Positions 1 through 42,058 of a stretch of DNA of 42,058 nt are shown here, one piece after another (position 1 is the first letter of the stretch; each line of letters opens with the position of its first letter). Source of the stretch: Atractiella rhizophila (lineage: Eukaryota); NCBI GenBank assembly GCA_021432655.1, contig MU271558.1, forward strand, positions 1-42,058, given 5' to 3'. The position numbers were made by a program, and so were the translations under genes. Under the pieces are notes generated by a model. The model worked only from the letters and a program-made list of their open reading frames with translations, searched no databases and was not told the DNA's origin.

Positions 1-95
1 CCCTAACCCTAACCCTAACCCTAACCCTAACCCTAACCCTAACCCTAACCCTAACCCTAACCCTAACCCTAACCCTAACCCTAACCCTAACCCTA
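1..95 (+). repeat. Telomeric repeat tract (CCCTAA)n, left chromosome end
   Basis: 15 perfect CCCTAA units plus a partial CCCTA from base 1, in left-telomere orientation. Confidence 0.98.
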
Positions 96-826
96 CGGCA
101 GAGTTGAGAGTGCCTCCATCTCCAGCTATGAGGTGCTCCATGAAGGTCGTCTGCTTGTTCGAGGCCAAGGTGGAGAAACCAAGACCGATCAATCCATCCT
201 CCACTTCGCTCTCCAGCTGTTCTGAAGCGATGTTTGCGAGCGAGAAGCCTTGACTGGGAATTGTAAAACCAGCTATGCTGAGGGTGTCCTGAGCCACGAA
301 ACCAGTTACCGTCGTTCCGTCACCGTACGTTATGTCCCAGGGAGTCGTGCTGCCGACAAAGCTGGAGGAGGCTGAACTGTTAAATTTGGGATGCTTCATT
401 GAATTGGAATCAGGGCCATAAACCGATAAGTCGGCTGATCCAGCTTTACATCACGAGGTTTAGCTGCGCTCCCACAATAGTTTATGAAACGAACTATCAA
501 ACTGGAGCGTGAAGCTTTGACCAGGAGTCCCCAATTCGATTTGACCAAGGTAGATTCCTACATGTTACATCAGCTCCAAGTTCTCAAACAGAGGGAAGGA
601 AGGACAAACCGTCGAGCGGAGCGCCATTTATGAACTCTTCCTGTCCGTCTGCCCGCTTTGAGAACCCCAGCCTGCGACGTTCATTGGACTCTGATGGTTT
701 GATGTGCTTGGTTAGGGAGACGACGTTGAGTCCCCTCTTCTGCCCCTTTTCACGTTGCGATGACAGGTGAGGAGGAAATGTGGCTGAAGTGCCCATGACA
801 AGGAGCAAAAGTGCCATTGTGGCCAT
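96..826 (-). pseudogene. Secreted pepsin-like (A1) aspartic protease, 3'-truncated by the telomere
   Basis: Signal peptide MATMALLLLVMGTSA and a propeptide ending KR. Splicing GT-AG introns 609-558 and 494-444 gives YLGQIELGTPGQSFTLQFDTGSADL...FNSSASSSF...ITYGDG...DGLIGLGF. The first catalytic DTGS is present. The C-terminal lobe with the second Asp and the stop codon are absent because the frame runs into TTAGGG. Confidence 0.93.
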
Positions 827-1639
827 CTAACTTGAATAATGAGACTGAGACAACAAAGGAAGTCTTGGTAGGATCCTGAAGAGAGGATTCGAGTATTTGT
901 CGAAGTGGTTGAAAAGTTAAGGGGAAGTTACGAACGGAGGGAATGAAGCTTGGAATTCGCCCAAGGGGAAGTCAAATTTATGTATGACCTTTCCGGGCTT
1001 TCTCTGTAAATAGTGGCCGCCTAGGTGGTGGGAGTTGGTCGGTTATAAAAGAGGTCAATTTGATCTTATTCTTGCTCTCAAAACTGAAGCGTAAAACCAT
1101 TCGTCCGCCTTCACAAACCCTCCTTTGCAATTTGGAACTTGAACTTGGAGTTGAGAAGCCGTCACAATTAAGAGTAGAAATAAAGTCAATTTATTGATCG
1201 AAGGGAGTGCGAAAGAATTAAAAGAATGGAGATACAACAGCAACAGGGCAACAGAAGAGGCAAACTGGTCGCGCCGACAGTGTTCGCCTTTACTCCTTTA
1301 CTTCACATTTCTTTACGCTTTACGGTACTGGTATTTTACTAGTAAAGCACCTTGCCTTCCAGTTTTACTGGTATTTCTGCGTTGTTCTTCAATAAAATAA
1401 TGAAACATTTCTTTTTGTTTCCAAGAAACTGTTATCTTTTATTTTTTTGCATAGGAGTGAATCCACCTTTCCGCAAGTATGGACAGAACGCATGGAATGA
1501 TAAGACAAGGAATCAGATGCGATATTTACCTTGTTATTGTTATTTCAGGTCAACGTCGCTCCACATTCTGGGGAATGATCGGTAGAAAACCAGGCAAACT
1601 GGTCGCCCCGTTTAAGCACTGAAGAACAACTGACATTGC

Positions 1640-1991
1640 ACTGTGGAATTTTCAGTCAGTTTTGGCGGACTGAAATTTGATCGCGCAGTGATTGACTATG
1701 GACTATTGACGGAACTGCCTGAACATTGACTGAAGTCTGTTTTCATAGAGCCTGAAGGAGTGCTGATTTCACTACTCCAAAAAGATGCAATACAATGATA
1801 GGACCCCATCTCACTTTAGCTCTCTGAGGATGAGCCAGATTTCTTTGTGCATAGCAAAGATCTGAGTAGCGATATGCTAGGATCCTTCCGCTCAAAGTGT
1901 GACCTGCTTTTTGAGGGTTGCTGCAAGCCTGCGCGATTATTCATCGTTCTCCCAAATTTCGCTATACTTATCTGCAGTGGACTGAAATTGG
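1640..1991. repeat. Degenerate inverted-repeat element (possible non-autonomous transposon relic)
   Basis: TTTCAGTC (1650-1657) pairs with GACTGAAA (1668-1675) within a longer imperfect hairpin. GACTGAAATT recurs at 1980-1989. No coding potential seen. Confidence 0.25.
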
Positions 1992-2366
1992 TTTCAAATT
2001 AGGATGAGAACAATATGACATAATGCTGCCATTTGTGAAGATCCCCTGCTGTGATGCATGATGTTTTGCAAAGAATTTAGCGCAGCAGAAGTATTCGGCT
2101 GGTAGGGTCAAGGAAGGATCATCGGAGGATGACTTTGGCCTCGATCCTGTCCCGGTGAAGAGTGGCTTGTAAGAGTAGGAAAACGAAACTTGGAAGAGCA
2201 GAGGGACGGGTGGGTCAGTTGAAGCGTTCCGTTTTCAAAGTCACCGAGTGTTAGGTCTTTGAACTGTAGCGCAGCGGTCGTCTTCCTCGTCAAAGATTTC
2301 TCGACTAGATTGCAGAAGTTTGAAAGTGTAACCAGTGTGACATTATTCACTAATAGAATAGTTCAC

Positions 2367-4521
2367 TCACTTCGAACAAGGAACTTTGCGCCGTCGGTCG
2401 TTTCTTTTCCACTTCTCATCTTGCAAGGCGCGCTCCAGTTCGCTTCGAACGTAGTCGTGAAATTGAAACAGATTCCATGCTTTCTCCTGCTCAGTGAGCT
2501 CGTTCTCCATCGATTTCACCGCCTCTGGGTCTTCACCATCCAATTCCATCGCTGCGAACGCCATCAGCATCTTTTTCAATGACTCTGTGTCTTCATCATC
2601 CAACACAGACCCTGGGGCTTCATCTTCTTTGGCTTTAGCTATACGATCGAGCGCCACTTGGAATTCGACTGCTGTGGATAGCGTGTCCAGCAGACGGATG
2701 ATGAGTCCTCGTAAGGTAGGGGGTATAACCGCAAAATTTCTCGCTTGGTTTATCAAACCAAATTTTGACACCCAGGCATCTTGGTTATTCTCTTTGCGGT
2801 CGAATGTTTTGAGGTATGACCTTCGCTCTTGTTCGGTCAGTCGAACTGGGCCACAATTCACCGTTAACCAAAGGAGCACGTAAACGAAAGATTCAATATC
2901 GTCGGCGACACAATGTTTCACCCTAGGTTTTTGTATGAGTCGAAGGGACAAGAACTGATAAGTACCCTAAATTTCCATTTAAATGAAATTATAGCAGATC
3001 GTGGTGATGTTCACACTTACGGTTCGTTCGCGCAGCCGCGCTGACACATCGTCGATGCCCTTTGCAAATTCCCAGTCTATAAGCATTCCTCGCGCTTCCC
3101 CGCCTTCGGTTCGTAACAGCAGTACATTCCCAACAGAGACATCTCGATGGAGCAAGTTAGCAAGCTGGACAGCCTGTTGGTGTGCTGCAATCCAAGTCAT
3201 TCATCGTGAAGAGAAGAACTGGAAACAGACCTGTGAAAGCATCCAACAGAACCCTCACCAGCTCCCAACTCGATCTGAAGTTGGACAGCGGTTCTCCCAC
3301 CTCGTTCAGGACAATCCTATAATGCTTCATTCTGAACCCGCCCGCTCCAATCGCTTTCCTGCAAAGGATTCTTGGTCTCCACGTCCTGATCAACGAGAAC
3401 AGTGGCGATATTTGGGATTTTTCTGTCGTGCAGATGGGCATATATGGTTCCTTCCTTCTGGTACTCCATCTTGCGCCATGTATCCTTCAGCAAGACGATT
3501 TCCTTCCTTTTGAACAAATACGCGCGGTAACATTTCGTTCCACGCCCAACCGCCAAAAAATGACTGCTTGTGAAGGGCTGGGAAATATAGAAGCTCTCCC
3601 TGCCCACCCAAACCTTGAAAAGAGAGTGTCGTCATCTACCTGGAGAAACCTCCTCGCTTCTTTTGCTGCAGAATCACCGCCAGCCGTTGTAAAGGTCAGG
3701 TCATAGCCCTCTTCGTTCGGGAGGAGCGTGAGTGTAGCGGTCGATGTAATCGGATAACGAGTTGTCAAACCTAACGTCGAAGCTACGCGACACTTTCGAT
3801 CCTGCGCGAGAGTGAACAATGAGGCGGCGCGAAGGCGCCATGGAGAGAAAAAGAGAAGACACGAGTGCGATGTTGTAATGTCTGGATAACCGTATTGTAA
3901 ACGGTAATTTGGCCTCGGATATCTCGTGCAACTTTAGAGTCCCGTTCGAAAGGAGAGCGTTTGGAGTCGAAAGCATCAAGTATTTTCTCTGTTTTGAGCT
4001 CTGCAAACATGTCGACATCTCGCATACTGTTTCCTTCCACCGCGACCCGCTTCCGCCGAATACAACACCAGGTCAGGTTTTACCGCAGTATAGTTGTAAA
4101 CAGGATGTATTGTCTTGTCGGGGAGCGCAGAAGTGTCGACCCAGTGCCAATCACGAGCGAGGTAGCGGTCTAAGCCAGTGATCTACACTACTTCTCAACG
4201 CAGCCCAATCACCTCAGGGTTTTGAACACTAACTACTTGAGAATATAGCTCGCTTTCATTGGAAACTGGTAAAGAGATTTGGATAGGGCGAGGAGGTGGT
4301 CGCGATTCCGAGTATTCCTCTGGTTTTGGTGCAGGGAGCATCTTAAGAATTTCCTCAACGGAAACCTCTTCAAACTTTCCACGCACATCGCGCTCTGCGA
4401 GTACATAGGCGTGCTCTGCATTGGAGGACAGGGAGAAAGGTGCGGTCGCGTTGTCTGAGTAGTGATGCGGCGTGCTGGGAGGCTCTAGTAACGCCTTCGA
4501 TGAAGCCTGATTCGAAGGCAT
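2367..4521 (-). pseudogene. Fungal-type protein kinase (FunK1/Pkinase_fungal), frameshifted as given
   Basis: Motifs KPDLVLY, RGQITVY...QHRTRVFS, VGRGTKCY, LLKDTWR, HYRIVL, HRDVSVGNVLL, IDWEFAK, RT|GTYQFLS and DDIESFVYVL. Three introns (4233-4183, ~3230-3186, ~3020-2968). At least five frame changes are needed in exon 2. Confidence 0.88.
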
Positions 4522-4562
4522 GATGGTGGCTATGGTGGCTGGTCGCTGGTGTTGACATTTCT

Positions 4563-4575
4563 GGTTAGGGTTAGG
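4563..4575 (+). repeat. Interstitial telomere-like seed GGTTAGGGTTAGG
   Basis: 13-nt match to the TTAGGG repeat, about 40 nt upstream of the kinase ATG. Confidence 0.5.
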
Positions 4576-5234
4576 AAGAAGACAAACAACACGCGGGTTA
4601 CTCCTAGTTAATTGGGCGAGAGTTGAATTCTGTCTTGCTAAAAGAGAAGAGGAGGCAGAATGGGATGTCTTTTTGTCTGAGAGACCTCGAGACAAGTCGA
4701 CACATCAAGAGATCATGAGCTACCGTTCAAGAGAGGGCGAAAAAGGTTTCTGAAAAAGTTTTCTCGATTTGGGTAAGGCGTAGCCTTACCTACAAGTCTC
4801 TCCTAAATCAAGCTTTAGGTCTGTTTAACAAAGTGAATCAGGGATGGGACAGATAAAGACAGATAAAGACTTACCAGACGACCAAGACCATGGAATCTTT
4901 GACGATAAAATCTGCTGTGGCAATTTTTCCATGTTTGAGGGGGGCATACATGGAGAGGAGTGACGCTTGACAATGCTCAGCCTTTCGGCTCGCGTCATGA
5001 CAAGAAGGTGCGAAGTTCATATCACTCTAAATCGAAACAGGACATTGAACGAATAATCAGGGACAGGGTAGGAATCGATAAGGGAGTCAGGAAGCGGGTG
5101 TTCACCCAACACGCCGACGAAGTGACTATCCCATCCATCCATCCATCTTGTTCAACCTATCACACCTCACAAGCTCACCTTCCTCGCCTCGTCTGTGCAC
5201 ACCGAGCCTTCCCACGCGTACTATTTAGGACACA

Positions 5235-5402
5235 ATGCGGTTAGACACATACCTACTCGGTCTTAGTATCGTCGTTGTCGTCCGGGGGGGCAAGGCCAAG
5301 CGACCCCTCGATCAATCAAGGAGCCCCGCTGCTCATCCCGCCTATTCTTCCGTAGCCAACTTTCTCAGATTTCAATGCGATCCCCTCACCTACGTCTCCT
5401 AG
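5235..5402 (+). CDS. Possible small secreted protein (or first exon of one)
   Basis: ATG ORF MRLDTYLLGLSIVVVVRGGKAKR... with a hydrophobic N-terminus followed by a dibasic KR. Downstream exons not resolved. Confidence 0.25.
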   Translation: MRLDTYLLGLSIVVVVRGGKAKRPLDQSRSPAAHPAYSSVANFLRFQCDPLTYVS

Positions 5403-6318
5403 CCCTTTCCTGTCGAGGGGCTGAAACCCTCACGATAGCCCGCCGCCTCGTTTCAGAACGAAGCGGACAGAGTCCAAGTCAATCCTGACACTGTTGCCCT
5501 TGGTTTCAGGAGCGGAAAGGAGACGGTGAAGGTAGAACAAGATGTGAAGGAGCCATGAACCGACCTGAAAGCTTCCCTGTTGGCATCAAAGAGGAGATAG
5601 CTTCCCAGGGTGGAAACTATGTCCACATCACGTCAGAAGATAGGAAAGGTGAACTCATTGCCATGTCTGATGCCCTTGAAAAACAGCGCGGAAACGTTTT
5701 GTGTGGGTCAGATGTGAGTCTCATTTCTGGCTGAGAAAGTAAGGATCCTCTATCATCCAAGAGGCTCTATCGAAAGAGGGAGACCATTTCCCTTAGTCAG
5801 AGCATGAAGGAAACCCTCTCTCTAGCCTCTCATGGAACGGCCGGATTTCTCCAACTCCCACCTCCCAAAAAAGCCCAACTCCACTCCGAATGAACCTCCA
5901 GCACTTTGCAATCCTGGAAGCCAAACCCCGGGTACAATAACACAACGGCGCCAGCTTCGTCGAGATCTCCCTGCGATGCTGCCAAGTGTAAGCTGCAGTG
6001 CTTCTTCAATGTGGGCTTTTGAATGTGGTAAAGGCTTGGATGAAAGGGACCTCTTTTCGGGTTATCCCTCGTCCTCTCACTCCTCTTCTCGCTCTCGCTC
6101 TCTGCAATGGACTCGGAGCAAGACGTCACTATTAGCGTATTAGCGTGAGTGATCCAGACGACGAGGGAGCCAATACACAATAAATGGGCATGTAGATAAT
6201 GCTATGTACGAGAAACCCTTGACTGATTGAAGGTGAAACCAACTGTCAGGGAAGGTCTAATAGAAAAGCAAATGTGAAAAGAGACACTCATGAATTGCAC
6301 CGTGGCTGGGTTATAACG

Positions 6319-6621
6319 CTACCGACTGCGAGAGTCTAGCTCCTTTTGATATTTCTCCTCCGCCTCCTCAATCAGTCCTGCCAGCACAGCCTGATAAACG
6401 CTCGCATATTGTCTTAAGTTCGCAACACGCTCATCGGTTACTCTCCACCCTATCACTATGGCAAGTGAGTTCTCGTCTGCTGCCCCAAAACTGCGGGGAG
6501 TATGTGTCAGCGGAGCTTCAAAGGACAAAGAGAGAAGCTGTTGCCCCAGTGGGATGGACCGGAGCAGAAAGACGAGGTTAGTATAGTTCCGGCTAGTAGG
6601 AGAAGTAGAATTGACATCCAT
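6319..6621 (-). CDS. Hypothetical protein (~100 aa)
   Basis: ATG-started part of the 6319-6792 ORF (MDVNSTSPTS...EEKYQKELDSRSR) with protein-like composition. No family recognised. Confidence 0.3.
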   Translation of the reverse strand: MDVNSTSPTSRNYTNLVFLLRSIPLGQQLLSLSFEAPLTHTPRSFGAADENSLAIVIGWRVTDERVANLRQYASVYQAVLAGLIEEAEEKYQKELDSRSR

Positions 6622-6931
6622 GGTGTTAGCCAAACGGGGAGGGAGGGAGGAGTGCCGGGGAGGAGTGCCGCTGTATGCGCGGAGAAAACAGCTGTCAGAA
6701 TGGAATCTATCACCATGAAGCTGCCCGTACGTCCCCAAGCTGACAATGCACGAAGATGGGTTCAGGCTTTGATGGCGCGATGTCCGAGTCATAGTCCTGT
6801 TGTAACTTGTTCTTGAAGATGTTGGTTCGCTTCTCTGCGGATTTGATCTTGGGCATTCCGCTCATCAACCTTCATCAACGAAACACATTGACCAGCATTC
6901 GGAAAACTCTTGTACGCTACTCCTTCCAAGC

Positions 6932-7363
6932 ATGGCATCTCCCTCTCCTCCGTCCACCACAACCCTCGTCATCAACCCATCCCCACCGACTCCCCCGAAC
7001 CCTGTCCTCGTCTCACCCTCCAACCCCGACTCGCCGGCGCCTCTCCTCACACCCCAATCACCTTCCACTGAGCCGAAACTCTTCGACGTCTCTCTCGGCG
7101 AGGCTATGCAGGACTCATGGTTGACTTTCAAGGAAGTGGCGAGCGAGGATGCTAAGAATTTGAGGAGACTCTGGACAAAGATTGGGGGCGGAATCAGGGC
7201 AGGGAGGGCGTTCAGTCTCACTTCTACTTCTGCTTCTACAGGAGGCAGGACCACTGGGGATCAAGCTGCGAGGGAGGAAAGAGAGAAGGAGCGAGAGCAG
7301 GAGAAGAGGAACGAGGAGATGTTTTCTTTCGAGCACGTCTACGACTTCTCTTCCACTTACTGA
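6932..7363 (+). CDS. Hypothetical Pro/Ser-rich protein
   Basis: 143-aa ATG ORF with a Pro-rich N-terminus and charged C-terminus. The 3' end may be altered by an intron near 7337-7378. Confidence 0.5.
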   Translation: MASPSPPSTTTLVINPSPPTPPNPVLVSPSNPDSPAPLLTPQSPSTEPKLFDVSLGEAMQDSWLTFKEVASEDAKNLRRLWTKIGGGIRAGRAFSLTSTSASTGGRTTGDQAAREEREKEREQEKRNEEMFSFEHVYDFSSTY

Positions 7364-7875
7364 TGTGGTGCGGAACAGCTATGACACCGAGTTGAAAAAC
7401 GAGACGAACGTCGCTTCGAGCAACCCTTCGTACCGTGAAGAGAGCGATACAGAAACTGCGAGCGTCACGTCACCCTCTTCCCCTTCCAGCTCGTCCTCTA
7501 AGATCTGAGTACTGTCTTGTCCTCTGCAATTCGCTGTCTGTCTTGCCGCTACAAGTCAGAGTTCTTCCTCATCGAAGTGTCAGTTCGACTCTCAATGTCA
7601 AAATAACAACATCGGCATGTCTCCATCTTGTGCTGAACGAAAAGAAGATTGTGGTAAAGGAGTTAGGTGCGAATTGTAACCTGTCAGAGTTACCTTGTTG
7701 GTTTGAAGTGGTTGTCAGTATGCTATGGACGCTTTTCTGGACTTTGGCTCTCTTGCTTGTTATCCCCGCTTTCGTTGTGCATCCTTCTTGGCGATCTGAA
7801 GCAATACCATATCATATCTGTGCCTATCAATCTACACATCCGGCCTAGAGCTTGTGATGCGACCCCAAATGCACA

Positions 7876-9356
7876 TCAACCCAACTTCAAACACCCCGTC
7901 TTCAATCCCTCACCGCCGTATCCTGCCACGCGCCGCGCCAACTCCGCCTTCCTCCTGCCCGCGGCTTCCGCCTCGCTCGTCAGCTCGTACGTGGTTGCGA
8001 GGTTAAAGAGGAGGGCCTCAGTGGAGAGGAAGGAGGAGGGGGAGCGATCAAGGATGGTGTGTAGGATGTTAGATGTGGATGACAGACGACCGTGGAAAAG
8101 GTGGGTCACCGACAAGTTATTCGCCGCCTGTCATCGTCGTCATCCACATTGTTTCATGGTGGAACACAGGAGGACGGAGGAGGGAAACTTACCACGTAAT
8201 CGGTAGGATCGAGCGTCAAGCATTCCCTCCAACACCCCTCGGATTCCGTCCACTCAGCCCTCGCCGCGTGGAGTAAGCCTCTGGCGACCAGCTTCGTCCT
8301 CTTCAGCTCTTTTTCTTCTTCTCCATCCCCTCCTAAGGTCTCTAGAGAAGGGGATGAAGAAACTCGGAGGTTCTCGATCTGATCGAGGATGGATGTGGCG
8401 CGGTTTAAGTTCCCGGTGGTAATGCTTAGACGGAGGAGGGAGAGCAGGGTTGGCGCGGTTGGCGGAAGGGAAGATAACAGAGAGGAGGCCGAGGCATAAT
8501 CCTTTCATCAATCTCTCGTCAGTTTCACGCTTCGAGTCTTACCAAAAAAGTGAAGGGGACAAAGGAGGACAAACCCGCATTTGGATCAAAAGTCCAACGA
8601 CCTCAAATACCAATCTCGTCCCTCGCTCTTCCCAGATCGGATCTGTACCTTCGAGCGCGGCGCAACGGCGTATGAGGACGGAGAGGTTGGAGATAGCATC
8701 CGGAGGGCTGTTCTTCAAAGCAGGCAGACGAGCAAAAAAGACCTGATGGACACAGGATCAGCATTTGTGCGTTGATCGGAGGGAAGAAAAGGAGAGCAGA
8801 CGAGGAGTGGAAAGGAGAGGGTGAGGGAGATGGTATCTAACGGGGGAAGTAGAGCTTGTAAGGAGGACGCTTCGGATAGGAGGTGAGCTGAGAGACGGAG
8901 TCGGAGGAGGGAGAGGAGTCGGAGGTGCCACCACTGTTTCGATTGTGTTAACGCGTCAAATCGCGAGGGCTGTAATATGAACCTGACAGAGAGTAACGAC
9001 CTACTTCGAGTATTTCTGTGGTGTGAGTTGCATCTGAATCCACTATCTTCTCCCTTGCATATTCCGCCACAGCTCTCCAGCGGTTCTCAGCCTAGCAGAA
9101 GTGTCATTGATCGACATCCCAAAGCACAGAAACATACGATCAATCTCTCTAACGGCAGTCCATTTGAGCTCCCACTAAGGTCTCTCTGCGGTATCTGTCC
9201 CGGTGCGACGTGTCTTTGAAGTATGGAAGTGAGAGGGTCTGTGGACGGGAGCGAAGAGGAGCCAGATGAGTCGCGGTGGAAGAGTGACGAGGATGTCAAC
9301 CCTGGGATGTATGTATCTTCTGGCTGTGGAATCGTAGAGATGGACAGTGGAGGCAT
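7876..9356 (-). CDS. TRAPPC12: Trafficking protein particle complex subunit 12 homolog (TPR protein)
   Basis: Spliced translation includes DPLTSILQRHV, WWHLRLLSLLRLR, AANNLSVTHLF and C-terminal LLFNLATTYEL...RKAELARRVAGYGGEGLKTGCLKLG, resembling the TRAPPC12 C-terminus. Five GT-AG introns. Confidence 0.85.
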
Positions 9357-9485
9357 CGAGCTTGCTTATGTAAATCCTGTCTTCCAACCTATGAGTCACA
9401 AGTGGTAGTTTGTGACAACATCCGGTTTGGACTTGGCGACAAGTGCAGAGGTCACAAAACCGATAAACAAAGTCAGTGACCATTT
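9357..9485. promoter_or_regulatory. Very short bidirectional promoter between TRAPPC12 and the MscL-like gene
   Basis: Only 129 bp separate the two divergent ATGs. Confidence 0.6.
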
Positions 9486-10228
9486 ATGATGGCAGAGCCA
9501 GAACGCGATCCCGATGAGGAGACGCCGCTGTTGGCACCACACTCTCCCGCTTCCATCATTCGTCGGGTTAGGTCCGTTTGGAAGGATTTCATCGGTTAGT
9601 GCCAGTGCTTCCTCCTCTTTACTCTCAAGCACTGCAGCTAATAAGATCCACAAAAAGATTTCGTCGCTTCAGATAATGTCCTTCAAGTAGCCGTCGGTCT
9701 TATAATCGCTCAAGGGTTCACTTCCGTCGTCAATTCAGTCGTCACTGACCTGCTCCTGCCTCTCATCTCCCTCTTGCCTTTCATCCAAAAAAACTTCGCC
9801 CAGAAGTTTTTGGTTCTTCGATATGTGCGTTTCCTACTTTCTCCTTTACAATAAGCATCCTTGTCCGCTGAAAGAGGAGTTCTGTCAGGGTCCGCATCCT
9901 CCATACAACACTGTGGATCAAGCGCTTGAAGACGGTGCCGTGGTCATGACGTATGGGTACGTTTTCTCTTACACCTTTCGAGACAAAAGAATTGACTTGA
10001 ACAATCGAAAACAGAGCCTTCATAAGCAACGTCGTTAACTTTTTCTTTCTCGGTGTCTTCCTCTTTTCCGTCGCCCACCTCTACACCTTCTTCACCAAGA
10101 AACCCATCATCTCGCATACGGTTCGTTGTGAGTATTGTCGGAAGTACGTGTCTACCAAGGCCAAGCGATGCTTCAATTGTACCAGCTGGTTGGACGGAAG
10201 GGAAGAGAAAGCGACCAGTGCTAGGTAG
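9486..10228 (+). CDS. Fungal MscL-like large-conductance mechanosensitive channel homolog with C-terminal Cys4 ribbon
   Basis: Not in the ORF track as a whole. Splicing three introns gives WKDFIDFVASDNVLQVAVGLIIAQGFTSVVNSVVTDLLLPLI (MscL TM1), YGAFISNVVNFFFLGVFLF (TM2) and CEYC...CFNC. Confidence 0.88.
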
Positions 10229-11006
10229 TCAAGCTGTTCTCAGTTTCTTTTGCGTGCATCTGTGAATCTACGTCATGGACTCTTGGGTCGGAAGTTCAGC
10301 ATGCCGTTTCTGTCCGCAATGTTGCAACACCGGATGTGCAGTGGTTCACAAGCTAATTCTGTCAGCAAGACTCTTCTTATACACCGCCCTTTCTTCTTTC
10401 AGTAATTAGTAACAATTTATGCACTGACAGGATTCGTCCCTGTTGAGATTTGAAAGCGGAAGGTCGAGTATTGTCACCTCACAGCAATGGCAGGCGCAAA
10501 CGCGCATGCAAAACTTGAGATTGGATGATAAAAATCTCTTAACGTTAGAAACAGAGGTTGACAACGAGGTATGAAATTGTCGAAACCTGAAGCCCATTCC
10601 ATTGGTCTAACGGAGCTGTCCTTGCGTTCTCTCTGCTCGACACTACTGTGATGCAACATTTGAGCGCGCGAAAGAGGCAGTAAATTGAGTGTCCATATGA
10701 AATTAGCAGGAAATATTATAGGCTCTTTCCAAAATCAAACCTAACGCTCGCAGGGTTTTAAGGTCCATTTATAGTACTAGTGAGCGACTTGATGAGAATT
10801 ATAATACTTCAGAAAGCATAACCCAGTTTCTCGCCAGATTCGACGAGCCCATTGTCCCTCAATAAGCTAGCACGTACACTCGTGGAGTCATGAATCCAGC
10901 AACGAAGTCTACTTACAGACCGTATGCAGCTTATTGCGTTCGTGTACGTATATCCTTGAAGGAGAGTAAAAGTTGAGAAAGCTGCTCAGCAGTCCGTCTC
11001 GCTCGA

Positions 11007-12805
11007 TCACCGTCTCCTCTCCGTTCCAGCCAACGGGCGGCCTGTCACCCTCCACCATTCCTATTCCCATCCCTGAATTAGTACCCGCCTAATACAGATG
11101 ATCAAGAGGAAATAGACCTTCATACAACTATGTTTCTTGGTATCGAAACTATACCTCGGATTGCAATTGCACTTCCCCCTGTCCAGCGCCTTCTTGGAGT
11201 TCGGACAGTGCATGTAGCTCGTATGCCGATATGCGATGTCATCGAATTGGTGGAGCGAGGAGGAGGGGAGGAAGAGTGAAGCTGCGATGGAATGCACGGG
11301 TGCATCACCCCAGCGCTCGTAAAAGAAACCCCCGGCGCGATCGAGGTGGTCGAAGAACTGAAGCATGGCCGTTCAGCAAAGAAGGGAGGAGACGGAGGAC
11401 ACGAACATCATTGTACGCTTTGCTACGCCAAAAACGGAGATCCCCGATCTCAAAGTTCGACCAGAAGTGGCACACTGTAATGTGATGAATCTTCGCACAT
11501 CGTAAATATGGAGAAGCACGCACGGTTGTAGCCTCCATCCATGCCGTTCTCCTTCTCGTCGACAATGAAGTTGAGTGAGTTATCCTTGGCGATATGTTCA
11601 GGATGAAGCCTAGCGAACTAGCACATTCGGTCAATCACCCGCAGTTACAAACAATCCAGGACGCACCTCTTGCACCGTTGGCCAAAGAGTCTCGATAGTC
11701 TTCTCCCGTTCGTGTAGACTGATGGTGAAGGCATAAGACTTGTTGTTTACCTCCATCTACCACTAGTAGTCAGCCGTCGCAAGGAAGAGACAGGGAAACG
11801 ACTGACGAAGTGGAAAGGATCGTAGTTGAGGTCGCAGTAAAACTCCACATCCCTATTCCCAACACATGCTGTTGGCATTCGTAAGGTGGGTCCTCGAAGG
11901 AGAAAACGCACGGTTCGACTCTCCAGTAATAGTCGAATTGTTCCAAAATCTTCTGCTTATAGAAGAACCTATGTTACAAACCTCATCAGCCACACTCAGC
12001 AACAGAGATGAGTCGCACCCAGACTGAAAGCGGCACATGTGATGGTAACTCTCCATGCCACCATACATCACGCCCTTCCTCTCCATCTCCTTCCTCTTCT
12101 CCCGCGCAACCTCCTCATCCACCCACTCCGGATAGCTCCAATGCTCACGAGGGATGGTCTCGAAATAGCACTTCGACCGTGTCAGAGACTGCACTGCCTC
12201 TTTGAAGGCATCCGTGAAAGGCTCGTCGTTTAGGAAGACCCAAGGGTACTGGACAAAGTCAGCGGGGGGTCAGCAGAGGAGAGGAGACGCACGCCTGCTC
12301 TGCGATTGAAGTGGGACTCTACAGATCGGATAGAATCCTACATCACTGCCATCTCAGCTCCTTTGACGGTAGGGTGAGAGGAACGGCAGCTTACTTTCAT
12401 CCCACTCAGCTCGCTGTTCCTTACCAAGCTAACAAAAGCAGCATTGCTCTTCTTGTACTCGTTATGCTCGCTGATATCCGGCGGATACCAGAGTCCCGTC
12501 TCCTCATCTTTTCTGTACCCAGGCTCTTTCCATCCTTGATCCGGGAATAAGACTTTCTGTCTCTCCCGTTGAGCATCTGAAATGCCACCAAAGAGTGCTG
12601 GGAAGAACGAGAAGAATCCAGAGTCGTCGTTCATCGAACTCATGGGGAGCTTGGAGGAGGAAGCAGTGTAGGAGGAGATGCTGGTCCGGATGGACTTGGA
12701 TTGCGGAGCAAAGGAGAAAGAGATGAGGATGGAAGAAACGAGGAGGAGAAGGAGGAGGAGGAGGTTGCGCCTCAGTGGAGCAGACAATCCGCTGGTAGGA
12801 GGCAT
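11007..12805 (-). CDS. Alpha-1,2-mannosyltransferase, GT15 (KRE2/MNT1/KTR family)
   Basis: N-terminal TM anchor, then AAFVSLVRNSEL, YPWVFLNDEPF, YGGMESYHHMCRFQSGFF, DYYWRVEP, CHFWSNFEI and GGFFYERWGDAPVHSIA. Multi-exon. Confidence 0.95.
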
Positions 12806-15300
12806 ATTATTCGAGTTGTACCGTAGCGAAGAGCGGAACTTGAGATGGATGAGCTTTATTGTAAATCCGTTGGAACTTCTTGGATTGAACTGTGACACAA
12901 CGCACGTTCGTGCGAGGAGTTTGAAGCGAGATGAAAACGGCGACACTTCCAGCTGAAAATAGCGAACTGACAAAAGAGAGTGCGAAACAAAGCAGCGAGA
13001 GTGGACAACTTTTAAAATGCTAATGGTCGTTCGGAACTCGTCTTGTCGTCCTGCAGCAAATAGACCATGACTTTGAACCTCTGGGCTCCCGTTTCAAAGG
13101 CCTGTCGGATAATCGGGATGGGCGATCTTGAATACTAATGTCTAAAACTGTAAATGTAAGGAGTACGTAAGCTTGAAACCGGTGGAAATAATAGAACAGC
13201 ATCAACACTGCGCTCGTAAATTGCCTCAGGACGTAAAGAGTGTAAATTCGTAGGGACGAGTCAACTTACTACGCGGAGGTAATGGAGGGAACGGAGCATC
13301 AATAGCCTTGAATAATGTGGCAACGAGAAATCGGAGTCAGTTTTTCATGCTCTGGATGGGCAACACATGTACAAGAGCATTGATGGGGAAGAAGAGGTTC
13401 AATAGATATCCCAATACCAACGCCAAGCATCAAAATGAATGACCGTAGATGCGGCCAGCTAAGGCACTCGTCGCAACTGAGAAGCACGAAGATCTTGTCG
13501 CTCAGGGTATATGTGCGCGCGAGGGCAACAGTGTTCATTTGCTTCTGCTGTACCCTCTCCTCTCGGGCCCTCGGGAGCGGGCACGGGTAATCACGAAATC
13601 TTGGGAAGAATGCTGGGTCAAGAGAAGGTAGAGAAGCCCATATGACCGCCTATAAAGAGAAACAAGAAACAGCCGACGAGACACTTGATACCCGAAGGCT
13701 TAACAGGTTCAACAAGTTTGAAATCGAACAGCTGGCAAAAGAGAGTTATGCGGAATAGCACCGAGAGGGTGCGCTCAATGACAACGCATCATGGAATGTG
13801 ACGAAGCAAGAGGAAGAAAGGACGGACCTTCAGCGATTTTTCAGGCACCCTTTGGCACTCCAATGAGTGATTCGAGAGCATTCATCCCCTTGGGAGCACC
13901 GTAAGAAGGCCCCGTTCGGCCTGTAATCTCGTCGCTCTCCTTCATTCTGGTTTCCATACTAATATGGATCACCTGAAAGTAGGGAAGGTCAGATATTTCA
14001 GATCGTCATACCATTGCTTAGTCCAGCAGTATGAGGAATCAAGCGTTTCTGGTGCATATTCTTCAAGTTGTTTCCAAACGCTGAGGTCTCAAACTTATCA
14101 GAGGTATAATCGATACCGTTTAACTTGAAGTCGTGCTCGTCATCTGAACGCCCCTTCCAGTGGTTGTCATTTACCATCTGAGAATGGTAGATTGTAGAGT
14201 GGAGATATCCTCATTCAAATGAAATAATGAAAAGCAAGTAAGACTAGCGAAACGATTGTCAATGGTGACTAGTTCGTACGCAGACTCCTTAATGAACTGA
14301 AGTCTACCAGCAGCCAAAGATTTGCGTTCTTTGTCGCGCTCAAAATCTCGCTAAGCACACATGGTATTCAATCCAAAGGCATCTCCAAGCATGTAAAGAG
14401 ACAGAGATATGGAGAACTATGACGAGATTGTCCCTAAGTCGAGGTAAGTTATGCCTGAGAGTCGGTAAAGGTAACAGGGTTGGTGATGTGGTTAAGACCA
14501 AGAGAGATGACCAGACACGACGGATACAACTTGATACAACCCCAACTCGACTGCCAGCACAGAGATTTAATGGAAGTTAACCAGATGTGAATTCATCAGA
14601 TGTGAATTCATTAGTCACATTCAAACTCGTAATTATAAAGTATCCTCATAAAACTCCAGACTCGAAGCTACTAGCAAAACGGTCTAAACAAAGTTCTGAG
14701 AAATGTTATGGCGTATGGTAATGATTTGATTTTACAATCATACAGAGGCTCGGTCCACCCAAGCCTGGCCGCAAATAATGGACTACTGTTATGCGGCGTA
14801 CTGCAGAGCAGGATACAACACACGTAGTCAGCAAGAGTGCTAGCTGAATTAGAATGAAGCATGCTCGGAACTCTCCGATTGGCGATAGTCGATTGTCCCT
14901 TACTCCTCCTCGTGCTGATATTTCGCAAAGTGGGAGAAACTCCATAATTTGGATCGAGTAGACGATAGCAGCAATAGCAGAGTCAATCAGTTCTGGATCC
15001 TGCGATTTATGCTACTCTAGCTACGTAGGCCAGGCACGGAGGAAGGAACAGTCGCGGGGAGACATTCATGCATGTTCATGACTTGCACTCCCTCTATCCG
15101 AAGGTCAAAAGACTCACTTTTCATCCTTTTTCACTGCTTTCTTAGATGCTCCAGGCGTAGGTAACACAGCCAGGACAACCCTTCAACTCATACTCGTAAC
15201 TCAGCTCCACCAACTTGGACAACTCCCGATCGTCGTTGTCCGTGATTGCACTCGCCTCCGCAGCACGTTCAGTTTACGTGTCGTGCTCCTAACCACCAAC

Positions 15301-18300
15301 ATGTTCCCATTCGCCCTCCTGCTGGGGCTTCTGCCCTCACTCGCATGCGCGGGGCCACCAAAGGTCTCCAAGTCCCCATTCGGCTCCCTTCCCAGCAAGC
15401 TGCTCTACTTCCCAGACTCGCCTTCCATCCTCTGGCACGACTTCTCCACCCTCACAGTCTTCCACTCCACCGACGAGGGCGCCTCATGGACCCCCCTGAA
15501 GGACTCGCAGGGGAAGGCCACCGACGTCATTCTCTCCTCGTCCTCGGACTCAACCGCTTACATACTCACGGAGTCGACGCAGCAATGGAGGTCGCTGAAC
15601 AGAGGAGAGTCCTGGCAGTCTTTCGAGACGCCTTACGAACCGAGCAGGATGCAGGCTCCGCTAGGATTTCATGCGTGGAAACCGGATTGGGTGCTCTGGA
15701 CGGGAATGAAGTGTAAGGATGCAGGGTGGATGGGCAGGGCATGTTACGATGAGGTATGTCTTCTTTACGGTTGCTGAGGAAACAGTCGTGTTCTTGTTTA
15801 GATTTTGTGTCATTACTTCATTGGAGTAGCGTCCTGAATGAGGAAGGAATGTCCAGAAGCGCTTGCTGCGCTGCGTCAGCTATATGGAGACCTGCGCCGT
15901 ACGCGCTCAAGGGGAAGACCGAGAAAAGCAATTCAGAGATGTCCTCACACTGTCTTGTTGGTATATTTATGTGCAAATGCGAGGTATTCAACCAGCATCA
16001 CGTCCATGGAGGATTCTTCTTTGAGCAACGGTTCAATCCACACACAGACATGCTCTTGCATTATCCAAAAATGAATGCTGCTGTGTGAACGCCTTCGCTC
16101 TCATGATCATTCGCTGCTCTTTCTTGCTCCAAAACTTGCACATACATGCACCATGACATTGCGGCGAACCTATAAACGATATTGGGCTTCTTTAACTGTT
16201 GCTGCCTCTGCGATAGTCTTACTGACGAGGCTATAGACCTACTACACAACGGATAATTTCGCAACACCTCCGAAAAAGCTCATGGAGCATACCTCCCATT
16301 GTATTTGGGCCCATTCGACTAAAGAATACCAACGTTCGGCATCAACTCCGGAGTCTCTCATCTACTGCATTGCCTGGGAGACGGTGAACGAGGACGCGAA
16401 GGCTTCCTCCGGAATGCTAGAATCCATCGTGGACGCCATCATGGGCGGAGCTCGATCTCCCACCGAGAGTCGACTTTACTCCAGCAGCGATTTCTTCCAG
16501 CGCGAGACGAAGTACGTTGACCTCGGGATTGGGAAGGATGCAAAGGGACTCGCCGGCATTGGCGGAGTGTCAAGCTACATCGTGACCGCAATGAAGCCGT
16601 TGGGAGACGCGGACGAGATGGTGCTCTACGTCACGCAGGATTCCAAGAAGTGGTCGAAAGCCAAGTTTCCTCACGGACATGGTCTCAAAGAAAACGCGTA
16701 CACGATCGTCGAATCCTCTCCGCACTCTATAATGGTCGACGTCCTGGCGAACGTGAACGCCAATTTTGGAATTCTTTTCCGAAGCGACAGCAGTGGCACC
16801 CAATTCGTTCGGTCACTCGAACACACCAATAGGAATGATCGCGGACTCGTCGATTATGAGAAGATCGTTGGGATTGATGGAGTGGCTATCGCGAATGTTG
16901 TTCATAACTGGGAGTTGGTGGATGCCGGACGAGAAACGAAACGACTCAGCACACGAATCACCTTCGACGATGGTGGACACTGGAAGTATATCAAACCTCC
17001 TACATCCCTTCTGAATGGCGCCAATCTTCCTTGCGATCGGTCCGACACGCGGTCGTGCTCACTTCACTTCCACTCAGTCACCCAACCGCACAACTACGGC
17101 CGAGTGTTTTCGTCGACTGCTCCAGGCTTGATCATGGGAGTCGGCTCCATTGGTCCTTACCTTGCAGAGTACGAAGACTGCGACACGTTCCTCAGCACCG
17201 ACGCTGGAGAGACATGGACGATGATCAAGCAGGGAGCGTACAAGTACGAGTTTGGAGACCAAGGAGCCATTCTAGTCATCGTGGATGACGAAGAGAACAC
17301 GGATGTAGTCGAGTATTCTACTGATTTCGGCAAAACGTGGTATGTCTTTTATCGCTCCTCGCAGTTGCTCCATCTCAGTCTCATTCCAAAGGCAGAAGCA
17401 ACCGATCGATTCAACAGTGCGAGCTCGCCTTTTGACAACCATTCCCGACTCGACTTCGAAAAAGTTTTTGCTTCTCGGGACTCTCTCGAAGAAAGATCAA
17501 GACGGCAACTCCGGTAAACACGGTGCTTTCCAAATCGATTTCAATCCTCTAGGAAAACGAAAGTGCGGCAATGGGGACTTCGAGAAGTGGTATGCTCGCC
17601 TGGACGAAGCTGGGAAACCTGACTGTCTTATGGGACATAAGGTACGCCTCCTTCCATGTAATCGATTTAACTGAGAAGGTAAATAGCAATACTACATGCG
17701 ACGGAAGGCGGACGCCGATTGCTTTGTAGACGATAAATATCACGACCCAGAAGAGCACGATGAAGTTTGTCCTTGTACAGACGAAGATTACGAATGGTGA
17801 GCCCTATCTCCTCAGGGGGGTTGGTTGATGACCATCATATAGCGACTTCAATTTTGCCTGGGATGGAAACGAGTGCATTCCTACAGGACCTGAAACGATT
17901 CCTCCTGGACAATGTCTCAACGAAGGCGACCAGTTCACGGGCTCGTCTGGCTATCGCAAGATCCCAGGAAACACCTGCGACGACGGCAAAGGCATCAAGA
18001 AAGATGCCCCCAAGAAGAAACCTTGCAAGGCTGGACAAGCCGCTCCGGGATTGGTCCTACACCAAGCTGTACGTCGTCTTTTCTTGGGAGACCTCTCGAT
18101 TGACTAAGGCATGTAGTTTACCTTTTCCGGAGTCGTTGTCGATCAAGTGTACTTCGACGAATCGAGTGTGAGTTTTATTTGTGTTGCATTGCTCAGGAGG
18201 ATCTGACAAGAGAGCGCAGACCTTGTTGGTCTACACTTCGGAGCAGGACGTCTGGCAGTCAAATAACCATGGACTATCGTGGCGCAAAATCAACAACGAT

Positions 18301-20686
18301 GGGGAGAAGATCTACAGCGTCTTGATGCATCAGTACAACAAAGATCGCGCTTACCTCGTTGCAGGCGGTCGCAAAGTCTACACGACAACGAACAAAGGAC
18401 AGCGTTGGACGTATTTCCAAGCTCCGCTGGATGCCAACATTCTGAGAATCCCCCTGCTGGATTTCCACCCCACCAGGCCGGACTGGCTCATCTGGACGGG
18501 GAGCAAGGATTGCAGCGGTCCGCTTTCTAACAACTGCCATGCGCAGTCGTACTACACTCGCAATAATGGTGATTCTTGGAGCGGCATCGATTCCTATGTG
18601 CGAATCTGCAGCTGGGGAAGAGACAAGAAGCTCTGGATCGACGAAAAGACGATTTTCTGCGAGTCCTATAAGAACAAAGAGGGATCCCAGCATTCCGACA
18701 ACACCATGCAATTTGTCGAGGGCAAGAATTTTTACACACAGAAAAAGGTTCTTTTTGACAACATTGTCGGTTATGCTACCTTCGAAGAGTATATGGTCGT
18801 CGCTGAAGTGACCGGCACTGGCGGCTCTCTTACGCTCCAAGTCTCTCTCAACGGTGACCGTTACGCTTCTGCTCTATTCCCTCCCAACATGAGGATCATG
18901 CCCTCTGCGTTCACCGTTTTGGAGTCGACCACCGATTCAGTCTTCCTGCACGTTACTACCAGCGGAGCTCCTGGTGCAGAATGGGGCAGCTTGTTCAAGT
19001 CAAATTCTAATGGAACGTACTATACCATGTCTCTCGAACACGTAAATCGAAACGACGCTGGATATGTGGATTTCGAAAAGATGATTGGGTTGGACGGAAT
19101 CGCCCTCATCAATGTCGTTAGCAATCCAGACGATGCTACTCTCACTGGCAAAAAGGAGCTTCAGACGCGTATAACTCACAATGACGGCGAGTAGTTAACC
19201 ACTCGTTCTTAGACCGTGTACTGACATTCTAGACAGGTGGTCGCTGGAAGCCCATCATTCCGCCTGCGAGGGATTCCCTTGGTCGCAGCTATGACTGCAT
19301 GTCTACAGTGAGATTTTCTCTACGTTATTGATCGACCGCTCTGAACACCTCCTGCAGTCTTGTTCCCTCCACATTCACGGCTATACGGAACGTAGAGATC
19401 CTCGAGCCACGTACAGTAGTCCCACCGCTGTGGGGCTGATGATTGGAGTTGGAAACGTCGGAGAGAAGCTCGCGCCATACGAGGATAGTGACACTTTCCT
19501 CACTCGTGACGGAGGTTTCACTTGGGATGAGGTGCACAAAGATGCTCACCTTTGGGAGTACGGGGACCAAGGCTCGATTATTGTCCTTGTGAACGACGAG
19601 CAACCGACAGACTTCGTGACCTACACCTTGAATGAAGGTCTTTCGTGGCAAGATTACAACTTTGGCCAGAAACTCAGAGTCAGAACCATCGTTACCGTTC
19701 CACAGGACACGAGCAGAAAATTCATCCTCTTTGGAAGCGAACCCGGACGAACCAGCGAGACCGTGGCAGTTCACCTTGACTTCTCACAAGTCACAAATAC
19801 CAAATGTATTTCCTTTCACTACATGCCACATTTTGCTAACTGGTTGTGAAGGTAATCTTGACCTGGCTGATCCTAATAATGACGATTTCGAACTGTGGAG
19901 TCCAAGCGAGAAGCGCGAACAGACCTGCTTATTCGGACGACAAGTCATGTACCACCGTCGAATAAGAGAGCGAAATTGCTATGTTGGGGAGATTATGCCG
20001 CAGCCTTTCAAGAAGGAACGGGATTGTTTGTGTACCGACGACGACTTCGAATGGTTTGCCTTTGTCTCCTATATTCCTCTTCTTGCTAAGTGATTCGCCA
20101 GTGAATTCAACTATCGACGGGATCCTTACACTCACCAATGTGTTCTTGTCGACGGTGCTCAGCCTTTGCCGAACAACGATACCTGCACCTGGCAACAAGA
20201 CTTCTGGTACGAGCGAACAGCATATCGAAAGGTTCCCCATTCGTCTTGCATTGGCGAGGATGCTGTCCGCCTCGACCTAGGCAAGAAGCATGCTTGTCCC
20301 GCCCAAATCTCACGGAGCCACGGCTTCTTCTACTGGGCTTTCATAACCATCATCCCCGTACTCGCTGGGTCTCTCCTTGTCTTCTGGTGGATGCGACGGA
20401 GAGGTGGAAGGATTTACCTCGGTGAACCGAGTGGATATGGACGAAAGGAAGGCGGAGCGATGGATGTCATCGCTTCTGTACCTTACTTCTTGTTGGGCTT
20501 GGTCGCTGTTACTGCCAGTTGGCTGAACGAGTTGAGGTACAAAACGCCTTGGAGCACATCGAGGGGGATACCATATAGACAGCTTCCGATTGACGATGAT
20601 GCTGAGCAAGTCCTCTCACTGTTCTTGCAGACTTTGTGTCTGATCGTATAAACAGGGTGCTAGGCGATTACTTAGACGATGAATAA
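15301..20686 (+). CDS. VPS10: Vacuolar protein sorting receptor Vps10 (sortilin-like, two Vps10 domains)
   Basis: Signal peptide, BNR/Asp-box repeats ([24 protein letters not shown]), two Cys-rich modules, TM segment and an acidic tail. The exon junctions checked splice in frame. Confidence 0.96.
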
Positions 20687-20927
20687 GGTCACTCCGTGAA
20701 CTCAGAAAATTTGGAACTCAGCGCGCTTCATCTACACCACGCCGCCCAATTGCCCTGCAGAACCCACGCATGTCCCCATCTTTACTGTATTATTTGGTAT
20801 CTGTTGCAATAGTTAGTTAGCTTCGTAAATTCACATATATTGCTCCTGCTTCTGAGAGAGATTAGAACTACGTAAAGATTAGAGATTGTCTCTGCACCTA
20901 GTTGAAGTGAGGCAACATCAATCTACC

Positions 20928-22027
20928 ATGTTGGATGATTGCCTAGACCTTTTACGACGGCTACCGCCTCAGAATACGGAGTCTAACCTCCAGCAGCTTC
21001 TTGAACTTGCTCCAGACATCGCTGACGACCTCCTGGGGTCCGTGGATCAACCGTTACAAATCAGATTGGACAGAGAGAGCAAGAAGGAGTACCTCGTATG
21101 CGATTACAATAAAGATGGTGATTCTTATAGGTCCGTCTTTGTTTGATCTGCCTGAATGGTTGAGGATGTGCGTTTGAAGGAGTCCATGGAGCAACACGTA
21201 TGATCCTCCACTTGCGGATGGCACTTCTCCAAGTCCCGCCCTGAGGAAGCTAGAGGTGGCTGCGAATGAAGCGTTTGATCTGTATCGCGAGATGTATGCG
21301 TGTTGTTCCCTTCGTAAATCAAAACTAAATGATACTAGGTATTATGAGGGTGGGGTGTCAAGCGTCTACTTCTGGGACTTGGACGATGGTGGCTTTGCTG
21401 GAGTGGTGCTCATCAAGAAGGGTCTGTCTCCCTAACTTCTTAACACTTTACTCCTACTTGAGGATTGACTTGCGTTTACGATGCAGTGACACCATCCCCG
21501 GCAGACGGATCTTGGGATAGCATCCATGTCTTCGAGTCGTCCTCGCGCGCGGATCGGTCTCGAGTGTCACACTACAAGCTCACTTCTACAGTAATGCTTC
21601 ACATTACGCGAACACCAAAGGAGGCCAATGGGGATGAAGGCGACGTTACTCTGAGCGGCAGCTTGACTCGGCAGGTAAGCATTTTCACCATGTACCGCGC
21701 CAATGAGCCGTCTAACAGCCACCTAAATGGGATTGCAGGTTGAGCAGGATGCCCCCCTCGATAATGCGAACAACCATATCACAAACATTGGCAAGATGGT
21801 GGAGGATATGGAGATAAAGATGCGGAATTTGATTCAAGATGTCTACTTTTCTAGTTTGTCTCCTTTCTCGAGTTTCTCCTCTAGGTGTGCTTACGGAGAG
21901 GACAGAAACGAAAGACATCGTTAACGACCTGAGATCGCTTGATGGCGCAGGAATGAAGTCGAAGAGAGCAGCGATTCAAGGCGAGCTTGTAGGATTGCTC
22001 AAAGGAAGAGGCGGCGAGAGAGGATAA
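20928..22027 (+). CDS. CAP2: F-actin capping protein subunit beta
   Basis: [72 protein letters not shown] and [18 protein letters not shown]. Confidence 0.97.
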
Positions 22028-22982
22028 AGTGAATGGAGTTCGGGTTTAGGTATTATGGGTCAATACAATCGTTCGTCCGAGTTTGTTTACAAGTTTGCTC
22101 CCAGTCGAGTGTAAGAATTATTGATGGAGGAGCAACGCTCTAAGTGAAGAATGAAGGATAATCATTATCTGAAGTCGTGTTCACTGTTCGTGTTCTGAGG
22201 TTCTTTTCCTAGCTTCAAGCGTCAAGTGGCCTCATCAACAAAGTAGATTCAATCATGCCACGTAATGATTACAGGTTGCCTTACTGTGCCTCTTAACGAG
22301 TCGTCAGAGCGTTGTCTCACATAGTTCATTCATTCCGCCCAATATTGTCCTTCTGTCCTGATGTGGCCAACTGTGACGGCTGCGAGCATGACAGTTAACG
22401 TAACGTTTAGAGAACCCTTCCCGCTGCTTTCCGGCTAGCGAGCCAACGGGACCCGTGAGTGCCGGTGGTTGTTTGAAGGGGCTGGGAGAGCTCTCTCCGA
22501 AGACTTGTCGCTCATAATATATGATCAAAGGAGTAAAGGTCACCGTAGTGCAAGCTTCATGGTATGTTCGCCTTCCATGATTGATGATCTGCTTATCTCA
22601 TCTTGCACAGATGTCAGTGCTTGTCCATCGACATGCCTCATTCATGCAGCAATCGCAAAGTTTGACTGTGCATAAAGTTAGGTCAAGTTCCACCGCGCGA
22701 GCCATTCGGGCCCTCTCCATGTGAGCAGCAACTCCGACAGTCACCCGAGGCTCTGAGCCAGCCATCGCGCGAGAACCTGAAATGCTGTGAGGCAAGTTTA
22801 AATGGAACCCGGAAGAATCACGACGCCCAAGCCACAACTCCGTCCGTGCGCTTCTTCGCTTCTGCTACGTCCTCTCACACCTCCGTTTGATACATATAAG
22901 AGAGCTTCGGCGGCAAGACGGTAAGCCTCTAACATCATATGCTGAATTCGCTTAGAAGCATTCTTCAATACTTGCAGCGTAG

Positions 22983-24880
22983 ATGTCCAATATAGTCGAT
23001 TCACATCCCAACTCCGCACCATCAACCCTCAATGGGATACCCATGGGACCTAATTCTCCTACCCACTCTCGAACAAACAGCATTGCCAAGTCTCCGCATC
23101 CCGATGGTGGAGCAGAAGCACAGGAGGAGGATACTCTCACACGTCGGCACGTGTCGATGGAAGCCGTCACACAGGGGGACAAAGACCTAGAAAAGCATGT
23201 GGTAATCACATCTCGGATGGAACTGCCTCAGAAGTTCAAGCATAATTTTTGGGATCGAGAGCTGACACCACAGAGGACGCTGTACTTCAAGATGGCTTCC
23301 ATTGGAGGTTTGGCGGTTTTTTTGTTGCAGATATTCGCCATCATGCCTTTGTACGTCTTCCGCAAGTTGTGTCTACGAAATTGACATCCTGACAAATGCC
23401 AGCTATTGGGGTTCACTTTACAAAGAATACTCGTTGATCCCCAACTTACGCACTCTCGTCCTCAACCTCGATAACTCCACAATCGGCACGACCATTTCCT
23501 CAGCCTTGCTCTCCTCCGCTCATGGCACACACACCCACGGTACAGGACCAGGAAACCTCAAATCCTGGCTAGGATGGGAAGAATACACCTCCGGTTCTCT
23601 TCCACCTTCCGGCTTTTCCAATGATGAAGAAGCCCTGGAAGACGCCAGGCGACAGGTGGAGAATGAGCACGCCTGGGCTGTGGTTGTCATCCTTTCCTCC
23701 TCAACTGAACGCCTACAAAGGGCAATTGCGAGCGCAGATCAAGCGTGGAACGCGAGTACTATCGTCCAAGTTATTTACTCCCAGGCCCGTAACGAACTCG
23801 CCACCGGAAGCTTTGTGGTTCCCTACACCACCGCGATACTTCAGCGGGCGAATGCACAATTGGCCCAGCAGTTCACGACCGAATTCCTTGCCACGGCGAC
23901 GATCGAACAGGCGCGTGCTATGCCTGTGAACCTCTTGACGCAACCAGTGGGATACACGATGGTCAATCTTCATCCTTACGATCAACCTTTAGCTACAGTG
24001 CTCACCTTCGTTGGCATCATCTACGTCGCCGTACGCAATTTAATTTGAGCGTGAACATTGACTGATGAAAGCAAAAGGTTTTCGCCTTCCAAACAACAAT
24101 GGCGACATCCGCTTTTCAGGTCGTCATTGGGGACTATTTGCACATCCGTTCACTCATTCTTCTACGGTTTGGGATATCATTCCTGTTTTATTTCTTCTTG
24201 TCCTGGGTACGTCGTATTCTCTCTCCGACGGATTTTACTGACCACTGCTTGGCAGGCTTTTGCCTTGTTAGGTCTAATGTTCAAAGGAGACTTTACTCGA
24301 CAGTAGGTCTTTCCTAAACGATCCTCGTGACAATGATGGGTTAAAATCCGATATAGTTTTGGAGGAGGGGGATTCTTGTTATATTGGCTTTCCCTTTTCC
24401 TAGGAATGGCAAGTCTCGGGTTAGCGTTACAAGCGATGGTCACTCTTCTCACTGTTCGGTGCGTACCCCTTGATATTTGGGCCAAACGCTCATATTCATC
24501 GCAGCTTCATACCAATCCTGTTCATCCTTATCTTATTAACAAACGTCTCTGTCTCTCTCCTTCCCTTCGACCTCCTGCCCTCGGTATATCAATACGGTTT
24601 GTTTGTTCCCACATTTGTCCTTGCAGTGGCTAACGGAGCTGAATGGGCAGGGAAAGCCTGGCCAGCCTATAATCTCAACCGGCTAGTCCGTACCATCCTC
24701 TTCGGGACAAAGAACGATCTTTCTCTCAACTACGGTGTCCTCCTGGCTTGGATAGCAGTCAGCTGTATCACTCTCCCACTCATTCAGATCTGGGAGAGGA
24801 AGCGGGAGGTGAAAGCACATCTTGCACCTCTGCACGAGAAAGCTGCCACCGCACCAGTACTGGAAAAGGAAGCACTTTAG
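22983..24880 (+). CDS. SNG1-like / DUF3533 multi-pass membrane protein
   Basis: First TM followed by YWGSL, a lumenal domain, six further TM segments and YQYG...PAYNL...RTILFGTKNDLSLNYGVLLAW. Confidence 0.8.
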
Positions 24881-25592
24881 ACGGAAATGCGATAGAACAG
24901 AAGATAGAGCAGCCGACAACATTTCGATAATATTCACCTACCTGTATGAACTAGGGCGATAGGAACATTAAGTTTGGGACGAATTAGAACTGACATATCA
25001 TTTTGGAAGAAAATACCCCTTAAGTTCCTCATTGGAGTAATAATGCAATGCTCGTTTGGCAAGCGAACATGTGCGTTAAAAGTGAAAGAGTATATGTGAC
25101 CACAAGATGTCCCTGCCAAGAGGTTATTATATATCATAAGTACTTCCTGAGGAGTTATCATGGTATCGAGCTAGGTTCACTTTCGCAGAGGCTGTGAACA
25201 AGAGTCATTCAAGCTTCGCATTGCAATAACTTCAACGAATAAGAACACTTCAACACCAACCAATGACCTAGAACTAATACATCGTTAGGGTACACGAACG
25301 TGATAGGCTTAGTATGGCCGGAGCAATGGATACAAAGATTTTATTAGCCACTATTGAAAACAAGTCCCTTCTCTTTCTTCAATCCGAAACTGTTGTTGTT
25401 TTGCGTTTGTTGATTTCGGTGGATGATGCTAAAAGTGGTTGAAAGTTGTGTATGATATAAATGATAGAATGATACAGAACGGAGCTGATTCGCGCATCGC
25501 ATGGCAGTCATTAAGTGAAGAGCCCATCACACCACGAGAAGGAGAAACGAACATAGTTCCTGAGTCTGCTCCCATGCTCAACGGAATGTGAA

Positions 25593-26629
25593 CTACCAAT
25601 CGCCAAGCGAAGACGACATTCTCTCCTCCCACCTGTTCCGGAAACATCAGTGTGAGAATCAGTAATATGTCGCCGAGGAGGAAGGAAAGACAACTGGGAT
25701 GGGAGCCGAACATACATATCGCTTTGATGTGAATCGAATGCCCACCAATTCCTCTTTGGCGCAACCGGTTTCTCTTCGGGTACTTGTATCGGGCTAGCCC
25801 TCCTCGTTTGCATCGGGGTCTCTTCCTCCAGCTCCAACTCCAGCGCATTCTCCCTCAACTTCTCCAGAGCAAGGGATGCAATAGCCATCTTCATCACAGG
25901 TCCCACAGGTTGAAATCCTCCTTCTATTTCCCTTCTTATAGTTCCTTCGGCCTGCCGAAAAGCGAGCAACTTATGATCCACCACTTGCGCATTAAGCTCC
26001 GCGTAATCGCCCACTAATGAATCTTGAGATAGAGGAATGACTGCGTTGGGAGTAGGGGCGGGAGATGGTGGTTGCGATGAGGTGTCTCCTTCCGAATCAG
26101 ATTCGAAGGTGCCTTTGTCAGAGGCAGAAGATGATGATGACGGGGCAGGGAAAGAGGACGTCGCATAAGTCGACGGCGCGAGGACTGATGAGGCGTACGA
26201 GGAGGCATAGTTCGATTCTGGGGCATTGATAATAGCTGCAACGGTCGAAGCAGAGGTAGACGGTTGGTTGGGCTCAGAAAGATCGGAACAACAAGAAGGT
26301 GCAGAGGGAGGAGAATGTAGGTTCATCAACAGCCATCGCACATTCTCAATCGTCCGTTGGCTCTCCGAGACCTGCCTCAACAATTTCCGGTTCCTGCCTC
26401 GTTTTTCCTTCTCCTCCTCGTCCTCTTCTTCAAACACGTCCTCCAGGAAGACCGCATCGAGCTTCTTTTGGACCTCCTTCTCCCGCTCACGCTCCAGTTC
26501 CCCTTCGTATTCCGTCAATAGGGACTGATAGTTCTCGAGGAGAGACGTAGTAAGAGGATATCTATCAGGAATTGTAGGACACAGCGGTTGGGCAGGGGAA
26601 GTGGTCTGGAGTGAAAAAGGAATCGACAT
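25593..26629 (-). CDS. Hypothetical protein (coiled coil plus Ser-rich disordered region)
   Basis: Long ATG ORF. A GTATGT...CAG intron near 25715-25634 gives a C-terminus DMWEERMSSSLGDW*. Unspliced, the ORF ends at 25511. Confidence 0.65.
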
Positions 26630-27456
26630 CTTCGCTGCTAATATTCGGTGGCTGACAGGGGATGACCGTACTGAAGTTGAGAGCCGAGATGGCAGAATAT
26701 ATAGGATATCGGTCTGGTCCCGAAGACGGATGCCACGATCAACTAAAGATCTTGTCTAATAGAAATGAGCAGGGAGCGAATAAAGCTTACAATAGTAACA
26801 ACACAAGAGTCTTGACCTTGTTCCTCGATTCTCTCATCAAAGAAATTTGAGGAGTCCGTTCGGGATTACAGAGCAATCGGTTGCGTCCCGATAGCTCGCC
26901 TCCTCGATAGCGAGCTGGAATCTCTGTCAGGGGCTGTAGCGGGGGTACGATGGCGAATGGTGATGGCCAGAACGGAGGAAAACGAAAGGGTCGAATAGTC
27001 GAAGGGGACGTTATAAATCTTGTGGCACGTTCTCCATCAACTTTGTTTCCCTATTCCAGTTGCCCTCAATAAAGCTGGTCGTTTAAACAAGGACAGGAAG
27101 AACCTGTTGCTAATCAAGTGCGGAACGTGAAAGCGGGAGGCCGGTGTTAGTTCGGTTATAATCCGAGTTCTTAGTCTGAGTCCTATCAAAGGCGGAGCAC
27201 TCCGTATTTCAACGCTGGAGCGCTGGAGAGCTGGCCTATGAGCATGAGCATGGCGGATAGACCTTTGCGCAGCAACACAAGCTGTAGTGATATGTCGAAA
27301 CATTAAGATGCCAATTCCTAAAATTATTGTGCTGTTGACATGCTTCCACTTTCCATCCAATTTTCTCAATGCTCAAGACCCCAACGTCCCGAATCATAGT
27401 ACCTTTGGGCTATGTTAGACTTCTCCAACGTGCAAACATCGAAGGAAGTTTCAACA

Positions 27457-28384
27457 TCAATCGGCCTCCCTCTCTGCGATCGGATTGGCGTGAATCGTTA
27501 TCTTTGACAATTGCTCAGCTTGATACGCAAAAGGTAGGAGCTGACGAACAGAATTCAGCTTGATCTCCACCGTCGGTCGATACTTTTCACCCACCGGCGT
27601 ACGTTCCATCGCATCCAATGTTGTTTCCGCGCCATCAATCACTCTGTACATCAGACGAACATTTCGATCCTCAGTATGAGAAAGGATGACATGATATAAA
27701 GAAAATGCGTACTTCCCAAATATTGTATACTTGGCATCGAGATGGTTCTGTTTAGCATATGTGACGAAGAACTGGCTTTTGTTCGTGTCTGGGCCAGAGT
27801 TTGCCATTGCCACCATTCCTCGAGCGCTGAACTATCACAGGGAAGTGTAGTCAGTCTATCATCTCTGCTCTGGAAAAGAAATACTTTGAGAGTTGATCGG
27901 ATCTCATCGTTAAATGCCTTCCCCCAAATGGACTGGCCACCTTTTCCTGTGCCAGTCGGGTCACCTGTCTTGTTTATTTCAGCATCCATAATTTATGAAG
28001 CATGAGAGAGGTACTTGAATCATAAACCCCTTTATATTTCTTTTTAATAGTCAGCCTAGCTATCATGTTTTCGAACTCGCAAGAGGACAACGAACCGATG
28101 CCACAAACATCCATCGTAATATCCTGATGCGCAAAGCGCAAGAAAGTTCTACTGTCACTCTATTAGTCCTTTATACCCGGTAGATCAAAGGAAAGGACAT
28201 ACTTCAGCTGTCTTTGGAACGGTTTCGCAGAACACTTCAATCTCAAAGAAAACTCAGTTTGGATTTGGACGAGGAACTCGGAGTAGAACGTACTTTGAGA
28301 TCTCCGAGCGATGTATGGAGAGTCACGGACTATATAATCGTGTGTTAGTGGAAATCATATGCGGGAAAGGGTAGTACTTACCAT
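27457..28384 (-). CDS. PPIL3: Peptidyl-prolyl cis-trans isomerase-like 3 (cyclophilin)
   Basis: Nine exons, including an ATG-only first coding exon, give [19 protein letters not shown]...[11 protein letters not shown]...[26 protein letters not shown]...[14 protein letters not shown]...ITIHANPIA. Confidence 0.95.
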
Positions 28385-30254
28385 TTCGTTTTGTGCAGTT
28401 GACTGCTTACTTCAATGCAATGAAAATTGAAGAATGAGACGAGCCGTGCACGTGACTTGAATCTTTAAGTTTGGAGAGGAAATACGGAGCAGGGAGAGGT
28501 GTTGTTTCCAATGACATTGAGAGTGCTTCCTGATGGAGCAGATCCTGGGTATGAGAAGGGCTGTAAATAAATGGAAATGCCGAGTGTGAGCCGAGTTCCT
28601 GCAAACAAGTCCAGCTCTTGCAATGTGCCGAATCATTATATCATCATGAAAAGTAACTGCGTGGCTGTTTTGCTTAAAGTACCTCTAATATCCCAGCATC
28701 ACTTCCAGATTATTCACGCCTTATGCGAACGTCACTGTATTAGTAGAGCAACCGTGACCGCTTATTGCTACTAGTTATCGAATATGCATAAGAATGGTGG
28801 GAAAAGTGCGTTTAATGGATTGTATTACGCTTTTTCCTTCAGCTCGTTGTTCTGTTTTGTAAGACGTAGAAGGCGTCGAGGAATTCTCATCCGAACAACT
28901 TTTGCAACCAGGCTAAATACCATTATGAATTGTGAAGTGCTTGCATCATGGCATATCTGTGCCTCGGATTGTCAACTACCCGACGTTGAAGGGTGACGGT
29001 CATTGTGGATTCCAGTACAAAACGAATCTCTTTATTTCTGAGCACACATGCGCGCTTTAAATAAACTAACAATGGAAGAATGCTAGTTGCTGCACCAGGA
29101 GCAGAAATAGTTATTTCAGGCCAACAAAAAGGCTGCATAGCTCGGATAGGGGTTTCGCATATATATATTAGAACGGATTGAAAAGGCGGAATTCCGCTGG
29201 GCATGTACAGCGAGGCGGATACCACGAGACTAATTTCACGAGGTAAGGAGCAAGATAGCCGCCCTAGATTCATCAGCAACACTTTTAGTTACATTTCATT
29301 TTTCAAGAGAAACTCGAAAGCTTACGGAATAGGAGAGAAATGGGCATCAACCAGCTGGTCAGTAATACAGGTTGCAGCTGTCTTCGGCGACATCTCCACC
29401 CCATCCGCTTACATTTGGGTTCGACGTGGAAGTAGATACACTATTGTCAAGACGATAGTGTAACATGCGATTGCGAGAAACGATGAGCTTACACCCCAAG
29501 ATTAGAGCTGTAAATGTCAGCAACCACTAATGCCAAGGATTTGAAGAAATGGTAGATGAGAAGGGCCGGCTAACCCATCAACAAACTTTAATTTCGGGTC
29601 ATAGAGACTCTTACGATAGGGCTAATGAATATTCACGAATGTTAGTCAATGGTGAGGTGGATAGATCAAATGAGATAGCTTCGTAGAAGACGTGTTGGAC
29701 AGACAAGTTTGACCGGTCGATCTCGCTTTGCGACTGCAACGCCATATTATTTGTTAATTTCTCAACAGTTGAACATGTTTGAGAAGGATAGTATTCACCG
29801 TGTTTCTAGTAGAGTTACGGACAAGGGGATCAGGATCACCTGTGCCCGCCTGCGGAAGGGGCGAAGCGTTGGCACAGGCTGGTCTTCACTTGTTTCCCCT
29901 GTAATCGCTTCATTAAATTTCCACATCAACAGATCAAGCATCTGTGTGACGCAAGAGAAGAAGAATTGAGCAGAAGGTTAGGCAGTAGCCTGAGGAACCT
30001 GCGTGGGAGCACAGTTACAACGGTTGACGCTGGAATAGAAGCCAAGTCCTAATATGCGGAGGAGAGGGCAAATGCGGAAGCGTGTTACTGTAAGTGTTGG
30101 GACAAAATGGGCATAACCGAAGCACTCGTCATCTGATATCGCCAACCAATTCCAGTCTTGCGAAAGAAGCATAGTGTTGACGTGACCAGTGACACTTTGC
30201 CCAGATGATGTTGTGAAGACCGAATACATTGGTTCTACATCGATCTAAATACCA

Positions 30255-32495
30255 TCACGTATTGGAACTCTTCAACCTCTTGCTGCTGTCTCTTTCTATC
30301 GTCACCCCTCTCCTCTTAGAACCTTGTGTCTCGCGAGAAACCGCCCCGTCCTCCCGACCCCGCCAAGTTCTGGTCTCATCCATTAGAGCTCGTCGTAGCA
30401 ATTCCCTCATAAAGGTGTGAGTAGCCATCTGACCAATCATACTATCAATCAGCTGCTTTTCTTCAGCTGCCGGGATTGCTGGGAGCCGTATGAGTCTCTG
30501 AAGATTGCGAGTTTGAGCTACCAAGTCGCCAGGGGTGACCAAACGGTAAGAAAGGTCGAGGAAGAGATCCTGGAGTACTTGGTCAAGCTCGAGAGTGTTG
30601 ACCTTGAGTGCGCCAGCACCGCTTGTTATGATTCCATTTCGGCCCGTAACTGTCGACTCAATGCTGTTCTGCATTCTGTCGAACGGAAGAAGTAAAGATC
30701 TTCGGTCTTCATCTGACAATTCGCTTTGCGCGTATGATATAACGGTCCAGATCAGGACGTAAACGAATGACTCAATATCGTCTTCAGTGTCGTGTCGGAT
30801 GGTCTGTTTTGAGTGGATTGCCCGCAAGAGTCGATGAGACATGAACTCGTAAGTGCCCTGTTCCACCATGAACTACGACATGTATTATTAAGAGAACCAA
30901 CCGTTCGCTCAAGTGAAGCAACGGGATCGCTTTTCTTCTTCGCGAACTCCCAATCGATTAAATACCCCTTCGGTTCTTCTTCAACTGGGCCAAGAATGAT
31001 GTTGCCGAATGAGACATCACGGTGCAGCATGCCGAGATTGTCCCAAGCAGCAAGTGAGCTGTAGCCCACCCATGACGCTTTAGTTATACATCCGATGAAG
31101 ACGGGAGCAAGCGCACCTTCAAAAGCGTCTGAGAATCCTTTCACGAGCTCATAACTAGACCTAAATTTATTGAGCGACCGTCCGACTTTATTCAAAACAA
31201 GTCGATAGTGGACCATCTCCCTTTTATCTTTATCGTCCGCCGATAGCTTGACACGTTGGAATTTGCCCGTTACATCACCTTCGGCAACAACCTGGAGAAT
31301 ATTTGGGACTTTATGCGCGTGTAACTCAGGGTAGACTTCGCCTTCCGAACGGTATTCGGAATGTCGCCAGGTATCTTTGAGCAAGACGAGTCGTTTCTGT
31401 TCGGGGTCGTAAGCCTCGAAACACCTTGTTCCTCGACCGACGGGTTGATTGTGACGAAAGATGAAGGGATCCGAAATATAGAACGCCTTGTTTTGTACCA
31501 TCACTTTGAAGATTGGCTTCCCCACTATAACGTTGAGCTTCGTCTTAGCCTCTTCAGCATCGTCGTCGCCCTCAAGAGGATCCTGCATCGTCGTGTCGTG
31601 TCCCCTTTCGGCATCGTTCGCGTGTGTAAAGCGCCAAAAGACTTTGCGGAGGTGTGGCGTCGCGACGTAGTCGAACAAAGGGGTCACAAGGAAGCCAGCA
31701 CGGGAGTGACAGAGAAGACGAGCCGAGTGTTGGCTAACATAGAAAGAGAAAACTCTCGTTCTTTGTTGGGAAGAAAGAATGACGCTGCTGTAAATGGTGA
31801 GTTGACCACGCGCCCCTTTCGCTGTCTGTGAGCTGCCTTCTATCACTCTGACATCCTTCTCAATCTTCTCGTCGCGAAAAGGTTCATCCTTACGCGCCTT
31901 CTTGAACTCGCCAAACGACTCCGCTTTCTTCATGACTGTACCTGTCCCCAAGCGATCACTATAGAGGACCAGATCGGGTTTGACCCCAACGACTCCGAGC
32001 ACTGGAAAGAAATCCCTGTCGGTCTTGTCGTTGGTGTTGACGAGCTTCCAGGTTTCTTTGATGAAAGGCTGCATATACTTTATCTATTAAAGTGATATAT
32101 TCGAAAAAGATAATTGGAAGAGACCAATGCACTCACAAAGGGATTGTAATGAGTGGTTTCCGGACCTGACACATCTGGCACTGGGTAGGGACTGTCGTCT
32201 GGCATGTCCTCGTCCCAGTCGCACGGCAGCATGTCAAGAAATTCTTCCACAGACACTGTAGCGTATTTTCCCTTCAAATCGCCGCAGACGAATCGTAGGC
32301 AGCCTCGTTCTCTGTCGCCGGAATGCTTTGGCCGTCATGATGGGAGCTGCTGGCTAGCCGCTTCGGAGTCTCTTTTGTCTGAGCAGATTTGGAGGCAGGG
32401 TTGGCAGAGGTACCCGCTGGAGGGGTAGAAGGGCGGGCATTAGTAGCCATTGGTTGATCAGTAACGGGAGGATTGGGAGCCATCAATGGGATCAT
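30255..32495 (-). pseudogene. Second fungal-type protein kinase (FunK1), with two apparent 1-nt deletions as given
   Basis: KPDLVLY, VGRGTRCF, LLKDTWR, HYRLVL, HRDVSFGNIIL, IDWEFAK, RT|GTYEFMS and DDIESFVYVL. Same three intron positions as the first kinase. Frame breaks near 32292 and 31054. Confidence 0.85.
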
Positions 32496-32945
32496 ATTTA
32501 TAACTTGGGTCGTTATGTCGTTCGTTCTTTGTTAAGAGAATGTCTTTCTCCGGCCTTTGTGTCTTTCTCTGGCCTCTGTCCTTTGTCCTAAGCGTTACAA
32601 CGCATCAACCAGCATCAACATAAAGGTTCACAAGTACCATGCTAAGCAGGGAATGATAACAAAGAGGCTGCATCACTTCAGATAATGCATCTGACAGTGA
32701 CAGCATAATGGTCTCTCTTCCTCAACGATTTTCTTCCCAAAAAATTTCCTTCAATGCAAAAGAACGCTGTATGCGGTACTTCTAACCTAGTTGACAACGG
32801 TCTGTCCTGTGCTCTCATGAAGTTTCGCTGGTAGAATCATTGTGGTCGAGCTTTGGCTTTTCCAGATTTATTTGATACCATGGCTATACCAGTTTGTTCT
32901 CGGTCTAGTTGCTTAAATTATAAATAATATACCACCCTAATTATC

Positions 32946-34772
32946 ATGCTGTTTGCGCCTGTTTGTGCGCGACATCTCGCATTCACGTTTCCTGTCCGTC
33001 CAATTGACGGCGAAGGAACGAAGCGAGAGCGCAGATATCTTAATGGTATTAGGCAGCAATGGACTCGGATGTGCGCCCCTCCGTCTAGGAGTAAAGTTGA
33101 AAGCCGACTGACTATTTCCGTTATTGTAAAGGTTGTCACCGATGAAGCATCCAGCTTGGTGTCACTTTCTCCAGTATTGAACCAAGAACGACGACCTTTA
33201 ATTCGCTATAAACAGTTCTACTCTGACAGAAGTCTATTTGACGTAACTTGCACCGAATCCTTCCACGCGCTGACGAACATACGAGCGATAAAGTTGTACA
33301 GCTGCGATCGTGACTGTGACGAGAGTCTTTTTGCATACTTCTCATTGCACTTTATTGTGCAATATGTATATGACGAAGAAACACATTTTCTGTCCTGCCT
33401 GGAGAACGTGGAAGAGGATATTCCGATGGCCCTTGCAATTTTCTCGGTCCCAATTAGTCATGAAGTGAAGGACCCTGAGAGGTGTGTTGTCGTAATGTCG
33501 CACCGGATCACAGATCCTTTTGATGCAGATGCAGATATTTATGAATATTTGGAAAATTCTATCGAGCCGTGGATGATGGATTCTGTGAATGTGGATTGTC
33601 GTAAGGAATTGGAAGAGCTCTTGGAGCACTGCACAAAGCTTGATTCTATACCACTAACAGATCTTCGTCAATACTCCGCCGATGACTTAGGTTTTTATGG
33701 GACCATTGGCTTATTTACCGTTAAGACGGTATCGATACCCACTTTGCCAATCGAGTTGTTGGATCTCATTTTGGACGATGTCTATCATATCTCGCGTTAC
33801 TCGCTGGAGGAAGTATGGCAGGAAGAATTTTCGAACTACAGCTCAGTGTGCCGTGTCTGGCGGGAACTACTCAAGGCCAGGTCGTATGAATTCCATCATG
33901 CGCGACAGAAGCTCGCATTTTTCAAGCGAATTCCCGTTTTCCAGAAACATTGGTCCAGCCTGCATTACGATCATTCCGATTTGAAGAACAATGTCAGCCT
34001 TAATATGGTGATTTTGACTGTCAGGATATATCAGCCACTCGTGTCCAGCTTATCTCTCGTTTATCCCTTGCTGAAGGAACGCTCGCTGTTGTTTGGGCTA
34101 GCGGATCTCAATACCATTAAGACCTTGAATTTGATTGGTTGGGACGAGTTCACGGTTATCTATTTCTTGCTCAACAGCCGATCGCGCCGAAATCTTTCTT
34201 GGATTGAACTCAAAAAAATGCATACACCTCTCAGCTCAGTGCATGCTACCGAAGACGATCTTGAACACATGGCGCTTCGTCGCCTTCTGATTGAATTTGC
34301 CAGCGGATTTTTCATGACTTCTTTCTTTGATGTCACTGTTCAGACCGCAGAGCTACACATTTATCCTCATTCCCCAATCTCTACATTCTCTGTTCAACAG
34401 CTGCAAGCCCTCAAGGCATTCACAATAAAGTATGCAGAGGACTCGGCCTTCGACGTCACCCAAGTTGCGTTTGACAAGCCTTTGATGGTACCCAACTGTC
34501 AGCTTAGCTGGTTGTCTATCGATGGAGGGCACGAAAACAGCAATATATTGCCAGAGGACTTCTTTCAACGAATCAACGAGGGTAGACTGCGCCACCTTTA
34601 CCTAAGCTATTGCCTCTTTAGTTTCCATGAATTTCTTGATTTCATTAGAGTTTTCTTCCGAGCAAAACAGTCTGATGAAGTTAAGATCATACTTTTTTAT
34701 GGACAATGGACTGATGACGAAGCACTGCGTGCGAAAGAAATTGGGGGGGAGCAGCTAGCATTTAATGAGTAG
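32946..34772 (+). CDS. Intronless F-box-like / LRR-like protein
   Basis: 608-codon ORF with an internal F-box-like motif PTLPIELLDLILDDV...YSSVCRVWREL followed by LxxLxL-type repeats (IKTLNL, LSWIEL, LRRLLI, LSWLSI, LRHLYL). The true start may be a later ATG. Confidence 0.75.
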   Translation: MLFAPVCARHLAFTFPVRPIDGEGTKRERRYLNGIRQQWTRMCAPPSRSKVESRLTISVIVKVVTDEASSLVSLSPVLNQERRPLIRYKQFYSDRSLFDVTCTESFHALTNIRAIKLYSCDRDCDESLFAYFSLHFIVQYVYDEETHFLSCLENVEEDIPMALAIFSVPISHEVKDPERCVVVMSHRITDPFDADADIYEYLENSIEPWMMDSVNVDCRKELEELLEHCTKLDSIPLTDLRQYSADDLGFYGTIGLFTVKTVSIPTLPIELLDLILDDVYHISRYSLEEVWQEEFSNYSSVCRVWRELLKARSYEFHHARQKLAFFKRIPVFQKHWSSLHYDHSDLKNNVSLNMVILTVRIYQPLVSSLSLVYPLLKERSLLFGLADLNTIKTLNLIGWDEFTVIYFLLNSRSRRNLSWIELKKMHTPLSSVHATEDDLEHMALRRLLIEFASGFFMTSFFDVTVQTAELHIYPHSPISTFSVQQLQALKAFTIKYAEDSAFDVTQVAFDKPLMVPNCQLSWLSIDGGHENSNILPEDFFQRINEGRLRHLYLSYCLFSFHEFLDFIRVFFRAKQSDEVKIILFYGQWTDDEALRAKEIGGEQLAFNE

Positions 34773-35239
34773 ATAGCTTGAATGCTCTTGACGGCAAGAG
34801 TTATTGTTATGCGAAATGAAGTACGGCACTAGTCTAAATGAAACTGAGTTCGATTCTGCAGTCCTTTCTCCTTGTGTATCTGTTGTAGACACTGATTTTG
34901 CTTTTCGAAGAAAGGTCTGCGTAATTCCTCATGGTGGAGTAACTTGAACCCTTAGTGAGCAGCGATAAATGGAGACTTTAAGCTCGCAAATAACACGTGA
35001 GCTGTGAACTGGGCGTTCAGAACCAGATTGTATTAATAACTTTCGGTTAACTTGAATTCGGCTTCAGCTTCAGCTATGTTGCGCAGTAGCCAACCCAAGC
35101 CAACTCATGCTTCGGACTCTGAAGTTGCGTATGATGCTCTCGTTGAGTAAGGCTGCGTGGAAGGGGAACATTGGCAGTTCATTGGTTGTGATGGTCCGAG
35201 CGCACAAGGATGAGAGCGTGATGTTGAAACGAGCCGGAT

Positions 35240-35383
35240 CTGGATCCACAGCGTACATGAAGATGGTGGTCAAAACGCTGTCTACAATGCAAAAAACACT
35301 ACATACCTACCTGGATCCACAGCGTACACGAAGATGGTGGTCAAAACGCTGTGGATCCAGAAGGCAAGACCCTAACCCTAACC
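35240..35383 (+). repeat. 42-bp direct repeat, 15-bp perfect hairpin and interstitial telomeric repeat
   Basis: 35240-35281 repeats at 35311-35352 with one mismatch. CTGGATCCACAGCGT (35311-35325) is the reverse complement of 35346-35360. ACCCTAACCCTAACC lies at 35369-35383. Confidence 0.9.
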
Positions 35384-36503
35384 GCAACTTGTAGAAGCAC
35401 CGAAAGCATGCTGAGTGCCTAATGAGAGCCATATCTCTCACACGTGATACACAGAATGGTCGCAGAGGTCTGCGACATGCAGAGCAGGCTACGAGAAACT
35501 GAACACCTCAAAATGAGCAGAAGGAGAATCATTCAACGTTGTATACAAGTATGTGGCATTGGGATATCACAAAGGAGGTTAATTATGCAGGAATTGTGTA
35601 CTACAGACCATTCATGGAGGAATCTAGGAGGAACAACGTGGCTTTTGTACTAAATCAATTGTGCGAACGCAAATATTAGGACTTTTGACATCACCACAGG
35701 ATTTGATATGAATCCGACATGAATCCTTCAGAACTCATCAGTACTGCAAATTCGTCTAATCCTCGACCACCCATTCATCTGAGCATTCACGATTCACCCT
35801 ATGTGCAACATGAGTTCTCACGATCTGTCCGGCTCTGGTCCGTATTTTTGAAGTGATCTGAGTGGCAATCGGGCTTCCTTAGTGGCAAAGTCGTTGCTCC
35901 CACGGTTATGTGAAGGAGACACTTGACCACATGCTTTGAAAAGCTTTGCTACTCAAGCCGGCGGAGTTGGGCAAGGTTCGAAGCACAGTTATAACAGAGA
36001 CTGAGGGGATATGCACAGGATTTTGGAGAGTTTATGTGTATACTTGAAATCTTTGGATCTAATCAGGTTCCGATGAGCATGAGCGGAGCCAAATTCAACA
36101 ATGGCCAATATTGGTATTTTCCCCATTTTTGGCACAAACGGTTTGAGCATGATTCAAAACAGCGAAAGCAAATCTCACCTACATTTATAGGACATGGAAA
36201 TTCATCCCACAGTATCAAACTGGACGGACCATTTATAGCTCCTACTAAAACACATCTAAGTCGCTTTTGAGTTTTCTAATTAGACAAATGTCGAGCGAGA
36301 TTTGGATTGGAAGGATATTGTCAGGTTTGCATCTTACGCAAATCGGCGCCCGTTCGCCACTGCGTCTCCCGTCGCCTATTTGCACGCAGTGCAAGTCGGC
36401 GCCTGTTCGCCCGTTCGCCCATTTGCACCTACATCACCACTTAGCCCAATTGTGCCTATCCTCCTCTTATTAACTCCGCGTAATCCCGCTGTCCCTTCCT
36501 TTT

Positions 36504-36720
36504 TAGTTATCTTACATGTTTCATCTGCTCTCCTCTACGCTCTGTGGCAGTGTTATTCCACTTGTATATATAGATCAGAGAGTAGTGGAGGTGACCTTAG
36601 AGTATTCTCTTAGGTTTATCTCCACTACAGGTTAGTCTTCATGTCATATCATGCTCTTAGGTTTATCTCCACTACAGACGCATCGCCTATCGGCGACCGC
36701 ACATAGTGTCAGCCCTAACA
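36504..36720 (+). repeat. Diverged direct repeat, copy A (contains a hairpin and a 24-bp internal duplication)
   Basis: Aligns with 37892-38060. CTCTTAGGTTTATCTCCACTACAG occurs at 36607-36630 and 36654-36677. Confidence 0.85.
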
Positions 36721-37891
36721 GATATGACTGGGCACGTATCACTAAGGGGGCAAGTACTGTCACACACCACCCATGACTGCAGCCTCAGAAGGCTCTACAG
36801 GACGTACGATGCATTGACTGGGCGCTCGCGAGGAGGAGCCTTATTCCATCTCACAGTCATATATCGGAATGTATGCTATCACTCATGTTAGATGTTGTTA
36901 GATGTTGAACACGGCGAGTGGTTTCGCAATCTTGTTTTACCAAGCGTGCTCGATTTGTCACTGTTATTCCGAAGCATATGGCACTTCACTGCTGAGCTGG
37001 ACTTATTAAGAATCCTTTCGGCTTCTGTCCCCTTTTCTTTTACCCAACCACTTTATTGCTTCTTTGCTCATCTCTCTGGTGTCGTGGTTGGGGAACCAGG
37101 TGGAACCAGAAACGATTCGCAAACACCAATTCTCACTACTCAAACCCATATCACTTCTTCACCAGAGTCCTGTTCCTTTTACACACCCCATTTCACGACC
37201 ACTCTCTGTTGGAGATCTGTGGATGTCACTTGTTTGTTCTATTTGCATTGTGTTCCAGATGCCATGCCAAACATGTGCACTTCACCGCTAGTCCGGACTT
37301 ATAAGTATGCTTGATGTGTTTTCTTTCCTTTTCTTTCTCCCCAATCACATATTCGTTTATATCATTTACACTCACTAATAAGTGATTGGGGATTGTTAGT
37401 GCAAAGTGGTAGAAAGTACATTTCTCACTCTCTCATTGTGCAAATCCAGTCCCCCTATGAAATACAGGTATCCGAATCCTCCTCCTCGTCCACATCTTCT
37501 GCCACTTGTTTCCAAATGGTGGCTGTAGGCGGGCAAACCCGGCCCAGGCTGCTTGATCAACGTGTGTGGCGCTTCTTGTATGAGATTTTTATTCAGGATG
37601 TGGAGGCAGAAGGAGCGTTTTGTCAGGCTTGCCCCTACGCATTACCAAAATGCACCATTTGAAGTCACGTGACCTACTTTTACCATGTCATAGGATCACG
37701 TGCCTGCCCATCGCCGCTTTGCTCACATTCACGCTGATCGCCGCCTTCCCTATCTCACACAAATCGCTGCTCAGCAAACCTTACACATTTCGCTGGTCTG
37801 CACCGCCTCCATTATTGCTTTATTGTCCTTTCTCACTTGTACTGCTCATTATGTCTTATTTCCGAGTATTCCCTTAATTGCTTTCCTGATC

Positions 37892-38060
37892 TAGCTATCT
37901 TACATGTTTCAAGAAACGTACGTTACAGTTTATGGCAGTGCCTTTACATATGTATATATACATCGAGATGTAGTGCTGGTGACCTCAGAGTATTCTCTTA
38001 GGTTTACCTCCACTACAGACACTCACCCATCGGCGACCACACCTAGTGTTTGCCCTAACA
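37892..38060 (+). repeat. Diverged direct repeat, copy B
   Basis: Shares TATCTTACATGTTTCA, TGTATATATA, GGTGACCTYAGAGTATTCTCTTAGGTTTAYCTCCACTACAG, ATCGGCGACC and GCCCTAACA with copy A. Confidence 0.85.
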
Positions 38061-38440
38061 TGTTTAAAAGGTGCTGTGATTTTCGGTAAACATCTGCAAA
38101 TCCGAAAAGGAGGAAGTGGATCGCAAACTTGGAGGATTCATCATTTTGAACTTGAAACATTACTTGGAAACAGCTGTGGAATGTTGAATGAAAACTCCTG
38201 CCCCTGCCCCTGCTTATGGATAACGTAGAAGGGCATATGGACCAGCTGACAGGAACTTGAAGTTGTCTGCCCACCAAATCACCCACAACTTGAACTTGCT
38301 TGTCTTGTACCTTGTGCCGTTATATATACTGAAACATTCATGTAGATGTTCATGGTCTCACCGCAGAAAAGGGAATGCTGTCAACTGAATCAGGTGGGTG
38401 ACAAGTGCGGTATCAGACACCGTACCACAGCAAAATTGGC

Positions 38441-38456
38441 CGCGAACGCGACGCGA
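38441..38456. promoter_or_regulatory. Cluster of MCB/SCB-like CGCG cores upstream of PCNA
   Basis: CGCGAACGCGACGCGA lies 80-95 nt upstream of the ATG. PCNA is a classic G1/S MBF target in yeasts. Confidence 0.6.
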
Positions 38457-38535
38457 GGTTGCTCAACTGCTTACCACCAACTCTTCGACCCTCCAACCAA
38501 TTTTACCCATTTCTCATCCTCAAAACCTCTCTACA

Positions 38536-40248
38536 ATGTTTGTAAGTGCCTCGTTTGGTGACGGGACGCGTAGTCCAATGTAATTTGACGCGTTCTGCCT
38601 GTAGGAAGCGAAACTTGAGCAGGCAGACACATTCAAGAAGCTCCTCGATGGTCTGTTGTTACCTGCTCGCTGTTTTTGGCTTATTGACGTGCATGGCAGC
38701 TATCAAAGAACTCGTCACCGACGCGAACTTTGAGTGCTCAGAGGAGGGTATTGTGAGCCTGATCCCTTCTCTATCTAAGAGCGACACGCGTCTCACGCTG
38801 TTCGGCGCAGAAACTACAAGCCATGGACAATTCCCACGTCGCACTTGTCGCTCTTGAACTGAAAACAGAGGCTTTCCACGACTCGTATCGGTGCGATCGT
38901 AACCTTAGCCTAGGCATGAACCTAGCATCTTTGGTCAAGATTGTTAAGTGCGCTGGAACCGATGATCGTATCACCCTCAAGGCGGGAGATGATGCTGACG
39001 TGCTTAACCTGGAGTTTCATAACCCGAGTAAGTCCCATTTTTTGGCTGGAAGGATGGGAAAGCGAGTCTGTGTATCTCATTCGGTTTCGACTGAGATGGC
39101 TTCACCGTGTTTTATCGTTTTATGTGGATTGCTAGTTTACAAGTACCAGGTGTTGTATTGAGCGCAAATTTCAAGACGCGTCATCCTGACACCCATGTTT
39201 TCACTCTTACACAAGAGGATTATTCAGTCTCTTGTTATTTGTTATTGCTTCGTCGCACTTTCAGCTCGTTTCTTTGTAGAAGGACATGCCGCTCATGCTG
39301 ATTGGGTAAACGCATGCAGAGAACGATCGGTGGGGCGAATACGAGCTGAAGCTTATGGATATCGACCAGGAGCACCTTGGTATCCCAGACACAAACTACG
39401 AAGCCGAGGTCGAAATGACCTCGACTGAATTTCGTCGCATAATGGCAGATCTGAAGGATATCGGCGAGTCCGTCAAGATCGAAGTCACCAAAGAAGGAAT
39501 CTCATTCGCAACCGAAGGGGATGTCGGCAAGGCCGCTGTGCATTTGAAACCTACGAGCAAGGTGAAGAAAAACGATAGCGACGATGATGACGAGGACGAG
39601 GACGAGGACGAGGAAAGCGAGGATGAGGATAAAAAGAAGGTCAAGAAGGAGAAGGGAATCAAGAAGGAGAAAGAGAAAAAAAGCCCGAAGAAAGCTAAGG
39701 ATAGCGATGAAGAGGAGGAAGATGTCAAGCCAAATACTCAACAGTCAGATGAGGAGATGGAAGACGTAGAGGAGGTCAAATCGAAGAAGAAAGTTTTGAA
39801 GAAGAGCAAGAAGGATTCTTCGGACGAAGAGGAGGGAGAGGGGAGCGATTCGGACGATGACGCACCGAAGTCGAAGAAGCGAAAGAGAAACTCAGGAGAA
39901 GCAGCCAATGGGAAGTCTAAGAAGGGAAAGGGGAAAGCTTCCAGCGCCAAGTCGAAAAAGGGCAAGAAGATTGACGACGATGGCGACAAGAGCGGTATTC
40001 AGGTCAAGATTCACTTACAGCAAGCTGTCACCTTAAACTTCTCCATCAAATACTTGCTTAACTTTACCAAAAGCACAGCTCTTGCTCCTAACGTTAGGGT
40101 TCGTATTTTATTTACCACGTTCACAAAAAAATATACTAACGAACGAGCGCAGTTGTGCCTGAACTCAGAAGTTCCTCTCATGGTCGAATACAACTTTGGA
40201 CCTGGACAGATTCGTTACTATCTCGCGCCGAAAATCTCTGACGATTAA
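38536..40248 (+). CDS. PCNA: Proliferating cell nuclear antigen with a large acidic/Lys-rich insertion
   Basis: MF|[67 protein letters not shown] and YYLAPKI. Five introns (38542-38604, ~38651-38699, 38753-38810, 39028-39319, 40099-40152). Confidence 0.98.
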
Positions 40249-40602
40249 GCGCACCAAAGATCTTCTGCATTATGTATTTTCTTTCATCCCGTCGTCGCCT
40301 TGGGTTTGGTTTTCTTGCGTTCTTGTCTCATTGCACGGAATTCAAGCCCCTTGTGTTCAATTCCGAATCCAATAAGATCTTCCAATTATTATCAGTGCCT
40401 GTGAACTGCTACCATGCTCGGTGCTTTCCTGGCTGCTGAAAGCATGCCGACGGACAAGGAGGACAATCGGATTTGCAGTGGCGCTGAAATGGCGGAGTCG
40501 ATACCAACAGCGTCAAAATCGCAACCAAATCCACCATCTTTCGCCATCGAACGACTCCTCCTTCACCATCTTTAGAGCTTCAGACGTGCATCAGAAGACA
40601 AC

Positions 40603-41697
40603 ATGACTGACCGTCTCAAGGGAATGTTTGGTAGCAAGAACGCGAAATCAGGAACTCTTTATTGGTGAGTTCTGAAGCCGGGAGAGATTGGGATGTGCAA
40701 CTGATAATGAATTTTGTGATAGGTTTCCCCTCTCGATATGGGCCTCCTTTCCCATGTTGGCTCTCTATGAGAAGGGCTACCTCGACGATGTCACCCTGGA
40801 ATCCATCGATGTCCCCAACGGAGGGAACTTCGCTCCCGATTTGTGCGCCTTTTTCCTACTTATTTAAGACACGGGTTGAGGATTGGCGGATATATCAGCC
40901 TAAAGTTGAATAAGGAAGGAACCGTCCCAGTCTTCGTCGACCACAAGAAGAACCAAGTCATCGTCGGTTCAACTCAGTGTTTCGATTACATCGATACCAC
41001 GTTCAAGTCTTCCCGCTCCTCTCACCCCATCTCGCTCCAAGCGGTCGGTGACAAGAAGGCTTCTCAAGACTTCTTCACCAACTTGATCCACTCTGCTGTC
41101 GATTCCAACTTCCTCCTGCTCTCCGCTCGGACGAGAGAGGAACTCGCACAGAAGAATGCCGGTTTCCCTGGAGACTTCTTGAGAGGAAGGCAGAAGGCTT
41201 TGACCCAGTATGCGGCGGAGGCTAGAGATCCTGAACTGAAGAAGTTCTATGACGCGAAGCTGGAGAGCAACACTGGAGTCCTCGCCCTTTTCGAAGGGAA
41301 GGCCGATCCGGATGGGTTCATTCAAGCGTCCATCGATGCGTGGTATGTTTCTGAATTGCACGGCTGCGGCACTTGTTGACTTGGGAATGAAACTAGGCTC
41401 GGTTTCTACATCTTCCTCCACTCCGTCGCCGACTCTACGGATGCCAACCCCTACCTCCTTGGATCCCAATTCACCTCCGCTGACGTGCATGTCGGAGCCT
41501 ACATCGCTAGGGTTATCCTTATCTCTGGCCATTCCGATATCAACAAGGTCGAGGAGGCGCTGACCAGCTTAGAGGCCCAAATGCCGAAAGAAGGCCCTCT
41601 TCAAGGTGCCATCCCCGAGAAGATTAAGACGCTCTGGCGCAACTACTCAGCTAGGAAGAGTTTCAAGGATTTCTACGGTCAATACGGTCTTCATTAA
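40603..41697 (+). CDS. Glutathione S-transferase-like protein (fungal GST fold)
   Basis: LYWFPLSIWASFPMLALYEKGY...NFAPDFLKLNKEGTVPVF (GST N-domain with cis-Pro) and YLLGSQFTSADVHVGAYIARV (GST C-domain N-cap). Three introns. Confidence 0.8.
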
Positions 41698-42058
41698 ACC
41701 ATTAAACGCCAGCTGTGAAGGTGTTTGTGTGCAGGGATGGTATAGAGTCTCTTTTAGCTTTGGAAGCCTTGTTGTGATCCGATCTTTATTCATCTTATTC
41801 TTGAGATGTTGTGGAGATGAGGATGTGCTTTTTATCGGTGGGAGCTGTTGTTACGTTTGAGATTGAGGCGATGGATCAAAACTCTTCTGCTGATTATGGT
41901 CTGCGTGAATGTTTCCTAAATAACGTAACTGGATTATATCCCTAAATGCAATTTCCATTTTGTGTTCTACCTACCTACAACTTGAAGCTATGAAGGGGCA
42001 CGAACGAGAAAGTAAAAGAAAAAGCCAAAAAAGAGCACGTAAAAGAGAACGCCCCAAC

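Follow-up and report, generated by a model that had tools for sequence, protein, structure and literature searches.

A telomere tract joined directly to a truncated aspartic protease gene at an apparent chromosome end of Atractiella rhizophila

The telomere tract, the protease gene remnant and their surroundings

The window, that is, the whole stretch of 42,058 nucleotides analyzed here (contig MU271558.1 of Atractiella rhizophila), opens with a telomere repeat tract that is directly followed by the remnant of a protease gene on the minus strand. The features of the tract and the remnant are given below, from the sequence end inward; the spliced contigs of relatives mentioned for the two introns come from public sequencing runs, X3 being an RNA-type run and X4 a root metatranscriptome.

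1..95, minus strand: telomere tract, (TTAGGG)n on the minus strand toward the sequence end, every unit perfect
94..96, minus strand: junction codon GTA (Val); G96 mismatches the telomere unit and is gene-derived
443-96, minus strand: remnant of exon 3, coding for (T)GSADLSVYGPDS...HLIAGDGGTLNSA(V) and ending short of the second catalytic lobe
494-444, minus strand: intron 2, 51 nt, GT..AG (GTTCGT...GTAAAG), skipped in the relatives' spliced contigs (X3, X4)
557-495, minus strand: exon 2, encoding (G)IYLGQIELGTPGQSFTLQFD(T), with the catalytic Asp of DTGS
609-558, minus strand: intron 1, 52 nt, GT..AG (GTTTGT...ATGTAG), skipped in the relatives' spliced contigs (X3, n=2; X4, n=1)
826-610, minus strand: exon 1, ATG at 826, with a hydrophobic N-terminus like a signal peptide and a region resembling a propeptide; the N-terminus is conserved in paralog P0007

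Further inward, the following genes were recognized:

2367-4704, minus strand: FunK1-type kinase gene (PF17667, C-terminal match only, at 2370-2966, E 9.7e-05, below the cut-off)
15-20.6 kb: Vps10/sortilin gene
23.3-24.9 kb: DUF3533 gene
30258-32083, minus strand: FunK1-type kinase gene (PF17667, E 3e-32 for 30755-32083)
39310-40245, plus strand: PCNA gene (PF02747, E 4e-32), an essential core gene

Since the PCNA gene lies approximately 40 kb and the Vps10/sortilin gene 15-20.6 kb from the end, the variable part of this subtelomere is short.

As resolved by Tandem Repeats Finder, window positions 1-95 consist of 15.8 copies of CCCTAA (period 6, 100% matches). When the 12-base telomere probe TTAGGGTTAGGG was run against the window with at most one mismatch allowed, 17 matches were obtained, 15 of which tiled positions 1-96; the chance expectation was 0.10 per whole window, and a count of 17 was reached in none of 100 shuffles. 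The plus strand reads CCCTAA from the first window base, so that the G-rich strand runs 5' to 3' outward, which is the orientation of a left end. A tract length of 95 bp falls within the range of fungal telomeres. Judged from the assembly alone, window base 1 looks like a true physical chromosome end.

Short telomere-like stretches were also seen in the interior of the window. The stretch CCCTAACCCTAACC at 35370-35383 amounts to 2.3 telomere units (exact over 35370-35381) and is oriented like the terminal tract; it could be the scar of an older end or a product of chance. At 4565-4576, inside or beside the region of the first FunK1-type kinase gene, the plus strand reads TTAGGGTTAGGA, with one mismatch and in the orientation opposite to that of the terminal tract.

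The three exons on the minus strand form a remnant of 628 nt and 209 codons, with neither stops nor frameshifts. Residues 4-209 are identical to the database protein P0004 (206 aa, from a 44,622-base contig), which bears the NCBI label 'acid protease, partial [Atractiella rhizophila]'. Exon 3 matched the Pfam family PF00026 (Asp) over profile positions 22-131 of 315 with an E value of 9.1e-20, and exon 2 matched it over positions 2-20 (E 0.0029; 17.5 bits, below the cut-off of 19.9); exon 1 gave no Pfam family match. The first catalytic motif, FDTGSADL (DTGS), spans the join of exons 2 and 3. PF00026 is kept over positions 2-131 of 315, approximately 41% of the domain, and the second catalytic Asp lobe, represented by LVDSGSS in the paralogs, is absent; the window copy ends approximately 100 alignment columns before DSGSS. 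By these matches the gene is assigned to the A1 (pepsin-type) aspartic proteases, with its front part only.

In family A1, pepsin-type activity needs both lobes. Because the second lobe with its catalytic Asp is missing, the remnant cannot make an active pepsin-type enzyme and is read as a pseudogene. The initial annotation had described a 5' half with intact introns and free of stops and frameshifts, and the GT..AG introns and the 209 open codons bear this out. It had also described an intact signal peptide. The hydrophobic core of the N-terminus, MATMALLLLVMGTSA, was indeed recovered (Kyte-Doolittle 2.4-2.7 over residues 1-13), and we grade this N-terminus as signal-peptide-like only.

Across the join, the minus strand reads ...AAC TCT GCC GTA GGG TTA GGG..., letter for letter as first reported, and the coding exon does pass straight into the telomere: flawless repeats reach position 95 and the exon takes over at 96, with neither a spacer nor a subtelomeric element or degenerate repeat between them. 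The first unit at the join is G-TAGGG, with one mismatch (85-96). T95 and A94 fit a Val codon (Val or Ile in the paralogs) and the TTAGGG repeat alike. Since the paralogs read NS[AP][VI]F at that place, the GTA codon at 96-94 is probably gene-derived in part. The ambiguity of T95 and A94 means that the break falls at 96/95, 95/94 or 94/93, and that the seed comprised 0, 1 (T) or 2 (TA) bases. Therefore, of the earlier description of a direct join with a partial first unit TAGGG, the direct join was confirmed and the placement of the cut at 95/96 was not, as T95 and A94 may themselves stem from the gene. The reading frame stays open through the telomere repeats without a stop. No second copy of bases 96-6000 was present within the window.

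Longer relatives and the missing 3' half

The search of the protein collection for longer relatives returned 9 matches among 721 candidates, one of them the identical protein P0004. The same-species paralogs numbered five, four of them at 86-88% protein identity and one at 67%. Three distant homologues were found at 37-44%, two labelled as other basidiomycetes and one unlabelled. No annotated paralog was more than 88% identical to the window copy, which on these identities is classed as a distinct lineage, 86-88% identical to its nearest paralogs. The paralogs read ...HLIAGDGGTLNS[AP][VI]FSLFLERD... and then continue for approximately 200 more residues, via LVDSGSS, to about 400 aa. All five same-species paralogs and two of the distant homologues extend past the break point ...NSA(V).

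At the C-terminus of paralog P0005, a Ser/Gly-rich stretch is followed by a hydrophobic tail, which we take to resemble the GPI-anchored 'yapsin-like' class and to be a candidate GPI signal. The GPI-anchored fungal A1 proteases and the window copy are alike in the signal-peptide-like start and the DTGS motif; however, any anchor, like the C-lobe and the second catalytic Asp, is missing from the window copy.

All family members lie on short contigs (11-110 kb), and the models P0006 and P0013 are fragmentary. On its 11-kb contig, P0006 breaks off at ...LVDSGSSIVNLP, and P0013 starts at P0005-like residue 248 on a 15-kb contig; these two models may be one gene split by contig ends. In paralog P0007, the motif reads QFATGS versus QFDTGS in all others, so that the first catalytic Asp is replaced by Ala. 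The P0007 model also seems to translate through intron 1. On its sequence, P0007 may be an inactive or decaying family member.

The 3' half of the protease was absent from the window, in which tblastn of eight family proteins matched 94-826 only. When the C-terminal half of P0005 was used as the query, no orphan C-terminal model starting at the break was present among the annotated proteins. The matches of near length were P0008, P0006 and P0013 (3 among 502 candidates), and those of greater length were P0005 and P0007 (2 among 3030 candidates); all of them overlap the region of the window copy or begin far downstream. P0013 (119 aa) was considered as the missing 3' piece and rejected, as it corresponds to residues 248-366 of a P0005-like copy, with 114 of 119 residues identical. 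A metagenome scan with the family alignment A2 gave 269 pattern matches and 10 confirmed loci, with no close relative among them (best segment 36% identical; 57% over 30 residues), and it yielded no DNA that shows the ancestral codon at the break. The earlier proposal that the distal segment had been relocated thus gained no support, since neither the window nor the annotated proteins, the two places searched for the 3' half, contained one.

Public sequencing runs and the age of the truncation

Contigs of four of the ten listed public runs (X1-X4) were compared with window positions 70-3000 at 85% likeness. X1 is a DNA run and shares one sample with X2. Positions 70-103 were masked as repeat, where four loose ends were dropped, and all contig pieces start at position 104 or beyond. 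The depths quoted below are contig depths of the runs and are not copy numbers.

In X1, window positions 185-743 were matched without a difference by record 3 (depth 118), and 715-1644 by record 4 with 2 differences and 3 gaps (depth 143.5). A paralog contig, X1 record 1 (depth 122.5), extends 554 nt beyond position 104 and is 89% identical to the window, with 68 differences and 3 gaps over 640 nt. Since 185-743 is matched with no difference and at a depth close to that of one paralog, the exon sequence of the truncated copy is a genuine single sequence and not a mosaic of paralogs. The match to X1 does not count as independent support, because X1 may be the assembly's own source. X1 record 1 was also considered as the intact allele of the other haplotype; at only 89% identity this was unsupported. 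Its likeness to the window seems, from summed depths, to stop approximately 170 nt upstream of the ATG.

At position 172, all three X1 contigs carry A and the window carries G, and over 1837-2914 the X1 contigs are approximately 1% off the window. Therefore, the assembly and X1 agree imperfectly near the end. X1 and X2 contigs taken together are approximately 1-2% off over 1837-2914, and the window letters at 2417-2461 were found in no X1 contig; an X3 contig (2285-2928) matches there with no difference and 1 gap. A near-identical second copy of the 1837-2914 stretch of the kinase gene is probably present elsewhere in the genome. Many contigs were drawn to 1540-1830 and 2750-3000, and parts of the first 3 kb are therefore multi-copy. 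The half-depth of 185-1644 (118-143) relative to 1837-2914 (197-218) in X1 was considered as hemizygosity and rejected, as the deeper stretch is multi-copy and approximately 1% off and the depths are not copy numbers. The contig depth over 745-1644 was 143.5 in X1 versus 8.2 in X2, whereas that of the paralog contig was 122.5 versus 96.4; this gap could stem from library bias near a physical DNA end, from uneven coverage or from an end that varies. No own-copy contig was listed at 104-184 in X1 or at 185-743 in X2, and these are gaps in contig cover that say nothing about absence.

The spliced contigs of relatives in X3 and X4 skip 51 and 52 nt at 443/495 and 556/609, respectively, and the X4 contig extends 933 nt beyond position 104. 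The gene structure with both introns is thereby confirmed, as is the transcription of intact relatives. Relatives are plentiful in the RNA-type runs, one of which is a root sample. At 19 of the 20 positions at which the window differs from the P0005-like paralog, every X3 and X4 contig carried a non-window letter (X4 carried the window letter at 263); such letters reflect contig cover and are no measure of expression or absence.

The initial annotation had regarded the break as very recent. The 627 coding bases allow 1881 single substitutions, of which 71 (3.8%) lead to a stop codon. With stops, the start codon and eight splice bases counted, the probability that the remnant stays intact under substitutions only was 0.71, 0.50, 0.18 and 0.03 at 1%, 2%, 5% and 10% neutral divergence, respectively; with an assumed indel rate of 0.1 per substitution, it was 0.38, 0.14, 0.01 and 0.00. 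Under substitutions only, an intact remnant is likely at 2% and not rare at 5%. Therefore, its intactness excludes an ancient event and not an old one: the truncation is younger than a few percent neutral divergence, and the claim of a very recent break was not sustained.

Compared with the P0005-like paralog contig over 146-376, the window copy differs at 17 codons, 9 by synonymous changes only and 8 not. As only approximately 24% of the substitutions possible in the remnant are silent, 9 synonymous codons out of 17 exceed what neutral drift would give. In 135 shared columns, singleton residues numbered 4 in the window copy, 4 in P0008 and 3 in P0007. Signs of decay in the remnant thus appear weak. 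Trp97 of DLW is Ser in the window copy and Trp in all seven other aligned sequences, which may hint at relaxed constraint and some decay already under way.

Origin of the chromosome end

A tract in end orientation, placed on an exon whose paralogs are longer, matches the outcome of terminal truncation followed by de novo telomere addition. We therefore favor, at a probability of roughly two in three, a terminal truncation in exon 3 that was capped by de novo telomere addition. The truncation itself is judged against paralogs 86-88% identical, which serve as the reference in place of the progenitor allele. In the proposed course of events, a double-strand break, or erosion after telomere failure, would have removed the chromosome end as far as exon 3 of a subtelomeric A1 aspartic protease paralog. 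Telomerase would then have added TTAGGG repeats to the G-strand at its exposed 3' end (...AACTCTGCCG[T][A]), presumably from a seed of T or TA at most. All distal sequence would have been lost, namely the last approximately 200 codons, the second catalytic Asp and a C-terminal anchor region such as that of P0005. Left behind would be the promoter side, the signal peptide, two introns and the N-lobe, with no stop codon. The suggestion in the initial annotation that telomerase acted on a break using a few template bases agrees with the direct exon join, the paralogs longer by approximately 200 codons and the possible seed of 0-2 bases.

The alternative that survives best, unlikely as we hold it to be, is an assembly artefact, in which a chimeric or mis-joined read or an over-extended contig end was placed on a truly intact paralog. 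The evidence from run contigs starts at 104, short of the join; the family is multi-copy, lies on contigs of 11-110 kb and includes the fragment models P0006 and P0013, as expected of a region difficult to assemble; and the X1 contigs conflict with the window at 172 and 2417-2461. However, the tract has the correct orientation, sits exactly at the sequence end and is of a length usual for fungi. Moreover, a DNA run contains the exon sequence at 185-743 with a depth close to that of a single-copy paralog contig, which argues against a mosaic, and with the best annotated paralog at 88% there is no known intact twin onto which the tract could have been joined.

We give a slim chance to an interstitial tract, i.e., repeats that were inserted into the exon or became internal there, at which the assembler stopped, with the distal part of the gene on another contig. 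The short internal tracts at 35370-35381 (exact) and 4565-4576 (one mismatch) would fit with it, and telomere internalisation has been described in Pyricularia (in the available part of PMC8381367). Nevertheless, the annotated proteins contained no orphan C-terminal protease model beginning at the break.

The slimmest chance is left to an end made by recombination, in which the truncated gene and telomere were copied by break-induced replication or the repeats were added through recombination: although the multi-copy first 3 kb (summed X1 depth up to 1442 at 1638-1735 and 2382 at 2912-3000) and the family nature of both the protease and the FunK1 kinase genes would offer homology for copying, the own-copy depths of 118 (185-743) and 143.5 (715-1644) are close to the 122.5 of the paralog where a duplicated end should be deeper, and pure repeat, free of any accompanying subtelomeric sequence, reaches as far as the exon.

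Terminal truncation with de novo telomere addition, the preferred reading, has well-described counterparts. A telomere sitting on a truncated family gene at a chromosome end is the classic sign of chromosome healing. Of 24 de novo telomeres in Pyricularia oryzae, 19 arose from seeds of 1-4 nt, and a seed of 'minimally T or A' is said to suffice, according to the sections of PMC7367193 at hand. Chromosome ends are frequently truncated there and given de novo telomeres, and the junctions are often strain-private (excerpts of PMC8381367 and PMC7367193). The likeness to the end described here lies in TTAGGG placed directly on chromosome-unique sequence, in what may be a short seed and in the loss of subterminal genes (PMC7367193, in part). 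In contrast, the Pyricularia events were cloned, tracked through successive generations and found in raw reads, as far as those sections go, whereas the Atractiella end is known from one assembly; the sites named in the same portion of PMC7367193 are rDNA, MoTeR elements and the AVR-Pita region, with no protease gene among them, and Pyricularia, an ascomycete, is only distantly related.

At four chromosome ends of the Plasmodium falciparum 3D7 reference, the telomere lies within a truncated var gene, and the usual subtelomeric elements are likewise missing at these healed ends (PMC5550746, from the portion available). However, this organism belongs to another kingdom and has another repeat, and its healing was verified by SMRT reads and induced experimentally, as given in that portion of PMC5550746. 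The hotspots of Saccharomyces cerevisiae are similar in that telomerase acts on a break and the chromosome is truncated, and they differ in their dependence on TG-rich sequence (PMC10055226, in the part accessible). With respect to mechanism, the Atractiella end adds nothing beyond Pyricularia, Plasmodium and yeast and is an ordinary example. As for the genome itself, the literature naming 'Atractiella rhizophila' and 'genome' yielded no description of the assembly; an acknowledgement of 'unpublished genome data for Atractiella' stands in the accessible part of PMC13347111.

The locus nevertheless marks one true-looking chromosome end in the little-studied Atractiellomycetes and shows the use of TTAGGG there. 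It would also change the reading of the 206-residue 'acid protease, partial' entry, which on the preferred reading is a telomere-truncated pseudogene and not an incomplete annotation. If other isolates keep an intact allele, this end would document, with a date, how a plant-root endophyte lost a gene through terminal truncation.

A wider speculation, to which we allow a small chance, is that the protease family of this root endophyte as a whole is telomere-associated and that its copies are rapidly broken, capped and rearranged at chromosome ends, like the var genes of Plasmodium; the end described here may even differ among the nuclei of the sequenced culture. It is hinted at by the short contigs of the family, the two fragmentary models, the one lost catalytic Asp, the relatives in the RNA-type runs and the depth gap at 745-1644.
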